Assembly: GCA_016839765.1 (NCBI GenBank)
Contig: JAEOTP010000016.1
Coordinates: 32,001 to 96,000 of the forward strand
Length of the DNA: 64,000 nucleotides
Reading direction: 5' to 3'
DNA from: Promethearchaeota archaeon
GTDB lineage: Archaea > Asgardarchaeota > Lokiarchaeia > Sigyniarchaeales > SOKP01
Part shown: piece by piece, positions 1-64,000 of the stretch
How the letters are laid out: every line of letters starts with the position of its first letter
How positions within the stretch are numbered: the first letter of the stretch is position 1
Notes under the pieces: model-generated
The model's database searches: none
Told to the model about the DNA's origin: nothing
The model's input: only the letters and a program-made list of their open reading frames with translations
Position numbers and translations under genes: made by a program

Positions 1-3000
1 CTTATTGGAACTCCAATCTTCACCTTCATTCTTGTAAACACTCGCTTTATTTCATATATTGATGAAGAAAGTGTGGAATATGTCAAAAGAAATGCTGCCT
101 TATTTACAAAGTCCCATCAAAATGATGACGGATTATTTTTAGAACCAGACTTAGATACTAATTTTAGAGCCATTGATTCTATTAATTTCACCCATGTGAA
201 TAATACAGATTCTCGTTTAATAAATCCCAACAATTTAAGAAATGATTTAATTAAAAAACTGGCCCCAAATTTCTTTTTCGACTACATATTTGAAAAACAA
301 AATATTAATGGAGCCTATTCAGATATAGGTGGTTTAGGGAATATGATTTCTACCTATGAAGCAATAAAAACAATTGAGGTGGCAAATAAATCTTACCTTA
401 ATCGTAAAATAATGGAAAATAAAACAATCGAAATTATTAATTATCTAAATGATTCATTGAATGGAAATGGGTTGGGATTTAAGGTTGCTCCCCTTTTGAA
501 TTATTCGGACATCATCTCAACATCTTATGCAATTGAATTAGCCCAAATTCTTTCGGGAGCTTCGATATTAAATAATAAAAATATAAGTAAATATATAAAT
601 TCTACATGGGTAATAACAGGGGGGTATGCTTTGACTAATTTCTCCTTAATTCCTACTCCTGAAACCACTTTTCATGGAATTCGAGCATATATTGGCATGA
701 ATATGACTTATGATAATGCGAGTGAATTTGCTATTTCATCCTATATTAACTCATCATATAATATGGATGGGGGTTTTAGAAATAGTCTTGGGCTGATTTC
801 TGACATTGAATCAACATATTACTGTTTAGCATCTTTAGATTTATTAAATTTACCTATAATTAATGAAAATACTACTCTTAATTTCATTTTAAATTGCAGT
901 AATCCAGACGGAGGTTTTAGTCAGCATCCAGTTTTTACAACACCATCAGACTTTAATTATGGTTGGGCTGCAATGAAAGCCTTATCAATTTTAGAAAAAT
1001 TATATAACTTTACACCCAGTATTGAAAATAGAATAAATGAAATAAAACTTAATTATTATAACTGGTTGCATGATCACCAAGCAATAAATTCTTTATTTGG
1101 TCATATCACTTTAGAATATAATTATTTTGGAGTTTTAGCATTAAGAAATTATAGTCCTGAAAATCTATATGAATGGATTAATACCACACAGACCGATAAT
1201 ATATTAGCTTATGTTTATAATTGTTATAATATAGAGGATGGTGGCTTTGGTTCAAGACCGGATTTAAATTCTACTCTTTTTTCAACGTATTGTGCCCTGA
1301 ATTTAATCAACTTTATTGAACCGTATGAGTTAAATCAATTTCACGAGCAAAATAAATCAAAAACCATACACTATTTAGTAGGTCTCCAAAATCCTGATGG
1401 AGGTTTTAGAGTCGGAAATGATATTGATTTTTTACTTTCCTTATTCGGCCCGTATTATAACTATTTCCTAAATTTAATCAATACAAATGTTTCTATGGTG
1501 GAAAGTACGTATTGGGCATTAATTTCGCTTGACATACTTCAAAGTAGTCATTTAATTGATCGAAATAACCTTTCACATTGGATAAAATCATGTCAAAATC
1601 CAGACGGAGGTTTTTCAATTTTTATTGGATTTCATAGTGATATAATCTCTACATATTTTGGTCTTGAAATATTTAACCAATTTTTTTCTTCTGAACCAAT
1701 GGCCAAGATTGCTGTAATTGAATTCTTAAAACTTGCGCAAATGTCTGATGGAAGTTTTTCAATATTACCCGCTATAGGTCAATTCATAGAATTACCATCA
1801 ACATTTTTAGTTACATATTTAGCGTCTAAGGCTCTCTACGATTACCGTTTTCAACCAGAAGATATTCAAGGAGCATTAAATTGGTATAGAGAATGCATAA
1901 GTGAAACAACTGGGGGTTTTGGAGATAACCCGGGTTTTGGAGGAGATTTAAGAAATGCCGCTTATGGAATAGTTATAATTGATGAACTAAAACATGATCA
2001 GGCTTTTGATTCTAAACCATGGAATGATTTGTTATTTTATATTCTTATTGTTGAGCTTATAGGTTTCGGATTATTTATCTTATTGAAGTTATATCAGAGG
2101 CTTTCTATTCCACAGAGGATAAAATTATTATTTGGAATAGGAGAAAAGTTAACTCCGTCATACCTGCAACAATTTCCTGCTATAAACTGCGAAAATTTTA
2201 GTGTATATGCTGGTGGGACATTGATAGTTGATTCAGTATCAATGAGTATATCGCATGGTAAAATTCTTGGCATTCTAGGAGAAAGTGGAGCTGGGAAGTC
2301 AACATTTATAAAGGGTTTACTAGGTATGAGAAAAACCACAGGATTTTGCCAAATTTATGGAATGAACATGAGTAAGAGAACATCAAAAAGAATACGACCC
2401 ATTTATGGTTATGTACCTCAAGATTTGGGAAAACTTTATCATAATTTCACCACTTTAGAAAATTTATTATATTTTGGGAATCAATATGGATTGACTGAAA
2501 AAGAGATAATAAGTAAATCTAAAAGGATACTGAGAAGCTTAGATATTGAAGACAAGATGCAAGAATTAGTAAAAAATTTATCTGGGGGCGAAAAAAGGCG
2601 AGTTAGTATTGCTATTGGTTTGACACATTCCCCAATTTTTCTTATTTTAGATGAACCAACTTCTGGATTAGATCCAATAATAAGGGAGAGTTTATGGCTA
2701 ACACTTACAAAAATTAATGAGCAATTTAAAACCACACTAATAGTTATCACACATTATCCAGAAGAATCGCGTTTTTGTAATGATGTAGCAATTTTCGGGA
2801 GAAAACGGGGCATGATTGATTTTGGAAAGCCAAAAGAACTGCTAGATCAATTACCAGGGAAAGGACGCTCAGTGGAGCTACAGTTTTATAAGCCTATTGA
2901 AAATGCCATAGAATCGCTTGAATCTATTGAAGGCATCGAAAAGGTTTTAGAAAATAAGGTTGGAACAAATTTTTCAATCTTTACCAACTTAAATGTAAAT

Positions 3001-3129
3001 GAATTATTTAATAAAATAGAAAATGTAATTGGTAACGATTCTGTTCAATTATTAAAACAAATAGATTCAAAGATGGAACAATTCTTTAGATATAAAGCTA
3101 TGGAGGTGCCTAAAATTGAAAAGCTTTAA
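1..3129 (+). CDS. Membrane-anchored prenyltransferase/squalene-oxidase-repeat (alpha/alpha barrel) ectodomain - TM - ABC ATPase fusion (5' partial)
   Basis: Frame is open from base 1 (LIGTPIFTFILVNTRF, hydrophobic), so the true start lies upstream. Many (N/Q)xDGGF...STYxAL repeats, then TM LLFYILIVELIGFGLFILL, Walker A GESGAGKS, Q-loop YVPQ, LSGGE, Walker B ILDEP, H-loop ITH. Confidence 0.85.
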   Translation, partial: LIGTPIFTFILVNTRFISYIDEESVEYVKRNAALFTKSHQNDDGLFLEPDLDTNFRAIDSINFTHVNNTDSRLINPNNLRNDLIKKLAPNFFFDYIFEKQNINGAYSDIGGLGNMISTYEAIKTIEVANKSYLNRKIMENKTIEIINYLNDSLNGNGLGFKVAPLLNYSDIISTSYAIELAQILSGASILNNKNISKYINSTWVITGGYALTNFSLIPTPETTFHGIRAYIGMNMTYDNASEFAISSYINSSYNMDGGFRNSLGLISDIESTYYCLASLDLLNLPIINENTTLNFILNCSNPDGGFSQHPVFTTPSDFNYGWAAMKALSILEKLYNFTPSIENRINEIKLNYYNWLHDHQAINSLFGHITLEYNYFGVLALRNYSPENLYEWINTTQTDNILAYVYNCYNIEDGGFGSRPDLNSTLFSTYCALNLINFIEPYELNQFHEQNKSKTIHYLVGLQNPDGGFRVGNDIDFLLSLFGPYYNYFLNLINTNVSMVESTYWALISLDILQSSHLIDRNNLSHWIKSCQNPDGGFSIFIGFHSDIISTYFGLEIFNQFFSSEPMAKIAVIEFLKLAQMSDGSFSILPAIGQFIELPSTFLVTYLASKALYDYRFQPEDIQGALNWYRECISETTGGFGDNPGFGGDLRNAAYGIVIIDELKHDQAFDSKPWNDLLFYILIVELIGFGLFILLKLYQRLSIPQRIKLLFGIGEKLTPSYLQQFPAINCENFSVYAGGTLIVDSVSMSISHGKILGILGESGAGKSTFIKGLLGMRKTTGFCQIYGMNMSKRTSKRIRPIYGYVPQDLGKLYHNFTTLENLLYFGNQYGLTEKEIISKSKRILRSLDIEDKMQELVKNLSGGEKRRVSIAIGLTHSPIFLILDEPTSGLDPIIRESLWLTLTKINEQFKTTLIVITHYPEESRFCNDVAIFGRKRGMIDFGKPKELLDQLPGKGRSVELQFYKPIENAIESLESIEGIEKVLENKVGTNFSIFTNLNVNELFNKIENVIGNDSVQLLKQIDSKMEQFFRYKAMEVPKIEKL

Positions 3130-4819
3130 AATGAGCGAACTAGAGCGCCTTAGACTAAAAACTTTAGACGCTATACGCTTTTCTAAACGATTTTGGATGA
3201 CATATAGGGAAAATACTTTTGGAATTGCCTCTATTATAAATTTAGTTTATAAAAAGTCTTTTTTTGAAGTTTTATTCTTTACAAATAAAGATGTTCTAGA
3301 GAAGGGAGTCCCTTTATTAAAAATTTATACTCCTATCGAAGAGCAAATAGATTTTGATGAAATCATAGTAGAACCTGATTTTGATGATGATGGACTTGTT
3401 AGTCCGGTGAAAATCATCGGTCGAATGAGAAAGCTTATAAGAAGAGAGTTTCAGAAACATTTAGCATTCTTGGATAAAGAAATAGAACTTCTTGATGAAA
3501 TATATGAAAATTTCCCCATAGATAATATTCCTTACCATAGAGAAATAGGCATTTATTTCCCTGATTTTGTAGTAAAGCTTAACATAAATTTTGAAAAATT
3601 TCCATCTATTCCTTCCTTTTCTTTTTCAAAAACTCTTTCAAGAATTGTAAGTGAAAGAGAATTTAACGAATCTGCTATTATCACAGACTGGAATGAATTA
3701 AACCCACCTCATATATATGAGTTAGTAGAAAAATTAACTCAAATTGTAACCGATCGTTTAAAAGTAGAACCTATAAAATTTAATTCTCAACACCTTGTGG
3801 TTGATAATTTTTCAATAGGGGGTAATATAAAAGACATCTCATTTAAGATCCATAGAGGTAAATCAATAGGGATTGTTTATGATAAAGAATTGTTCGAGAA
3901 TGCGGAGCATAGTTTGACATTATTAAAACTTTTTGAGGCTATATCAGGTGAACATCCTAATTTTTCAGGCAGAATTGAGATCTTTGGTAGATATGTTCAA
4001 TTATTACCCGCATATGATATGGAGAGAATTTTTATCTTACCCCAAGCTTATGAGTCAAAATTAACTAAAATGAAGCTTAAAAAAGCAGTTCAATATAGTA
4101 TAGATATTAAGGGTATCCTTAAAGAAAGAAAAGTTGCTTTGGATAAGGTTTTAAAAAATGCAGGATTAACTTCTAAAATGGGAGATATCGTGAATGATCT
4201 TCTTACAGAAGCACCTCTTTTACAATTTACTCGGAGGAAAGAATTTATTAAAAATGCTTTAACAGCCACGGGTTTGTGGAATAAAAAGAAAAAAAGATTT
4301 TCTCAATTAACACCTTTAGAATTTTTACTATTTTCAATTGGAAGAGCATTGCTTCAATCACCTATAATTGTAATGTTTTCAATACCTTTTGGATTACTTA
4401 ATAGAATAGACTTTGAGAAATTCAACAAATATATGAATCGCATAAAAGAAGTATTCCATATAATACTTATTTTTCATGGCCCAGAAGGAATTGCTTCAAA
4501 ATGTGATCAAATTCTAACTGTTTCTCAAAGTGTATCTAAAATAGGAACCCATGAGGACTACATCAATGCACTACCATATGCGGGTGAATATATTACAGTT
4601 GAATTCAATAATGCAGATGAGAATTTAATTAAGAAAATAAATGAATTCGAAGAAGTTAATAGAATAATTGAAGAAAGGAAAAATGAAAAATATAAGATAT
4701 ACATAAAAGAAAATCCAGATAAATTAATAATAAATTTAACAGAATTGTTTGGAGCAAATCTTTTTAGCTTCAAAATTTCAAAAGCATCAATAGGTGATTA
4801 TTTAGAATTTAACCAATAA
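3116..4819 (+). CDS. N-terminal UBC/UEV/RWD-like domain(s) fused to degenerate ABC ATPase domain
   Basis: GGAGGTG lies 7 nt before TTG 3116. ABC scaffold recognisable (DISFKIHRGKSIGIV, SGRIEIFG, FILPQ, IGRALLQSP) but Walker A, signature (LTPLE) and Walker B (MFSIP) are degenerate. N-terminal FLDKEIELL...FPSIP...WNELNPPHIYELV resembles the UBC fold. Confidence 0.6.
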   Translation: MKSFKMSELERLRLKTLDAIRFSKRFWMTYRENTFGIASIINLVYKKSFFEVLFFTNKDVLEKGVPLLKIYTPIEEQIDFDEIIVEPDFDDDGLVSPVKIIGRMRKLIRREFQKHLAFLDKEIELLDEIYENFPIDNIPYHREIGIYFPDFVVKLNINFEKFPSIPSFSFSKTLSRIVSEREFNESAIITDWNELNPPHIYELVEKLTQIVTDRLKVEPIKFNSQHLVVDNFSIGGNIKDISFKIHRGKSIGIVYDKELFENAEHSLTLLKLFEAISGEHPNFSGRIEIFGRYVQLLPAYDMERIFILPQAYESKLTKMKLKKAVQYSIDIKGILKERKVALDKVLKNAGLTSKMGDIVNDLLTEAPLLQFTRRKEFIKNALTATGLWNKKKKRFSQLTPLEFLLFSIGRALLQSPIIVMFSIPFGLLNRIDFEKFNKYMNRIKEVFHIILIFHGPEGIASKCDQILTVSQSVSKIGTHEDYINALPYAGEYITVEFNNADENLIKKINEFEEVNRIIEERKNEKYKIYIKENPDKLIINLTELFGANLFSFKISKASIGDYLEFNQ

Positions 4820-4835
4820 ATTATGAGGTAATTGT

Positions 4836-5639
4836 ATGTTTAAGAGTCTTTATATTATGGATGAAAATGGAATTGTTTTATATTCTAAAAATTTTATGAG
4901 AGAGAAGTATGATGATAATATTTTAGTAGGATTTTTCGCATCAATCGCTAATTTTAGCAGGGAAGCATTAGGAAGTGTAATTAAAAACGTTGATTTAGGA
5001 CAAAATAATAAGCTTATCTTACTTCCCATCTCAGAAGAAAATCTACTAGGAGCTGTAATTGTTAGTTCAAATGATAATAACCAGTTAATTTTAACTATTT
5101 TAAGAGATATTTTACAAGATTTTATTGATACTTTCGCTCCAGATTTCGATCCTGAAAAAATTTTTGAGGAGGAAATGGAAAAAATAATCCAAAATAATAT
5201 GAAAGGTAAAATAATGCAATCACCAAAAATTAGATTTTTACTTGCTTGGTTAATTGCGGCACCATTATCGTATCTACTTATTTTTTTAAGTATTTTCGCT
5301 ACGGATTTTCTTTATTCTATTTTTCGGCTGAACCAATATTTAAATCCTGCCCAAATTTTAACTCGCTTTACGCCATCCTTAATTTTATTATCAACAGTAA
5401 ATATAGTCATACTATTTCTGCTTCCAAACTTAATCCTTGGGTATCTTTCTCCCAATTGGAAAATCGCTACAGTAAATTCTTTTATACATTTGGCGGTTAC
5501 AATAACGTTATATTTCTTTTCTATAGAACCTAACTTTGCATACATAATTGTAGGATACCTCCCCTTAGCGTTAATTTTTTCATTGTTCTTCCTTTTCATC
5601 GGTATTCGTTATTCTTCAAAAAAATTCTTAAAAAAATAA
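4836..5639 (+). CDS. Longin-like domain protein with ~4 C-terminal TM helices
   Basis: MFKSLYIMDENGIVLYSKNF...LVGFFASIANFSRE is a typical longin beta-beta-alpha start. The C-terminal half is hydrophobic. Confidence 0.7.
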   Translation: MFKSLYIMDENGIVLYSKNFMREKYDDNILVGFFASIANFSREALGSVIKNVDLGQNNKLILLPISEENLLGAVIVSSNDNNQLILTILRDILQDFIDTFAPDFDPEKIFEEEMEKIIQNNMKGKIMQSPKIRFLLAWLIAAPLSYLLIFLSIFATDFLYSIFRLNQYLNPAQILTRFTPSLILLSTVNIVILFLLPNLILGYLSPNWKIATVNSFIHLAVTITLYFFSIEPNFAYIIVGYLPLALIFSLFFLFIGIRYSSKKFLKK

Positions 5640-5804
5640 TTAAAATTAATCTTAATTCTATCATTTTCTACTCATTTGTGTATAAAAAATTTCATAATAC
5701 GAATCATTAAATAACCCAATTTTTATCTATCTATTTAGCTAGAAAAGGGTTAACAATTAGGTCAAACTTATCTTCTGATAGAGATAAAGACTGTTGATAA
5801 TATT

Positions 5805-8054
5805 TTGAGCAATAAAAATCTTAAGTTGGACTTTAATGTCGGAAATTATAAGTCTATTTTTAATACTATACCTACTCCCACTTATATCTGGAAAGTAGAT
5901 AATGATGATTTCAAATTAATTGATTGTAATAAAGCAGCAGAAATTATTACTGAAGGAAAAATTTTAGATTATTTAGGTTTAAGTTTAATAGACATATATG
6001 ATGAAGATTCTGAAGTCTCTAAGGATCTAAAAAAGTGTTTTTATGAAAAAATTAATTTTTCAAAAGAAATGCTTTATAAATATAAGAGTACTGGTAAACA
6101 GAAGGTTCTTTATACAACCTATAACTTTATACCACCGAATCTTGTTATTGTCTTTACAGAAGATATCAGTAAACAAAAAGAAGCAGAAAGTTTATTGAAA
6201 AAGACTGAAGGCGAAAAATCTATAATATTAGAAAGCATTTCAGAGCATATTGTTTATCAAGATTTAAATAATAGAATTATCTGGACAAATAAAGCCGCAG
6301 CAGATTCAGTTGGTTTAACTAGCGATCAATTAATTGGAAAAAAATGTCATAAGATTTGGAATAACCGTGATGATAAATGTCCTGGTTGTCCAGTTATTTC
6401 TGCAGTTGAAACTTGTAAACCGACTATGGCAGAAATGACTACTCCAGATGGCAGAGTATGGTTAGTTAAAGGATTTCCCGTTTTTGATGAAAAAGGAAAT
6501 GTTATAGCCGCTGTTGAAATCACTAATGAAATTACAAAGATTAAACAGGCTGAAGAAAAATTAAAAGTTTCAGAACTACAATATCGTAATACAATTGATT
6601 CAATGGGCGATGCTATACACGTCATTGATAAAGATTTAAGACTTATTCTTATTAATCCAGCAATTATAAGATGGCTTGAGGTTTTAGGTTTACAAACCGA
6701 TGTTATAGGTAAAAAACTAAATGAGGCCTTTCCTTTTTTACCTGAAAAAGTTCTTGATGAATACAAACAGGTATTAGATTCTGGAGAAACCCTTATTACG
6801 GACGAGGAGACTTTTATTAAGGGAAAAACTTACTGTACTGAATCTCGAAAGATTCCAATAATTAGTAAGGGAAAGATAAATCAAATTGTAACTATTGTCC
6901 GTGATTTTGGTGAAAGGAAAATCTCTGAGCAAAAATTAAAAGCATCAGAAAAAAAGTTTCGTCACCTTTTTGACACTTCTCCTTATGGCATAGTATTGTT
7001 AGATCTTAAAGGCGATATAATCGATTGTAACACATCTACAAATAGGTTTTTATCAAAACATACGATAGATGATTTGATTGGTAGAAATTTTAGAGAAATT
7101 TGGTTCATTCATGAAAAAAACAAAAATTTAATATCTTTTTTCGAAAACATAATTGAAAGAGTAATAAATGGTGAAAAGATTAAAAATTTGGAATTCCCTA
7201 TAAATAGATCACTTGGAGGTATAATTTGGGTAAATAGTAGTATATCATTGACAAAGTTAGGAGACGAATCATTAATACAATTCATATTAGAGGATATTTC
7301 AGATAAAAAAAAAGCTGCAACCGAGTTAAAAGAATCAGAAAAAAGATATCGTGAAGCTTTTAATCGTTCTAATTTTTATAAGGATCTTTTCGCTCATGAT
7401 ATAAATAATATTTTTCAAAATATTCAATCATCCTCTGAATTACTCTCTTTATTATTAGATGAAATGAATATTACTAAAGGAAATAATTTTGTAGATATTA
7501 TTAAAGATCAAATTATTAGAGGCTCAACTTTAATTTCAAATGTAAGGAAACTTTCAGAAATTGAAGAAATTGAATCTCCATTGAAAAAAGTTGAATTATT
7601 TGGAGTTCTTAATGAAGTTAAGAATTATATCATTAAATCCTTTCAAAATAGAAAGATTAATCTTGAAATTCTCTCTGATGAAAAGCAAATATTTGTTAAT
7701 GCAAATGAGATATTACCAGATGTATTTGAAAATATTTTAATTAATGCTATAAGATATAACCAAAACTCTTTAATAGAATTAATGATAAGGGTGTCTAAAG
7801 ACATTTCTGATGGAAAAAATTTCATTCGAATGGAATTTATCGACAACGGTATCGGCATTCCAAATGAAATGAAAGAAAAAGTTTTTCAGAGAGGTTATAA
7901 TCACAGGGGTATTATTAAGGGCTTGGGGCTGGGATTAACACTTGTAAAGAAAGTAATTGGAATTTACAATGGACAAATTTGGGTCGAAGATAAAGTTATT
8001 GGTGATTACACTCAAGGAAGTAAATTTATATTATTAATCCCAGAGGTGGAGTAA
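5805..8054 (+). CDS. Soluble multi-PAS sensor histidine kinase
   Basis: About four PAS/PAC repeats; H-box FAHDINN; N-box NILINAIRY; DNGIGI; GLGLGL. Confidence 0.93.
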   Translation: MSNKNLKLDFNVGNYKSIFNTIPTPTYIWKVDNDDFKLIDCNKAAEIITEGKILDYLGLSLIDIYDEDSEVSKDLKKCFYEKINFSKEMLYKYKSTGKQKVLYTTYNFIPPNLVIVFTEDISKQKEAESLLKKTEGEKSIILESISEHIVYQDLNNRIIWTNKAAADSVGLTSDQLIGKKCHKIWNNRDDKCPGCPVISAVETCKPTMAEMTTPDGRVWLVKGFPVFDEKGNVIAAVEITNEITKIKQAEEKLKVSELQYRNTIDSMGDAIHVIDKDLRLILINPAIIRWLEVLGLQTDVIGKKLNEAFPFLPEKVLDEYKQVLDSGETLITDEETFIKGKTYCTESRKIPIISKGKINQIVTIVRDFGERKISEQKLKASEKKFRHLFDTSPYGIVLLDLKGDIIDCNTSTNRFLSKHTIDDLIGRNFREIWFIHEKNKNLISFFENIIERVINGEKIKNLEFPINRSLGGIIWVNSSISLTKLGDESLIQFILEDISDKKKAATELKESEKRYREAFNRSNFYKDLFAHDINNIFQNIQSSSELLSLLLDEMNITKGNNFVDIIKDQIIRGSTLISNVRKLSEIEEIESPLKKVELFGVLNEVKNYIIKSFQNRKINLEILSDEKQIFVNANEILPDVFENILINAIRYNQNSLIELMIRVSKDISDGKNFIRMEFIDNGIGIPNEMKEKVFQRGYNHRGIIKGLGLGLTLVKKVIGIYNGQIWVEDKVIGDYTQGSKFILLIPEVE

Positions 8055-8055
8055 T

Positions 8056-8436
8056 TTGACTTCAATTTTGATTGTAGAGGATGACATATACCTGCAAAAA
8101 TTATATGAAATGATGTTAAAAACCCAAGGATTTAAGATAATTGGCAAAGCAGGGAATGGCTCTGAAGCAATTAATATTTTTAAGGCTCTACGAAATAAAC
8201 CTGACATTGTTTTGATGGATCACAGAATGCCCATTAAAAATGGAATCGATACTACTCTCGAACTTACTAGATTAAATTCTCATACTAAAATTATATTTAT
8301 TAGCGCAGATAATTCCGTGAAAAAACAGGCGCTCTCAATTGGAGCAAAGAGTTTTATTGAAAAACCGTTCAGTATTGATCAACTAAATAATGTAATTAAG
8401 AAAGTTATAGAAAACTCTAAAGTTGTGAATAATTAA
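8056..8436 (+). CDS. Single-domain response regulator (CheY-like)
   Basis: ILIVEDD, DIVLMDHRMP, FISA, FIEKP; starts 1 nt after the kinase. Confidence 0.93.
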   Translation: MTSILIVEDDIYLQKLYEMMLKTQGFKIIGKAGNGSEAINIFKALRNKPDIVLMDHRMPIKNGIDTTLELTRLNSHTKIIFISADNSVKKQALSIGAKSFIEKPFSIDQLNNVIKKVIENSKVVNN

Positions 8437-8660
8437 GCAAAAGCAAAGCGGTTATTCTATTTTGATTTTGAAAAAAAAATTATGATTTTTAAATAATTTT
8501 TTTATCTTTATAAGAAATCATCATTGCAATTATAAGAAAAAATCTTCCTTTTTTTGAAAAACCCCATAACAAATTTAAAATTCAGTACTTAATTTTCTAA
8601 AATAATTTGTTAAACTTAAAAAATCAAAAAATATGAAGATTGGTTAAAAGGTTAAGGTTT

Positions 8661-10148
8661 ATGAGCTATAAATTAGCAGATGAAAAAGATTTAGAAGCTA
8701 TGATTGGTATTGTGGGAAAAGATTATGCTACCAATAACAAGGCAATTACAGCGTCATATCTTTCCAAATCTGTAATGGGATTAGAGTCACAAATTCCTGA
8801 TATCGTCATACGCCCTAAATACGTAGAAGAGATTCGTAAAATACTACTTTACTGCTCTGCAGAAAAAATTGCAGTCTCACCGATTTCAGCCGGACTATCT
8901 GGCGGTTTTGCGTGTCCGACTATTAAGCCTGCTGGAGTTATGCTTGATTTAGGTAGAATGAATAGAATTATCGAAGTCGATACAGAAAATCGATATGTCG
9001 TAGTCGAACCGGGAGTCACGATTGGAGAGCTGTGGGCTTACATGCACAAGAATTATCCAGAGTGGGCGCCTCCCGTACCAGACGGTGCTCCACCAGCTTC
9101 TACCGTAATGGGTGATGCTATCGATCGAGGGTTTTCCCTTTACACTAGTTCCGTTGGTCCACAAGGTGATAATTTTATGTGCGGTGAGATAGTGTTTCCA
9201 AATGGAGATATTGTGCGAACCGGTTCTTGGGCTCTTCCATTTGCGAAACCGTTCTATAAATACGGACTAGGTCCAGATATCTGGTCCTTTTTAATGGGTT
9301 CACAAGGAGCTCTAGGCGTAATGACTAAAGTTGCAGTTAAAATATATCCACATCCAAAATTTAAGACTGTAGTTGTGTGGGGCATGTCCAATCCTGAGGA
9401 TATGCAGAACTTAACACTTGAAATTGGAAAACAAGAATTTGGAATTGCACACAACACCGTTATGGTTCAAGGTGGGAACTATCCATTAGTAATGACACGT
9501 TGGCCAAAAGATAAAGTTCCTCACGATTATGAATTCTACGAACAGCTAGGAATTAGTAAGTGGTGGATGAATTGGGAGTGCTGGGCACAAACTCAAGAAG
9601 AGTTAGATTATGTGGTTAATAGAATCAATAAAATGGCTGAAGATTTTAAGAAAAATAGAGCTAAAGATCCTGATGGTATAAAACCTCAGGAACTACATCC
9701 CAAACAAATCGCAAGCAGATTGAAGAAACCCAATAAGATTGCGATTCCTTATTCATTCTGGGAGGCAGGATTTTTATTCATTACGTTCTATACACCATGG
9801 AACGAATGCGCCCATTTTGCTGAAATGTACTGTAAAGCTATGGAAGATCGAGGATTTCCACCAGTAATGTGGATTGCTAGTATTGAGCGTTGTAGGCAAG
9901 CAATTTGTATGCCAATTATTTGTTTCGATAGCACAAAACAATCAGATTTCGAAAAAGTTCAAGAGATGAATAGAGAAACAACAGAATACGCGCTTAAGCA
10001 AGGGTGGTTGAATTATCGTCCAGATCCATACATCCATGCACCTCTCACTTATTCTCAAGCAGGAATGTATTGGAAATATTTGAGGATGATGAAGAAAATG
10101 TTTGATCCTAATATGATAATGCATCCCGGAAGACTTGCTCTTCCTTAA
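8661..10148 (+). CDS. FAD-binding oxidoreductase, VAO/PCMH (FAD_binding_4) family
   Basis: PDIVIRP, LDLGRMNRI, VEPGVT, GSQGALGVMTK, C-terminal KKMFDPNMIMHPG. ATG 8661 preferred over TTG 8640. Confidence 0.88.
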   Translation: MSYKLADEKDLEAMIGIVGKDYATNNKAITASYLSKSVMGLESQIPDIVIRPKYVEEIRKILLYCSAEKIAVSPISAGLSGGFACPTIKPAGVMLDLGRMNRIIEVDTENRYVVVEPGVTIGELWAYMHKNYPEWAPPVPDGAPPASTVMGDAIDRGFSLYTSSVGPQGDNFMCGEIVFPNGDIVRTGSWALPFAKPFYKYGLGPDIWSFLMGSQGALGVMTKVAVKIYPHPKFKTVVVWGMSNPEDMQNLTLEIGKQEFGIAHNTVMVQGGNYPLVMTRWPKDKVPHDYEFYEQLGISKWWMNWECWAQTQEELDYVVNRINKMAEDFKKNRAKDPDGIKPQELHPKQIASRLKKPNKIAIPYSFWEAGFLFITFYTPWNECAHFAEMYCKAMEDRGFPPVMWIASIERCRQAICMPIICFDSTKQSDFEKVQEMNRETTEYALKQGWLNYRPDPYIHAPLTYSQAGMYWKYLRMMKKMFDPNMIMHPGRLALP

Positions 10149-10170
10149 TTGAGTAAGGAGGTAAAAAAAA

Positions 10171-11595
10171 ATGGCTAAAACTGGAATGGAAAGATTAAAA
10201 GAATTAGAGAAGGAAATATATAAGTGTATTCACTGTAAAGCATGTAGATTTGCTTATTCGGGAGAGCCCAGTAGAGAAGGGATAGGGGAATATACAGGTA
10301 AACAGGGTACAGTTCTTTATGAAGGAATGGTTGACGCATGTCCAGCTGGAATAGAATACGGTTGGGAAGCGTTTTGGAACGCCGGTAAAATTTGGATTGC
10401 TCGTTCAATTTTAAGCGGAGATTTAGATTTTTCTGATGAAGTAAGGGATGTTATAATGCCTTGTATTACTTGTGGACAATGCAGTGCTCAATGTGATAAT
10501 AAAATTCCAACTGTTGATATTATCGAATCATTACGAGCAGCATGTAATGAAGCGGGTATTCCAATGATAGAAAAGCATGAATTAGTGGATAGGCTTGTAA
10601 AGGAACTCAATAATCCTTACGGTGGAAAAGCTGCAGAACGCTTTAAATGGGCAAAAGATGCCGGATTAGAGAAATTTGTTGATAATAAAGAAGCAAAAAT
10701 TGGCTACTATGTAGGTTGTACTGCATCATACCGTCAAGTGGAAGTCGCAATAGCAACTGCGAAACTTTTTGAAATGTTGGGCATCAACTTTACTTTAGTT
10801 GGTGATGAGGTATGTTGTGGAAGTCCTTTCTTTAGAATAGGAGCTGTTGACACTGCACAAGAACTAATGAACAAAAATCTCGAGGCTTTTAAAGGTTTAG
10901 AAATGGTTTACTTCAGTTGTGCTGGATGTTATAGGACAATCACTTTAGATTATCCAAAATGGATGCCTGAGGGTTCCAAACTACCTTTCAAAACACAACA
11001 CGCATTTGAATTAGTCACTCGATTAATCCAACAAGAAAAAATCAAATTCAAGCCAAATAAAGAGTTAAAAGGAAAGATAGTTACCTATCACGACCCGTGC
11101 CATACTGGTCGTCATTTCGGAGTTGATTTTGAGCAAGAACTTATCAAACAAAGCAAGAATTTAATGTTCGATATGAGAAAAATCAAAGAGAAAATTGATA
11201 AATGGTTTGAAATTCCAAGAATTATTCTTAGAAAGCTTGAAGAGGATGTTGGAATCGAATTTAGAGAAATGTATCGTATAAAACTGAATAGTATGTGCTG
11301 TGGGGCAGGTGGTGGTGTCCGTGCTGGATATCCTGATTTCTCAATACGCACTGCTAGTTTACGATGTGATGAAGCAAATGCAGTAGAAGCAGATATTTTG
11401 ACAACCGAATGTCCTTTTTGCTGGAGGAATCTAACGGATGCTAATGAACTATACAATCATGGCATGAAAGTTATGGGTGTTTTACAAATGATTACTGAAT
11501 ATAATTTATTAGAAATCTTAGATAATCCGACTGAAAAAGATTTCTTGACCTCCTCTATAAGGGAACTTGAAGCAGATTCCGAAAAGAAGAAATAA
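10171..11595 (+). CDS. Fe-S protein with two CCG domains (HdrD/GlcF-like)
   Basis: CIHCKAC...CP and CITCGQCSAQC ferredoxin motifs; VCCG, SCAGC, YHDPCH, MCCG, ECPFC; AGGAGG RBS. Confidence 0.9.
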   Translation: MAKTGMERLKELEKEIYKCIHCKACRFAYSGEPSREGIGEYTGKQGTVLYEGMVDACPAGIEYGWEAFWNAGKIWIARSILSGDLDFSDEVRDVIMPCITCGQCSAQCDNKIPTVDIIESLRAACNEAGIPMIEKHELVDRLVKELNNPYGGKAAERFKWAKDAGLEKFVDNKEAKIGYYVGCTASYRQVEVAIATAKLFEMLGINFTLVGDEVCCGSPFFRIGAVDTAQELMNKNLEAFKGLEMVYFSCAGCYRTITLDYPKWMPEGSKLPFKTQHAFELVTRLIQQEKIKFKPNKELKGKIVTYHDPCHTGRHFGVDFEQELIKQSKNLMFDMRKIKEKIDKWFEIPRIILRKLEEDVGIEFREMYRIKLNSMCCGAGGGVRAGYPDFSIRTASLRCDEANAVEADILTTECPFCWRNLTDANELYNHGMKVMGVLQMITEYNLLEILDNPTEKDFLTSSIRELEADSEKKK

Positions 11596-11802
11596 GGAAC
11601 TTATTAACTACTAAACTATTTTTTTGTTTTTCTTATTTTTTATATATTGTCATTTACCTCAAATTTTTCAATTAATAATTGGACAATATTGGGAAAATAG
11701 CCAATATTTAAATTGATAGATTTTCTAGTGTTCTGTTAAGGTATAATTTAAATAATAATTTTAAAATATTATTAAAATAGGAATTCAATTTTGTGAAGGT
11801 TT

Positions 11803-13311
11803 ATGAAAAAGAAAAAAGCAATTGCGATTATTGCTGCTTTAGTTATTGTAGCGGGAGTAACTACTACGTTACTGCTGGTATTTCTATTTCCCAGTCCAGG
11901 AGTATATACAGGTCAAAGGAAAGCATTAATCTGCTGTAGTGCAAATGATTTTTTTGGTTCAGAACCTGAGGAACCATTTAATGATGGACATGATTCTAAT
12001 TTAAATAACATTATTAAAGATGAAGGGAATTGGTCATTTACTAATATAGAAAATTGTTTAGGACAACATACTATGCTTGAAGCTTATGAAGGGCCTCTAA
12101 ATGGCAGTTTGCTTATGAAAGCTATTATAGATGGACCATTCTCAGGGATTTTTTCTCTTAATTGGACACAATCTGGTTATACTCTTTATGAATATGCTTA
12201 TTATAATATTTCAGCCATGATTAAAATTATAGATACAGGAGGATTAATAGGTAAGGGGGCTCGAATTGGATTACAATGGCTGGATTCCGATGGAGATGTA
12301 ACTAGAACTGACTGGTCAAATTATATTAATAATACAAATTCAGAATGGGCATTTTTAAATTCTACAGGAGTTTGCAATAATGAAACAGGAAAAGAAATAA
12401 CGGAATTAAAACTTGTGTTATGTGTAAATTTCACATTATCTATTGCTTTAACAGATTATATTTTCTTTGATTACATCAAAATAGATAAGTGGGTTTTAGT
12501 AGATTTAGACAATCCTACTGATCCTGGTACTCCTCCTCCGCCTCCAGGCATAAATTCAGATGGATTCCCTGCTCAGGCATTACAAGTATATTGGATATTG
12601 AAAAATCATGGTTATACAGATGAAAATATCTTTTTGATGTTATATTATAAGGATGATGCAGATGGAATTATTGATATTAAGTTAGGTGGTAAACCAGATG
12701 ATTTAGTTGGTGCAGTTATTGATTTAGCTAATAACAGTGTAAATGCTACAAGTTTCAAACAAGAGTTAAATGTTTCTTATGCAGGTTCTTTTGCTTCCAC
12801 CATACAACCACAAGATTATCTAATTATATATATGTGTGATCATGGTTCAAATAAAATACCTGGTCAAGCTCCCAATGCTACATTCCATTTTGAAGCGGAT
12901 AATAGTTTTATTACAGAATTAGAATTTTATAATTTAGTTAAGCAAATAAATTGTCAGAGAATAATGATAAATGTAGATTGCTGTTTTAGTGGTAATTTTC
13001 TAAATCAAAATATTGTTGGTCAGAGCTGGTATGATATTGAAAATTGTATCATGGTTAGCGCTTCTTCGAATTTACTTGCTTGGTATTATATAAATAATAA
13101 AAATCTTGATGGATTTGCAGGTTCCTGGTTCTTTCATATGTTTTGGGATGCGTTAAATCAGTCTGCGACTATTTACGATGCTTTTAATCATGCCAATATC
13201 TGGCCTCCAGCTGCTCGTGGAATGCCATTATTTTTGATTCAGAATCCAATGTGGGATGATAATATGGGTATTAATAAAACATTAAGCTTCGATAGCGATC
13301 CTCCATTATAG
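11803..13311 (+). CDS. Membrane-anchored clan CD (caspase/legumain-like) cysteine peptidase with inserted beta-sandwich domain
   Basis: N-terminal KKKK plus hydrophobic anchor; catalytic dyad motifs YLIIYMCDHG and INVDCCFSG; late QNP motif. Confidence 0.75.
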   Translation: MKKKKAIAIIAALVIVAGVTTTLLLVFLFPSPGVYTGQRKALICCSANDFFGSEPEEPFNDGHDSNLNNIIKDEGNWSFTNIENCLGQHTMLEAYEGPLNGSLLMKAIIDGPFSGIFSLNWTQSGYTLYEYAYYNISAMIKIIDTGGLIGKGARIGLQWLDSDGDVTRTDWSNYINNTNSEWAFLNSTGVCNNETGKEITELKLVLCVNFTLSIALTDYIFFDYIKIDKWVLVDLDNPTDPGTPPPPPGINSDGFPAQALQVYWILKNHGYTDENIFLMLYYKDDADGIIDIKLGGKPDDLVGAVIDLANNSVNATSFKQELNVSYAGSFASTIQPQDYLIIYMCDHGSNKIPGQAPNATFHFEADNSFITELEFYNLVKQINCQRIMINVDCCFSGNFLNQNIVGQSWYDIENCIMVSASSNLLAWYYINNKNLDGFAGSWFFHMFWDALNQSATIYDAFNHANIWPPAARGMPLFLIQNPMWDDNMGINKTLSFDSDPPL

Positions 13312-13452
13312 AGAACTGTATATTTAATTTTTATTTTTTTTATCTTTTAGTCTATTTATTAATCATTTTTTGCTACAATTTAGTTCTATCAATGACAAAA
13401 AATAAATGTAAAAATTATCATTATAATTAAAAGGATTTATGGGGTTTTTTAT

Positions 13453-16400
13453 TTGTCAAACGTAGAAAAGAAAACTGCGTATCCGTATATTACGGAATTC
13501 AAAAGAGAACCTTTTGAATCGTTTGTACTAATAGATAGGAAAAAAATTGGGAGTTTCCATCTAAGTTATTATAATAAAATCATAAATCTTTATCAATCAA
13601 AAGTTAAAACGCTATTTAAAGAGCCTAGTTTAGACTTAGAGTATTTATATTGGTTTCTCTTATTAGGGAAATATCTGAAAGAGGATCTCACTACTCAAAA
13701 ACATGAGTTTTATGCTTTCATTAAAAATTGTGAAGTGGATATTTTAGAGAAGCATCAAATAAGTTTTAAATTAAATCCTCAATCTAAAGCTGTACCTGAT
13801 ATTTGGTCTTTATATTATGCCCTATCTAGTTTGCATATATTAGGATTGCTAGAAGAATATCTTCTCTCAAAAGGAAGTAATGATCTTGTAAGAAAAGTTA
13901 AAAATTTTATATATGAACATAAAAAAGGTGAAATTTTTCTCCACTGTCTTGATAAACAATGTGATATTCATAAAAAACCATTTTCTTCAAAGACTTTTTA
14001 TTATATCCTTGAAATTCTCACACTTATAGGTTCAGATGTTAGAGTATTTAAAGAACAATTCCGTATATATTTGAATAGCAGAAAAAAAATTCCTTCCATG
14101 CTATTCAAATATCTATCTCTTAAGTATTTAAATCTGGATTTAGAAGTAAAAGATAAAGAGCTTCAATATTTCCATCAATTTCAAAAATATGATGGTGGAT
14201 TTAACTTCTCTAACGGAGAAGGAAATATAGATGATACTTTTTGGATAATTTATACTTTTGATCATTTTTCATGGCTAATGGATTACAACCCTGCCAGAAT
14301 CTATTCATTCATCAACGAAAATATTCAAACACTTTTTGAAAGTAGTAATGAACAAGCTTCACTCATATTCCTTAATTTGTCCAAGGTCACAATACTTTTA
14401 TCTTTTATATGGAAAAAGTTTATTGGAGAGATTGAAAGGCTGATTTTTAAAGAAATAGAAAAAAATGGATTCGTAGATATTAAACACATAAAAACAGCTT
14501 TTGGATTAACCCATGGAATTGAAGAGATCATCCTATATATTAATTTAAGTTATAATTTTAAGCTAAAAATCATAAGTAATACATTAGAATTTAATAATTT
14601 TCTTATAACCCTCAATGATGGATTAAAAGTAATTGCGAATGAAATATGTAATCAGTTAAAGGAAAATAGCATAATATCTCTTTCTGACATTCTAAAGAAT
14701 TATAAATCATCTTATCATTTTGAATCATTGAAAATGAAAGAGGATATTATTCCTCTAATTAATGATATGATGGAAAAGAATTTTTTCAAGGGAAATATTC
14801 GAACTAAATCAAAATTTCTAGGAAAATCAAAATATTACTTTTACTTGGATTTTCTTCTAGATGATGTTATAACTTCTGACATGAAAATAAATACAGAGAA
14901 GGTATTAGAAGAAAAAGAAAAATTGGGTGATATTAAGAATGATATCTATAATATGACTTTAATTTTAAAAAATACCTCCACACAGATTAAAGAAGAAATT
15001 GAATCCTATTTACTTCTAGACGAAATCGACTATGCAAAAGAACGATTGAGATTTATTTTGAGAAATGCATTATTGGAAGCTGATTTTCTAAATGAAAATA
15101 TTGAAAATTCATTTAGTCAAGATATGAGATATATCAATATTCAAGCAGTATTAGCAACTGAAATTAATCAATGGAAAAAAGCATACTCTATAATGCAGAA
15201 GAAGCTAAATGCAGTTGAGAAATATTTAAAAGAAAAAATTTCCGAAAAAGAAGAATTAAAAAAATTTAATGTTATTTTAGATGAATTAAATAATAGAATT
15301 TTTGAAATTGGGGAATTTATTAAAAAAGAATTAGATTCATTTAGAAAATATTTTAGAGAGAAGCTTGAATCTGGTTTTATTAACGATAAATATAATTTAA
15401 TAATTGGTGAATTTAATAAAATCTCGAATTATGTAGAGAAGTATGATCATACAATTTATAAAATATCACAACAAATTACGATAAAAGAAGAGAAAGTTTT
15501 CAAGAAACATAAGGGAATTATCGATAATTGGGTTAACTTAAAAGAAGAATTTGAGTCGATCTTCAATTATTATGCTGAAGGATTTAAATTTTTCGAGCAA
15601 ACAATTGAAAAAATTGATGGAATTAATGATGAAACTGAAAAAGAAATATCTTATATAAAACAAAAAGCAGATGAAAAAATTTCTCAGAATCAATTCAAAG
15701 AAGCTTTTGAGATTATAAAAAAGGATTCTGAAAGCTTATTAAATCAAAAAATAAAGGAAATAAAGGATCTCAAAATAATTGTCTTAAATCAAATTAAAGC
15801 TAATCAAAAACTATTCCTTCTTTTTCAATATTTAAAAGAAAAATTGGATGTAATAGAAGAATCAATTATAAATTTGGTAGCAGAACAAGTTCAATCGCTA
15901 AAGGATGAAGTATTGGAAGAGAGAAATAGGGCTAAAATTGAAGATTTTGATAATTTTATATCTGAACAAATTCAGAGATTCAAGATTAGATTAAAATTTT
16001 ACAAAACTAAACTAAGTGAAGCAAAAAGTATAAAAATCAAGGATGTAATTGATGGCTTTGACAGAATAATCATAGAATTAGATGATAAGTATAAAATCTT
16101 CTTGAAAAAATTAAATAATTTAAAAACAATAATACAAAATTTTGATCAAAATTCGATTACAGTTATCCAATGGGAAAATTTTTATGATTATCTAACAACT
16201 GAGATTAATAATTTGAAAGAGAATCATGTTAATCAAATTATCATTAGTGAAATAGAGATCTGGTCTAAAGAGAAAAAAACTAATAAAGTAGATATAACAG
16301 AGCTTGCAAATAAATTAAATTTAAAATGCAAATCAGTAATACCTCTCATTAAAGAAATGATAGAATTCTCTAAAATTGAGGGTGATTTAAATGAAGAAAA

Positions 16401-17859
16401 GAAATCAATGATTGTTCATAATGATGATTATTATAAAAATAAGGAATTAAACACTTATATTGATACTAAGCTTTTGAAATTTCATCAAGAAAAAATTGGG
16501 AAGATTTTAGCACTCTATGATTCAGGAGTTAGAAATAAAAAATTAGCAGTTAATATACTAGAACTAGAGAATAGAATCAAAGAATATTCAGATTTAGAGA
16601 ACAAAATTAGAATTCAATATGAAGATAAAGTAAACCAACTTCAAATTATTGAAGAGAGAGAAGAAAATCTTAACACTAAAAAAGAACTAGAAAATATAAT
16701 AACAAATGGAAAGATGGCAATTCAAAAAATAAAAGCCAATTTAAATTTCTTTAATGAGTTCCAAATTTTTATTTCAGAAGAATATAATTTATTAACATTA
16801 GATTTTGTGAATAACCTTATCAAAGCTTTTGAAAATATCGAACATTTTGGTTCTTATGTAAAAGCTATTGAACATTTTGAATCTAAAAAAAGTAAATTTG
16901 ATGTTAAGGTAAAACATATTGAGGAAAAGATTAATGAAAAACTAAAAGGGTCACTAACTAAAAATTCTAGTTTCAAACGGCTCGAAACTGAAATAAGGGA
17001 GTTTTATGTCCTCAAAAAGAATGAATTTGGAGCTTTTTACAAAGCTAAATTGGATAAAATCAATGAAGATATTAATATATTGAAGGATGATACCTACCGA
17101 AGTGAATTATTAGACAAAATAAATAAAATAAAAATACGTTTAAGTCAATTATTAGGAACACTTCAGACTAGAGTTGAAGATTACATAGAATATAAAGAAT
17201 TTAAAAGAGCTCATGTGAAAGTACAAAAAAGAGAAAAGAAAATCGAGGTAGAAATTAGAGACGTTTCAAAAAACATAAAAAATTTAGTTAGAGAATATGA
17301 AAGAAAGTCAAAGAATTTCGAAACTAAGAATAGGTATTTACTAGATGATTTTGAGCAGTTTATTAAAGGTTTTCATGATTTAATGAATGAAAAAGTTAAA
17401 TCTCTAGATGAGATGATAATCAAATCATATGTTTCAATGGCGATTAAAGCTGTGGCAGACCAATATTTGACAATAAGCTTTTTACAGAACGAGTTAAAAA
17501 TAAAGAAACAGAAAATTCAAGAGCATTTAATTTCTTTAATAAGTTCAGGGAAATTAGAAGGAAAATATGATCCTCGTATTGGATTGTATTATGAAAATCC
17601 AGATCTATTAGATAAAGTAGATGAATCTGAACTAGAGGTTATGAAGAAAATGAATTTTAGATTTTATATGTTCTGGAGGCGCCTAAGGAGTTTTGCAAGC
17701 CAAAACTATAGTATATTTGCATTCCTAGCGGCAATTTTATCTATTACCCTCTCATTATTCAATTTTACCGGTCCAGCTATATTTATACTATTATTCGTTT
17801 TAGTAATAATACTTGCTTTATATCTATTAATTAAACGAAAAAAGCAAGAAAAAATCTGA
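13453..17859 (+). CDS. Large tail-anchored protein: degenerate prenyltransferase-like barrel, coiled coils, PCI-like winged helices, C-terminal TM hairpin
   Basis: DIWSLYYALSSL and QKYDGGF repeats; long K/E-rich helical region; VDITELANKL...KIEGDL and LTISFLQNEL...GKLEGKYD; hydrophobic C-terminus ending KRKKQEKI. Confidence 0.6.
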   Translation: MSNVEKKTAYPYITEFKREPFESFVLIDRKKIGSFHLSYYNKIINLYQSKVKTLFKEPSLDLEYLYWFLLLGKYLKEDLTTQKHEFYAFIKNCEVDILEKHQISFKLNPQSKAVPDIWSLYYALSSLHILGLLEEYLLSKGSNDLVRKVKNFIYEHKKGEIFLHCLDKQCDIHKKPFSSKTFYYILEILTLIGSDVRVFKEQFRIYLNSRKKIPSMLFKYLSLKYLNLDLEVKDKELQYFHQFQKYDGGFNFSNGEGNIDDTFWIIYTFDHFSWLMDYNPARIYSFINENIQTLFESSNEQASLIFLNLSKVTILLSFIWKKFIGEIERLIFKEIEKNGFVDIKHIKTAFGLTHGIEEIILYINLSYNFKLKIISNTLEFNNFLITLNDGLKVIANEICNQLKENSIISLSDILKNYKSSYHFESLKMKEDIIPLINDMMEKNFFKGNIRTKSKFLGKSKYYFYLDFLLDDVITSDMKINTEKVLEEKEKLGDIKNDIYNMTLILKNTSTQIKEEIESYLLLDEIDYAKERLRFILRNALLEADFLNENIENSFSQDMRYINIQAVLATEINQWKKAYSIMQKKLNAVEKYLKEKISEKEELKKFNVILDELNNRIFEIGEFIKKELDSFRKYFREKLESGFINDKYNLIIGEFNKISNYVEKYDHTIYKISQQITIKEEKVFKKHKGIIDNWVNLKEEFESIFNYYAEGFKFFEQTIEKIDGINDETEKEISYIKQKADEKISQNQFKEAFEIIKKDSESLLNQKIKEIKDLKIIVLNQIKANQKLFLLFQYLKEKLDVIEESIINLVAEQVQSLKDEVLEERNRAKIEDFDNFISEQIQRFKIRLKFYKTKLSEAKSIKIKDVIDGFDRIIIELDDKYKIFLKKLNNLKTIIQNFDQNSITVIQWENFYDYLTTEINNLKENHVNQIIISEIEIWSKEKKTNKVDITELANKLNLKCKSVIPLIKEMIEFSKIEGDLNEEKKSMIVHNDDYYKNKELNTYIDTKLLKFHQEKIGKILALYDSGVRNKKLAVNILELENRIKEYSDLENKIRIQYEDKVNQLQIIEEREENLNTKKELENIITNGKMAIQKIKANLNFFNEFQIFISEEYNLLTLDFVNNLIKAFENIEHFGSYVKAIEHFESKKSKFDVKVKHIEEKINEKLKGSLTKNSSFKRLETEIREFYVLKKNEFGAFYKAKLDKINEDINILKDDTYRSELLDKINKIKIRLSQLLGTLQTRVEDYIEYKEFKRAHVKVQKREKKIEVEIRDVSKNIKNLVREYERKSKNFETKNRYLLDDFEQFIKGFHDLMNEKVKSLDEMIIKSYVSMAIKAVADQYLTISFLQNELKIKKQKIQEHLISLISSGKLEGKYDPRIGLYYENPDLLDKVDESELEVMKKMNFRFYMFWRRLRSFASQNYSIFAFLAAILSITLSLFNFTGPAIFILLFVLVIILALYLLIKRKKQEKI

Positions 17860-17882
17860 TTTTCAAATTATATTGACTCTTC

Positions 17883-20036
17883 TTATTCACAATCGGAAAT
17901 TAATTGGACCATTTCAGCTTGTTTATTAATATAACCTAAATAACATGCTTGATTAAAATGTATATAAAATTTATCGTCATAGATCTCTTCTGCGCGGGCA
18001 AGATCCTGAAATGCTGAAAAGTTGAGTATTCCATTTTGCCCATAAATTTTTATTATATTTATGAGAGTTCTTATATTCTTATTTATACTATGATTTTTTT
18101 TCTTAAATTGATTAATTTTGCTTCCTTTTATTTTTAATAAAGATTTTTTTAATTTACCTTTATCTAATTTAATTAAATCATTGATATGTATTATTCCATA
18201 TTCTTTAAATTCTTGACATTCATTACTTTTAGCAAAATTGTCAATTTCTGTAATAATATCTTCAAGCGAACGATTAGCAAGAATTAATTTTTCTCTCTCT
18301 CTACGTTCTTTAAAATTTTTGATAAAATCTAAGTTATCAACATAAATTATTCTTTTTTGAAAATCAATTTCATGCCTTTCAAGATTTTTGCTTAATTCTA
18401 AAGTTGTGGGTTTTGAAAGAATATAATTCATTGTCTTTTCCTTTCGAGTGGCAACTTTATGAAAAGGCACATCTACAGTTCCTTCAGTAATAAGGATGTA
18501 GCATCTACCTGAAGATTTTCTTCCAGTTCTTCCTCTTCTTTGAATTAAACGAATTTCAGATGGAACGGGTTCATAGAAAATTATTGCATCTACATTTGGA
18601 ATATCAAGACCTTCTTCTGCCACACTAGTTGCGATTAATATATTGATTTCTCCCGATCTAAATTTATCAAGAATATCTAATTGCTTGTATTGAGAAAATC
18701 CAAAATCATTAAACTTAGATGCTTGACCAATAAATTTCTCTACTTTTAATTTTGTTTTAAATTGATTTGTGATTTTATTTTTTAGATACTCTGCCATTTC
18801 GCGAAATTGGGTGAAAATTAAGATTTTATGATTGTTGTATTCTTGAAATTCCTCTTGAATTATTGATATCACTTTTTCTATTTTAGGATGAGATAATTGC
18901 TCATCTGATGTATTTCCTAGCAGATTTTCTATGAATTTATAGTGTTCTGAATTAATAATTCTTTTTGCTGATAATATATCCTTATCTGACTTTGATTTTA
19001 TTCTTTCTAAGAACGATTTAAATAAGGAGTAATTTTGGGTTTCAAGTAAATCTTTACCATGAAGAAGACTAATACAACTAGAACAATAAGAATAAACGGT
19101 TTGAATGTTAAGCGCTTCTTCTCTAATTATATCAATAACCTTTGGGACTTGATAATATAATAAACTGATATAATCTTCCTCTGATAAGTCAGGTTCATAC
19201 CCGTTTTCATATCTTAATGATAAAGTTAAATCTCGAGCGATTCCTAGAAACTCTACTTTTGAATAATACTTTTTATTGGGGACAATTAATTTCCAATCGA
19301 AAAATAGTCTTAAATATCTCTCAAATAAGTTATACCAAATAGCACTAATTTCCAAAACCTTAATTGGAACATTTACAAACTCTAAAAAAGTATTAATATT
19401 ATAGATGTATTTTTTTACATCCCCGTCATCATAGGATTTGAAGATAACATTTTCAATGAATAGATTATCACATAATTGTTGGATGCATGAATAATCTTTA
19501 CCTGGAGATGCTGTTAATGCTAATATTAATGGATCTGAACATGTATTTATATATTCATTTGAAATGAAATTATAAGCATAATTGCCTTTAGTTCGATGTC
19601 CTTCATCAAAAATTAATAAAGAGATATGTTTTAGATTGTATCTACCTCTTTCAATATCATTTTTAATCACTTGAGGAGTAGAAATTATCACTTTTGAGTT
19701 ATTAAATAGAGTTATTCTTTTTTCTGGCTGAATTTTTCCTGTAAATGCAGTAATCTTTTCTATCTCAATATCTAAAAATTTTTGGCATGATGATTTATGT
19801 TGAGAAACTAATGGTCTAGTGGGAGCTAAAATTATTATTTTTGACTTTGGGTACTTTTCTAAAGATTTTGCGATGAGTAAAATGCCAATAATTGTCTTTC
19901 CTAAACCAGTTGGTAAAACAACCAGAGTATTTTTATTGGTACATCGTTTTACAATGTTCTCTTGATAGTGTCGATAAATTACTTTGTTCTCTTTCAAGAA
20001 AGATTCATTAAAATACTCCAGTTTTTGACTTTGCAT
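17883..20036 (-). CDS. Hef/FANCM/Mph1-like SF2 helicase
   Basis: LPTGLGKT, APTRPLV, DEGHR, LTASPG, TSVAEEGLDIP, IQRRGRTGR. Confidence 0.9.
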   Translation of the reverse strand: MQSQKLEYFNESFLKENKVIYRHYQENIVKRCTNKNTLVVLPTGLGKTIIGILLIAKSLEKYPKSKIIILAPTRPLVSQHKSSCQKFLDIEIEKITAFTGKIQPEKRITLFNNSKVIISTPQVIKNDIERGRYNLKHISLLIFDEGHRTKGNYAYNFISNEYINTCSDPLILALTASPGKDYSCIQQLCDNLFIENVIFKSYDDGDVKKYIYNINTFLEFVNVPIKVLEISAIWYNLFERYLRLFFDWKLIVPNKKYYSKVEFLGIARDLTLSLRYENGYEPDLSEEDYISLLYYQVPKVIDIIREEALNIQTVYSYCSSCISLLHGKDLLETQNYSLFKSFLERIKSKSDKDILSAKRIINSEHYKFIENLLGNTSDEQLSHPKIEKVISIIQEEFQEYNNHKILIFTQFREMAEYLKNKITNQFKTKLKVEKFIGQASKFNDFGFSQYKQLDILDKFRSGEINILIATSVAEEGLDIPNVDAIIFYEPVPSEIRLIQRRGRTGRKSSGRCYILITEGTVDVPFHKVATRKEKTMNYILSKPTTLELSKNLERHEIDFQKRIIYVDNLDFIKNFKERREREKLILANRSLEDIITEIDNFAKSNECQEFKEYGIIHINDLIKLDKGKLKKSLLKIKGSKINQFKKKNHSINKNIRTLINIIKIYGQNGILNFSAFQDLARAEEIYDDKFYIHFNQACYLGYINKQAEMVQLISDCE

Positions 20037-20159
20037 GTTAAGGAAAACTTTACATAATTCTATTTAAAAGAGACAACTCTGAAAGATTTTTATAAAATAG
20101 GGTAGAATATTATTTTAACCAATTGACATAATTTTTGAGAAAAATGACAGAAACTAGTT

Positions 20160-20179
20160 TTAACAAGTTAACTTGTTAA
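20160..20179. promoter_or_regulatory. Perfect 20-bp palindrome, candidate operator
   Basis: TTAACAAGTTAACTTGTTAA lies between the divergent helicase and MFS genes. Confidence 0.5.
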
Positions 20180-20280
20180 TTGAAATTACCATCCTAATTA
20201 TAGCTTTAAATAATATCTTCTCTAAATTATATTTAGAAATATTAGATATCTAATTTTAATTCAATAGAGTTTATAGAATC

Positions 20281-21618
20281 ATGACTGAATTTGAAGATAT
20301 AAGAGATACTGAAAGTAGTAAAAAAAAATATTTGATTTTTGCCTCACCTAGATTTGGAGTAAATATTACTGCAACTATAGTAGATTTTGCTTTACTCACT
20401 CTTTATAGTATTGGCTTTAACTTACCAGCTTGGCAAGTTTTATTGGCTACTGCTATAGGAAAGTTGAGTATTGCTGCTTCTCAATTTCTTTTAGGTTGGA
20501 TAAGTGATGCTAAATATACTCGATGGGGAAGGAGAAAACCATATATACTAGTTTTTAGTCCACTTTTCGGTATTTCATTCATATTTCTACTATTACCCAA
20601 CTTATTCATTGATAGTTCTGATTTAATCAGTTTGTTTATATGGTTTTTAATATGGAACATAGCTTATCAAGTTAGTTATGGAGTAACATCACCTTACGAA
20701 TCATGGGTGGCTGAACAATTCAATTTATCAGAGCGGCCGACGGTCTCTCAGTATATGAACATTTTTAACTACATTGGGGTGGGTATTGCAACTGTTTTTA
20801 CCTTTACTCTCTTAAAGTCTTTTAAGGATCAAATTGAATCTAATCCTGATATTGTTCCCACCGAATTCTTAATCACAATTTTATCTTTTGGTGCGATTTT
20901 GATAATCCTCTTTTACCTCATCGTCTTTTTCTTCCCAACTGAACCACATTATGAAATTAAATCATCATTAATGGAAAATTTAAAAGAGATAGTAAAAAAT
21001 AAAAATTATATAATGGTAAACTTAATGCAAGGGATAGCTAGTATTGGAATTGCCATTGTTGCTCCTACTATCCTGGCATTTATAGAGGCAATCTTAGATT
21101 TTGATACAACGGAATATATAATTGGCGCTGCAGTTTTAGTCTTAAGTATTTTGATTTTTCTTTACATATGGAAAAAACAGATAGAAAAGAGAGGTAAGAA
21201 AAAAACCCTCTTGATTATTTTTCTTTGTGCTGCTGTAATTTTGCCTTTTTCGTTAGTAGGCCTTATTCCAATGCAAAATACTTTAATATATGGCATATTA
21301 TTCTTAATTGGGATCGCACTCTCTCTTGGTGGCTGGTATCTTTTTCCTTATATTATGTATGCTGATTTAGCAGAAGATAGTGAAAAAAAAACCGGTGAAT
21401 TAAAAGCAGGAATATATAAAGGATTCTCAAGTATTTTATTAAATATTTTTCAAGCATTAGGTTTAGGACTTTCAGCAGGAATAACTTATCTAATAGGTGA
21501 TGACTTATTTTATGTATGGTGGGGTCCTCTTGTCGCTCTTATCCTACTATTTTCTTACTTTTTTACGAAAAAGTATATTACTCTAGACTTCGAATGGGAA
21601 GAAAAACAAAGAAAATAA
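20281..21618 (+). CDS. MFS transporter, GPH (MelB-like) family
   Basis: GWISDAKYTRWGRRKPY motif, ~12 TM segments, MYADLAED...AGIY. Confidence 0.88.
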   Translation: MTEFEDIRDTESSKKKYLIFASPRFGVNITATIVDFALLTLYSIGFNLPAWQVLLATAIGKLSIAASQFLLGWISDAKYTRWGRRKPYILVFSPLFGISFIFLLLPNLFIDSSDLISLFIWFLIWNIAYQVSYGVTSPYESWVAEQFNLSERPTVSQYMNIFNYIGVGIATVFTFTLLKSFKDQIESNPDIVPTEFLITILSFGAILIILFYLIVFFFPTEPHYEIKSSLMENLKEIVKNKNYIMVNLMQGIASIGIAIVAPTILAFIEAILDFDTTEYIIGAAVLVLSILIFLYIWKKQIEKRGKKKTLLIIFLCAAVILPFSLVGLIPMQNTLIYGILFLIGIALSLGGWYLFPYIMYADLAEDSEKKTGELKAGIYKGFSSILLNIFQALGLGLSAGITYLIGDDLFYVWWGPLVALILLFSYFFTKKYITLDFEWEEKQRK

Positions 21619-21711
21619 TAAATCTTTTTTTTTAATTTTTATTTAAGTTAATGATATCTTCTATCTTTAAGCTCTTTGAAACAGCTATTAGATAAAAAAT
21701 AAGATGATCAA

Positions 21712-23292
21712 TTAAATTTTAACGGTGATTTTTGTCGGTTTTTGTTTTTTTCTAGTATAAATGATATTTTCGATTTTTTTATCAGATTTTTTAGGTATGA
21801 ATATTGTATCGGGTATTCCGTGTTCCATAAATTCTTTTAATTCATCAGAAATTATCGATTTACTCATTCCCATTGAATGAAGCATATCATTTCCGCTTTT
21901 AATCACAGTTTTAGCAAAGCGTGGTATATTTCGGCCCATCCAATTAAATTTACCAAAAGGATTAGTATATCTTTTTATGAGCATTTGAAGCCAACCCTTA
22001 CTAAGATAATATGCAGAATATGCTTCGCCTACTAAGTTATACATTTCATTAGTTGTTAATTGTTCTGTACGCATCATTGGATGAAATAAATCATAATACC
22101 TATAATCCTTAGTTGTAACCATTTTTTTTTCCGACATTTCATTGTAGAACTCCGTTCCTGGAAATGCTGTAATGGGAGTAAATTGAATACAGGTTAGATT
22201 AAGGGATCTTGCAAATTGAATATTTTGTCTTACCATCGTTTTAGTTTCACCTGGAAATCCAATAATAACACCTCCAAATATTGAAATTCCCTGGTCTTGA
22301 AGCATAGATACAACATTTTTAATCATTTCAGGAGTAGTATTTTGTTTATTCATCGCATCAAGGCTTTGTTGGTGAACTGATTCAATCCCTAGAAAAACTT
22401 GTCTCATGCCCGCCTTAGCCATTAAATCAACTAACCAAGGATTTCGATATAATGAATCAACTCGGGACTGGCAGGAAAAAAACATTTTATTTGGGACTCC
22501 CGAACGAATCATAGTTTCGAGTATTTTTTTTGTCCGTTTTATTTTAATAGTAAAATTATCTTCACAGAAAAAGATAAAATCGTTTTTCCAATTAATATCA
22601 TAAATTTCTCGCATGATTCTTTTAGTTGATTTTGTTCTATAAGTTACAGATTTATTTGAATTCCTCCACATTTTAATAATGCAACAGAATTTACAATTAT
22701 GAGGACAACCACGTGAAGTTTCAAGTTGAGCTACTCTTGCACCTAAATAAATATATTTTGCATCATCTAATAAATCTCTTCGAGGCATTGGAAAGTTATC
22801 TAAATTACTTTCTAATTGACGCTCTTTATTATGTTTTACTATTCCATCTTTATCCTTATATGATAAACCATCAATTTGATTTAATAAAATATTATTTCGA
22901 TTACCGTCAAGATAATCAATTACTTCTTTAAAAGTATGTTCTCCCTCACCCCGAATGGTGAAATCTACGTCCTTATGCCGTGCTACAAATTTGGGTGCCA
23001 AAGTAGGATGATATCCGCCTAATATTGTATGACAACCTTGTTCTTTAGCCATTTGTGCGACCTCAAATGCGTGATATATTTGAGGTGTCATACTTGTAAT
23101 AGCTACTACATCATATCGGTTTAAATCACTGCGAAATCTCTTTTCATGATATTTATCCACTTTAAAATCAAATAATTTTGCATCATGTTCAGGAACCATT
23201 GCAGCGATGGAAATAAGGCTTAAAGGTGCACCCTTAATAATAGCATCCAACCCTGATTCCAATCGAGCAGGATTAACGTAAAGAATTTTCAT
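21712..23292 (-). CDS. B12-binding radical SAM protein
   Basis: N-terminal cobalamin-binding domain (GGYHPT, RGEGE); SRGCPHNCKFC; GIES; IGFPGET. Confidence 0.92.
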   Translation of the reverse strand: MKILYVNPARLESGLDAIIKGAPLSLISIAAMVPEHDAKLFDFKVDKYHEKRFRSDLNRYDVVAITSMTPQIYHAFEVAQMAKEQGCHTILGGYHPTLAPKFVARHKDVDFTIRGEGEHTFKEVIDYLDGNRNNILLNQIDGLSYKDKDGIVKHNKERQLESNLDNFPMPRRDLLDDAKYIYLGARVAQLETSRGCPHNCKFCCIIKMWRNSNKSVTYRTKSTKRIMREIYDINWKNDFIFFCEDNFTIKIKRTKKILETMIRSGVPNKMFFSCQSRVDSLYRNPWLVDLMAKAGMRQVFLGIESVHQQSLDAMNKQNTTPEMIKNVVSMLQDQGISIFGGVIIGFPGETKTMVRQNIQFARSLNLTCIQFTPITAFPGTEFYNEMSEKKMVTTKDYRYYDLFHPMMRTEQLTTNEMYNLVGEAYSAYYLSKGWLQMLIKRYTNPFGKFNWMGRNIPRFAKTVIKSGNDMLHSMGMSKSIISDELKEFMEHGIPDTIFIPKKSDKKIENIIYTRKKQKPTKITVKI

Positions 23293-23591
23293 TTTTTTTT
23301 AACTTTTTATGTTGTTATTTTTTGTTAAATTAACTCTTTTCACTCATTAGGAGAAAATTTAAAACATAAAATTAATTAATTACTATTATAAAATAAATGA
23401 TCCTTAAAATAATTGTTGAATCTACATAATTGTTGTTGATTCTATATAGAAGTTTTGTGACAAAACGTCTTAATACTACTTTTTTGAGCTTCTATCAATA
23501 TCCTACTGTAAAGTATTTCAAATTAATTTTATAGACAAAAATATAAAAATCAAATTGACTTACTTTCTTGTAAACTTTGTGAGATGATGAT

Positions 23592-24023
23592 ATACCTAAT
23601 ATAGAAAGAAAAATTGATGTTAATGCTCCACCTAACATAATTTATGATTGTTTGACAGATATCTCCCTAATTCCTAAATGGAATTCTACCGTAAAAGAAA
23701 TCACTCAAACTGGACCAAATGAAGGATCTATCAAATCAACTAGTGGAGATTATACGTTTACTATTATAGAACGAAAAGAAAATGAAATCCTCACAAGTAC
23801 AGCAGAAAGCGAGTATTTTACCTCATATGGATATGTTTTAAAGGCGAAGGGTGACTTGACAGAAGTATCTGCATGGATTAATTATAAAATCGTAGAACAT
23901 GAAGAAATATTAGGAAGAAGTATACTATTCATTTTAAATGACTTAAAGGAGTTTGCTGAATACCTTGAAGATGGTGGAGATCCAGATGAATATGATAAAA
24001 AGAAAATATTAGTAAGCCATTAA
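23592..24023 (+). CDS. SRPBCC/START-fold protein (probable ATA start)
   Basis: In-frame extension IPNIERKIDVNAPPNIIYD aligns with the N-terminus of paralog 46997..47428. In-frame TGA at 23580-23582. Shared C-terminus (Y)LExGGxPDxY. Confidence 0.75.
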   Translation: MPNIERKIDVNAPPNIIYDCLTDISLIPKWNSTVKEITQTGPNEGSIKSTSGDYTFTIIERKENEILTSTAESEYFTSYGYVLKAKGDLTEVSAWINYKIVEHEEILGRSILFILNDLKEFAEYLEDGGDPDEYDKKKILVSH

Positions 24024-24033
24024 TTTCGCCCTC

Positions 24034-24471
24034 TTGTTTGAAAATTATATTAACAAATATATTTATTTGCACTTTTCTTATCTAGATATATTGAGATATC
24101 ATCCAGAAACCGTCGAGAAATTTTTATTTAGTTTGCAAAATACAAATTCAGCAATTAAGGGAGTCATTTTGCTTTCTGTCGAAGGTTTACCAATTGCATC
24201 TACTCTATCTAAAAATATTAATAAAAGTCAGTTATCTGCTCTTTCTGCTACAATATTAGCAGTAGGAAAGAAAGGAAATACTGAAATGGCTAATGGAGAA
24301 TTCAATCATTTATATATTAAAGGATCTAAAGGGGGTGTTTTGGTTTTTCAATTAAGTAAATTTGAGGTAATTGTCGTACTTACGAAAGAAAATGTTAACC
24401 TAAAAACGCTCCTAAAAAGTGTAAGTAACTTTCAATATGAGGGGCATACTTTATTTCGTCTTGAACATTAA
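24034..24471 (+). CDS. Roadblock/LC7 domain protein
   Basis: IKGVILLSVEGLPIAS...LSALSATIL...LYIKGSKG; true start may be TTG 24091. Confidence 0.85.
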   Translation: MFENYINKYIYLHFSYLDILRYHPETVEKFLFSLQNTNSAIKGVILLSVEGLPIASTLSKNINKSQLSALSATILAVGKKGNTEMANGEFNHLYIKGSKGGVLVFQLSKFEVIVVLTKENVNLKTLLKSVSNFQYEGHTLFRLEH

Positions 24472-24571
24472 GATAGAGGGAGTAAATTTAAAATTAAAAA
24501 AAAACATAACAAAATTCAAAATTAAAAAAAAATAATGAATTAAATTTAAGATATTTTGTTTCCTATTTACT

Positions 24572-24781
24572 TTAGAAGTATTTAATGGCTAAAAGGATGT
24601 CGTCTCGAGTTACTTTCTTTCTTTTTGAATGCTTTGTTAAACTCAAGGCAGATTTAGTTATTTTTTCAGCTGCCATACCCATCCAATCAACTAGTTCATC
24701 CACTGCGTCACGGGCAACAATTATTGCGCCATTATGTTTCATTAATCTTCTAATAGGACTCCAACTAATATATTCAGACAT
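24572..24781 (-). CDS. Archaeal histone (HMf-like)
   Basis: SPIRRLMK...VARDA...HSKRKKVTRDDILLA histone-fold pattern; GGAGG RBS. Confidence 0.9.
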   Translation of the reverse strand: MSEYISWSPIRRLMKHNGAIIVARDAVDELVDWMGMAAEKITKSALSLTKHSKRKKVTRDDILLAIKYF

Positions 24782-25220
24782 TTTCTATTCCTCCACTTTT
24801 TTATTATTATATTGATATTTTTATTGATTTTTGTTATTATTTAATGGTTAGTTAAATAGTAATATATCTTCTATATATTTAAAGATTTTGATGCATACAT
24901 GATTTTATGAGGAATAAAATGAAAAAAATATCACGACAAAATTCAGAAATGGTAAAAAGATCAATCTCGTAAAAGTTAGATTTTTTTTATGGAAATTAGA
25001 GTTTCGTTAAATATTAAAATTATAAGATATAGTAAGATGTCTATTTTCTTCCTCTTTCACTAAACCATGTTTATCTTAAGAAAGATAAAAAATTTGATCA
25101 AATTCTGAGATGCTCAATTAAGAATTTTTGTGTTTTCAATAAGTTAGTAAGTTTCAATTTATATGGAAAAATTGAGGCGAATTAATCAAGTTAATTAAGA
25201 TTATCCATGAGTTTTAGGAT

Positions 25221-25586
25221 TTGATTGATATGAGGAAAGAAATCAAAAAAGATTTTATTAATCTCGATTTTTATGAAGGTTTAAGGGCTTATTTTAGCAG
25301 CGCTTATACATTTGATCAATGGGGATCGACTTGGCAATACGATCAATTGCTTTTTGTTGATGGATATGTAATTTCATCCGATTTATATTATGATTGGACT
25401 TTCAATGACAAATTAATAACTCGTGTATTATAGGTTGCTCACTGGGATGATGTTCCTGATAGAATTTATCAGTATCTCCTAGAATTGGAGGTGTCTGGAG
25501 TAATATCCTACGGAAATTTCTTTTTAGTGTTTGCAGGGATTACAATTATCTCATTAATTTATGTCTATAAAAAGAAAGAGGTTTAA
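25221..25586 (+). pseudogene. Fragment of a surface-protein gene with in-frame TAG and intact C-terminal membrane anchor
   Basis: After TAG 25431-25433 the frame continues for 50 codons, ending ISYGNFFLVFAGITIISLIYVYKKKEV*. No signal peptide is visible. Confidence 0.55.
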
Positions 25587-25667
25587 AGTTAAATTAATTC
25601 TCTTTCTTAAATTTTTTTTTCGTAAGCTCTGAAGATAAGATTATAAAAATAACAAATTCTTAAAAAA

Positions 25668-26660
25668 CTAAGACCATATTATTTTTTCATATTTGCATTT
25701 AGTACATTCTACGGATTCCCCTTTTTTTGGAAAAAAAGGTAAGACGGTTCCACAATAATTGCATTCTAAATCATAAATTTGGTCTAAAGTTTCTATTATA
25801 TTTTCAATTACTAATCGATTTGAGAATTCAGTTACGAAATTTGTTAAAATAGAAATAATTATATGAGGATTTTGGGAAGCTACCAACACCTCGATCTTAT
25901 TAGATTTAAGTTGTCCAATTACTAATAGATCAGCCCCTGAAACTAACTCTGTTCCGAAATACCAAGCAATTCTTTTCTCATTATCTTTAATAATTAGTTG
26001 AAAGTTGTGATCTTCAATTGTTTGGTTAAGTTGATAAAATAAATAATCGAAATCATGAATGTTTTCGATACCAATTCCAAAACTCTTAATGCCCCGCTTT
26101 ATATCTGTTAATTGAAGAAAGCTCCGTACTTCAGAGCTAGGTAAAATTTTTCTTTCGACAGAGATTGGATCAAATTTTATTGTAACGGGGTCTGAGTCAA
26201 GAGCTCGTACAAAATCTGCATTATTTATGAAAGTAACGTATGATCTAATTTCGCCATTTTCTTCTAATAACAATGGAGTAAAAAAATTATTTATTTGCTT
26301 TTGGGAATTTTCATCTAATTTTTCAAACTCAATTCGAATCTGCTTTTCATTTTCTTCAATTAAATCAGAATCTATAATAACCTTTGGTGGGTTACTCCTA
26401 TTTAGTTGTAAAAAGTCGGGATATCTTATTCTAATTTTAATTTCTGTAATAGGAGCCATACTTTGGTTGATAATAAGGAGTGAATAAAGGTAATTTCCTC
26501 CAAAAGGTTCTAGCTTACATACTAATTTTATCTTATTCTCTTGATCTATATATTCTAATGATACTACTTCTTGTTTTTGAGTTTGTTGTGATTTAACATC
26601 TCTAAATACGACTAATCCTTGAATGTCTTTTGGATTGTTATCATCAGGGTTATTTTTCAT
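25668..26660 (-). CDS. Beta-sandwich + platform (adaptin-appendage-like) protein with C-terminal zinc ribbon
   Basis: Ig-like pattern (LLIINQSMAPITEIKIRI...FEKLDENSQKQINNFFTP), then an alpha/beta region, then CNYC...CTKC. Confidence 0.5.
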   Translation of the reverse strand: MKNNPDDNNPKDIQGLVVFRDVKSQQTQKQEVVSLEYIDQENKIKLVCKLEPFGGNYLYSLLIINQSMAPITEIKIRIRYPDFLQLNRSNPPKVIIDSDLIEENEKQIRIEFEKLDENSQKQINNFFTPLLLEENGEIRSYVTFINNADFVRALDSDPVTIKFDPISVERKILPSSEVRSFLQLTDIKRGIKSFGIGIENIHDFDYLFYQLNQTIEDHNFQLIIKDNEKRIAWYFGTELVSGADLLVIGQLKSNKIEVLVASQNPHIIISILTNFVTEFSNRLVIENIIETLDQIYDLECNYCGTVLPFFPKKGESVECTKCKYEKIIWS

Positions 26661-26786
26661 GGCACTATTAGTATATAACCGACATAAAGAATTTCTATCG
26701 TTATTATTAAAAAAGAATATTCTTCCTTTTATTTTTTTTGACCTTATATTTTTTTTATATATGGATTCTAAATATATATAAAGGTT

Positions 26787-27482
26787 ATGAAAGATTTTGA
26801 AGAATTAGATCCTCTCTTTGAGAGCAAAACAATTAAACCTTCTTTCGATTATGTTCATGTTATTTTAGCTATATTATTATTTGGAGATAACCCTGAAGGT
26901 TTGGGAAGATATCGTCTAAAAGAAGAATTAATAATAGGAGGAGGTACAGCAAAATCTCTTGTTAAAAAATTAAAGGAAGAGGGCGGTTTTATAGAAGTTC
27001 ATGTTAAGAATAGTAATAATAAGCAACAAATAAAGTCAAAAGGACATGTGTTGACTGAAAGGGGTCTACAGATTCTAATGAAAATTAAAAATAAAATCCC
27101 CTTATTAGATGAAGGAGATGTTTCTAGTTTAAAAAATTTCATAATCAATTCTGAGATTTCAAAATTATATTATTGTTTGGTTAGAGGTGCTGCTGATCGT
27201 TTAAAAAGTGGTGTTGAACAAAGAGATGCCGCAATTAGATTAGGGGGATTAGGAGCTACTTGCCTTATTTATAATGGAAATGAATTATTATTTCCCTCGT
27301 TTTCCTCAGGACAGGAAAATTATGGAGTAAAAATAAACGATAAAGTTCAATTATACTTCAAAACAAAATTAGTTAATGTAAATATATCTTTTGAAAGAGG
27401 AGATGTTATTATTATAGGATCTGGTGTTAATATAAGAAAAGCAAGGTTAGCGGCTTTGAATGCTGCACTAACTTTATTATAA
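26787..27482 (+). CDS. Archaeal winged-helix protein (DUF4443-like)
   Basis: GLGRYRLKEELIIGGGTAKSL HTH; GVEQRDAAIRLGGLGATCL. Confidence 0.7.
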   Translation: MKDFEELDPLFESKTIKPSFDYVHVILAILLFGDNPEGLGRYRLKEELIIGGGTAKSLVKKLKEEGGFIEVHVKNSNNKQQIKSKGHVLTERGLQILMKIKNKIPLLDEGDVSSLKNFIINSEISKLYYCLVRGAADRLKSGVEQRDAAIRLGGLGATCLIYNGNELLFPSFSSGQENYGVKINDKVQLYFKTKLVNVNISFERGDVIIIGSGVNIRKARLAALNAALTLL

Positions 27483-27487
27483 AGAGG

Positions 27488-27997
27488 GTGCTATATATTA
27501 GAAACTTAAAATTTGAGAAAGATATAAAACTTTTCATCAATCAAGATATTTATAAAAAGATAGAACAATGTGTTGATAAAGCTTATCCTAACGAGGCATG
27601 TGGTCTAATTTATGGAAAAATTGAAGAAATCAAGAAAATCAATTTCGAAAATGATTATTCTTATTATTATTATACTAAAAAATTTGAGTGTATAGAATCC
27701 TCATTTGAAAGTCCTGTAGCTTTTCTAATGGATGATTATCTCAAATTAAAAGAAATATCTGAAAAATTTTTAAAAAACTTCAATTTACAATTAATAAGTA
27801 TCTTTCATTCTCATCCAGGTGGAGCTTATCCAAGTGGCGTTGATATACCATATATGAGAAGTTACTATGAAGGTAAAATTATAAAATTTAAACATATTAT
27901 TTGGACAATAATGGATGCTCAAAACAAAGTATTAAATGGTTTTATCTATATTTTTGATGAACTTAGACAAATTAATATAGATTTTCTTAAGAAGTAG
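27488..27997 (+). CDS. JAMM/MPN+ metalloprotease
   Basis: PNEACGL and FHSHPGGAYPSGVD fit E-x-HxH-x7-S-x2-D closely. Confidence 0.9.
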   Translation: MLYIRNLKFEKDIKLFINQDIYKKIEQCVDKAYPNEACGLIYGKIEEIKKINFENDYSYYYYTKKFECIESSFESPVAFLMDDYLKLKEISEKFLKNFNLQLISIFHSHPGGAYPSGVDIPYMRSYYEGKIIKFKHIIWTIMDAQNKVLNGFIYIFDELRQINIDFLKK

Positions 27998-28011
27998 TTA
28001 TTTAAAAAAAA

Positions 28012-28653
28012 TCATTGAATTTGTTTATAACCATCTTTAGTAATAATACATAATTGAATTTTAAATCCAGATGCAGCGTCTCTTTCACGAGAGCTAGAAA
28101 TAGCTGTTTTCACTAATTCAATTCCTACATTTGAAGTCATACCAGGCTTCCAATCAGCTTCTAATACACCTAAGGAGAAAGGTCCTCCAGACCCAAAAGC
28201 TATAAAATTTTCTTCTTCATAAAGGGTGCCTAACAAGTCAACTCCATAAAGTTTACCCTTCTTCTCTTTTACTGAGTAACCCCCAATTATCATCATAGCG
28301 AGATAATATGATCTGCCACTGAATAAAATGTTTCTTGTAACGCTAGCAATATGCTTAGGCTCAGGAACTTTTTCCTCTTCAACTTCTTTTAATTTAGATA
28401 ATGCTGTGAGTTGATTAACTATATACTGGCAATCCGCTACCCCTCCAGAAATAGTTGCACATGTATAATCATTTATCTTAAAAAGTTTCTGAGCTTGTTT
28501 TGTAGCAACAGTATATCCTGCAGTAGCTTGAGATTCCGTTCCTACTACGATACCATCCTTTACGATTATTCCAACCGTTGTAGTACTTGATTTAATGATT
28601 TTTTCTAAAGAATTTTTATCTAAATTTAATTTTTTTGCAATATTTTCCATCAT
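28012..28653 (-). CDS. psmB: Proteasome subunit beta
   Basis: Propeptide then TTTVGI; Glu17, Lys33, GSG, RDAASG. Confidence 0.93.
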   Translation of the reverse strand: MMENIAKKLNLDKNSLEKIIKSSTTTVGIIVKDGIVVGTESQATAGYTVATKQAQKLFKINDYTCATISGGVADCQYIVNQLTALSKLKEVEEEKVPEPKHIASVTRNILFSGRSYYLAMMIIGGYSVKEKKGKLYGVDLLGTLYEEENFIAFGSGGPFSLGVLEADWKPGMTSNVGIELVKTAISSSRERDAASGFKIQLCIITKDGYKQIQ

Positions 28654-28817
28654 TTTTCTATTATACTTTAAATTACTTTTCTGATAAACTAATTGTTATA
28701 ATGAATAAATTAATTTTTAGTATATTTATTTTACTTTTACAGATTATAAACATTTAAATACAAAAATTTTAAAGAAATCATTACCTTTACTACTTACTAA
28801 TTTAATGATGGTATGTC

Positions 28818-29195
28818 ATGGCTCGTTCTCAAGCAAGATCAAAAAGAAAATACACAGGAAAAAAATATAAACACTTTAGAAAGAAGAGAAAAAGAGAATT
28901 AGAACGCCCTCCCATAGAAACCAGAGTAGGAGAAGAAAAGAAGAAAAAGCAGAGAGTATTGGGAGGAAATCAAAAGCTTAAATTATTTTCATCTCTATAC
29001 TTGAATGTTACAGATCCTAATAGCAATCAAACTTCCAAGGTGAGAATTTTAAGATTTGATAGTAATGACGCTTCTAAGGATTATAACCGAAGACACATTT
29101 TAACTAAAGGTGCGATTGTTGAAACAGAGCTAGGAAAAGCAAAAGTAACATCTAGACCCGGACAGCACGGAGTTTTAAATGGTGTTTTAATCTAA
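28818..29195 (+). CDS. rps8e: 30S ribosomal protein S8e
   Basis: RKKRKRELER, RVLGGN, LTKGAIVETELGKAKVTSRPGQHGVLNGVL. Confidence 0.97.
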   Translation: MARSQARSKRKYTGKKYKHFRKKRKRELERPPIETRVGEEKKKKQRVLGGNQKLKLFSSLYLNVTDPNSNQTSKVRILRFDSNDASKDYNRRHILTKGAIVETELGKAKVTSRPGQHGVLNGVLI

Positions 29196-29567
29196 TTATT
29201 CTTGAATCTTTATATTTTTAACATTTGCTTTCTTACCTTCAACTATTTCTGTGTTTTTACTCTCACAAAACTTACATTGAAATAATTGAAGTCCAGTTAA
29301 TTGAGCTTCTTCACTTAAAGTTACTGTTGATACTTTTCCACATTCCCTACATTTTATTTTACCAGGTACGATCTCAATTTTTAATTCTGCTCCCTCTGCA
29401 ATTGAGCCAGAAGTTGCCATCTTAAATGATTGGCGTAGAAGTTGGGGAACAATTAAAGTTAATTCACCAACTTCTAAATATACTTCAGTAATTTTTTGAG
29501 CATTATATTTTAGAGCAGTAGCTTCTGCTATTTTAAAAATATCATAGGCAAAGGCAAATTCATGCAT
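29196..29567 (-). CDS. hypA: Hydrogenase nickel metallochaperone HypA
   Basis: MHE start, VGEL, CRECG and CKFC zinc motifs. Confidence 0.93.
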   Translation of the reverse strand: MHEFAFAYDIFKIAEATALKYNAQKITEVYLEVGELTLIVPQLLRQSFKMATSGSIAEGAELKIEIVPGKIKCRECGKVSTVTLSEEAQLTGLQLFQCKFCESKNTEIVEGKKANVKNIKIQE

Positions 29568-29576
29568 AATAACGAT

Positions 29577-29873
29577 TTATCTCTTGGATTGTGTCTTTTT
29601 TAATTCCTTTGCTAATTCAATTAATACTTTAGATTTTTTCTTTCCTTTAGTATCTACTAAGATTCTTCCTGGTTCATCCCACCAAGTTCTCGAATATTTA
29701 TAATTCTTTTCATGTTGAACATTATACCCTAAACGCTTAGCAGCATTGTAAAGATCATTTGAATGTATTTTTTCTACGGCAAATTTTCTAGGAATACGCC
29801 TACCCTCTGCTCTACTCCTCTTTAAATCAAAATATTGAGGCCAGAAGATAATAAAAGGTTTCCGAGAGCGCAT
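29577..29873 (-). CDS. srp19: Signal recognition particle 19 kDa protein
   Basis: IIFWPQYFDLKRSRAEGRRIPRKFAV...YSRTWW..GRILV. Confidence 0.95.
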   Translation of the reverse strand: MRSRKPFIIFWPQYFDLKRSRAEGRRIPRKFAVEKIHSNDLYNAAKRLGYNVQHEKNYKYSRTWWDEPGRILVDTKGKKKSKVLIELAKELKKTQSKR

Positions 29874-30059
29874 GAAATTATCAAGGTTTTCTATTTTTAA
29901 AAATTATAAGTTTAAAAACCCTCTAAAGAATTTAAAAATTATTAGTACATTGTATAAGGATAATTAAAAATAAATAGAATTTAAGATTTTTAAGTATACA
30001 AAACTAAGATAACGCTATTCCAAGTTCTAAACTCTGAAACTGACATCCCTTTTTTGAAT

Positions 30060-30163
30060 GGGAGGGTGGTCTAGCTTGGTATGATACATTAGCTTGGTTC
30101 TTTCAAACTAAATCTAATCGGCTGGGGGCCGAGTGGTCGGGGGTTCAATTCCCCCCTCTCCCA
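30060..30163 (+). tRNA. tRNA-Pro(GGG) with 30-nt intron at non-canonical position 27/28 (intron 30088-30117)
   Basis: Acceptor GGGAGGG/CTCTCCC+A; T-arm GGGGG-TTCAATT-CCCCC. Removing the intron gives anticodon arm CTCGG-CTGGGGG-CCGAG. Confidence 0.88.
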
Positions 30164-30287
30164 TCAACTTTTTTTAAAATATTTTTCTATAAATAACAAT
30201 TATTAAATTATCGATTGGTGTAACTTTTTAAGTATCATTATGTTATTTTTTAATTAAAAACCATTTTTATAAGAGAGTGATTCTAAC

Positions 30288-30593
30288 ATGAGTGAAATTC
30301 AAGAAACAGATAAAGCTATGCGAGTTTTCGCAGTTATTGGGGGAATTGTTTCTATTATAGAAACTATCTTAATAATGACCGGAACAGCGATATTGCCTTA
30401 CGCGGGAATATGGGGGATTTGGGTGTTGATCTTATCGCTATTGGTTTCAGTTTTAGTGATTGGATTAGGGATTAGGCCAATTCATTATACTCCAACATTT
30501 CTAGGAATCTTAGGAGTAGGCTTAATTGTCTGTGCTGTTTTGATTGGGGGGATTATAGTACTTTTAGCCACACTTATTGGAGCCATTAGTTAG
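30288..30593 (+). CDS. Small integral membrane protein
   Basis: 101 aa, 3-4 hydrophobic Gly-rich segments. Confidence 0.75.
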   Translation: MSEIQETDKAMRVFAVIGGIVSIIETILIMTGTAILPYAGIWGIWVLILSLLVSVLVIGLGIRPIHYTPTFLGILGVGLIVCAVLIGGIIVLLATLIGAIS

Positions 30594-30619
30594 TATTTCA
30601 AATTATATTTTTTCCTTTT

Positions 30620-31483
30620 TTATTGATTTAAGTTTACTAGTGCTAGGCTGAGTATTAAAGCACCTTCTATTTCAGATGTTTTACCTACTCTTGATGTATC
30701 TATGATTGTAGAATCTAAACCCACATAAATAGCTCCATATGCTTTACCACCACCTAAATGAACTAAGGTACGATAGATTAAGTTTCCAGAAATACCGTCT
30801 GGAGCAATGATTAAATTTGATTTATTTTTAAGGCTGGCTTCGATTAATATTTCATCATGTTTAATATTCAATTTAGGATATTTATCCTTAAGATGGTTTA
30901 CTATTTGTTTAGCTATAGTAATAGTTTTATCCACATATACATCACGGCCAATATCACCAAGCCTACCTCCACTCAAAATACTTATTCCTGGCTCAATGTC
31001 TAAAGATTGAAATAGGATAATCGCATTTTCAATAAAATGAATTTTTTTTTGATAATCATTGCACTCATCAATGCCAACAGGTCCAAAAAAGAATTGTTTT
31101 CCATCAAAAGACTCAAGTAAAGCTAAACGGTTTATTTCTGAAATGTTTAATTTGTGCTTTAAATGCATTAAAAATTTACTAGAACTCAAATTTCCCCTTA
31201 TTATAGCATTTATGATATTTTCTTTTAAATAATATATAATTTCTTCTTCTGGCTCACTACTTTCGATTAATTCAATATTATTTTTAGAAGTGCTTGAATT
31301 GTTTAATATTTGTGATACTGCTTTTGGTTCACCAAAAAAATAGATTTTCGATGAATTTTTCTTTAAAAAATATTGAGTTGTTTTAAAAACTTTTAAATTT
31401 TGAGATTGCTCACTTCCAAGACCAATTCCAATATTAGCAATTTTTCCTTTGGCTAATGATTCAAAAAAATTTAAAATATTCAT
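30620..31483 (-). CDS. mtxX: MtxX / methanogenesis marker protein 4-like
   Basis: AIIRGNL, GPVGIDE, LSGGRLGDIGR, IAPDGISGNLIYRTL, IIDTSR. Confidence 0.8.
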   Translation of the reverse strand: MNILNFFESLAKGKIANIGIGLGSEQSQNLKVFKTTQYFLKKNSSKIYFFGEPKAVSQILNNSSTSKNNIELIESSEPEEEIIYYLKENIINAIIRGNLSSSKFLMHLKHKLNISEINRLALLESFDGKQFFFGPVGIDECNDYQKKIHFIENAIILFQSLDIEPGISILSGGRLGDIGRDVYVDKTITIAKQIVNHLKDKYPKLNIKHDEILIEASLKNKSNLIIAPDGISGNLIYRTLVHLGGGKAYGAIYVGLDSTIIDTSRVGKTSEIEGALILSLALVNLNQ

Positions 31484-31503
31484 AAAACACTAAAATATGC
31501 AAT

Positions 31504-32586
31504 TTAAATAAGACTAAAATAGATATAAGCTATAATTATCGTTATTGCATTATAAAAACCATGCATAATAATAACAGCAATAAGATTTTCTTTTCTCCAA
31601 TAAAATAAAAATCCCAACAATAGGGATAATGCAAAGTATGGGAAAAAGTTTAGTAAAAAAGAAAGTAGATAATCTATTGGAGTAGCATTTCCTATTTGGA
31701 AAATTCCTATTAAATGGATTAAGGAGAAGAGTACTGCTGTGATAATAAGCCCTCCGTATTTTCCAACAGTCCTTACTAAACCTTTTTGCATGAATCCTCT
31801 AAATAACAATTCTTCTGAAGTACCGACGATTGATATCATAATAATAGCCAGAAATATCAGAGCTAAAATGTCAGAATTAGCAAGAATTATATCTATTTCA
31901 TTTAATGATCCACCTCCCGTAAATACAATATCCACACCAAGAATTAATTCCAAAATAATTTCAATAAGGAATGACACTAAAAACACTAAAATTATTCCCA
32001 AAACTGCAAATCCTAAACCAATAAAGACTTCTTTTATAGGTTTAAAATTATCATTGCCCTTTAGGGTGAATCCTAATAAAGTTAAACGATTATTGAATTT
32101 AGGATTTTGAAGATACTTTCCAACATAGTAAACTGGAACTAATATAAATATTAATTCAGTAAACGAAAGTATAGCAACAAAATATGGATTAAACATCAAG
32201 GCCGTAAGCTCTTCCAAATTCGATACAAATGGAAGAAAAAATGACGTTATTATAGTTGTTAAAGAAATCATTAAAATAAAAGCAAGTATAGGAATACCTA
32301 TTGAGTAAAAGCTACCCCACAATTGTTTTTCTCCAAGATTTAGAATATCCTCATCTGCAATTTTTTTTTGATCCCATTCAGATCTATATGGATAAATGCC
32401 TAGATCTGGAGGTGATGATTGATGTGAAATAACATTGCTTTTAATATACTCTAAGTCTACTCCACATTTAATACAAAATTTTTGTCTATCTATTTCTGGA
32501 AGTTTAAATCCACATGAAGGACAGAATGTCCAAACTTTTTTACTTAGAAATATATTTTCCTTGTGTTCTTCTTCATTCATATTCAT
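31504..32586 (-). CDS. CPBP (CAAX protease/Rce1-like) intramembrane protease with N-terminal double zinc ribbon
   Basis: CPSCG...CIKCG; EELLFRG, FSLIH, HGFYN. Confidence 0.9.
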   Translation of the reverse strand: MNMNEEEHKENIFLSKKVWTFCPSCGFKLPEIDRQKFCIKCGVDLEYIKSNVISHQSSPPDLGIYPYRSEWDQKKIADEDILNLGEKQLWGSFYSIGIPILAFILMISLTTIITSFFLPFVSNLEELTALMFNPYFVAILSFTELIFILVPVYYVGKYLQNPKFNNRLTLLGFTLKGNDNFKPIKEVFIGLGFAVLGIILVFLVSFLIEIILELILGVDIVFTGGGSLNEIDIILANSDILALIFLAIIMISIVGTSEELLFRGFMQKGLVRTVGKYGGLIITAVLFSLIHLIGIFQIGNATPIDYLLSFLLNFFPYFALSLLLGFLFYWRKENLIAVIIMHGFYNAITIIIAYIYFSLI

Positions 32587-32674
32587 TTTTATATTATGAA
32601 TTCACCTAATAATAATTATTTGTTCTAAATTAAAAATTGATTTGAAATGACAACTAAACAAATAGAACCCGTTT

Positions 32675-34435
32675 TTAATGTGTAAAATAGCAAAATAATT
32701 CATTATTATCTCTTTCAATTGGATTAACAAATCCATATCTTTCAAACTGCACAGGTTTATTTAAGGGAATGCTTACAAGATTTACTTCCCCAAATCCCTT
32801 CGAAATAGTACCGTCTGGTTTTAAAATTGATATATTTATATATTCATCTTTAGGAACCCAGTGGATTATTGTAAAATCTCTATTTAATTCTAAACTATAA
32901 TATTTTGCTTTTACTTTCTTATTCTTTAAATCCAAAGAATCAATTTCAATGTTTAATAAATCTTTTAGCCGAATAATATCTTTGGATTTCAGCTTTTCAG
33001 CATCTCTCTCTGAGATGAAAATGTATATCTTTCCATTTTTTGCTTTTCCTTTTATTTTTCTATTTCCTTTATCAGGATTTGATGGTAATAATAAAGGTTC
33101 TGCGCAATATTCTAAGAAAGGAATTTTTGAAATTTCAATTAATATTGGGTTTTCTACATAAAAATATCTATCTGAAATTTCATCGATTATAGCTTTGTTT
33201 TTTGAATATAACCAATCCTCATCAAACGTGATACCTGAAAGTGACATTCCAAGATCATATAAAGCTTCTCGTAATGCTTTTGGTTTTATTCCTCTTTTTG
33301 CCAAGGATTGTAGACTCCAGGTTCTTGGATCTTCCCACCCTTCATATTTACCATTTTGTATATTATTTCTTGCTTCTGTTTTACTTAATTTCATATTTGG
33401 AAATTTTATTCTTCCATAATGCAAAAATTCCGCTTTTTGCCAATTAAAATGATCCCAAATAAAATCTTCAATAAAATCTTCTTTAACTAAATCTATCCCT
33501 CTGAGAATGTGCGATACACCAATTAAATGGTCATCAATCGCCCAAGAAAATTCCAGCATTGGCCAAACAATGTATTTTTTTCCTGTTCGAGGATGTTCTG
33601 CTTCAGAAATCCTCATAATAATTTGATCTCTTAAAGCAGGGTCCTTTTGGTCCATACCAGTTTTTAATCTCACTACAGCCTCACCCTCGCTATACTTTTT
33701 ATGGAGCATATTATTCCATTCCTCTAGGTTCTTTTCAATAGATTGATCCCTGTGAGGACAATTTCTTTGGTGTTTTTTGTATTTTTCTCTAAATATGTCA
33801 GCAGGGCAAAAGCAAACGTATGCGATATTATCATTTAATAGCTTTTCGCAGTATTCATAAAAAATCTCTAATCTTTCACTTTTATAATAAACTTTTGAAT
33901 ATTTAACTCCCAACCAGTTTAATCCTTCTTCTATTAGCTCATAAGCTTCAAGAATTACATATTTTGCCTTAGGGCTGTCCCTCAATGATTGTGGACTTCC
34001 TATTGTATCATCAAAAAATAGAATCAACTTCCCGTTGTATCTCCTTACATATTCATCATTTAATATAACCATTCTAGCATTTCCAATGTGTAGCGCACCA
34101 CTAGGATAAGGTGCTAACCGCATTACAATTTTTTTAAAATTAGTAATATTTTGTAAATCTGGTAAAATTTTTTCCTCCTCTTTCGATTCTTTTTTATCTA
34201 ATGCATGCGGATCTAGTTGTAATAGCTTTTCTTTTTGTTGCTCGATACTTAATTTTGAGATTTCTTGGATAATATCATCTAAGAGCGGATTTATTTCTTT
34301 CGTTTGGGATCTTAAATCTGGTCTTTGTGCCATTAACTTTCCCATTACTGCCTTTTTATTAGGTTTACCTTGAAATTCAATGGCATTTTTAAGGCCACTT
34401 ATCCATAATATTTCTTTGATTTCTTTCTCATTCAT
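32675..34435 (-). CDS. gltX: Glutamate--tRNA ligase (archaeal)
   Basis: RLAPYPSGALHIGNAR (HIGH-like), KLSKT, WEDPR, QFERYGF. Confidence 0.95.
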   Translation of the reverse strand: MNEKEIKEILWISGLKNAIEFQGKPNKKAVMGKLMAQRPDLRSQTKEINPLLDDIIQEISKLSIEQQKEKLLQLDPHALDKKESKEEEKILPDLQNITNFKKIVMRLAPYPSGALHIGNARMVILNDEYVRRYNGKLILFFDDTIGSPQSLRDSPKAKYVILEAYELIEEGLNWLGVKYSKVYYKSERLEIFYEYCEKLLNDNIAYVCFCPADIFREKYKKHQRNCPHRDQSIEKNLEEWNNMLHKKYSEGEAVVRLKTGMDQKDPALRDQIIMRISEAEHPRTGKKYIVWPMLEFSWAIDDHLIGVSHILRGIDLVKEDFIEDFIWDHFNWQKAEFLHYGRIKFPNMKLSKTEARNNIQNGKYEGWEDPRTWSLQSLAKRGIKPKALREALYDLGMSLSGITFDEDWLYSKNKAIIDEISDRYFYVENPILIEISKIPFLEYCAEPLLLPSNPDKGNRKIKGKAKNGKIYIFISERDAEKLKSKDIIRLKDLLNIEIDSLDLKNKKVKAKYYSLELNRDFTIIHWVPKDEYINISILKPDGTISKGFGEVNLVSIPLNKPVQFERYGFVNPIERDNNELFCYFTH

Positions 34436-34576
34436 ATATCAGAATCAACAAAATGGAGGGATGATCTACTAAATCTTAATTTTATTAATAATATATAGTT
34501 TTCAAAAAGATAATTTTTTTAGCAATTCTTAAATAACAATAATGGTAATAGTCATCTAAAAAGTAGAAGTAAAAAA

Positions 34577-34861
34577 ATGTTTTATCGGGGATATATACTA
34601 ATAAGACTTAAAACCATAGGTGCCGAATGGAAAGTCGTTGAGAAGCTTTCAAGTCTCAAATCAACTGAATCCGAAGAAAATTGGCAAGTGACTTATGTTA
34701 CACCTGTTTATGGAGGGTGGGATCTTGTTGTTGAATGCTCATTCACTAAATTACAAGAGTTAGATAAAATTGTGGCTTATATGCGGGTAGATGATCAATT
34801 ATCTCAGTGGATTGAAGAAACGACTACATTAGTATCAAGTAAACCAGATTATTTTGGGTAA
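34577..34861 (+). CDS. Stand-alone Lrp/AsnC ligand-binding (RAM) domain protein
   Basis: GYILI...VYGGWDLVVE...IEETTTLV. Confidence 0.75.
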   Translation: MFYRGYILIRLKTIGAEWKVVEKLSSLKSTESEENWQVTYVTPVYGGWDLVVECSFTKLQELDKIVAYMRVDDQLSQWIEETTTLVSSKPDYFG

Positions 34862-34866
34862 TTTAA

Positions 34867-35538
34867 TCACCTAAATTCATTGATTTCTTTATCTATAATA
34901 TGTTTTATTACATTTTCAAAAAGGCTTAAACCCATATGTTTATAACCCTCTACTGAAAAATGTATTCCATCTCCTGTTGTAAATTCTGGTTTTAAGTAAT
35001 TTTCCTCGTCTTTCATATAAGAATAATCAGTAAAAGGAATATTATTTTTTATGAAAAATTCTTTTAATTCTTCATTAAAATCAGATTGAATTATATCATA
35101 TCTTTGACTTGAAGCTCTTTTAGTTATTGGGGGGATCAATCCTCCAATAGAGAATATTTTGTTATCTTTTGAGATTCTATGAAGATCCATTATGTTTTTA
35201 AGTATTTTCTGAGTAGAACTGCTCCAACCCAAATCATTCGTTCCAATTATTATGATTGAATAATTTGGTTTTGGATTATATGCTATTAAATCATCAATTC
35301 TGTATAACAAGCCAGTGGAAGTATCTCCAGGTATCCCTTTATTTACAAAAATTATCTCTTTTGAGATAGATACCTTTTCTTTATTTATTTTTTTTTCAAT
35401 ATATTCATCGCAGTATTCTTTTAACCAATATTCATATTGAGACTGAATATTTCCATTTCCCCTTGAAATTCCATCTGAATGGGGATAATATCCAGGCCAA
35501 CCAGCTGTTAATGAATTACCAAAGCATAAAAAAATCAT
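34867..35538 (-). CDS. SGNH/GDSL hydrolase
   Basis: FGNSLTAG, NKGIPG, GTND, DGIHF. Confidence 0.88.
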   Translation of the reverse strand: MIFLCFGNSLTAGWPGYYPHSDGISRGNGNIQSQYEYWLKEYCDEYIEKKINKEKVSISKEIIFVNKGIPGDTSTGLLYRIDDLIAYNPKPNYSIIIIGTNDLGWSSSTQKILKNIMDLHRISKDNKIFSIGGLIPPITKRASSQRYDIIQSDFNEELKEFFIKNNIPFTDYSYMKDEENYLKPEFTTGDGIHFSVEGYKHMGLSLFENVIKHIIDKEINEFR

Positions 35539-35543
35539 TTAAA

Positions 35544-36212
35544 CTACTTCTGAACTATATTTAATAATAGCATTATATCCTGAAGACTTACTTTTGATAA
35601 ATTTTTTACAATAAGATCAGCATTAAGGAGTTCATTTTTTCTATGAGTGGTAGTAAGAGCAATTGATTTCATTCCCGCCCGATTTGCGGCCTCAATGCCT
35701 ACTGGAGCGTCTTCTATAACAAGACAATTTTTAGGTTCTGTTTTCAATTTTTTAGCAGAGATTAAAAAGACATCTGGTGATGGTTTTCCATTTTTAACTT
35801 CGGCAGCGGTAATTAATACATCAAAATCTTCTTTTAATTGTAAAGTATTAATTAATAATTCCACATTTTCACGAGGTCCACTTGAACCAACTGCCAATTT
35901 GAAACCATACGATTTAAGTTCTTGGATGATTCGTTTCACTCCAGGCAATGGTTTTAATTTATCTTTTACCATTTCTCTATAATATTGTTCTTTTAGAGCT
36001 GCCCATTTTTCGACGAGTTCTTGGTCTATCCCACGTCCTACTAGTTTTCTCACAATTGTGGGACTTTGTTGACCAAATGTCTTCTCGAAAAATTCTTTTC
36101 TAAAACGATATCCCATTTCATTAGCAATTTTTACCCAGCTATCAAAATGAATTGGGCTAGTGTCTGCTAACACACCATCCATATCAAATATAACACTGTA
36201 TTGATCAAACAT
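35544..36212 (-). CDS. HAD phosphatase, beta-PGM/CbbY-like
   Basis: FDMDGVL, GSS, GKPSPD, IEDAPVGIEAA. Confidence 0.9.
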   Translation of the reverse strand: MFDQYSVIFDMDGVLADTSPIHFDSWVKIANEMGYRFRKEFFEKTFGQQSPTIVRKLVGRGIDQELVEKWAALKEQYYREMVKDKLKPLPGVKRIIQELKSYGFKLAVGSSGPRENVELLINTLQLKEDFDVLITAAEVKNGKPSPDVFLISAKKLKTEPKNCLVIEDAPVGIEAANRAGMKSIALTTTHRKNELLNADLIVKNLSKVSLQDIMLLLNIVQK

Positions 36213-36293
36213 AATTTTAATTACTTATAATGATTAGAAAAGTATTATAGTTACTCAATAATTATTAAAAATTACAAATAAATCATTTCAAAA

Positions 36294-36426
36294 GGTCTGG
36301 TAGTCTAGCTTGGATTGCTATTTTAGTTTCAATAACATAGCATAAATAGGGCGCTGGCTTGCGGAGCCAGATATCTTGTATTAAATACTAGACTGGAAAT
36401 CGAGGGTTCAAATCCCCCCCAGACCA
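36294..36426 (+). tRNA. tRNA-Arg(GCG) with two non-canonical introns (D-loop ~36316-36347; variable loop 36373-36398)
   Basis: Acceptor GGTCTGG/CCAGACC+A; anticodon arm CTGGC-TTGCGGA-GCCAG; T-loop TTCAAAT. Both inserts form hairpins with BHB-like junctions. Confidence 0.85.
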
Positions 36427-36452
36427 TTAAATTTTAAATCCCTCTGAATTAA

Positions 36453-37691
36453 TTAGGTATCTTCTATTGTAATGAATTTATCGCATCTTGGGACTAAAAA
36501 TCGACAACCATCCTTAGTAACAACGATATCTTCTTCCAATGAAACCATTCCATAATTTTTCGTTTTGACATAGAGTTCTAGAGTAAATATATTACCTTCT
36601 TCAACAATTCCTTTAGGAATATCGCCATATCGTTCCCAGAGTGGACCAAGTAAGAGACCTCCATCATGAGCATTAGTACCTAGTTGATGTCCCAAAGCAT
36701 GGGCATATTCTTCATATCCTTGAGATTTCACATAATCACGAGCTACTTTATCTACAGAAAATCCGGTAACACCCGGTTTGATACATTCTGCAGCTTTAGT
36801 AATTGCTCCATGGACGGTTTTAAAAGCGTGTGTTAATTCTTCTGGTATTTCATCTTCAGATCCGAAAAACCATATTCTCTGCAAATCCGAACAATACCCG
36901 CTAAATTTTACTCCAAAATCATTATGTAAAATATGCCCCTTTTTTGTTTTGGAATTAGGAAGGGGACCAACATGTCCATATTCTTTATCAGGCCCAGCAT
37001 CTATGGCAGGACATGATACGCGCTGCCAAGCCTCAACTACGTTGCGCTTATCCATTTCATCATGAAATAAATTCTGAATTTCCGTTTCATTCATTCCAGT
37101 TTTTATCAATTTGGTCATTTTATGATTAATTTCTTCAGTAAGCTCACAAGCTTTTGTGACAAGCTCAAGTTCTGTCTTTGTTTTTCGCCCTCGAATAGCT
37201 TGAATTAGTGGTGCAGCGCTTATAAAAAGATCCTTTTTATCGGATAAAATTGAAATGAGTTTAAGAAACATTCCATGAGAGAGACCATCTGAAACTACAT
37301 CATCCTCAGAATAATTGAGAGCAATCTTCGATGGTTTAATCCTCTGAAAAAGTTCTTTCATAGGAGCACTAATTCCTTCTTTATAAGGAATGACTACATC
37401 CCAAATACCTTTTCTTTCTTCAGCTAAAGCATCAAAATCGCCAACTATAGCAGATTTGGTAAATTTTTCCCCTTCAAATGCAAAAACAAAAGAAGATTTC
37501 CAAACCACATCACCACCAATTACTTGATTCATAATGGGATCAGGGTTAACAGAAGTTTCACGAGCAAAGATTAACCAGCAGTCAATACCTTTTTCTTTCA
37601 TAATTTTAGGGATGAGTTCATGTTTTTCTTTAACAATTTTTATCAATAGATCATGAGGTATTTTTGCTTGACTCATTATCTTCCCCTCCAT
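36453..37691 (-). CDS. Xaa-Pro aminopeptidase family (M24)
   Basis: DFG...YCSD, HALGHQLG..AHD, TLE, LEED. Confidence 0.9.
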   Translation of the reverse strand: MEGKIMSQAKIPHDLLIKIVKEKHELIPKIMKEKGIDCWLIFARETSVNPDPIMNQVIGGDVVWKSSFVFAFEGEKFTKSAIVGDFDALAEERKGIWDVVIPYKEGISAPMKELFQRIKPSKIALNYSEDDVVSDGLSHGMFLKLISILSDKKDLFISAAPLIQAIRGRKTKTELELVTKACELTEEINHKMTKLIKTGMNETEIQNLFHDEMDKRNVVEAWQRVSCPAIDAGPDKEYGHVGPLPNSKTKKGHILHNDFGVKFSGYCSDLQRIWFFGSEDEIPEELTHAFKTVHGAITKAAECIKPGVTGFSVDKVARDYVKSQGYEEYAHALGHQLGTNAHDGGLLLGPLWERYGDIPKGIVEEGNIFTLELYVKTKNYGMVSLEEDIVVTKDGCRFLVPRCDKFITIEDT

Positions 37692-37706
37692 AAGTTCTTT
37701 TTTAAT

Positions 37707-38456
37707 TTAATGAATATGGTTTAATATCTCTGAAATATCATTTACTTTTATATAATTTGGGACATTAATTTCTCTTTCAAAAGGAAATCTAAGCATTCTC
37801 TTACACAAGATTGTTTGTAATCCAGCTCTATCTCCACCAACAATATCAGCATGCTCATCCCCACATACCATGCATGTTTCAGGTTTTTCTAAACCCATTT
37901 TTTTTAATGTATACAAAAAAATATCGGGATCAGGTTTTCTTTTTCCAAACTCAGCAGATGTAACCACAACATTAAAAAATTCCATTAAATCATACTTTTT
38001 AAGTAAATTAATTATTGTCATATGATGTGGATGATTAGATAAAACCGCCATTTTAAGATTTTTAAAATTTGATAACTTTTCTAAAGTATCTTTTGTATTT
38101 TTAAAAGGAACCCATTCTTTCTCTTCATATGAATGATATAAATCTGCTAATTCGAAATAAATTTCTCTATTAACCTTCTCCAGATTCAATTCATCTAAAA
38201 CCAATTCAAATACATTCGAAGTGGGAAATTCTTTTTTTGTCTTAAGGCTTTGTTTAAAATATTGAGTTCTTTTTTTTTTGAACAATTTGGAAAATTGTTT
38301 TATGATTTCCTCGTTATTTAAAATATTAGTCTCCTTTAATTTTTCTATTGACTTTCTAAGCCCTTTTCTAAAACATTCAAAATATGTCTCTATAGAAGCA
38401 TTCCTGAATTCAAATAACGTAAAACCGAAATCAAATATTAAACCATCTATTTTCAT
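37707..38456 (-). CDS. HAD-superfamily hydrolase
   Basis: FDFGFTL, VLSN, RKPDPDIF, CGDEHAD. Confidence 0.85.
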   Translation of the reverse strand: MKIDGLIFDFGFTLFEFRNASIETYFECFRKGLRKSIEKLKETNILNNEEIIKQFSKLFKKKRTQYFKQSLKTKKEFPTSNVFELVLDELNLEKVNREIYFELADLYHSYEEKEWVPFKNTKDTLEKLSNFKNLKMAVLSNHPHHMTIINLLKKYDLMEFFNVVVTSAEFGKRKPDPDIFLYTLKKMGLEKPETCMVCGDEHADIVGGDRAGLQTILCKRMLRFPFEREINVPNYIKVNDISEILNHIH

Positions 38457-38591
38457 ATTCTAATTTATTAAAAATCTTTTTAAATTTTAATCTATCTCTC
38501 TCCTTTTATAAATTTAATTTAATTTGGATTTGTTAAAGATTTAATAATAAACAAGTTTTTTAAGAAAAATTAATAACTTATTTGAAGTACC

Positions 38592-39122
38592 ATGTCAATT
38601 AAAAAATGGCTTACTGATGATACAATTGGAGAGGATAGGAAAAAAAGAGAAGAGGAATATAATAAATTATCCAAGGAAGAAAAGACAGAATTAAAAAAGA
38701 AAAAGCTACAACAAATAATTCAAAAAGACAAGAAGCAAAAGCCAGTTATTACAAAATCAGAAAACTTTTTGAATGAAGTTATAAAATTTAAGGAATGGTT
38801 AGACGATAGAAATTATATAAAAGGAGATTTAGTTAAAATTGAAATGTGGATAAAAAATTTATATAGGAGGCTTGAATCTAATCATATTCAAAACCAATTA
38901 CAGAAAAAAAATATCTCTAAGTTAAAGGAAAAATATAGAGAAATTCCACTAGCATTTTTAGATGAAAAAACCAGAATTGCGTTAAACAAGAAATTAAGGA
39001 ATGTTAATAGAACAGCATCAGATAATTATTATCTAAGAAAATTGAAAGAGACCATAAAAGAAAGATTAAAAGAAGCGGAATATTATGAGACTTTAAGAAA
39101 AATTTTAGAAAATAGATCTTGA
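38592..39122 (+). CDS. Hypothetical basic helical protein
   Basis: 176-aa ORF with typical composition, upstream of a nucleotidyltransferase. Confidence 0.7.
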   Translation: MSIKKWLTDDTIGEDRKKREEEYNKLSKEEKTELKKKKLQQIIQKDKKQKPVITKSENFLNEVIKFKEWLDDRNYIKGDLVKIEMWIKNLYRRLESNHIQNQLQKKNISKLKEKYREIPLAFLDEKTRIALNKKLRNVNRTASDNYYLRKLKETIKERLKEAEYYETLRKILENRS

Positions 39123-39144
39123 TAAAACAGAAAAAACGAGTAGA

Positions 39145-40233
39145 ATGTGGTTAATTTGCCCTATTGCTGGAGTTGGGACACGTCTTCAACCTTTTACATA
39201 TTCTAAGCCTAAAGCTTTTTTAAAAGTGGCAGGAAAAAGATTAATTGATCATATATTAATCAAATTACAAAAAACATTCCCCAAAAATACAAACGTATGC
39301 TTTATAGTAGGATACAAGAAAAGGCAAATTACCGATTATTTACAAAAAAATTACTCAGATTATTTTAACTTGGAATTTGTTGAACAAATTCCTTTGGGTT
39401 TCGAGGCAGATTCTCCTTTTTTTAGTGGTTTGGGTGATGCGATACTATTAGCGAAAGACTATGCTTATAATGATGACTGTTTTATTTTTCTTAGCGATCG
39501 TTTACCTTTAGAGGATTATTCATCTATTCTTCTAACTTACCATCAAGGAAATTGTGAAGGAATTATTAATATAAAGAAAGTTGAAAATCCTCAATTTTAT
39601 GGAGTAACTGTGCTAGATGAAAATGGATATGTAGAAAAAATAGTGGAAAAACCAAGTGAGTTCATTTCTGATTATGCTGTGTCCGGAGCGTATTTATTTG
39701 GGAAAATTATAGCCCCAAGATTATTTCAACTATTAGAAGAGCAAAAGAAAGTTGAAATTAAAAATGGAAAAGAACACCAATTAACTCCAATTATTCAAAT
39801 GTTAGTTGAGGAAGGTGTTAAACTTAAAGTTAATGAAATGCAGAACGAAATCTTAGATTTTGGTCGTCCTGATAGTTTATTAGATGGTAATCGTCATCTT
39901 CTCTCAGAAATAAAGTTAAAAGATCCTTTATATGAAAATCAATCCCGTTCTGGAAATATCGTAGATTCTAAGATTGTTCCTCCTGTATTTATTGGAAAAG
40001 ATGTAAAAATAACTGATTCAGTAATTGGTCCTAATGTATCGATAGGAGATGATTTAGTTATTGATAAATGTATTCTTTCTGAATCTGTTATTGGAGATGG
40101 TGTAATTATGAAAAAAATAATATCAACTAATAGTATTATTGGAGACTATTCAATTTTGGAAGATTTAATAAAAAATAATATTACTATTGGAGATTCTACT
40201 TATATCACTACGTCTAATATGAAATCCTTTTAG
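39145..40233 (+). CDS. Sugar-phosphate nucleotidyltransferase (glucose-1-phosphate thymidylyltransferase long-form-like)
   Basis: AGVGTRLQPFT..KPK, VEKP, C-terminal left-handed beta-helix (IGPNVSIG). Confidence 0.9.
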   Translation: MWLICPIAGVGTRLQPFTYSKPKAFLKVAGKRLIDHILIKLQKTFPKNTNVCFIVGYKKRQITDYLQKNYSDYFNLEFVEQIPLGFEADSPFFSGLGDAILLAKDYAYNDDCFIFLSDRLPLEDYSSILLTYHQGNCEGIINIKKVENPQFYGVTVLDENGYVEKIVEKPSEFISDYAVSGAYLFGKIIAPRLFQLLEEQKKVEIKNGKEHQLTPIIQMLVEEGVKLKVNEMQNEILDFGRPDSLLDGNRHLLSEIKLKDPLYENQSRSGNIVDSKIVPPVFIGKDVKITDSVIGPNVSIGDDLVIDKCILSESVIGDGVIMKKIISTNSIIGDYSILEDLIKNNITIGDSTYITTSNMKSF

Positions 40234-40269
40234 ATTTTTAAAAAAAAGAGGATTTGTTAAATTTGTAAA

Positions 40270-41688
40270 TTAATTAAATACTGGTTTCTTATTCTGCCAA
40301 GGAGCAATTTCCTCAAAAGCTTTTGAAACTTGAAGTACAGTTTTTTCATCAAATCTTTTCCCAACTATCTGCATTCCTATAGGTAATTTTTCGCTAGACC
40401 AACCGCATGGTATTGATGCAGCAGGTAATGAAGTTAAGTTAAATGGATAAGTAAAGGGATACCATCCTGAATGCGAAACCGCTTTACCTTGGATTTTTGA
40501 AGGTCCGACACTTCCCAATTCAAAAGCAGGCACTGCTGTAGTTGGCGTAATTAAGATATCATAATTCTTAAAAAACTGATGCATTACCTCATCACAAGCC
40601 AATCTCTGAGATAAAGCAAGTTGAAGATTCATAGCAGTCATTGGTAAAGCAACTTTAATTTGTTTGACCAGACCAGGTGTTATACGATCTCTCCATTCAT
40701 CAAATTTTTTTTTTAAATCATAAGCGGTTCCAACAGTACTATAGGTATAAAATGCATTTTCTGCTTTTCTCATGTTTAAATTTACTTTTTCGGCTGTCCA
40801 ATCGAACGTTTCTAGCTTATCAATTGAATTAAGTACCGATTTTTCAACATCAGAATCTAATGCTTTTGCTAAACCCAAATCAAAGGAATAACCAATTTTT
40901 AATTTTGAAGGCTTTTCATCAAGTATTTCGACATATTTTATATTATTTTCTGGGAGTGACTGTCTGTCTCCCAGATGGGGTCCTTTCATAACATCCAACA
41001 TAAGAGCGGCATCTTTTACATATCGAGTCATTGGTCCATAATGATCCATAGTATAGAATTCAAGTCCTATGCGTGGATATTTAGGGATTCTTCCATAAGT
41101 AGGTTTCAAACCAAATATCCCACATAAACAGCTGGGAACCCTTATAGATCCACCTCCATCTGAGCCTAGCGCTAAAGGGCTGATACCTGATGCTACTGCT
41201 GCACCAGCACCACCACTTGAACCTCCAGATGTTTTTTCTAAATTCCAAGGATTTTTAGTCTCTCCAAAAATTAAATTAAAAGTAACCGTAACATGTCCGA
41301 ATTCTGGTGTATTTGTTTTTCCTAAAATTACACAACCTGCATTTTTAAGCCTTTTAATAACTACTTCATCTTCTTCAGGTATAAAATCTTCATATAGTTT
41401 AGAACCAAATGTAGTCCTAATTCCTTTAATCATAATTAAATCTTTAATGCTAGTCGGAATCCCGTTAAGTAATGGTATATCTACTCCCGTTTTAACTACT
41501 TTATCTGCTTCTTTAGCCATTTCTCTAGCTAAATCAAACGTTGGAGTACAATATGCATTTAAAATTGGATTGATCTTTTCAATTCTTTCAATAATTATCT
41601 CTGTAATTTCTTGAGAAGTTATATCTCCTTTTTTTATTGAATCTACTATATCACAAGCAGACATATAACAAATTTCTTCATTTTTCAT
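40270..41688 (-). CDS. Amidase signature family enzyme
   Basis: SIKD, GKTNTPEF, GGSSGG, GSDGGGSIRVP. Confidence 0.92.
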   Translation of the reverse strand: MKNEEICYMSACDIVDSIKKGDITSQEITEIIIERIEKINPILNAYCTPTFDLAREMAKEADKVVKTGVDIPLLNGIPTSIKDLIMIKGIRTTFGSKLYEDFIPEEDEVVIKRLKNAGCVILGKTNTPEFGHVTVTFNLIFGETKNPWNLEKTSGGSSGGAGAAVASGISPLALGSDGGGSIRVPSCLCGIFGLKPTYGRIPKYPRIGLEFYTMDHYGPMTRYVKDAALMLDVMKGPHLGDRQSLPENNIKYVEILDEKPSKLKIGYSFDLGLAKALDSDVEKSVLNSIDKLETFDWTAEKVNLNMRKAENAFYTYSTVGTAYDLKKKFDEWRDRITPGLVKQIKVALPMTAMNLQLALSQRLACDEVMHQFFKNYDILITPTTAVPAFELGSVGPSKIQGKAVSHSGWYPFTYPFNLTSLPAASIPCGWSSEKLPIGMQIVGKRFDEKTVLQVSKAFEEIAPWQNKKPVFN

Positions 41689-41917
41689 ATTTTAATACCC
41701 TAATCTTCCTAGATTATAAGATCTTTTATATTATCTTTTATATAATTATTGTGTTTTATTTAATTGTTATTAAGGGTTAGAATAGCATTAATAATAAGTT
41801 GTCATATTTTGAGAGAGAATAATATTGTGTTTAAATAAAGTATAAATTTCTCAATATACTATTATCGAATATAATTTAACATAAGATATGAAATTATAAC
41901 AAAAATTAGATGCTAAA

Positions 41918-42601
41918 TTGAAGCGTAAAAATAAAGTTATATTAGCTTTAGTATTTCTAAATGTTGCCGTTTTTTGCTTATGTACCAATGAGTATGTTAA
42001 AGCACAGACTTATTCTTTAGGAGTAAAAGAAGATAAAGAGTATATTTGGGAAGTAACTTATTTGGATTCGAGTTTATTTGGTAGAATCTTGGGTTCTGAG
42101 CCAAATTATGATGTAGGTGATAGAATAAGGGTAATTATTAGAGAAATTGTTGATGTTGAGACATATTGGAGAATAACTATAGATTGGTGGGATTATCAGG
42201 TTGATTGGGGTCAAAAAGGAACTTTTCAGAACATTCAACTATTTAAATTAGCCTTTCAATACCAACATTGCATATTTTTACCAACTCCGGTTGATGATTA
42301 CCTTGAAAAGGTTGAAGGAGAGTTTCCAACAGACTATCAAGTAGAAGGATTTAAAATATCCCAAATCTTAAAATCAGAAATAGACGAAGAATATTTGCAT
42401 GAAAGAACATATAATAATGACGGAATTCTAGTAACAGAAGCAATTTATGAATATTCTAATACAAGATTAATCGTTAAGGTTGAAGCAACATTTGCAACGA
42501 TTCCAATGGGTATATACTTTATTGGTTTCATTCTAGTTGCTGTTACAGCAATTATTTTCATTACCATGAGAAATAAAAAGTACACAATTAAAGTGTCTTG
42601 A
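41918..42601 (+). CDS. Secreted/surface protein with signal peptide and C-terminal TM anchor
   Basis: N-terminal KRKNK plus hydrophobic stretch; C-terminal IPMG + TM + RNKK. Confidence 0.75.
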   Translation: MKRKNKVILALVFLNVAVFCLCTNEYVKAQTYSLGVKEDKEYIWEVTYLDSSLFGRILGSEPNYDVGDRIRVIIREIVDVETYWRITIDWWDYQVDWGQKGTFQNIQLFKLAFQYQHCIFLPTPVDDYLEKVEGEFPTDYQVEGFKISQILKSEIDEEYLHERTYNNDGILVTEAIYEYSNTRLIVKVEATFATIPMGIYFIGFILVAVTAIIFITMRNKKYTIKVS

Positions 42602-42625
42602 ATAATATAATAATTGATCTACTTC

Positions 42626-43033
42626 TTAAAACTTAAAATCTTCCTGCCACTTTTTATATCCAATCTGCCATAGTTTTAATCTAGGTTTGTTTATCTTATT
42701 ATCAACTTGAAGTCCTGGTTGAGGATTGTCCATAACTTTCCGATAACGATGATAATATTCTTCTGCACTTGGATTTTCTTTAATGAGATTTAAAATTGCT
42801 CTTTCAGTAAAATAGAGAATTAAATCGGGTTTAATATTCGGATTAATTTTCGTTAGTTCAAGTGTATTTTCATCTTTTTTAAATAAATAATAATGTAATT
42901 TGAAATTTTCATCATCCATAGAATTTTCAGTTATGAAATATTCCCAACATGCATTAACTCTAAGATGTCTCATTAAATCTAAATTATTCGGAAAATAATT
43001 GTTTAATTCATTAAATAATTCCTCTGAATTCAT
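42626..43033 (-). CDS. Hypothetical protein, SCP2-like; paralog of 44606..45085
   Basis: PDLILYFTERAILNLI...EEY...LWQIGYKKW matches SDLELALSIKAVKKLI...VEY...LIDMGYGRF. Confidence 0.55.
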   Translation of the reverse strand: MNSEELFNELNNYFPNNLDLMRHLRVNACWEYFITENSMDDENFKLHYYLFKKDENTLELTKINPNIKPDLILYFTERAILNLIKENPSAEEYYHRYRKVMDNPQPGLQVDNKINKPRLKLWQIGYKKWQEDFKF

Positions 43034-43052
43034 AATAAACTCCCTTTCTAGA

Positions 43053-44546
43053 TCACTTAAGTTTTTCTAGATTAATTGGAGTTCCATCATAAATATATTT
43101 TCCATAAACTAATTCTTGGGGATAATATTTACATCCAGGAGGATAGGCGGAATCTTTAATTCCCCCCAGAGCAACTGTAATATCAGTGAGCATGGGTCTT
43201 GCATTAATATATATGTTTGCAGCTTCTAATTTATTTTTAAAAGTTTTTATTGTTTCTAAATTTGAGGTATAAGCTACTGCTCGCATGCCATAGTTGCTGG
43301 CATTAGCCAATTTTATTGCATCTTTTAAGTTTTCAGCCTTCGTGATAGATCTAACAGGTCCAAACGCCTCCTCTCGCCATAGAAATGGAGCTTCAGTTAA
43401 ATCTTCACACAATTCAGGCTTTATTTCTACCAGAGTTGGTTTGTAAAATAATCCATAATCTTCTCCGGTATCGATTTTTTCGGCTCCAGTATATATTTTA
43501 CAACCATATTTTTTTGCATCTGCAACCATCACTTCCATCATCATCAAAATTTTACGACTCCCTAATGGGCCAATATCGGTATTTGGATCCGTAGGGTCTC
43601 CATATTTTAATTTCTCAATTTCCTTTATTAAACATTCGATATATTCATCATAAATGTTACTATGAACAATTAGACGCTTCATTGAAAAGCATTGTTGACC
43701 AGAATTTGTGTAACTAGCCATAACGTTCCATTTCGCTACTTGTTCTAGATTTACATCATCCATCACAATCCCTGCATCATTTCCAGCACATTCAAAGAAA
43801 AAATTCTTAAATGGATGAGTATACATTGCAACACCCATTGATTTATCAACGGTTTTTTTTAAGATATTGGCGTAACGAACTAAGATGTCTTTGGCAGTGT
43901 GAGAGGAGGTAATCGTCATTAAAGTTTTAATCAATGGAGATTTAAGGAATTCATCAACAGCCCAATTTCCAGGCGCAATTACCAAATTAAGAGCTTCAAG
44001 AGCAGGTAAATTCATTTCCTCCATCATAGATTGTGCTTCTATCATAGTTAATGGACAAGCTGTGGAAGGTTTAACGATGGCTGCATTACCTACTAAATAA
44101 TTTGCCCCCCATTGATAAAGAGGAAGACTTATGGGGGTATTACGAGGAGAAATACATGCTGCTAATCCATGAGGGATATATCTTATTCTGACAAATTGCT
44201 CTCCTTCTATGCTTGTTAATGTTTTTTCTTCTATAAATTGATAATACCAGTCGCAAAATCTAAACCCCGTCATTACAATATTCAATTCCCATTCTGAATA
44301 TTTGATGGGTAATCCCCCTTCTGCAACAATTAAATCTTTTAGTTGTTTCTTTTTAAATCGCAATTTGCTTGCATAATTAGAAAGAAGTTGAGCTCTCTCA
44401 AAAAAATCCATTTCTTTTAAGAGATTTTGACTTGCATGTACTTCTTTTATTTTTTCTTGAACCGTCTCTGGAGTGTCTGCTGGTATAGTTCTTAAAACTT
44501 CACCTGTATATTTATTTTTTATTTCTAATTCTTTAATTTTTGACAT
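43053..44546 (-). CDS. Aldehyde dehydrogenase family protein (divergent)
   Basis: SPRNTP, VKPS, ECAGND, SGQQCFS (catalytic Cys), EEAFGPV, GGIKDS. Confidence 0.9.
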   Translation of the reverse strand: MSKIKELEIKNKYTGEVLRTIPADTPETVQEKIKEVHASQNLLKEMDFFERAQLLSNYASKLRFKKKQLKDLIVAEGGLPIKYSEWELNIVMTGFRFCDWYYQFIEEKTLTSIEGEQFVRIRYIPHGLAACISPRNTPISLPLYQWGANYLVGNAAIVKPSTACPLTMIEAQSMMEEMNLPALEALNLVIAPGNWAVDEFLKSPLIKTLMTITSSHTAKDILVRYANILKKTVDKSMGVAMYTHPFKNFFFECAGNDAGIVMDDVNLEQVAKWNVMASYTNSGQQCFSMKRLIVHSNIYDEYIECLIKEIEKLKYGDPTDPNTDIGPLGSRKILMMMEVMVADAKKYGCKIYTGAEKIDTGEDYGLFYKPTLVEIKPELCEDLTEAPFLWREEAFGPVRSITKAENLKDAIKLANASNYGMRAVAYTSNLETIKTFKNKLEAANIYINARPMLTDITVALGGIKDSAYPPGCKYYPQELVYGKYIYDGTPINLEKLK

Positions 44547-44605
44547 TTATCCTATTTACCTATATGTATTTCAATATAATTTCAAATTTAATTTAAAAAA
44601 GAGTT

Positions 44606-45085
44606 TTATATACTATAAACATTATCATCCTCTTCGAGAATACCAGCGGTTCGAGCAAATCTTCCATAGCCCATATCAATTAAAATCTGAGTCCTTTTAT
44701 GCAAGATAAAATCGATCCAGCCTTTTTCCTCGTCGGGATTATTAAAGAAATGGCCCAGAAGCTGTGCATATTCCACCTTGGTTTTTGTTTGGATTAACTT
44801 CTTAACAGCCTTTATTGAAAGTGCAAGCTCTAAATCAGAATCATCTGCTCGCCCTGGTCTAATTTCTATTCCATGATCATTACAATATACATTAAAAATA
44901 TCGACGGGAGATCTATTATCATAAGCTTCAATTGAATCATAAAGTGCAAAATCAAAATCTGAACCAGAAATTAAATCAGAAAAGATTTCAGGATATTTTG
45001 AAAGAAATGTAGTATATTTCTTTGCTAGGTCTGTTTTATATTTCTGTGGATCTATAATTTGACTTGTTAACTCTTCTTCTAACAT
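44606..45085 (-). CDS. Hypothetical protein, SCP2-like
   Basis: IEIRPGRADDSDLELAL pattern resembles the SCP2 beta-strand/D motif; paralog at 42626..43033. Confidence 0.55.
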   Translation of the reverse strand: MLEEELTSQIIDPQKYKTDLAKKYTTFLSKYPEIFSDLISGSDFDFALYDSIEAYDNRSPVDIFNVYCNDHGIEIRPGRADDSDLELALSIKAVKKLIQTKTKVEYAQLLGHFFNNPDEEKGWIDFILHKRTQILIDMGYGRFARTAGILEEDDNVYSI

Positions 45086-45096
45086 TGTTTTAAGAT

Positions 45097-46101
45097 CTAA
45101 TTATTACTTTTTTTTTTTTCATAAAAGTCCTTATACCATTCAATTGTTTTTTCTAATCCTTCTCTTAAGGGAGTAATTTTGTAACCTAATATTTCAATGG
45201 CTTTTTTTGAAGAATATGCTCTATGATATTTAATTGCCCTAAGTGTAGGTCGTGTTAAATAAGGGACTTTTTTATTGAATTTTGCTTTAACTTCCAATAA
45301 CCATGCATAAACTATCGTAACCCAAAATGGAAGTTTTTTTGCTTTTTTATCTCTTCCAATTTCGGCGATTAAATTTAGATATTCTCTAAATTTGATGTTT
45401 TCTCCACCAAGAATAAAACCATCTCCAAAAACATCTTCTCTATTGATTATATCTACTAATATATCTGCTAAATCGTAAACATATGAAAGGCAAGTCATCG
45501 ATTCTCCCTTTCCTGGACATACACCTAAGGGAAGAATTTTTCCCCGCATAACATCAAAAAGCATTCTTCCAAATATATTAAAATCTCCTGGACCATAAAC
45601 AATTCCTGGATAAAATATTACTACTTTTAAGCCTTTGGGTATAAATTCTTTGACTAGTTTTTTTGCTTGAAATTTTGATTTCTCATATTCCATATTAAAA
45701 TGTTCATTTTCATGAGTTTCATCAACAGGGTCTGCAGGAGTAGGACCTAAAGCAGTAAAGGAACTTACATAAAATAATTTAAGATTTTTTTCAAGGGCAA
45801 TATTAGCGACATTTTCAGTTCCCTTTACATTAATGTCATAATAAGTTGATTTCTTTTTTGCCCATATTCCCGTGTAAGCCGCAAGATGATAAATAATTTC
45901 AACATTATCTACTGCTTTATATAAACTATCGATATTTCGAACATCACCAATAACATATTCAATGTTAGTAAGGTTTTGAAAAGGAGAAGTATCACTAGTC
46001 TCTCTTATTAAAAGCTTTAATTCATGACCTAACTCATGTAACTTCTCTACCAATGGAATACCAAGAAAACCAGTTCCACCAGTCACTAATATTTTAGCCA
46101 T
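45097..46101 (-). CDS. Extended SDR, NAD-dependent epimerase/dehydratase (HpnA/DFR-like)
   Basis: TGGTGFLG, HLAA, NVKGT, YEKSK, PGIVYGPGD. Confidence 0.9.
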   Translation of the reverse strand: MAKILVTGGTGFLGIPLVEKLHELGHELKLLIRETSDTSPFQNLTNIEYVIGDVRNIDSLYKAVDNVEIIYHLAAYTGIWAKKKSTYYDINVKGTENVANIALEKNLKLFYVSSFTALGPTPADPVDETHENEHFNMEYEKSKFQAKKLVKEFIPKGLKVVIFYPGIVYGPGDFNIFGRMLFDVMRGKILPLGVCPGKGESMTCLSYVYDLADILVDIINREDVFGDGFILGGENIKFREYLNLIAEIGRDKKAKKLPFWVTIVYAWLLEVKAKFNKKVPYLTRPTLRAIKYHRAYSSKKAIEILGYKITPLREGLEKTIEWYKDFYEKKKSNN

Positions 46102-46268
46102 TTTGTAAGAAGGAATTGAGAGGTTTTAAAATTTTAATATTAGAAATTTTTTGCCTTTTAAAAGGTTAATAATACTATTAACAATTGTAATGGTTAAAAA
46201 TCTTAAAAATAGGAAAAGAGAAGAAAAAGTTTACATTATTGTGTAATATATTAAAATAGATACCTTCG

Positions 46269-46817
46269 ATGAAGAAATCTCGCTTTTTAGAAATTAGTTC
46301 ACAATTAGATTTGCCATTTCTAGAAACAAATGGAGAACTAATTCAGAAAATATTCGAAACTTTAAACCTTAGGTTTAGATTAATTAAAAATTCAAATCAG
46401 AAATTAGTTGATTTAGGCTCTGGAAATGGACAAATTATTCTTTATTCAGCTTTAAATTACGGAGTTAAATCCATAGGAATTGAAATTAATCTAGATTTAA
46501 TTAAAGAGGCAAAAATGTATATTAAGTTATTAAAAAAACAAAAATTGTACCAGCGTAAATTCTTTAGGAAAATTAAGTTTATTCATGGAGATTTTTATGA
46601 AATGGGCATGGGAGATTTTGATTTTATTTACATATATTCATTACCAACAATGCAGAAGTATTTAAAACATGTATTTTTAACAGCTAAAAATAAATCTATT
46701 ATAATATCTTATAAATATCCCTTAAATGGGTTTGATAGCTTTTTAAAACTTGCATACGAGCTAAAATCTGAATTTAAAGATCAAATAATTTCAACATTCT
46801 ATTATGAAAAAGTTTAA
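46269..46817 (+). CDS. Class I SAM-dependent methyltransferase (aKMT/FAM173-like)
   Basis: VDLGSGNG, GIEIN, GDF, IYIYSLP, IISYKYPL. Confidence 0.8.
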   Translation: MKKSRFLEISSQLDLPFLETNGELIQKIFETLNLRFRLIKNSNQKLVDLGSGNGQIILYSALNYGVKSIGIEINLDLIKEAKMYIKLLKKQKLYQRKFFRKIKFIHGDFYEMGMGDFDFIYIYSLPTMQKYLKHVFLTAKNKSIIISYKYPLNGFDSFLKLAYELKSEFKDQIISTFYYEKV

Positions 46818-46917
46818 TAAATCCTCATTCATGGAGGTTTCTTTAAAAACAGGAGAAAATTTAGATGAATCGTGCGAAGAAATTATAAGATTGATGATGC
46901 TTAATTTAATATTTTAA
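46804..46917 (+). pseudogene. C-terminal remnant of a Ras/Rab-like small GTPase gene (37 codons)
   Basis: MKKFNKSSFMEVSLKTGENLDESCEEIIRLMMLNLIF matches the G5/alpha5 pattern F.ETSAKTGENVEEAF. Confidence 0.6.
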
Positions 46918-46996
46918 GTATCTTAAAGCATTGTAGCCAATGTATATATAATATCATATCATATAATATTATGAATTTCTAAATAAGGGTGATAAT

Positions 46997-47428
46997 TTGC
47001 CAAAATTGGAAAGAAAAATAGAAATTGAATCTACTCCAGAAAAAATTTATAAAATTGTTATAGATGGTTTGAATACACCAAAATGGAATCCTATTGTAAC
47101 TGCTATAATTACGATTGAAGATGAAAAAATCCAATTAGAAACTGATATTGGAGGTATCACAATCATTAATACCGAAACTGACGAAAACAAAAGTGTTACA
47201 TGGCATATGGATAAAAGTGATATGAATTCAATGGGGTATATTTTAACTCCTAAACAGGAATCAACAGAAGTAAAAATTTGGACCGAGTTTGATAACAAAA
47301 AACTCTTGAAATTATATAAAAAGGAATCAGACTCAGTTTTAACAGGACTAAAAAATTATGTTGATTTTATTGAGAAGGGTGGAAATCCTGACCTGTATAA
47401 AAAATGGGAAGTTTTAACTACTCCCTAA
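46997..47428 (+). CDS. SRPBCC/START-fold protein
   Basis: ERKIEIESTPEKIY...PKWNP; paralog of 23592..24023; GGGTGA RBS before TTG. Confidence 0.8.
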   Translation: MPKLERKIEIESTPEKIYKIVIDGLNTPKWNPIVTAIITIEDEKIQLETDIGGITIINTETDENKSVTWHMDKSDMNSMGYILTPKQESTEVKIWTEFDNKKLLKLYKKESDSVLTGLKNYVDFIEKGGNPDLYKKWEVLTTP

Positions 47429-47527
47429 TTATATTTTTTCTTATTTTTTTTTTATTTTCATTAGTATTATTTTATTCAGTTAAAGGACGATAATTTAACT
47501 TTTTTATTTAGAATTTGATAAAGTATA

Positions 47528-47547
47528 CGTGAAATGAGTGTTTCACG
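47528..47547. terminator. Short hairpin between convergent genes
   Basis: CGTGAAA-TGAGTG-TTTCACG, just downstream of the nitroreductase stop. Confidence 0.3.
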
Positions 47548-47562
47548 AATTGATTTGACAAT

Positions 47563-48426
47563 TTAAGTTGCGTTCCAAGAGATTACATATTTTAAGCTTT
47601 CAGGTTTGATAATATCTGGATTTATGAATTCCCATCTCCCTTTTAGTCCTAATTCATTAGCAGTAAGATCAAAATGACATACGGCAATTCCTATATCAAC
47701 TCGCACAAATTTATTATAAATGGAACCTCTTTTGGAATCTGAATACTTTACAAAAAAGTGAAACATATCTCGATTAACATCCTTTAATATCCTCCATGGT
47801 TGGTTATTACCAGCTGATGGACCAATTCTGACCATTTCAAGAATCGTTTTATACTCTCCAATACTTTCTTGATTAATTGGGGTATTAAAATCTCCGCTGT
47901 AAAAGAGCTCATTCCATGATTTCCTTACTTTAGCTTTAGCTATTGATCTAATGAATCTTTCTTTCAATCTTCTTGTTGCAGGATATCCAATGGGAGTTAT
48001 AGCAGGAATTATCTCATTATCTTTAAGTTGAATCATTTTAGAAAATTGAGAACGCTTGAATGTACCACCCAGCCAGCAGGTTTTTAAGTTCATATCAGTT
48101 GCTGCTAATATCACAGCCTCAAATATATACCCATAATTCTCGAGATCGTATTTAGATTTCTCAGTGGCTCCAGCTATAAATTCCTGAGCACCCTTAATCA
48201 TTCCATAGGTACCTATCTTAATATTCTCCTCGGGATCGAATTCTGGTACACTTATTAATTGAAATCGAGAACGCCCAGATAGATTTTTAAAAGGACTTTC
48301 AATATCTTCTAATTTTAAAAGCTTATCAATTTGACTTCTTGGCTCATTTTCTATGAGTTTATTTAAATAAGTTCTCCAAGAAGTACGTTCTTTTATTATT
48401 TCAACTATTGATTTTGAAAATTGCAT
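47563..48426 (-). CDS. Nitroreductase family protein (two-domain)
   Basis: RTSWRTY, TCWLGG, GPSAGNNQPWR, VDIGIA. Confidence 0.88.
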   Translation of the reverse strand: MQFSKSIVEIIKERTSWRTYLNKLIENEPRSQIDKLLKLEDIESPFKNLSGRSRFQLISVPEFDPEENIKIGTYGMIKGAQEFIAGATEKSKYDLENYGYIFEAVILAATDMNLKTCWLGGTFKRSQFSKMIQLKDNEIIPAITPIGYPATRRLKERFIRSIAKAKVRKSWNELFYSGDFNTPINQESIGEYKTILEMVRIGPSAGNNQPWRILKDVNRDMFHFFVKYSDSKRGSIYNKFVRVDIGIAVCHFDLTANELGLKGRWEFINPDIIKPESLKYVISWNAT

Positions 48427-48502
48427 AATCTTATAATTAATACTAATGAAGTTAGTTTTGCTAAGGATTGGAATTTAATAACTTTATTTTTTATATTTTA
48501 AA

Positions 48503-48838
48503 TTAATCAGGAACACATTTATTAACTTTTAATAAGGTGTATTTTAAATATTGTTTCATGTAATATCTTTCGCTATTACAATAATCTAATTTCTGATTAT
48601 TGTTTAAATCATCGCATTTCTTTAGAAGTGTATGAATATCATTTGCCATAGTAAGATATTCTTTTTTTGCTAAATCACACTTCTGAACTAAATTTTCATC
48701 ATTTAATAAGGAGGGAAAGTCTAAATTTTCTATTTGAAATTCTCCATTTTTAACAAAAGAAGTACTTTCAAAGGATTCATCTCTTTTTAGTAGATTTTCT
48801 ACTACAGAATTATTAACAAAACCTTTTGAAATGAATAT
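48503..48838 (-). CDS. Unlisted hypothetical protein (~110 aa, probable ATA/ATT start)
   Basis: 111 stop-free codons fill the intergenic gap (IFISKGFVNNSVVENLLKRDE...KCVPD*). The first ATG is at codon 64. GAGATGA lies immediately upstream. Confidence 0.5.
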   Translation of the reverse strand: MFISKGFVNNSVVENLLKRDESFESTSFVKNGEFQIENLDFPSLLNDENLVQKCDLAKKEYLTMANDIHTLLKKCDDLNNNQKLDYCNSERYYMKQYLKYTLLKVNKCVPD

Positions 48839-48977
48839 TCATCTCGGGGAATTTTCAAATTAATGAAAATAAGATAAAAGTGGTATTTAAAAAAGAAGAG
48901 CCGTAAAGTTTAGTAGAACTAATCAAATTAAAATAAAGGAAAAAAAAGAAGATTTATTAATAAACTCTAATTTAGAT

Positions 48978-49550
48978 TTATAATTCTGAACCGCAGTTTT
49001 CACAATATCGAGCGTTTTCACGTAATTTATGACCACAATATACACAATAATTCCCTTTTTTAGGAAGAGGAGCCTCTATTTTTTTGGGAGGTGGAACAAA
49101 AGCGTCTGATTGTTTATATACAATTCCTTGCCCTAATTCAATTTCTCCGGTTTCCGCATTAAATTTATATTTGACAAATCCTTGTTCTCTTAAATCAACT
49201 AAAACTCTTAAAACTTCTTTTGGTTTAATTCCAACTTCTAATGCTATATCTTCTAACTTGTGGTTTCCTTTGAAATCTCTATCCCTTATTGCAACTCTTA
49301 TTGCTTTTTTAAATTTATTATTAGTACGAATCTGTGTAAATCCACCAATAGAAATAAAGAAAGCAGGTATAAAAAGCCAATATCCCCAATATCTCAATCC
49401 AATAAAATCTATATTGAGGGAATTTAATAGAAGAGAGATTATTCCAACAATAATAAAGGCAATAGCTACCCCGAAAGTTTCCATTGGAGCTTCATATTTT
49501 TCTTTTGAATAATATCGATTTTTTTTATCTATAGACATATTTGATTGCAC
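48978..49550 (-). CDS. Membrane protein: 2 TM + PCI-like winged helix + C-terminal double zinc ribbon
   Basis: Two hydrophobic helices; LEDIALEVGIKPKEVLRVLVDLREQGFV; CVYCG...CENCG. Confidence 0.75.
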   Translation of the reverse strand: MQSNMSIDKKNRYYSKEKYEAPMETFGVAIAFIIVGIISLLLNSLNIDFIGLRYWGYWLFIPAFFISIGGFTQIRTNNKFKKAIRVAIRDRDFKGNHKLEDIALEVGIKPKEVLRVLVDLREQGFVKYKFNAETGEIELGQGIVYKQSDAFVPPPKKIEAPLPKKGNYCVYCGHKLRENARYCENCGSEL

Positions 49551-49667
49551 GATTAATATTTTTTGATTTATTCAAATTTTTTAAGATAAGGTTATTAATT
49601 AATCAGATTATTTATTCTTTTAAAAACTACTTTAGTCCAATAATTATTAATTTTAAAAATTCTAGTT

Positions 49668-49814
49668 TTAGAAAATAAAATGGTCTAAAATTGCCACTAA
49701 AATAGGCATTATGAAAAGTAAGAGTATTTTAATGATTATTATTAAAATTTTTTTAGTTCGCCGATATTTCTTTAGAAAAATTACCTCTTGTTGTTCCTCT
49801 ATTTCTTCTTCCAC
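49668..49814 (-). CDS. Unlisted 48-aa tail-anchored membrane micro-protein
   Basis: GTG start after GTGGTG: MEEEIEEQQEVIFLKKYRRTKKILIIIIKILLLFIMPILVAILDHFIF; 15 nt downstream of 49830..50072. Confidence 0.6.
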   Translation of the reverse strand: MEEEIEEQQEVIFLKKYRRTKKILIIIIKILLLFIMPILVAILDHFIF

Positions 49815-49829
49815 TTTGTTGACACCACT

Positions 49830-50072
49830 TTAAAAATTTAACATTCTAAGGACAAAAAACGCTATATGGGCAGCGATAATAAATAATTCAAGTCCTAATA
49901 CGATGTATTTTTTTGCTTTAGCAGAGAGATGATCACTTATATTTATATTCTCAATTACTTCCCTCAATTTTCTTTTCTTCTTTAAAAGAATTATGTCATC
50001 TTCTTCTAAAATGTTGATTCCATAAATCCTTTCTATTATTTTGGATTCACTTTCCAACATTATTTCAATCAC
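49830..50072 (-). CDS. Small tail-anchored membrane protein
   Basis: Acidic then basic N-terminal part, single C-terminal TM helix. Confidence 0.65.
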   Translation of the reverse strand: MIEIMLESESKIIERIYGINILEEDDIILLKKKRKLREVIENINISDHLSAKAKKYIVLGLELFIIAAHIAFFVLRMLNF

Positions 50073-50139
50073 ATCCTATTTTTAAAGGGTTTTTATTTTT
50101 TTTTTTAGGTATGGCTAATGACTTTTTATCATACCCATG

Positions 50140-50336
50140 TTAAATTTACTAGTCATCATATTTAAATCTTGCTATGATTTAAAAAAGAATTCATTTTTAG
50201 CTTTATAATTTTTTAACATTTTTTTTAAAAACACATAATTATTCTATAAATCTTGAATATATTAAATTAAAGATTTAGAAAAATATATATTTCCATATTG
50301 ATATTAGTAATATAATAAAATGACTAGTAAATTTAA
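50140..50336. promoter_or_regulatory. 17-bp motif present twice in inverted orientation, one copy before each divergent gene
   Basis: TTAAATTTACTAGTCAT (50140-50156) is the exact reverse complement of ATGACTAGTAAATTTAA (50320-50336). Confidence 0.6.
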
Positions 50337-50361
50337 ATATTAAAAAAAGGGAGGAATTATT

Positions 50362-51186
50362 ATGAACGAGGAAGAATTTATCTATATAGGCACAATATCT
50401 CGTGATTATATAAAGAAAGAAGTATTAAAAAATAATTTATTTCTTTTATTATATGCGGGGATTGTATCAATCATTAGCTTCTACGTTTATTTTTTAGATT
50501 CAGGATTCGATTTAGACCTATTTCTTATTTTAATTCTTACGTGCGCAGTAGCTCCATATGTAGTTGTAGCTTTGATATCCGCCTTGTATTTTTCAGCTTA
50601 CGTTCGAAATTTTACTTATAAAGTGCAAAAAGACAGTATCGTGATTAATCATGGGGTATTTACAAAAACAAGAGCTACTATACCTTATAAAAGAATCCAA
50701 AATATTAATATAACTACAGGAATATTTGATAGGATGTTTAAAACTTATACAATAAAAATTGAAACCGCTGGTCATAGTGCTGTCAGCTCAGGTACGACAC
50801 GCCGAGGTATAGGTCCTGAAGGATATATTCCAGGTTTAAAGGATCCCCATATCATTGAAAATAAGATTAAAGAAATTATTGCTAAAATTTCTACAACCCC
50901 AAGTGGTTTAGAAGAGAATATTTTCAAACCTGAGCAATTAGCATTTGATAATTTTATTAGCTATGTTCTTTCTAAAATGCGAGAGGGAGAAAAACTAAAG
51001 ACTTCAATTAAGCAACTGAGAGAAAAAGCAAAATTGTCTGCTGCGAAATTAGCAGAGAAGGTAGGAGTTCCAATTGAGACAATTCACTATTTGGAAGAAG
51101 GGAAGTATAATCCAAGTTTATTATTAGCTTCTAAAATCGCTGAAATTTTAAATTGTAAAATAGAAGATTTGTTTGAGTTAGCATGA
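50362..51186 (+). CDS. Membrane protein: 2 TM + bacterial PH (YdbS-like) domain + C-terminal XRE HTH
   Basis: HGVFTKTRATIPYKRIQNI...IKIETAG; LREKAKLSAAKLAEKVGV...LEEGKYNPSLLLA. Confidence 0.85.
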   Translation: MNEEEFIYIGTISRDYIKKEVLKNNLFLLLYAGIVSIISFYVYFLDSGFDLDLFLILILTCAVAPYVVVALISALYFSAYVRNFTYKVQKDSIVINHGVFTKTRATIPYKRIQNINITTGIFDRMFKTYTIKIETAGHSAVSSGTTRRGIGPEGYIPGLKDPHIIENKIKEIIAKISTTPSGLEENIFKPEQLAFDNFISYVLSKMREGEKLKTSIKQLREKAKLSAAKLAEKVGVPIETIHYLEEGKYNPSLLLASKIAEILNCKIEDLFELA

Positions 51187-51242
51187 AAACAAATTAGTTT
51201 TTTTAAAATTTAAACGTTATTTGATAGATTGGTGAGAAATCT

Positions 51243-51671
51243 GTGAAATTTAAAACTAAGATAAAGACAAATATAAAACTTATTAGAGAAGAATTGAAAC
51301 TTACTCAGCAAGACTTAGCTGACCGTATCGGAGTTTCTCGCCAAACAATCTACTTCTTAGAAAAAGGAAAATACAATCCATCACTCACAATTTCTTTTAA
51401 GATTGCTGAAGTTCTAGATAGACCTTTAAATGAAATCTTTTATCAAGAACCTGTCATTAAAGATGAACTAAAAGAAATGAAACTCAAGAAACCTTATAAG
51501 GAAGTAGAGGATTTTATTAATACTCAGGATATTGATCATAACATCTTATTTCAAATAGGGGATATAGATGAGAAAGAATTATCAAGAACTTTTAGTAAAG
51601 AATTTTTAGAAAAAGTAGCTATATTTTTGGGATATAAATTTGAGGATCTTTTTATTGATGCTGATATTTAA
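51243..51671 (+). CDS. XRE-family HTH transcriptional regulator
   Basis: LTQQDLADRIGVSRQTIYFLEKGKYNPSL. Confidence 0.9.
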   Translation: MKFKTKIKTNIKLIREELKLTQQDLADRIGVSRQTIYFLEKGKYNPSLTISFKIAEVLDRPLNEIFYQEPVIKDELKEMKLKKPYKEVEDFINTQDIDHNILFQIGDIDEKELSRTFSKEFLEKVAIFLGYKFEDLFIDADI

Positions 51672-51736
51672 CCACAATTTAACAGTATTTATGAAACATT
51701 AAAAAGCATCTTTTCTTTTTATTCTTGAATGATTAA

Positions 51737-52570
51737 ATGGGTGAATTAACGATAGATAATATCGCTATTAGTACAAAGGGTTTGACTAAACATTTTGGTA
51801 AAATAATCGCGGTAAATAATTTAAATATTGAAATTGATTACGGTAAAACATATGCTCTCTTAGGACCTAATGGAGCTGGAAAAACTACAACTGTCCGCAT
51901 GTTAAATTCGATTATTTCCCCTACTTCTGGCACAGCCTTAGTGGGAGGTTATGATATCATTTCCCAGAGTATAGAAGTAAAAAAAATTTGTGGATTTCTC
52001 CCTGAATCTCCTGGTTTATATCAAAAATTAACTCCTCGAGAGTTTTTAGAGTTTATTGGTGAATTATATTCTTTACCTAAAGAATTGATAATTACTCGTA
52101 TAGATGAATTATTAGAGATTTTTGACTTAGAGGGGAGAGAAAACGATCTATTAGAAGGTTTTTCAAGAGGCATGAAACAAAAAGTTTGTTTATGTGCTGC
52201 CTTGATACAAGATCCGAAAATAATTTTCTTAGATGAACCAACTTCAAATTTAGATCCTGCTGCTACTAGAATGGTAAAAGATCTAATTTCTGAGTTAACA
52301 AGGAAGGCAGATAAGACTATATTTATTTGTACTCATCTCTTAGATACGGCCGAAGAATTATGTGATCGAATTGGTATTATTGATAAAGGAACATTGAAAG
52401 TAGAGGGGACACCACGAAAAATAATTGATTCTGTTAATGCTCAAGATTTAGAGGATGCTTATTTAAAAATAATGGGAGTTACGAAAATTGAGGATTTATT
52501 AGCTTGGAGAGAAGAACTACCCGAAAAAGCTAAAGAGAAAAAAAAAAGGAAAGGAAGAAAAAAGAAGTAA
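51737..52570 (+). CDS. ABC transporter ATP-binding protein (ABC-2 type)
   Basis: GPNGAGKT, FSRGMKQK, FLDEPT, CTH. Confidence 0.95.
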   Translation: MGELTIDNIAISTKGLTKHFGKIIAVNNLNIEIDYGKTYALLGPNGAGKTTTVRMLNSIISPTSGTALVGGYDIISQSIEVKKICGFLPESPGLYQKLTPREFLEFIGELYSLPKELIITRIDELLEIFDLEGRENDLLEGFSRGMKQKVCLCAALIQDPKIIFLDEPTSNLDPAATRMVKDLISELTRKADKTIFICTHLLDTAEELCDRIGIIDKGTLKVEGTPRKIIDSVNAQDLEDAYLKIMGVTKIEDLLAWREELPEKAKEKKKRKGRKKK

Positions 52571-52571
52571 T

Positions 52572-54185
52572 ATGGCGGCTTGGAAGGCGATTGCCAAAAC
52601 GGAATTAAGAAGAAAAACAAGTAGTTTTCGTAATCATAGATTTTTGTTGTTTCTAGTAATTTATACAATACTCTGTGTATGGGCATTTCTATTTGCACCT
52701 TTAATTTTTGACTTATTCATGCCTAATTTAGTCACATATTTCCCAGGAAATGTTTTTTCAGTTGTTGGATACCTTATAGAATTTATACTGATGATGCTAT
52801 TCCTGATGATTATAATGTATCCAATGCAAAATATTTATCGAAAGACGGAGGTTGGCTATAAAGAAATGGTATTAGCATCACCAGCTAGACCAGGTGATAT
52901 TTTTTTTGGAGAGTTTATAGGAAAGGTACCAATATATCTAATATTTATTTTAGCATTAGCACCAGTTATAACTGGTTTAATAAATCCAATTATAAATTTA
53001 AACATTATTCAATATATCATTATTTATTTATGTGTAACTGGACATGTTATTTTTGCTGCTTTATTAGGGTCCATTTTAGTTTCTTGGCTCGAACATAAAA
53101 TAGCAAGAAGTGAAAAAGCACGTGATTTAGGTAAAGTACTACTATTTCTTTTAGCCATTGCAATGGTTGCAATATTGTATACATTTACCTATTTATTTAA
53201 TTATATAAAATCTAATCCCCATATTAAAAACTATTTAAGTTTTTACCCTTCATTATGGTTTTCAAATATTATTTTATACACGATTCAACCTGTATTAATA
53301 AGCTCGTATATTCTTAATATCTGGGTAAGTATTTTTCTTGCTGTCTTTATTCCATTTACAATTCTATATATAACTTTCAAAAAAGCGTATGCGTTTTTCT
53401 CTTTAGAAACTAGCATTGAAAAAACTAGTACGATTATTGAAAAAGAAAACAAGTTCTATAGATTCATACGAAAAATTACAAGAATAAAATGGGAAGGTTT
53501 AATTATAACTCAATTAAAAGAATTTTTCAGAAAAAGGGAAAATATAATGAAAATTGTATATACCATAGGATTAACTTTATTTGAAGGCGTTATTTTTGCA
53601 TTTTTAGGAGGAGATTATCCGAATTTAGATACACAAGACATAAGTTTGTATATGATGATGAGTGTTATGATTGCTGGTATGTTATTCAGTTTATTTTTAG
53701 GGAATTTTATTTTTGTTGGGTCGAAAGAGCTAATATGGGTATACAAGAAATCCCCCAGAAATATTAAAGTATTAATCTTTTCATATCTGCGAATGATTGT
53801 TATTATTATCTTCTTTATTGGAATTGGTTTGACTATCTTTTTTAGTTTATTTTTTCAATATGATATATTTACTGCGATTTTCTTTTTTCTATTTCTTATT
53901 ATATATAGTTTAATATCTGTTTCTCAAGCTATAGGACTTCAATGTATAAATCCAGCATTTGAAGAAAAAGGAGGTGATATGCAACTTACCATAGGGATTT
54001 TGGTTATTATTAACATGGCAACAATCTTTGGAAGCCTTTTTTTAGGATTTCAATTATTAGGGAATTTTAATCCCCCGCCAGAATTAATAAAAGTGTTTTT
54101 CAGCCTTCCTTTAATAATTTTTGGCACTTTATTTGCTATTCCACTACTATTTTTTGGTCTTAAAAAATTAAATAAAATAGAATAA
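52572..54185 (+). CDS. ABC-2 type exporter permease
   Basis: About 12-13 TM segments in two halves; starts 1 nt after the ATPase. Confidence 0.8.
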   Translation: MAAWKAIAKTELRRKTSSFRNHRFLLFLVIYTILCVWAFLFAPLIFDLFMPNLVTYFPGNVFSVVGYLIEFILMMLFLMIIMYPMQNIYRKTEVGYKEMVLASPARPGDIFFGEFIGKVPIYLIFILALAPVITGLINPIINLNIIQYIIIYLCVTGHVIFAALLGSILVSWLEHKIARSEKARDLGKVLLFLLAIAMVAILYTFTYLFNYIKSNPHIKNYLSFYPSLWFSNIILYTIQPVLISSYILNIWVSIFLAVFIPFTILYITFKKAYAFFSLETSIEKTSTIIEKENKFYRFIRKITRIKWEGLIITQLKEFFRKRENIMKIVYTIGLTLFEGVIFAFLGGDYPNLDTQDISLYMMMSVMIAGMLFSLFLGNFIFVGSKELIWVYKKSPRNIKVLIFSYLRMIVIIIFFIGIGLTIFFSLFFQYDIFTAIFFFLFLIIYSLISVSQAIGLQCINPAFEEKGGDMQLTIGILVIINMATIFGSLFLGFQLLGNFNPPPELIKVFFSLPLIIFGTLFAIPLLFFGLKKLNKIE

Positions 54186-54276
54186 AAGCACGACCCATCC
54201 AATAAACAATAAGAAAAGAATTTTTTACTATTTAAAATTTTAAAAAATAAGAAATTAAAAATTCTTTTCGGATTAA

Positions 54277-56220
54277 TCACATGGGATTAATTAAATAATC
54301 TATTAAGTTGTCAATATTATCTAGGATTTTCTGTAGTGATGCCAATATAAGGTCTCTATCTTCAATACTTAAACATCCAATATCATAAATACCGTCTATT
54401 AAATCCATGCCAACTAAAATTTTGGATCTTGCCTCTCTTAAATAATCTAGAGATTTAAGTATATTATCAGCCATAAAGTTGTCATAAGCTTCATTTAAGT
54501 CTTCTTGAATAGCGTTAAAGAAACACGCAACAAAACTACAAATACAAGGTTGCACTAAATTGCAAATATAACTCTTGATCTCATCAAACTGTTTATTTAT
54601 ATATTTAAAAGAATCGTCTGGAGTTATGATAATAACTTTTTCAATAGTTGAGGTTTCTTCATCACCTTCCCATTCTCGATCATTATTTGTCGCATTAATG
54701 ATTAATGTATGAGTCCCTATACCTCCTGAATAAAAGATATTTTTGCAAAGTCGAAATTTAATTTTTTCTTCGTCTAATATGCCTGTTGCTATTACTTCTT
54801 CATATTGGTTGATAATTATGTAAGTTCCGGTTGCTTCACTATCAGTAATCCCATCATTATCAATAATTACTAAATCCAAATAATCTTCATTTTCATCAAT
54901 CACTATTTCAGGAGCAGTAATATCATCATCAAAGATCTCAAAAGAGGAAGTTATAGTAGTGTTTAATTGATCTTGGCCATATTCTGAATCATTATCAATG
55001 GCAACGGCATAAAACTCATATATTCCAGGAACTCTCGGATTTGGAATCCGTATTTGAATACTTTCATCGTTATAATAATATCTGGTATCTATAAAATCAA
55101 TAAATAACTCTGCAATACCAGATTCATCCTCAGCCATAATTTCGAAAATTATGTAATCATAACAGTCATATATTGGCGCATTTAGTATACATACTTCTGA
55201 AAAAATGGGACAATTAACATCATCATCAAAAATTTTGAAACTTGAATACAAGTTAGATTTTAATTGATCCCCTTCTCGATCATTATCTGCATCAAAAGCA
55301 ATAACATCTAAACTATACTCTCCGGGAATAGCAGGATTGGGTATAGATATATGATTGTCTTTATCTTCATCAACATACTGATCTCCTAAAAAGTCAATAT
55401 ATAATTCTCCAATACCAGTATCATCCTCAACTACTATTTCAAAATCAATGGTTTCATTATTATCGTAGATTGGTGGATTTTCAATGTCAATACTAATAAA
55501 AGTTGGAGGAGAGGTATCATCATCATAAATATTTAATGTTTTATACTTAAAATTAGATGTCCAATAATTAGAGATGTAGAATGTTCGATAGTAATAATAA
55601 TCATCCCCTTCAAAATCTATTTTGTATAGAACTTTTACGTGAAAAAATAATTCATCGCTAATCAAATCAACATTCTCTTTTTTTGCGGTATAATCTTTTT
55701 CTGAGGTTGTCCATTGTACATGATCTTCTAAAATCTTGCTATATCTAACTCCCATAAAACTCTCATCAGGATTAAGTTCGTTCAACACAGGGGGAGTACC
55801 CGTTTGATACTGCTTAAAATCACTTCCATCTTCAAATTTTTCGCTATCCCCTAAAGAAGTATCCTGAATATTATAATCAAGATAAGCATAAACTCTGATT
55901 ACCCATTCTTCAGGTGTATTATCATCTAATCTAAAATCAATCTCGAATAGTTCGTCGTTATGACTTTTAAGATCTAATCCTTCTATTGGCAGGTTGTCAG
56001 GTCCAATATATCTAATAAGGGGAGTATTTATTTGCTCGTTTAAGGAAGAAATTGATCCCGTATTCCCATTATTTAAATAATATAGTTCATCAAGAACATC
56101 AAAAGCATTAACTCCCTTTGGAGGCGTTTCTTGTATTGTTCCAATAAGAGTAGTATTTATTAAGATTAAGAAAATTACTAATATTAACCTATAAGTTTTT
56201 CTCCCCATAAAGAATTTCAC
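54277..56220 (-). CDS. Secreted acidic protein with ~100-aa tandem Ig-like repeats
   Basis: Signal peptide; repeats start DDD(T/V/I)xxP and contain IPNPxxPGxY and DxD(N/S)xxxxDQ; helical C-terminal domain. Confidence 0.75.
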   Translation of the reverse strand: MKFFMGRKTYRLILVIFLILINTTLIGTIQETPPKGVNAFDVLDELYYLNNGNTGSISSLNEQINTPLIRYIGPDNLPIEGLDLKSHNDELFEIDFRLDDNTPEEWVIRVYAYLDYNIQDTSLGDSEKFEDGSDFKQYQTGTPPVLNELNPDESFMGVRYSKILEDHVQWTTSEKDYTAKKENVDLISDELFFHVKVLYKIDFEGDDYYYYRTFYISNYWTSNFKYKTLNIYDDDTSPPTFISIDIENPPIYDNNETIDFEIVVEDDTGIGELYIDFLGDQYVDEDKDNHISIPNPAIPGEYSLDVIAFDADNDREGDQLKSNLYSSFKIFDDDVNCPIFSEVCILNAPIYDCYDYIIFEIMAEDESGIAELFIDFIDTRYYYNDESIQIRIPNPRVPGIYEFYAVAIDNDSEYGQDQLNTTITSSFEIFDDDITAPEIVIDENEDYLDLVIIDNDGITDSEATGTYIIINQYEEVIATGILDEEKIKFRLCKNIFYSGGIGTHTLIINATNNDREWEGDEETSTIEKVIIITPDDSFKYINKQFDEIKSYICNLVQPCICSFVACFFNAIQEDLNEAYDNFMADNILKSLDYLREARSKILVGMDLIDGIYDIGCLSIEDRDLILASLQKILDNIDNLIDYLINPM

Positions 56221-56378
56221 CTTATACCTATAAATATATTAAATTTCGTTTTATGATCTTTTATATTTGTTTTTTTTCTATAAATGATTTATTATTTTTA
56301 CCTTATTAGCCAAAAATTTTTTTAATAAGTTCGTGATTATTATCAGTTGATTAAAAAAATTTTGTTGAATTCCAAAAA

Positions 56379-57422
56379 ATGAAGAAGATAAGAGCAATAA
56401 AATATTTATGGATTTTGATATTATTTTTAGTCTTTGTAAATTCGATTTTTTATATAAAATACACCAGTTTTACTAAGGTAAATCTAATAGAAAACGAAAA
56501 AGGTAAAATTAAACCAAATGTAGATCATAGTCCTATCATTATAAACGGAAATGGTAATTTTAATCTTACTAATGGAGTTAGTCCTGGGGGAAATGGTACT
56601 TATGGGAACCCTTATGTAATAGAAGATTATACTATAGATATAGATGGACCTATTGATTGTATCTTTATAAATAATACTAACGCTTACTTTAAGATTCAAA
56701 ATTGTACTTTAAAAAATCCAAACACAGGTGGTTCAACTATTAGATTAAATAATGTTACCAATGGATGGGTATTCGACAATGATATTAGCTTAAGGAGAAT
56801 TTTTTTGATTAATTCACATAACATTACTATTTCAAACAATTATATTCATGAAAGATCAAGCATTTCTGTAGAATTTTCGAATAATAATACTATTTTCAAT
56901 AATGATTTAATAAATTGTAGATTAGAAGCAATACATCTGCTACATTCTGATAATAATGAGATTTTAAATAATTATATTAAAAATAGCACTATTGGAATAA
57001 AATTTGAATACTCATCTAATAACACGATCAAAGCAAATGAGATATATGACTGTGAAAGTTATGCCATAGGAATAGGGCACGCAAGTAATAATAATCGAAT
57101 ATTAGACAATTATATCTACAATAACGGGGGGTTTATTGATGAGGCGCAAATTTATATTGATACTGATTGTTATGGTACAATTATTAAAGGTAATATTTTC
57201 AATTATCGCGAAATAATTCCACCAGAAATCCCATGGCTTTATATTATCTTAGCTGTAGTATTGGTAAGTGGTGTTATCATTGGAGTAGTTTTATATCGTA
57301 GATATCGAAGAACAAAAGAATATAAACATCCTGAACCTCCTAAATTTCCTGAATCTGATGAGCCTCCAGCAACTACGGAACAAGTTGATCTCCCTGAACC
57401 TCCTGAACTTGACGAGGATTGA
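56379..57422 (+). CDS. Parallel beta-helix (NosD/pectin-lyase-like) single-pass surface protein
   Basis: GNGTYGNPYVIE, repeated SxNNxIxxN, TM WLYIILAVVLVSGVIIGVVLY, Pro/acidic tail. Confidence 0.85.
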   Translation: MKKIRAIKYLWILILFLVFVNSIFYIKYTSFTKVNLIENEKGKIKPNVDHSPIIINGNGNFNLTNGVSPGGNGTYGNPYVIEDYTIDIDGPIDCIFINNTNAYFKIQNCTLKNPNTGGSTIRLNNVTNGWVFDNDISLRRIFLINSHNITISNNYIHERSSISVEFSNNNTIFNNDLINCRLEAIHLLHSDNNEILNNYIKNSTIGIKFEYSSNNTIKANEIYDCESYAIGIGHASNNNRILDNYIYNNGGFIDEAQIYIDTDCYGTIIKGNIFNYREIIPPEIPWLYIILAVVLVSGVIIGVVLYRRYRRTKEYKHPEPPKFPESDEPPATTEQVDLPEPPELDED

Positions 57423-57440
57423 AGTAATATCTTTTTAATA

Positions 57441-58178
57441 TTAAATTTTATTAAGCCAGCTTGAATCGGATTTTAGCTGCTTATAAATATTTTTATCACC
57501 AAAATCCCCTCTAAATTGCTTTTTTTCCATTTTGACTACTCGGACTTTCCAATTTCTTTCATTTATTCCAATCTTTATTGCTTGAGGTAGCTCTATTTCA
57601 CCTCTTTTAGAGGGAATTAGAGATTTAAGTACTTCGAATATATCTATTGATAAAACAAAAATACCACAATTATTATAATTTGATTTTGATTTACCCTTTT
57701 TTGGTTTTTCAATTATATTTACACAATAGAGGCCATCATAATAAACAGCAGCTCCTTTATGGGCATCTTTCGTGTAATTCGCAACTAATATGAAATCAAG
57801 ATTCTCTTTTTTATATAATTCGTAAGTTTCTCTATAAATTTGATAAGGAACTAAAATATCTCCCCAAATTAGAAAAAAATGTTGGTTTTGGATTAAATTC
57901 TCGCACAATAATATAGCTCCACCTGTCCCATTTAAATCTTTTTGAATAACATATTCAATATTTAATCCCCACTTTTTTCCATCTTGAAAATGATGAATAA
58001 TTTGTTCTTTTCTAAATCCTACTACAATTATTAGATCTCTGAAACCAGCATGGATTAAACCTTCTACTACATATTCTAATAGTGGTCTACCATGAACTGG
58101 TAACATCGTTTTTTGATAGATATTAGTATATGGTCGCAATCGCTTTCCATAACCTGCACATAAGATCACTGCTTTCAG
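57441..58178 (-). CDS. Sugar-phosphate nucleotidyltransferase (probable CTG start)
   Basis: (L)KAVILCAGYGKRLRP, GTGGA, WGD, IEKP, RGEIEL. Confidence 0.88.
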   Translation of the reverse strand: MKAVILCAGYGKRLRPYTNIYQKTMLPVHGRPLLEYVVEGLIHAGFRDLIIVVGFRKEQIIHHFQDGKKWGLNIEYVIQKDLNGTGGAILLCENLIQNQHFFLIWGDILVPYQIYRETYELYKKENLDFILVANYTKDAHKGAAVYYDGLYCVNIIEKPKKGKSKSNYNNCGIFVLSIDIFEVLKSLIPSKRGEIELPQAIKIGINERNWKVRVVKMEKKQFRGDFGDKNIYKQLKSDSSWLNKI

Positions 58179-58375
58179 TAGGTTTCAACTCTATTACTAA
58201 ATTTTATTATATTTATGTAAGTGATGAATTTTCTAATCATTTTTTGATATTATTTTGATATCATTTAGATATTACATTTTTTTTTCTTTTTAGGCACTTA
58301 GATTTTATTGATATATTCGTTGAATATAAAAGTTTAGTTTTTATAATTTTCTATATATTAATTATTGAGATTCAA

Positions 58376-59143
58376 ATGATCAGAGATATTATCATCATTA
58401 AAGATGGTTTACCACTATTAAATAGAAGTTTTTTTAATTCAGCTGAATTTTCTAAATCAGGAAAGCTTTTTGCACACGAAGATAACTTAATTATGGTTTC
58501 TGGTTTTTTTACTGCATTAAATTCATTTTCTGATTCATTTGAGGATCTTGGAACTATTAGTGAATTAAAACTTTCTAATAATGAACTCAAATTATCATTT
58601 CTTAAAGAATCTAGCATTCCTAACTTAATATATCTAGCTACATATGACGATGATTCTAAAGCTGTAGATGTTCAAAGAGTTTTAAGAAAGATTTCTTTTG
58701 CTTTTTTAAATAAATATAATATTAATCAAATTTTAAATTGGAATGGAAAAATTGATGCATTTAAATCATTTGAACACATCTTAAATATCTATGTCACTGA
58801 AGAGCATGAAGAAAAAGAAGAACAATTCAAAGAAAAGGTTACTGAACTTTTTAAAAGTGTTGAGGAAAAAATCAATGAGGAGTCTTGTTTATTAGCATTA
58901 AAAACAGAAAATGAAACCATAGAAGACTTACCAGAATACTGCAGACAAATTCCAAAGTTTATAAGTTCTAAAAAAATAAATCCTAAATATTATCTAACAG
59001 GTAATACAGCTTGTAACGTTTATTATGAAATAGATGGGAAAAAATCAATTAAACTGATTACAAACAAATTAAATTTGGGGCATGAACAAGTTTATAATAT
59101 ATGTAAGAACTTAATTAAATTGGGTTTTATTAGTTTATCTTAA
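58376..59143 (+). CDS. Longin domain + C-terminal winged helix (NPRL2-like architecture)
   Basis: DIIIIKDGLPLL...MVSGFFTALNSFS longin; IPKF...EIDGKKSIKLI...ICKNLIKLGFI winged helix. Confidence 0.7.
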   Translation: MIRDIIIIKDGLPLLNRSFFNSAEFSKSGKLFAHEDNLIMVSGFFTALNSFSDSFEDLGTISELKLSNNELKLSFLKESSIPNLIYLATYDDDSKAVDVQRVLRKISFAFLNKYNINQILNWNGKIDAFKSFEHILNIYVTEEHEEKEEQFKEKVTELFKSVEEKINEESCLLALKTENETIEDLPEYCRQIPKFISSKKINPKYYLTGNTACNVYYEIDGKKSIKLITNKLNLGHEQVYNICKNLIKLGFISLS

Positions 59144-59155
59144 AGAGTAAGATAT

Positions 59156-59461
59156 TTATTTTTGTGAACGTTTTTGATGTTGTTTTTTACGTTTACGTTG
59201 TTCTTCTTGGATTTCCTCATTCATTTGGTTTAAAGCTAATATATCTTTCCCTTGGAATTTAAAAACTCCAGCAATCTTACTTTCTTCTCTATCTCCTGAT
59301 TTACTTACTTTTTCAAAAGATAAGGTGATTGGTAAATCTTGATTTAAAGCCAAATTAATAAAATTAATAAAACCAATATGCTTTGTTGGAGCAACATTAA
59401 ATTTTATAGATACATCTTTGTTTTTTTTCGTTTTTACTTTTAGTATCAATCGCAATTTCAA
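59156..59461 (-). CDS. Hypothetical basic protein
   Basis: 101-aa ORF with K/R-rich C-terminus. Confidence 0.65.
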   Translation of the reverse strand: MKLRLILKVKTKKNKDVSIKFNVAPTKHIGFINFINLALNQDLPITLSFEKVSKSGDREESKIAGVFKFQGKDILALNQMNEEIQEEQRKRKKQHQKRSQK

Positions 59462-59630
59462 TAGTATTCACATTCTCTTGTGTTTTATTCGAATTTAATA
59501 TTTAATTTAAACTATGAAATTAAAAAAATTATATTATTGTGATAATTAAATATTATATAAAAATGAACTTACCGTAGAATTGGTTAATTTCAAAAGGATA
59601 AGCTCATAATCATTCATAAAATTCTTTAAC

Positions 59631-60260
59631 TTGATAATTATGCCCTCCAAATTTCGATTACGCAGAATTTTCCGTCCTTTGATAAAAATTCTAGCCAAGG
59701 CTTTAATTAAGATTGGGGTTACTCCAAATATTGCTACTTGTTTTATGTTGGCGTTCTCCTTTCTAAGTTTTTTTTTCTTGGTGTTTTTATCTAATCTCTT
59801 ACTTTCTTCAATCTTTGTTTTTATTACTGGGATTTTTGATGGAGTAGATGGAGCAATTGCAAGATTAAAAAATAAGGCTTCTTCTTTTGGTCGTTTTTTT
59901 GATTCATTAATGGATAGGATTAGTGAATTTATAATTTTTTTAGCCCTCTTAATTTATTGTTGGGACAATATTCTCTGGAATTTTGTGGATATAAAAATAG
60001 TTATACTAATCTCTTTTATAGCCTCTCTTATGATTAGTTATTTACGAGCTAAAGCAGAGGTAATATATAAGGGAGATTTTGATATTGGATTAATGGCAAG
60101 ATCGGAGAGATTATTTTATATATTCATATCTATGTTATTATCGTCTTTTTTAGGATATATCAATGAATTTCTTTTTATTTTTATGATTTTGGTCTTAGCT
60201 ACGGGTTTTTACAGGTTTTTCAAAATTAATAAATTAATAATCAAATATCTAAATGAATAA
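59631..60260 (+). CDS. CDP-alcohol phosphatidyltransferase (archaetidylinositol-phosphate synthase-like)
   Basis: TPN, DGVDGAIAR...GRFFDSLMDR, SYLRAKAE, GLMARSER. Confidence 0.9.
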   Translation: MIIMPSKFRLRRIFRPLIKILAKALIKIGVTPNIATCFMLAFSFLSFFFLVFLSNLLLSSIFVFITGIFDGVDGAIARLKNKASSFGRFFDSLMDRISEFIIFLALLIYCWDNILWNFVDIKIVILISFIASLMISYLRAKAEVIYKGDFDIGLMARSERLFYIFISMLLSSFLGYINEFLFIFMILVLATGFYRFFKINKLIIKYLNE

Positions 60261-60277
60261 AATTGATGAGTGAGCTT

Positions 60278-60988
60278 TTATTCTTTTGTTTTATTTACTT
60301 CAATAATAAGCTTGTCTCCATCTTTCAAGTTGAAGTAATCTCTCAAATAAGGTTTAGCTAAAATTTCTACCACATTTTTTTTATGATGGGTTCGTTTTAT
60401 ATCGAGTATTGCTGCTTTACGACGATTATTCTTGTTATCAAATCTGTAAATGTACACATCATAACATTTTACAGGGCCATATTCTCTTTCTTGATTTTTA
60501 AATCCATTAATAATTACAGGTCTAATATGATGCAGTTTTTCTCTTAAAATTGAATTATCTGTATCACTCAACTTCAAATTGAGTGTCCCCTTATAAGGTT
60601 CAAATCCCAATCTTTTTTTAAATTGATCAAAATAACCTTTAATAGCCACATAATAACCTCCCTCATGTATTCCTTCAATTACTTCCCCTACAATCAATAT
60701 AGATTCGAGAAGTTCCTTCAGATTTTTATATATATTAAGCATTACGCTTGCTCCCACTTTTGTAATCGAGATTTTCTGTGTTTTACCTTCACTTCTTCTT
60801 TTAATCCAGCCTAAATCTTCTAAATCTTTAATTCTTCGACTTCCAGTTTGTTGGCTTAAGCCTAATAATTCTCCAAATTCTACGCTACTGATATTAATAG
60901 ACCTTCTATCTTTTGTTAGTCGACAAAGTTCAAAAAGAGCAAACCAATTTGCATAATTTTCAGGGGTGATCTCTTCATTTTTTTTCAT
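60278..60988 (-). CDS. ribK: CTP-dependent riboflavin kinase with N-terminal HTH (RbkR-type)
   Basis: SQQTGSRRIKDLE HTH; GIHEGGYYV, PYKGTLN, RTHH, LRDYFNLKDGD. Confidence 0.92.
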   Translation of the reverse strand: MKKNEEITPENYANWFALFELCRLTKDRRSINISSVEFGELLGLSQQTGSRRIKDLEDLGWIKRRSEGKTQKISITKVGASVMLNIYKNLKELLESILIVGEVIEGIHEGGYYVAIKGYFDQFKKRLGFEPYKGTLNLKLSDTDNSILREKLHHIRPVIINGFKNQEREYGPVKCYDVYIYRFDNKNNRRKAAILDIKRTHHKKNVVEILAKPYLRDYFNLKDGDKLIIEVNKTKE

Positions 60989-60999
60989 TAAATATGCAA

Positions 61000-61443
61000 C
61001 TATTTATTTTCTTTGTAAGTTTTAATAATTTTTCTTTTTATTAAACTAGAAGAATGCAACGCATATTTATCATAATATGATTTCATTCTTTTTACTTCTA
61101 TATGGTTTAATCCTTTTTTTTTCAATCCCTCTTTTAAAGTATTAAGATCATACTTTTGATCTGGACCCAATAAAATAATGTCAGGATTAATCTCTTCAAC
61201 TGTTTTAAGAGTATCATTATCACTTCTTCCTAATCTAGCTTCTTTTACATTTTTAATATTTTTTACAACTTCTAATCTCTGTTGTTCTGGAATTACAGGA
61301 CGTTCACCTGAATATAATTCCCGATTATTATCTGTAGCAACAATTACATATACATCTCCGATTTTTGCTGCCTCATTAAATAAGAATATATGACCTGGAT
61401 GGATTATATCAAAAGTTCCAGCAACTAATACTTTCTTTTTCAT
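61000..61443 (-). CDS. ribL: FAD synthase (archaeal)
   Basis: AGTFDIIHPGH, PDIILLGPDQ, SSSLIK; adjacent to ribK. Confidence 0.85.
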   Translation of the reverse strand: MKKKVLVAGTFDIIHPGHIFLFNEAAKIGDVYVIVATDNNRELYSGERPVIPEQQRLEVVKNIKNVKEARLGRSDNDTLKTVEEINPDIILLGPDQKYDLNTLKEGLKKKGLNHIEVKRMKSYYDKYALHSSSLIKRKIIKTYKENK

Positions 61444-61465
61444 TTTAAAACCTATTTTCTAATAT

Positions 61466-63025
61466 TCATTTAATTACATTAAACGAAAGACCGATAAAAA
61501 CAGGTCCTCTAATATCAATTTTTTTTTGTTTAGAGTGAATATACTCTAGTACAACATCATCTACCTCTAAATTCACTTCAGAAGCACGATAACACATTTT
61601 TATTCTATGTTCATAAGAAGTTTTATTTTGATCTAATAGAATTTCTATATTATAAGCCATTTCTGAAGCGATAGCTTCAAGGTAATTTTTATTTGTGTTG
61701 ATTGCATTTTCAGGAATTTCATTTGGAGGTAATCCTATAATATTTCCATCTTGTACCCATATCTTATTAAGGGAGGCAGGGCCTAACAATTTTACATTTT
61801 TATCTTTTTCCCATATAAATACAGCAATCCTCTTATTTTTTATGATTCCTTCCCAAACCTTTATTTCTATGGGAGATTTTTCATCCTTGCTATTCAAAGC
61901 GGTTTGTAAAATTGCATTTTTGATTTCAATTCCTTTTTCAGTTAAAGGAATATATTTATAGTTAATTGATCTACTGATTTCTTCATCTGAAAATGCAATA
62001 TCTTCATAAAAGTAAGGATATACTAATTTTCTAATGTCTTCAATTTCAGTTTTTATCATACAAATTCTTTCAACACCAAAACCAATATTAAAAACAGGAT
62101 ACTGAATGTTATATTGTGCTAAACTTACAGGAGAATAAAATCCTCCATCTCCAATTTCGATCCATTCTTTAGTTTTAGGATGTTCTACAAATATTTCAAA
62201 CTCAGTTTGAGGAGCATAATACTTTGATGTGGCTTTCTTAATATCTGATTTATTATTTTTAAACCCCATTTCTTCACATATATCAGATGCAATATTCTGA
62301 CAATCTTCCAGGGAAATTTCTTCTGCCATGATAACTAAAGATAATGTATTAGAACAATATAGATGAGTGGCATCAATTTTTTGTTCTCGGCGAAATTTAG
62401 GGCAAATTGAAAAATATTGAAGTGGAAGGGACTTTTTTTTCTGCAATTCATTTAATACTAAAAACCATAAAGCCGTAGTATGGCTTCTGAGTGTAGTTTT
62501 TGTAGGTATTGGTTTTAAATTTTTCAATTCTGGAAAAACTTTATCAATAATTTCGGTGGCTTCAGACTCTTCAACTTCTAACCTTTCAATAAAGGTTTCA
62601 ATTAAATCATCAGCTTCAATTTCTCCTTTTTTATATGCTCTAAAGATATTTTTTAATACATCAATTTTATTAAAATTTGGAATTATTTTCTTTAAAAAAT
62701 TGATTTTTTCATTTGAAATTCCAATATCTGGGCGAGGTAAACCCGCTAAAAAAAATAATCTATCAAGAATTAAAGCAGCTTCAGGGCCATATTGCTTATA
62801 AATTTCACTTTCCTCGACAAACATTGGTAAAATTAGTTCTTCAAACCCTAGAGAGATCATCTTTTTCCTTGCATTAAAGATAAAGTCGTTTACAATGTGG
62901 CTTTTACCCTTTTTCACTAAATTAAAATAGTTGCCTTTTAGCTTCAAAAGGTTTTTCGTCTCAAGCCATGCTTTCTCATAGTTTATCTTGCTTTCATGTT
63001 TTATTTTTTCAGTTTCAAAAGGCAT
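61466..63025 (-). CDS. sepS: O-phosphoseryl-tRNA(Cys) synthetase
   Basis: YKQYGPEAALILDRLFFLAGLPRPDIG, YKKGEIEADDL, TLRSHT, FRREQ..DATHL, SKYYAPQTE, KLLGPA, IDIRGPVF. Confidence 0.92.
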   Translation of the reverse strand: MPFETEKIKHESKINYEKAWLETKNLLKLKGNYFNLVKKGKSHIVNDFIFNARKKMISLGFEELILPMFVEESEIYKQYGPEAALILDRLFFLAGLPRPDIGISNEKINFLKKIIPNFNKIDVLKNIFRAYKKGEIEADDLIETFIERLEVEESEATEIIDKVFPELKNLKPIPTKTTLRSHTTALWFLVLNELQKKKSLPLQYFSICPKFRREQKIDATHLYCSNTLSLVIMAEEISLEDCQNIASDICEEMGFKNNKSDIKKATSKYYAPQTEFEIFVEHPKTKEWIEIGDGGFYSPVSLAQYNIQYPVFNIGFGVERICMIKTEIEDIRKLVYPYFYEDIAFSDEEISRSINYKYIPLTEKGIEIKNAILQTALNSKDEKSPIEIKVWEGIIKNKRIAVFIWEKDKNVKLLGPASLNKIWVQDGNIIGLPPNEIPENAINTNKNYLEAIASEMAYNIEILLDQNKTSYEHRIKMCYRASEVNLEVDDVVLEYIHSKQKKIDIRGPVFIGLSFNVIK

Positions 63026-63052
63026 TGGTATCGTTATAGAGATTTTTCTATT

Positions 63053-63676
63053 TTATTTATTAAATTTGACATTGTTTTCTATGCATGTTTTTAATTCATT
63101 CATTTGTAGAGAAATTGAAATATCTCCTCGTGTTTTTTCGATTATACCTCTTGCTCTATCTGTTTTTTGTCTTAGATCCTGAGTTAATCCAGGAGGATAA
63201 TCAATTGCAAATAAATAAGAATAAATTTCGTCCATAGTTTCTAAAATTTTATTTAAATCTTGAATCTGTGAATTTCTAATATTATCTAATGCATATCTTC
63301 TTAATTCTCCAATAACATCGGCTAAACCGAATGCATAATTCAATGGATTAATATTCAATTCGCTAGGTTTTGGTAATTCTTTATTGGCTACAATTGAATA
63401 GAAGGTTACTGCTTCAGCATATTCTTGCTCAGGAGTTTTTAAATACTTAAAAAATGCTCCAGGATTACTTTTTACAATTGAAACGAGTTTTTCATGAACA
63501 CGTTTAATATTTATTAATTTCTCATGATATTGATCATATTCTTTTCTATGAATATTTTTAATTGCAATACTACAATCGCGAATAATTGTTCGAGAAATTT
63601 TTAATATTTCTTCACGGTCTAGATCTAATTTATCTAATGCTAGTATGAGTTCTGAAAAAATGTTTTTAAGATTCAT
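63053..63676 (-). CDS. Translin/TRAX family protein
   Basis: REEILKISR, QEYAEA, GLADVIGELRR, LRQKTD. Confidence 0.88.
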   Translation of the reverse strand: MNLKNIFSELILALDKLDLDREEILKISRTIIRDCSIAIKNIHRKEYDQYHEKLINIKRVHEKLVSIVKSNPGAFFKYLKTPEQEYAEAVTFYSIVANKELPKPSELNINPLNYAFGLADVIGELRRYALDNIRNSQIQDLNKILETMDEIYSYLFAIDYPPGLTQDLRQKTDRARGIIEKTRGDISISLQMNELKTCIENNVKFNK

Positions 63677-63802
63677 TCTAATAGATAACTATTTTAGTAA
63701 TAATTAATTTGAATTTTAAATATAATAAATTATCAAAAGCTAGAAAAATATTTAGAATTTTTTGTTAGAGATTTCATAATTAAATAACCAATCAAGATAA
63801 CA

Positions 63803-64000
63803 ATGAAAATTTTATTAATTCATTCAGATGGTGTAAAAGTTGTTAAGAATAAACCTGCCACAAGTGAGCCACAAGAATTTCCAGAAGATATAATCGAGAT
63901 GAAGGGTTTAATCCTTGTTGCTTATGTTTCAGTTGAAGATCAGGATACTTATGATACAGATTTGATTTCAAAGCAGGGAGCTGATGTAATTGAAGAAGCT
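63803..64000 (+). CDS. thrS: Archaeal threonyl-tRNA synthetase N-terminal editing domain (3' partial)
   Basis: MKILLIHSD...LVAYVSVEDQD; frame open to the window end. Confidence 0.8.
   Translation, partial: MKILLIHSDGVKVVKNKPATSEPQEFPEDIIEMKGLILVAYVSVEDQDTYDTDLISKQGADVIEEA

Follow-up and report, generated by a model that had tools for sequence, protein, structure and literature searches.

What kind of ABC system is encoded by three co-oriented genes of a Lokiarchaeia genome that combine a prenyltransferase-like exterior domain, an inactive ATPase, and a longin-like membrane protein? The genes lie at the start of the window (64,000 nt, positions 32,001 to 96,000 of contig JAEOTP010000016.1), where positions 1-5639 contain three ORFs on the + strand (1..3129, open at its 5' end, 3116..4819, and 4836..5639). 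A preliminary description, made from the sequence alone, proposed a receptor-like complex of these three proteins. Its account of the layout agrees with the ORF coordinates: genes 1 and 2 overlap by 14 nt, and a gap of 16 nt separates genes 2 and 3.

A six-gene operon with a transporter core

The window holds the last three genes of a six-gene operon consisting of permease A, permease B, ABC1, PT-ABC, dead-ABC, and longin-TM. A permease upstream of the window had been guessed at previously, and two ABC-2 permeases were found there, together with the intact ABC1. The true start of PT-ABC is 63 nt upstream of the window, for a full length of 1063 aa. The start codon of dead-ABC is TTG, and a ribosome-binding-like GGAGGTG occurs at 3102-3108. 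A scan for bacterial promoters and terminators stayed at chance level. The features are as follows.

Contig C67 28528-29682, + strand: permease A, upstream of the window
Contig C67 29672-30919, + strand: permease B, upstream of the window
Contig C67 30932-31921, + strand: ABC1, a plain ATPase, upstream of the window
1..3129 (start 63 nt further upstream), + strand: PT-ABC gene, ordered TM helix 1, toroids, TM helix 2, ABC domain, regulatory domain
58..2028, + strand: PT-ABC ectodomain, residues 41-697, 12 prenyltransferase repeats in two toroids
1945..1956, + strand: polar patch D670-L-R672-N673 in the last repeat, conservation scored across 39 homologs
2029..2085, + strand: PT-ABC TM helix 2, followed by basic residues (cytoplasmic side)
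2170..3105, + strand: PT-ABC nucleotide-binding and regulatory domain, motifs intact
3116..4819, + strand: dead-ABC gene, 567 aa
3137..3769, + strand: dead-ABC tandem UEV/RWD-like domains, residues about 8-112 and 113-218
3776..4816, + strand: dead-ABC pseudo-ATPase and C-terminal regulatory domain, ABC fold with motifs lost
4836..5639, + strand: longin-TM gene, 267 aa
4836-5213, + strand: predicted longin domain of longin-TM, residues 1-126
Residues 130-263 of longin-TM, + strand: membrane part, about four TM helices

Judged from their sequences, both permeases are full six-TM ABC-2 proteins (ABC2_membrane_3, E 3e-27 each; about 6 TM each), each with its own exterior domains. Residues 3-371 of permease A align with the membrane domain of insect ABCH (E 1e-14), its sole solved sequence relative. 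ABC1 and PT-ABC both have a complete Walker A, Q-loop, signature, Walker B, D-loop, and H-switch. In relatives, ABC1 carries a putative mini-intron. The PT-ABC ATPase (ABC_tran, E 1.7e-25), in a protein with two TM helices, keeps all nucleotide-binding motifs in 19/19 homologs and is followed by a regulatory domain of beta-alpha-beta-beta-alpha-beta topology. Its best solved relatives are ABCA3/4/1/7 and ABCH, a result that partly reflects which type V structures have been solved. The best NCBIfam matches, all under their cut-offs, are DrrA and RbbA for the ATPase and RbbA and SagH for the permeases. Because two permeases and a third, intact ATPase lie upstream, this six-gene system is more likely a decorated type V exporter than a three-protein receptor.

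Insect ABCH (PDB 8YZP/9JU6) and human ABCA1/3/4/7 resemble the Asgard system in their sequence matches to permease A and to the PT-ABC ATPase, and may be closer kin to it than bacterial ABC-2 proteins are. They also carry the same regulatory domain after the ATPase (PMC11466899). The similar C-terminal domains previously seen on both window ATPases are present, but they are this ordinary type V regulatory domain, which has four strands and two helices and occurs in a subset of type V transporters. Unlike ABCA/ABCH, the Asgard system is split into genes and adds a dead ATPase, a toroid ectodomain, UEV repeats, and a longin subunit. It differs from YbhFSR, RbbA/YhhJ, DrrAB, and GldAFG in having separate ATPases, one of which is tethered through the membrane to an exterior domain of 650 aa. 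We know of no pseudo-ATPase or longin subunit in those four systems. Like the Asgard system, YbhFSR has two different permeases and two different ATPase domains (PMC13739795). Bacillus subtilis TagGH is a precedent for PT-ABC, with a TM helix linking its type V ATPase to an extracellular domain (PMC11466899). TagGH, however, has the ATPase first (the opposite order to PT-ABC), a different exterior fold, a homodimeric assembly, and no accessory genes.

The exterior double toroid

The ectodomain, described previously as a prenyltransferase-like barrel, is prenyltransferase-like (Prenyltrans PF00432, E 2.6e-37; 12 repeats) but comprises two toroids, with halves that align to each other (probability 99.8). 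Its nearest relative is GGTase-II beta (E 1e-26), and the aromatic inner-helix positions are conserved. The ectodomain contains 21 N-glycosylation sequons (3.2 per 100 aa), a density that equals that of the permease exterior loops and exceeds that of all 955 soluble proteins of the genome. The zinc triad, sought as Asp-x-Cys and His at inner-helix N-termini, is absent: no +2 Cys or +3 His is common in any of the 12 repeats among 39 homologs, and separate alignments agreed. DxDD occurs anywhere in 2/39 homologs and at a repeat position in none. With these catalytic ligands missing, the double toroid is predicted to be non-catalytic. GGTase-II and FTase beta subunits and class II terpene cyclases share the repeat and the alpha/alpha toroid family, and the cyclases also have two toroids, but PT-ABC lacks the Asp/Cys/His zinc set, DxDD, and an alpha subunit in the operon, and its toroids are exterior. 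A near-invariant polar patch (D670 in 39/39 homologs, R672 in 38/39, N673 in 39/39) occupies the position where prenyltransferases and cyclases hold catalytic residues, and D670-R672-N673 is a candidate contact for a ligand or a permease.

A toroid that is exterior, predicted to be non-catalytic, and marked by an invariant polar patch would also suit an importer or an inward flippase whose substrate-binding protein is this toroid. Alpha6/alpha6 barrels act as binding domains in transcobalamin-type proteins, and the patchy, all-or-none distribution reported below suits an accessory nutrient trait. Import by ABCA4 and plant type V proteins (PMC8386196) favors this alternative and counts against the export direction. 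Type V systems mostly export, though, profile searches of solved structures with the toroid returned only prenyltransferases and terpene cyclases, and no catabolic gene is linked across genera; import therefore seems very unlikely. A longer, fused form of the ectodomain (ABCA-like, single-chain) was not found, which is weak evidence. A 1505-aa PT-ABC/dead-ABC fusion in genome G357 was rejected as an artefact of an assembly gap of Ns.

Dead-ABC and longin-TM

Dead-ABC keeps the ABC fold, but Walker A, signature, and Walker B are gone from every one of the diverse homologs that were aligned. Walker A is found in 0/74 homologs, and the signature glycines are missing in this genome and in nearly all homologs, with a near-consensus signature retained in a few Helarchaeales-type copies. 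Conserved motifs remain in the regulatory domain alone (model residues 491-556), which aligns with TM_1403, NosF, and ABCA4 through residue 567. Phylogeny places this ATPase as a paralog of the PT-ABC ATPase, that is, of the operon's own PT-type. The preliminary description had paired the active and dead ATPases as an asymmetric dimer. Genuine asymmetric ABC dimers retain one consensus site, and a PT-ABC/dead-ABC dimer would have none because dead-ABC is without Walker A, signature, and Walker B. Co-folding of dead-ABC with longin-TM scored 0.00 and was counted neither for nor against contact.

The N-terminal part of dead-ABC, previously called UBC-like, is probably a tandem pair of UEV/RWD/BRE-fold repeats, a remote match held with moderate confidence. 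A profile of repeat 2 has BRE (E 0.003) and E2-fold entries (E 0.007) as its top matches, with BRE/BRCC45 as the closest solved structure, and members of its family match UQ_con/UEV/BRE/RWD. The profile of repeat 1 alone matched no solved structure, although repeat 1 aligns with the repeat 2 family (hhalign E 1e-4, probability 55) and has the same predicted topology. The match lists from fold searches with the whole dead-ABC model were occupied by the ABC part; an Rpb8 match was rejected as chance. The helix-four-strand-helix repeats, with a conserved Trp and a YPxxP-type turn, share topology and turn with BRE/BRCC45, UEV, and RWD domains and differ in being fused to a pseudo-ATPase. HPN occurs in 0/74 homologs, and there is no E2 catalytic Cys; the sole frequent Cys of the repeats, at position 208 in the last helix, is Thr in this genome. 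The repeat family is also present in RING- and E2-containing proteins.

Almost all of the top 50 Foldseek matches of longin-TM are longin-fold chains. Fits to AP mu/sigma N-domains, VAMP7, Sec22, and TRAPP are about equally close (Z 13.1-13.3, rmsd 2.3-3.1 A over 110-121 residues), and the modeled five-stranded antiparallel sheet lies between one and two helices in longin order. The model thus indicates a true longin fold at the N terminus, and, with the BRE/E2-fold matches, the fold calls made previously were borne out. Longin-TM adds a four-helix anchor to this fold. VAMP7, Sec22, and Ykt6 R-SNAREs have a SNARE coil and a single anchor, whereas longin-TM has neither, its longin running straight into about four TM helices. 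For the membrane bundle itself, the match lists contain no fold match. An ABC2_membrane_3 match in one homolog (E 5e-6) prompted a reading of the bundle as a remnant permease, which was dropped when the longin-TM profile gave a probability of <1 against both permeases.

These domains are the ground for reading the system as a receptor or sensor, in which a toroid ligand alters the nucleotide state and UEV and longin domains relay the change to ubiquitin or small-GTPase/trafficking machinery. The longin fold and the BRE/UEV-like repeats, with the wider occurrence of the repeat family, are consistent with such a role, as is a VWA-RING gene immediately after longin-TM at one Helarchaeales-type locus. 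Yet these genes are inherited with a complete transporter core, no consensus site would exist in the active/dead ATPase pair, and paralogous longin and UEV-like modules are common across these genomes. Across loci, no ubiquitin, E1/E2, small-GTPase, longin-partner, or roadblock gene is a conserved neighbor that would tie the system to ubiquitin or GTPase signaling, and a downstream PAS kinase is seen within the genus only. A receptor is decidedly unlikely. The preliminary description is therefore partly supported, with its domain calls, synteny, and upstream permease right and its receptor reading and ATPase pairing not.

Distribution and proposed operation

The six-gene order was found at 38 loci in different Lokiarchaeia genomes, as the synteny expected previously, and the system was seen in Loki-type Asgard archaea only. 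Genomes with the ectodomain also carry the UEV-dead ATPase and the others lack both, an all-or-none and patchy pattern. Genes overlap or abut in most loci, and dead-ABC and longin-TM remain adjoining where insertions or rearrangements split the operon. In two Helarchaeales-type genomes, dead-ABC lies divergent to the core, with paralogs of longin-TM located elsewhere; at one locus the dead ATPase has no UEV domains, and that genome yielded no match to longin-TM. Because of these cases, the accessory parts are not obligatory. The core can be separated from them in several genomes, and Helarchaeales-type genomes have solitary longin-4TM paralogs, as might be expected if dead-ABC and longin-TM were a separate unit merely co-regulated with an ordinary exporter. 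This is extremely improbable given the overlapping genes, the all-or-none co-occurrence, and the origin of the dead ATPase from the PT-type ATPase of the operon itself.

Building on gene content and order, folds, motif states, and phylogeny, we infer subunit pairing, direction, cargo, and accessory contacts for a type V exporter (ABC-2; ABCA/ABCH-like) of Lokiarchaeia that has six subunits, with dead-ABC and longin-TM as accessories, a reading that as a whole has about an even chance of being correct. Permeases A and B would form a heterodimeric membrane path, driven by ABC1 and the intact PT-ABC ATPase with two consensus ATP sites. In support of this reading, a Helarchaeales-type sister locus has intact ABC1-type and PT-type ATPases and a permease, with no dead copy. 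The two TM helices of PT-ABC would keep the double toroid outside, next to the exterior domains of the permeases, and there it would receive or bind cargo. An isoprenoid lipid or another hydrophobic molecule like it is the likeliest cargo. Prokaryotic relatives such as YbhFSR and DrrAB export drugs, which counts against a lipid, and no lipid-pathway gene is conserved as a neighbor outside the genus. The dead ATPase, as a decayed copy of the PT-ABC ATPase, would not bind ATP and may dock on the cytoplasmic side through its conserved regulatory domain, so that dead-ABC with its UEV-like repeats and longin-TM could scaffold the complex or regulate its assembly, position, or activity.

A large exterior domain hard-wired to one ATPase also suits a mechanotransducer, in which the toroid holds a surface lipid, a lipid-anchored protein, or a cofactor that the ATP-driven core extracts, hands over, or remodels. 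NosDFY-NosD is a precedent for mechanotransduction by an ABC core, and NosF is among the fold matches reaching over the dead-ABC regulatory domain. At the Helarchaeales-type sister locus, a membrane-anchored subtilase with a GIFT/ABC_transp_aux domain adjoins the same kind of ATPase pair. The six-TM permeases with their own exterior domains nevertheless match the transporter ABCH over their whole length, and no client gene is conserved in the operon, which makes this alternative unlikely.

The eukaryotic signature domains recognized in Asgard archaea include the longin and UEV folds, few of which have a concrete functional context. Their fixation in one all-or-none type V operon provides a defined complex for expression and testing. 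Speculatively, and with low probability, a lipid exporter could be wired via its pseudo-ATPase to longin/UEV adaptors that couple export or surface sensing to ubiquitin-/GTPase-controlled trafficking; if so, it would parallel, in a prokaryote, the regulated trafficking of lipid transporters in eukaryotes. Three ATPase-fold subunits per two permeases, with a pseudo-ATPase among the three and another ATPase carrying an exterior toroid of 650 residues, would widen the range of ABC architectures, and the exporter could bear on how isoprenoid membranes or surfaces are built or remodeled in Lokiarchaeia. An ordinary ABC exporter core here carries eukaryote-like additions. The preliminary description knew of no such combination, and no matching report was found in literature searches whose scope took in few subscription papers. 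A search of the ESM Atlas returned unnamed Promethearchaeota clusters only.

Gene content and distribution of the operon

The three genes at the start of the window belong to a six-gene operon in the order permease A, permease B, ABC1 (a plain ATPase), PT-ABC, dead-ABC, and longin-TM. The reading frames in the window, with the 14-nt overlap and 16-nt gap of the preliminary description, were confirmed on the sequence:

1..3129, + strand, PT-ABC; 5'-open, true start upstream, full length 1063 aa
3116..4819, + strand, dead-ABC; overlaps PT-ABC by 14 nt
4836..5639, + strand, longin-TM; 16 nt after dead-ABC

A three-gene system with a possible upstream permease had been described. The three genes are real, but the set was incomplete: two permeases (A, 384 aa; B, 415 aa) and an intact ATPase, ABC1 (329 aa), lie upstream of the PT-ABC start, beyond the window edge; the window covers C67:32001-96000 (contig C67) of a genome that is 96% complete. 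Spacing across the six genes is -11, 12, 16, -14, and 16 nt, and the dead-ABC and longin-TM starts each have a ribosome-binding-like motif 6–7 nt ahead. Both permeases match ABC2_membrane_3 (E 3e-27 each), and the sole solved sequence relative of permease A is ABCH (near-full length, E 1e-14).

A synteny survey across Asgard genomes found the order kept: 38 fetched loci of different genomes have all six genes, with 1–2 kb insertions in six of these loci; most other fetched loci are interrupted by contig ends. Among 116 genomes of the order that are at least 85% complete, 60 match the dead-ABC N-terminus strongly, and 59 of these belong to the window's family. Every listed genome bearing the PT-ABC ectodomain and included in the dead-ABC search has a dead-ABC match, and 19 of the 20 listed genomes lacking the ectodomain also lack that match. 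This pattern indicates that inheritance of the operon is close to all-or-none and that it is dispensable in about half of the family. Three single-contig genomes from a sister family gave neither a dead-ABC N-terminus match nor a full ectodomain match. Across 301 genomes drawn from the phylum, the ectodomain occurs in the window's family and in two Helarchaeales-type genomes. It also occurs in one genome of a different class, where the copies nest within Lokiarchaeales ones and possibly reflect transfer or misbinning. When one genome per GTDB species was scanned with patterns biased toward close relatives, 68 loci were returned, all archaeal; every named one is Asgard (Promethearchaeota/Lokiarchaeia, including Helarchaeota-labelled bins). 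A search of the accessible literature found no paper on this combination, in line with the earlier statement that no described ABC system of this kind was known. The operon is a well-conserved, lineage-restricted system that joins a known transporter type to three undescribed additions.

Domain composition of PT-ABC, dead-ABC, and longin-TM

The anchor-barrel-TM-active ABC architecture first proposed for PT-ABC was borne out, the barrel being two toroids. Hydrophobic helices at residues 15–33 and 698–716, with basic residues before the first and after the second, enclose a 657-residue domain of 12 prenyltransferase repeats. Its two halves align with each other (probability 99.8), and the domain is therefore a double toroid; among solved structures, a profile search places it nearest to GGTase-II beta and FTase beta (E 1e-26). 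Sequon density is 3.2 per 100 aa, higher than in all 955 soluble proteins of the same genome and equal to that of the permease exterior loops; at 1.75, the cytoplasmic part is itself rather high. This agrees with an exterior location, as supportive rather than decisive evidence. Zinc-binding Cys and His occur in none of the 12 repeats (39 homologs), DxDD is found at no repeat position, and the thioester motif is absent too. The inner helices retain aromatic residues, and D670 (39/39), R672 (38/39), and N673 (39/39) are conserved in the last repeat. From these sequence features, we read the ectodomain as a probable non-catalytic binding domain. All 19 homologs examined have an intact ATPase, which is the best-conserved part (mean identity 77% versus 50–55% for the toroids), with ABCA3, ABCA4, ABCA1, ABCA7, and insect ABCH as best solved relatives. 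Elsewhere in the window, a 1468-aa protein (13453-17859) combines a weak prenyltransferase-repeat hit at its N-terminus with long coiled coils, a PCI domain, and a hydrophobic anchor at its C-terminus. A 502-aa protein (11803-13311), anchored by its N-terminus, contains a domain of the peptidase C13 type (legumain/GPI-transamidase-like; E 5.7e-9).

The dead-ABC model (mean pLDDT 87.9) has two helix-four-strand-helix units separated by a long helix, followed by an ABC fold and a regulatory domain. In the N-terminal profile search (128 clusters), unit 2 matched a repeat family that is also found in proteins hit by UQ_con, RWD, and RING, on overlapping stretches for two of them. Among solved structures, this family is credibly matched only by BRE/BRCC45 (E 0.003) and two entries with the E2 fold (E 0.007); unit 1 aligns with the family at E 1e-4. 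With moderate support, the N-terminus is UBC-like, as proposed, in the form of a tandem pair; the homolog alignment has no HPN and no E2 cysteine in these units. The C-terminal part resembles ABC ATPases (Z up to 19.6, fold search), and alignments to TM_1403, NosF, and ABCA4 extend through the regulatory domain. The homologs agree with its described inactivity: Walker A is present in 0 of 74 rows, and 21 diverse homologs have a degenerate signature and Walker B but retain regulatory-domain motifs. In a maximum likelihood tree with long branches and no outgroup root, dead domains cluster with PT-ABC ATPases and a PCI-fused sister ATPase (support 98/94); ABC1 and the remaining ABC ATPases of the genome fall outside this cluster. 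A protein family with 2–4 BRE/UEV-like repeats per member, frequently alongside CxxC pairs or RING domains (P0268, P0270, P0271, P0273, P0275; locus L072), was also seen, and members of ~550–600 aa occur in most genomes of the window's family, with or without the operon.

The proposed longin-TM architecture was likewise recovered. Residues 1–126 form a longin fold (Z 13.1–13.3 to AP-3 mu, VAMP7, and Sec22; rmsd 2.3–3.1 Å over 110–121 residues), in agreement with Foldseek, and are followed by about four TM helices that do not resemble the operon permeases on profile comparison. Helarchaeales-type genomes have stand-alone longin-4TM paralogs.

Subunit pairing and a proposed mechanism

Type V transporters require two membrane domains and two ATPases (PMC8386196). 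A PT-ABC/dead-ABC dimer, previously suggested, cannot be the motor because Walker A would be missing from one site and the signature from the other. The small C-terminal domain cited for that pair is present in both proteins; it is a common type V regulatory feature (PMC11466899) that ABC1 also has, and is therefore not special to them. The likely transporter core would be permeases A and B with the intact ATPases ABC1 and PT-ABC, resembling YbhFSR, which has two different permeases and two different ATPases (PMC13739795). TagH provides a precedent for the ATPase-TM-exterior-domain fusion (PMC11466899). A sister locus in two Helarchaeales-type genomes fits an old ABC1/PT-type pair: alongside a permease and a subtilase it encodes intact ATPases of both types, and it contains no dead copy.

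With its tether to one ATPase, the toroid would be placed next to the exterior domains of the permeases, where it would receive or present cargo. By inference, its ancestry among isoprenoid-binding proteins and the kinship to ABCA/ABCH favor an isoprenoid lipid or other hydrophobic molecule. The regulatory domain is the most plausible docking point of the dead ATPase, which, with longin-TM, would act as a scaffold or regulator. At one locus the dead ATPase lacks the UEV part, and the same genome gave no longin-TM match; the UEV and longin modules therefore look like later additions.

The sister locus (L065:3274-11491 and L066:1324-9764) has an ABC1-like ATPase, a membrane-anchored subtilase (1278–1368 aa, GIFT/MBTPS1-like domain), one ABC-2 permease, and the intact PT-type ATPase, here fused to winged-helix/PCI repeats with UFL1-like hits.

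Neighboring genes and locus variation

Conserved operon neighbors revealed no link to ubiquitin or GTPases, so the suggested connection to trafficking and ubiquitin modules gains no support from them. A PAS kinase, an FAD oxidase, and a CoA ligase are neighbors at the genus level only; the first, a multi-PAS histidine kinase and receiver gene, is directly downstream in the window (5805-8436) and recurs in many genomes of the genus. VWA genes were seen twice: a VWA (Ssl1-like) RING gene directly after longin-TM in one genome (L059:13970-15157) and a VWA-like gene convergent to a permease homolog in another (L111:2371-3609).

In 26 loci the operon is flanked by a small Cys-rich gene (175 aa; L001:9802-10329; C67:27802-28329) with conserved Cys/His motifs and no Pfam/NCBIfam match; it lies upstream in some genera and directly 3' of longin-TM in another. 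It has four paralogs elsewhere in the window's genome and may be a seventh operon member. One genus has two small genes inserted after PT-ABC and ahead of dead-ABC (L083:9689-11068, L088:7753-9073, L093:4477-5940), encoding a membrane protein of 240 aa and a longin/roadblock-looking protein of 150 aa. In G019, a genome 92–96% identical to the window's, the permease pair and the other four genes are on different contigs (L037 and L134), with large divergent genes between them.

In 8 of 43 loci, the window's genome not among them, ABC1 carries a 31–34 nt insertion at a single site just after Walker B:

L037:7317-7372
L040:7667-7722
L041:7088-7143
L084:5772-5828
L088:4041-4098
also L092, L122, and L126

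The insertion forms a bulge-helix-bulge motif in which a central helix of 4 bp lies between two 3-nt bulges. Across five copies, 90% of cells pair and six pairs change on both sides. Sequences differ between genera, and excision at the bulges restores the frame. The insertion is likely a tRNA-type mini-intron in an Asgard protein-coding gene.

Follow-up and report, generated by a model that had tools for sequence, protein, structure and literature searches.

The locus analysed here raises the question of why a transport motor should carry a large domain on the outside of the cell. As a rule, the ATPase subunits of ABC transporters are either soluble proteins or part of one chain with a complete permease domain. 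The first gene of our 64,000-nucleotide stretch of Promethearchaeota DNA (the window) encodes a motor subunit that appears to cross the membrane twice merely to display an external domain of 650 aa. Our full-text literature search, which covered subscription journals thinly, returned no description of this design, a membrane-spanning ATPase fused to a toroid. Such a design would imply one of two things: that the motor brings along its own external acceptor for the cargo, or that ATP hydrolysis is mechanically coupled straight to the cell surface.

The window start truncates the 5′ end of the fusion gene, leaving 62 nt outside. The complete gene begins with a TTG codon, with a Shine–Dalgarno sequence (GAGGTG) 4 nt upstream. 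Its product runs from a signal anchor through about 650 aa of 12 DGGF-type repeats and a second TM helix to an ABC ATPase, and contains just two hydrophobic segments (Table 1). Pfam assigns Prenyltrans (PF00432) to four stretches of the ectodomain and ABC_tran (PF00005, E 2e-25) to the NBD. An earlier sequence-only reading had described DGGF repeats between an N-terminal hydrophobic segment and a TM helix, followed by an intact ABC ATPase. This is the arrangement that we find: both of the motifs that it quoted occur, among twelve repeat cores spaced about 48-60 aa apart, and the NBD retains its Walker A, Q-loop, LSGG signature, Walker B with the catalytic Glu and H-loop.

Table 1. Features of the fusion gene and of the two genes downstream, in window coordinates
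Feature	Position	Strand	Evidence or remark
Fusion gene, 1063 aa	-62..3129	+	complete at L002:9938-13129 (+); open frame 1-3129 verified
N-terminal signal anchor, end (TM1, residues 15-33)	1..34	+	K/R 6 before, 1 after
Ectodomain, residues 38-687, 12 prenyltransferase-type repeats, two alpha/alpha toroids	49..1998	+	PF00432 E 3e-38; AF2 pLDDT 91.7, pTM 0.91
First ectodomain helix, probably packed into the C-terminal, membrane-proximal toroid	64..111	+	alignment ranges only
Toroid 1, repeats 1-6, distal	127..1008	+	repeat cores at residues 65, 125, 180, 228, 278, 325
Toroid 2, repeats 7-12, membrane-proximal	1015..1998	+	repeat cores and conservation
Last repeat, TGGFGDNPGFGGDLRN	1909..1956	+	family-invariant G660, G662, D663, F667, G668, D670, N673
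TM2, residues 698-716, Glu mid-helix (E706)	2029..2085	+	hydrophobic segment; W695 just before
Cytoplasmic ABC ATPase, DrrA/NodI/ABCA type, with C-terminal regulatory-type domain	2173..3129	+	all NBD motifs intact
567-aa pseudo-ATPase	3116..4819	+	NBD fold, motifs destroyed; 52/56 loci
267-aa membrane protein	4836..5639	+	soluble N-terminal domain, hydrophobic C-terminal half; 49/56 loci

The AF2 model of the ectodomain shows, with high confidence, two alpha/alpha toroids, in agreement with the two barrels that had been proposed from length. The top solved folds for this model are protein prenyltransferase beta subunits (Z 26-30, rmsd 2.5-2.9, approximately 285 residues aligned), e.g. RabGGTase beta in a VIA-align comparison (Z 29.8, rmsd 2.5, 283 residues), and the same subunits give the best sequence matches, with E-values of 2e-17 to 4e-21. 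Squalene cyclases rank second (Z 17.6-20.2), with the remaining toroids at 18.5 or below. With the beta subunits (RabGGTase/GGTase-II and -III, GGTase-I and FTase; PF00432) the fusion shares the toroid and its PFTB-type repeats. However, it has two toroids rather than one, these are external and membrane-tethered rather than cytosolic, and an ABC ATPase is attached.

To the squalene-hopene and oxidosqualene cyclases both domains align collinearly (1gsz_A, Z 19.3, 466 aligned; 1w6k_A, Z 17.6, 476 aligned). The rmsd of 7.7-8.1 A indicates that the inter-domain geometry differs. Matches to single-toroid folds start at model residues 1-11 and end at 645-650, yet no more than about 270-320 residues are aligned (49 of 50 and 50 of 50 of the matches listed). 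These alignment ranges, which span both ends of the model, suggest that the first helix is probably part of the C-terminal toroid, as it is in squalene-hopene cyclase. That said, class II cyclases are monotopic and cytoplasmic, whereas this ectodomain is bitopic and external, and it carries neither the DxDD/VxDCTA acid nor a strict QW pattern. Two further identities for the ectodomain were rejected. Ribophorin II (PF05817) gives no match even at E 10, and a thioester (TED) domain is contradicted by the absence of CGEQ in 27/27 homologues and by a fold match of only Z ~16. The Ribophorin II model is matched by unfused double-toroid proteins of other archaea, one of them named Woesearchaeota.

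Conservation is unevenly spread over this fold. Among 27 diverse homologues the mean identity to the query is 0.44 in toroid 1, and reaches 0.55 in residues 521-687, the last half of toroid 2 and the best conserved part of the ectodomain. The family-invariant polar residues (Q553, D556, S567, Y573, Q601, D663, D670 and N673) cluster in the last repeats. The focus of conservation comprises the repeats beside TM2, together with the near-invariant W695 ahead of this helix (26/27 homologues) and E706 in its middle (22/27).

The orientation in the membrane can be read from the charges that flank the two helices. The drop in K/R across TM1 is mirrored by 2 before and 4 after TM2, and the means over 57 homologues show the same bias (3.6/1.1 at TM1 and 1.6/4.4 at TM2). 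Since the NBD is necessarily cytoplasmic, the positive-inside rule at both helices places the toroids outside the cell, as had been suggested, and the N-terminus inside. The evidence first offered for this location, roughly 20 N-x-S/T sequons, has fared less well. The number was right: the ectodomain holds 21 sequons against 9.4 +/- 2.7 in composition-preserving shuffles, of which 3/2000 reach 21, and in 56/57 homologues sequons are twice as dense in the ectodomain as in the cytoplasmic part. However, the cytoplasmic part also exceeds expectation (6 vs 2.2), and once composition is allowed for by shuffling, the external side of the 57 homologues shows no greater excess (observed/expected 1.6) than the internal side (2.0). 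The difference in density, 2.2 outside vs 1.0 in the cytoplasmic part per 100 aa, is thus largely one of N/S/T composition, and we do not accept it as proof of an external location. Of the cytoplasmic sequons, three conserved ones belong to stretches of the NBD that are themselves conserved, such as the NLSGG signature.

Is the external module an enzyme? The DxCY zinc motif and DxDD had been reported as missing, and their absence extends to the family: neither D-x-C nor DxDD occurs in the ectodomain or in 27 diverse homologues, and the VxDCTA, DDxxD, NSE/DTE and thioester motifs are likewise absent from these homologues. The strict QW pattern is found in 0/27, which have only a generic Q-x(2-5)-G-x-aromatic repeat core. 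The zinc site of RabGGT beta is D238/C240/H290 (Asp-x-Cys ... His). In a profile alignment, of a kind that slips between repeats, toroid 1 has Asp/Glu(variable)/Asp at the ligand positions. Because HMM alignments slip in this way the residues of toroid 2 were mapped by hand. In this manual collinear alignment the first position is Ser or Thr, the second Phe or Leu and the third Asn; this Asn, N673, presumably occupies the place of the zinc-binding His. In the fusion protein, the counterpart (by manual alignment) of the repeat with which prenyltransferases bind diphosphate has no basic residue, which makes the binding of a prenyl diphosphate there unlikely. No prenyltransferase alpha subunit (PPTA repeats, PF01239) scores above the Pfam cut-off in this 96%-complete genome, and its two weak matches (23 bits) are similar to those in control archaea. 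Judged by its residues, this is apparently a prenyltransferase fold that has been put to new use outside the cell without enzymatic function, and it would be a clear case of such reuse.

The genes around the fusion indicate what kind of machine it belongs to. Directly upstream lie two ABC2_membrane_3 permeases (PermA and PermB, E 3e-27 each) and a second, plain ATPase with intact motifs (NBD1), and downstream follow the pseudo-ATPase and the small membrane protein. The order of this cassette is kept in six other genomes and across 56 loci in GTDB species genomes. The fusion is present in at least 56 Asgard MAGs, always within the cassette. The distribution is patchy, with the cassette in 19/40 genomes of its own family and 1/160 elsewhere in the phylum; as about half of the family lacks it, 100%-complete genomes included, it is dispensable. 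The pseudo-ATPase has lost the Walker A, Q-loop, signature and Walker B motifs. Its N-terminal region of 215 aa is alpha+beta, modelled by AF2 as two helix plus beta-meander units; this region has no match in Pfam or the ESM Atlas, and the Foldseek matches all fall on the NBD part. The 267-aa protein has weak, sub-threshold matches to the longin family (E 0.08-0.1) and in the ESM Atlas belongs to unnamed clusters only, in which the commonest taxon is Promethearchaeota. These two proteins and a small one that resembles a Zn-ribbon probably serve the machine as regulators or scaffolds.

The closest solved relatives of the motor and of one permease point to lipid exporters. TIGR01188 (drrA) matches the fusion NBD at E 8e-45, which lies under the equivalog cut-off and hence places it at the family level only. 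Among solved structures, ABCA3/4/1/7 are closest to it in sequence (E 8e-54 to 4e-39), with ABCH next and the following family at 1e-34. NBD1 also matches ABCA3 best, with DppD a close second. The sole solved relatives of PermA are of TcABCH-9C, an insect ABCH (E 1e-14, nearly full length), which is a ceramide/lipophile exporter (PMC12578276). A resemblance to ABCA exporters had been called loose; with both ABCA and ABCH being type V lipid exporters, it is in fact better than that. The resemblance extends to the layout, as both permeases consist of TM1, an ectodomain and further TM helices, and the NBD is followed by a regulatory-type domain at its C-terminus. There are also differences. ABCA is a single chain with its ectodomain inside a 6-TM permease domain, whereas the Asgard pump has several subunits, its 6-TM domains are in separate proteins, and the toroids are borne by an ATPase subunit with only two TM helices. 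The prenyltransferase-like toroid also differs in fold from the ABCA ectodomain.

We tentatively propose, with a confidence somewhat short of even, that the fusion provides one of the two working motors in a type V (ABC-2; ABCA/ABCH-like) exporter of Loki-type Asgard archaea, and that its external toroids are a non-catalytic module which binds hydrophobic cargo or hands it on. The pump would be a PermA/PermB heterodimer, driven by a heterodimer of NBD1 and the fusion NBD. Both TM helices of the fusion would pack against permease helices; a conserved Glu halfway across the membrane in TM2 would be unexpected in a helix that faces lipid and serves simply as a tether. With an anchor at either end and the family-invariant residues on it, the membrane-proximal toroid could then sit over the permease ectodomains and receive what is pushed out of the membrane, most plausibly a lipid built on isoprenoids. 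Comparable roles would be those of the ABCA1 ectodomains or, in bacterial lipid export, of LptC/LptA and LolA. The kinship of the NBD and PermA with ABCA/ABCH counts for a lipid exporter, and the want of any catalytic motif in 27 homologues, together with that of an alpha subunit above the cut-off, counts for a non-catalytic module.

Several observations count against this proposal. The cargos of prokaryotic ABC-2 pumps are very diverse, and their ATPases generally resemble ABCA NBDs. This diversity, with NBD1 also being ABCA3-like, weakens the lipid-export reading. It is not obvious why an archaeon with one membrane should need a lipid acceptor outside, genomes can do without the cassette, and a prenyl diphosphate is an improbable ligand of the diphosphate-type repeat; all of these speak against a hand-off.

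An unlikely, though serious, candidate is that nothing is transported, and that ATP hydrolysis by the fused NBD moves the toroids through TM2 in order to work on a surface protein, a glycan or the S-layer. The models for such mechanotransmission are FtsEX, LolCDE/MacB and NosDFY, and GldAFG may work likewise. GldG (ABC_transp_aux, PF09822) is a bitopic protein with a TM-large external domain-TM topology, so that an ABC-2 engine with an accessory part of this topology is common to GldAFG and our cassette. The accessory module here differs in being fused to the ATPase and in being a double toroid rather than a GldG/GIFT domain. The covalent NBD-TM2-toroid link, with a short linker of about 14 aa and the conserved W695/E706, would suit a lever, and nearly the whole of the NCBIfam GldA model is matched by the fusion NBD together with its C-terminal domain. 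NosF is also found among the fold matches of the pseudo-ATPase. Furthermore, the closest non-fused relatives of the fusion NBD are in sister cassettes of genus g4, in the same archaeal family, where the ABC engine adjoins a 1620-aa secreted subtilase with an ABC_transp_aux/GldG-like domain, so that this family has more than one case of an ABC-2 engine at the service of a large external protein. However, for permeases and NBDs of the ABCA/ABCH type the documented activity is substrate export, a single TM helix is a weak lever, and no target is evident in the cassette.

Under the exporter reading, a bolder version can be put forward that we consider doubtful. The cassette could be a prokaryotic precursor of the eukaryotic ABCA/ABCH lipid exporters, or an analogue of them, equipped with an isoprenoid-lipid acceptor outside the cell. 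It would draw archaeal lipids out of the membrane and pass them to protrusions, vesicles, surface proteins or syntrophic partners, regulated by the dead ATPase and the possibly longin-like membrane protein. If so, a membrane-spanning ATPase that carries the acceptor would be an ABC subunit of a new kind, and lipid traffic in the archaea closest to eukaryotes would become accessible to study. Whatever the cargo is, its identity could inform how Asgard archaea handle surface lipids or envelope components, given the host, the ABCA/ABCH kinship, the pseudo-ATPase and the possible longin-like protein.

The layout is also receptor-like, with an ectodomain, one TM helix and a cytoplasmic nucleotide-binding module. 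It is therefore conceivable, if improbable, that the toroids bind an external cue and switch the ATPase through TM2, with the pseudo-ATPase, the membrane protein and the Zn-ribbon-like protein relaying the signal to the cytoplasm. A dead NBD paralogue with an extra N-terminal domain has been kept in the cassette, and the sub-threshold longin matches would also fit. Yet two full permeases and a second active ATPase are superfluous for a pure sensor, the cassette has no output domain, be it a kinase, a DNA-binding domain or the like, and a PAS kinase lies nearby in only 12/56 loci.

We rate as quite improbable that the toroids are an extracellular enzyme with a non-canonical active site, such as an isoprenoid or glycan transferase, a cyclase or a hydrolase acting on an exported substrate. 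Many (alpha/alpha)6 toroids are enzymes, and in the manual collinear alignment the invariant polar residues of the last repeats fall at positions of the prenyltransferase catalytic mouth. However, most of the invariant residues occupy generic repeat positions (GGF and the helix-capping Asp), the canonical zinc, acid and metal-binding motifs are missing as described above, and glycosidase toroids, at Z 15-18, are far below the prenyltransferases.

Finally, that an assembly or gene-calling artefact has joined an unrelated surface protein to an ATPase is next to impossible. We saw nothing in its favour, and the chimera that had been named as a possible refutation is contradicted by more than 120 full-length homologues from independent assemblies (51-92% identity, with the same two Pfam domains) and by the 56 loci. 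Where only the ectodomain or only the NBD gave a short match, the gene was cut off by the end of a contig, and we saw no convincing case of a split version. Uninterrupted single frames of 1024-1087 aa are found in 20 other genomes, and more distant fusions occur at 31-38% identity.

The sequence-only reading proposed that an external prenyltransferase-like double barrel is joined through a membrane helix to an ABC ATPase. This fusion is real. The reading frame at window 1-3129 (+) is still open at the first base of the window. Upstream DNA, read from L002, a stretch of the source contig (C67:22001-40000) that covers the start of the window (C67:32001-96000), places the start of the gene at L002:9938 (window -62), with a TTG start codon 4 nt 3′ of GAGGTG and a product of 1063 aa. 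Pfam finds Prenyltrans (PF00432, E 3e-38, in four stretches of the ectodomain alone) and ABC_tran (PF00005, E 2e-25). The ectodomain has 12 repeat cores of the Q-x-x-D-G-G-F type, one per ~48-60 aa, and both repeat motifs cited earlier are found in it.

Four lines of evidence show the fusion to be genuine. Full-length homologues form more than 120 clusters from NCBI, JGI, ENA and Logan assemblies (51-92% identity, ~1000-1090 aa, both Pfam domains), and all the named ones are from Asgard archaea. When only the ectodomain was used as query, an exhaustive search recovered further fusions of the same architecture down to 31% identity. A survey of 201 genomes of the phylum found the gene as one unbroken frame in 19 of 40 belonging to the same family as the window and in 1 of 160 others. 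The GTDB species genomes hold 56 fusion loci, all in Asgard MAGs and none in a named isolate. An assembly chimera, a risk raised earlier, is excluded by the same fusion appearing in independent assemblies, in the survey and at the GTDB loci. A full-text search found no description of the fusion in the literature, and public annotation offers automatic names only.

The anatomy of the fusion is established. There are just two membrane-grade hydrophobic segments, residues 15-33 (TM1) and 698-716 (TM2). Over 15 residues, TM1 is preceded by 6 K/R and 0 D/E and followed by 1 K/R and 4 D/E; TM2 is the reverse, with 2 K/R and 4 D/E before and 4 K/R and 0 D/E after. Among 57 homologues with a complete N-terminus, mean K/R counts before and after are 3.6 and 1.1 for TM1 and 1.6 and 4.4 for TM2. 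An ABC nucleotide-binding domain (NBD) is necessarily cytoplasmic. Taken together, the charge bias and the NBD place the 650-aa repeat region outside the cell, which bears out the location first proposed. The argument then made from N-x-S/T sequons loses force when composition is allowed for: the ectodomain has 21 vs 9.4 ± 2.7 expected by composition, but sequons in the cytoplasmic part likewise exceed expectation, and across homologues the observed/expected ratio is not higher outside than inside. The ‘sequons’ conserved in the cytoplasmic part belong to NBD segments that are themselves conserved, such as the NLSGG signature.

Residues 38-687 were modelled with AlphaFold2 from an alignment of 45 homologues (pLDDT 91.7, pTM 0.91), giving an all-helical structure of ~32 helices. 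In a fold search independent of Foldseek, over 48,161 PDB representatives, prenyltransferase beta subunits rank first (GGTase-I 1n4p_B, Z 27.9, rmsd 2.9, 285 aligned) and squalene-hopene cyclases second (8paj_A, Z 20.2; 1gsz_A, Z 19.3, 466 aligned, rmsd 7.7). Oxidosqualene cyclase 1w6k_A (Z 17.6) is mixed among glycosidase, epimerase and thioester-domain toroids (Z 15-18.5). Among re-examined Foldseek matches, RabGGTase beta scores Z 29.8 (rmsd 2.5, 283 aligned). Nearly all single-toroid matches span model residues 1-11 to 645-650, yet align only ~270-320 residues, so the N-terminal helix seems, from alignment ranges alone, to be part of the C-terminal toroid. Squalene-hopene cyclase is built with one barrel as an insertion within the other, and helix 1 of the ectodomain is apparently packed in a similar way. 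If this is right, both membrane tethers would start from toroid 2 (repeats 7-12), so that toroid 2 would have to sit against the membrane and toroid 1 (repeats 1-6) would be the distal one.

A pattern search of the fusion for D-x-C, DxDD(TA), VxDCTA, DDxxD, NSE/DTE, strict QW and CGEQ found none, and the same patterns are absent from 27 homologues (31-92% identity) bar one chance DDxxD. The missing zinc and cyclase motifs remarked on earlier are thus missing across the family sampled. We take the zinc ligands of RabGGTase beta to be D238, C240 and H290. HMM alignments to this enzyme slip from one repeat to another; in the profile alignment spanning its zinc-site repeats, toroid 1 has Asp, a variable residue (Glu in the fusion) and Asp at the ligand positions. 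Toroid 2, aligned manually and collinearly, has Ser/Thr, Phe/Leu and an invariant Asn673. No prenyltransferase alpha subunit exceeds the Pfam cut-off in the source genome. With the motifs and this subunit absent, the fusion retains none of the known chemistries of the fold. A prenyl diphosphate is an unlikely ligand at the prenyltransferase site, because the repeat hand-aligned with the diphosphate-binding repeat has 0 basic residues in the fusion.

Conservation among the 27 homologues is uneven, with invariant residues clustered in the last repeats (Q553, D556, GGF, S567, Y573, Q601, G660, G662, D663, F667, G668, D670 and N673). W695, just N-terminal to TM2, is conserved, as is E706 in mid-TM2 (22 of 27). 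This pattern suggests that the membrane-proximal mouth of toroid 2 and TM2 itself are under selection.

The fusion lies in a cassette (see the table) whose six genes, in the order PermA, PermB, NBD1, fusion, pseudo-ATPase (567 aa) and 267-aa protein, keep this order in five other family genomes at 42-77% identity; a distant genome keeps the first four genes plus a shorter fifth. At the 56 loci the 567-aa protein occurs in 52, the plain ATPase in 49 and the 267-aa protein in 49, the permease count being limited by contig ends. NBD1 and the fusion NBD have every catalytic motif. The pseudo-ATPase retains an NBD fold and a regulatory-type C-terminal domain (AlphaFold2 pLDDT 86; best fold matches TM_1403, MetN, MlaF, MacB, NosF and ABCA), and its N-terminal 215 aa form two units of helix, 3-4-strand meander and helices (pLDDT ~85-92). 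Its family numbers 192 matches, an Asgard archaeon in every named case. It is likewise missing from complete genomes without the fusion; the whole cassette is thus acquired or lost together, and it is dispensable. The 267-aa protein gives sub-threshold longin-family hints only (Intu_longin_1, E 0.076; Sybindin, E 0.1), and matches unnamed ESM Atlas clusters in which Promethearchaeota is the commonest taxon. The 175-aa protein, which has no Pfam match, may be a seventh component; a 47%-identical homologue adjoins the cassette, on either side, in 28 of 56 loci. The histidine kinase, whose 731-aa homologue at locus L025 has several PAS domains and HATPase_c, neighbours the cassette in just 12 of 56 loci and so is probably local synteny rather than part of the system. 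Two genomes (loci L016 and L020) have a 1.7-2 kb insert between the fusion and pseudo-ATPase genes.

Features of the cassette, its surroundings and related loci
Feature	Location	Strand	Description
PermA, PermB	directly upstream of fusion		ABC2_membrane_3 permeases of 384 and 415 aa, distinct from each other; both E 3e-27
NBD1	upstream of fusion		plain ATPase, 329 aa
Pseudo-ATPase	window 3116-4819	+	567 aa; Walker A, Q-loop, signature and Walker B all lost
Membrane protein	window 4836-5639	+	267 aa; soluble 125-aa N-terminal domain, hydrophobic C-terminal half
Zn-ribbon-like protein	L002:5802-6329, 3.7-4.2 kb upstream of window start	+	175 aa; N-terminal CPICK...C-x-HHFQVFVDKN motif
Histidine kinase	window 5805-8054, directly 3′ of cassette	+	749 aa
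GlcD/GlcF-like pair	window 8640-11595	+	FAD_binding_4 protein and CCG/4Fe-4S protein
Legumain-like protein	window 11803-13311, after GlcD/GlcF-like pair		Peptidase_C13
L016 insert	L016:12186-13568	-	two opposite-strand genes: 239-aa multi-TM protein, 152-aa soluble protein
Sister ABC-2 cassette	L090:3172-12083 (G144); L091:5281-14193 (G040)		two permeases, ~555-565-aa ATPase, then ~1620-aa protein
Other Prenyltrans gene, sole one in source genome besides fusion	L021:1192-2298 (contig C82)	+	368-aa surface protein

By sequence, the engine is closest to ABCA and ABCH exporters. The nearest solved structures to the fusion NBD are ABCA3 (8e-54), ABCA4, ABCA1 and ABCA7, then insect ABCH, with the next family at 1e-34. 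NBD1 is less specific (ABCA3 6e-40, DppD 6e-37). PermA matches one solved protein only, over nearly its whole length: TcABCH-9C, an exporter of ceramide and lipophilic insecticides (PMC12578276). We tentatively favour a heterotetrameric type V exporter whose toroids would receive or hold hydrophobic cargo at the exit, because of the fold's lipid-binding ancestry, the kinship of the engine and the conservation at the membrane-proximal mouth. A mechanotransmission machine working on a surface target is a less probable reading. A ligand-gated or sensing device is improbable, and an enzyme with a non-canonical site the least probable of all.

Among unfused proteins, the fusion NBD is closest to 540-577-aa ATPases (40-44% identity) from many Asgard lineages, with a soluble N-terminal extension and 0 hydrophobic segments in the three sequences read. 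Two genomes of genus g4 (G144 and G040) lack the toroid cassette and carry such an ATPase in a sister cassette. P0428, a homologue of its ATPase (44-51% identical), also has a soluble N-terminal extension. In the G144 copy of the ~1620-aa protein, Pfam identifies a subtilase (Peptidase_S8) domain and an ABC_transp_aux/DUF4350 region, a GldG-like feature of the sister cassette; this copy begins with a hydrophobic leader. Because the g4 cassettes carry the ~1620-aa protein, the pairing of an ABC-2 engine with a large external protein appears to recur in this archaeal family. The toroid cassette has its external part fused to the motor.

Downstream of the cassette, G+C rises to 0.38-0.41 over the GlcD/GlcF-like pair vs ~0.29 around it, and this segment has no Rfam match. 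Elsewhere in the source genome, the 368-aa protein has a signal peptide, a single N-x-S/T-rich toroid and a C-terminal TM anchor, which suggests that the Prenyltrans fold serves as an external module more than once. The neighbouring gene on its upstream side (L021:1-1035) resembles actin and contains an insert with four CxxC pairs.
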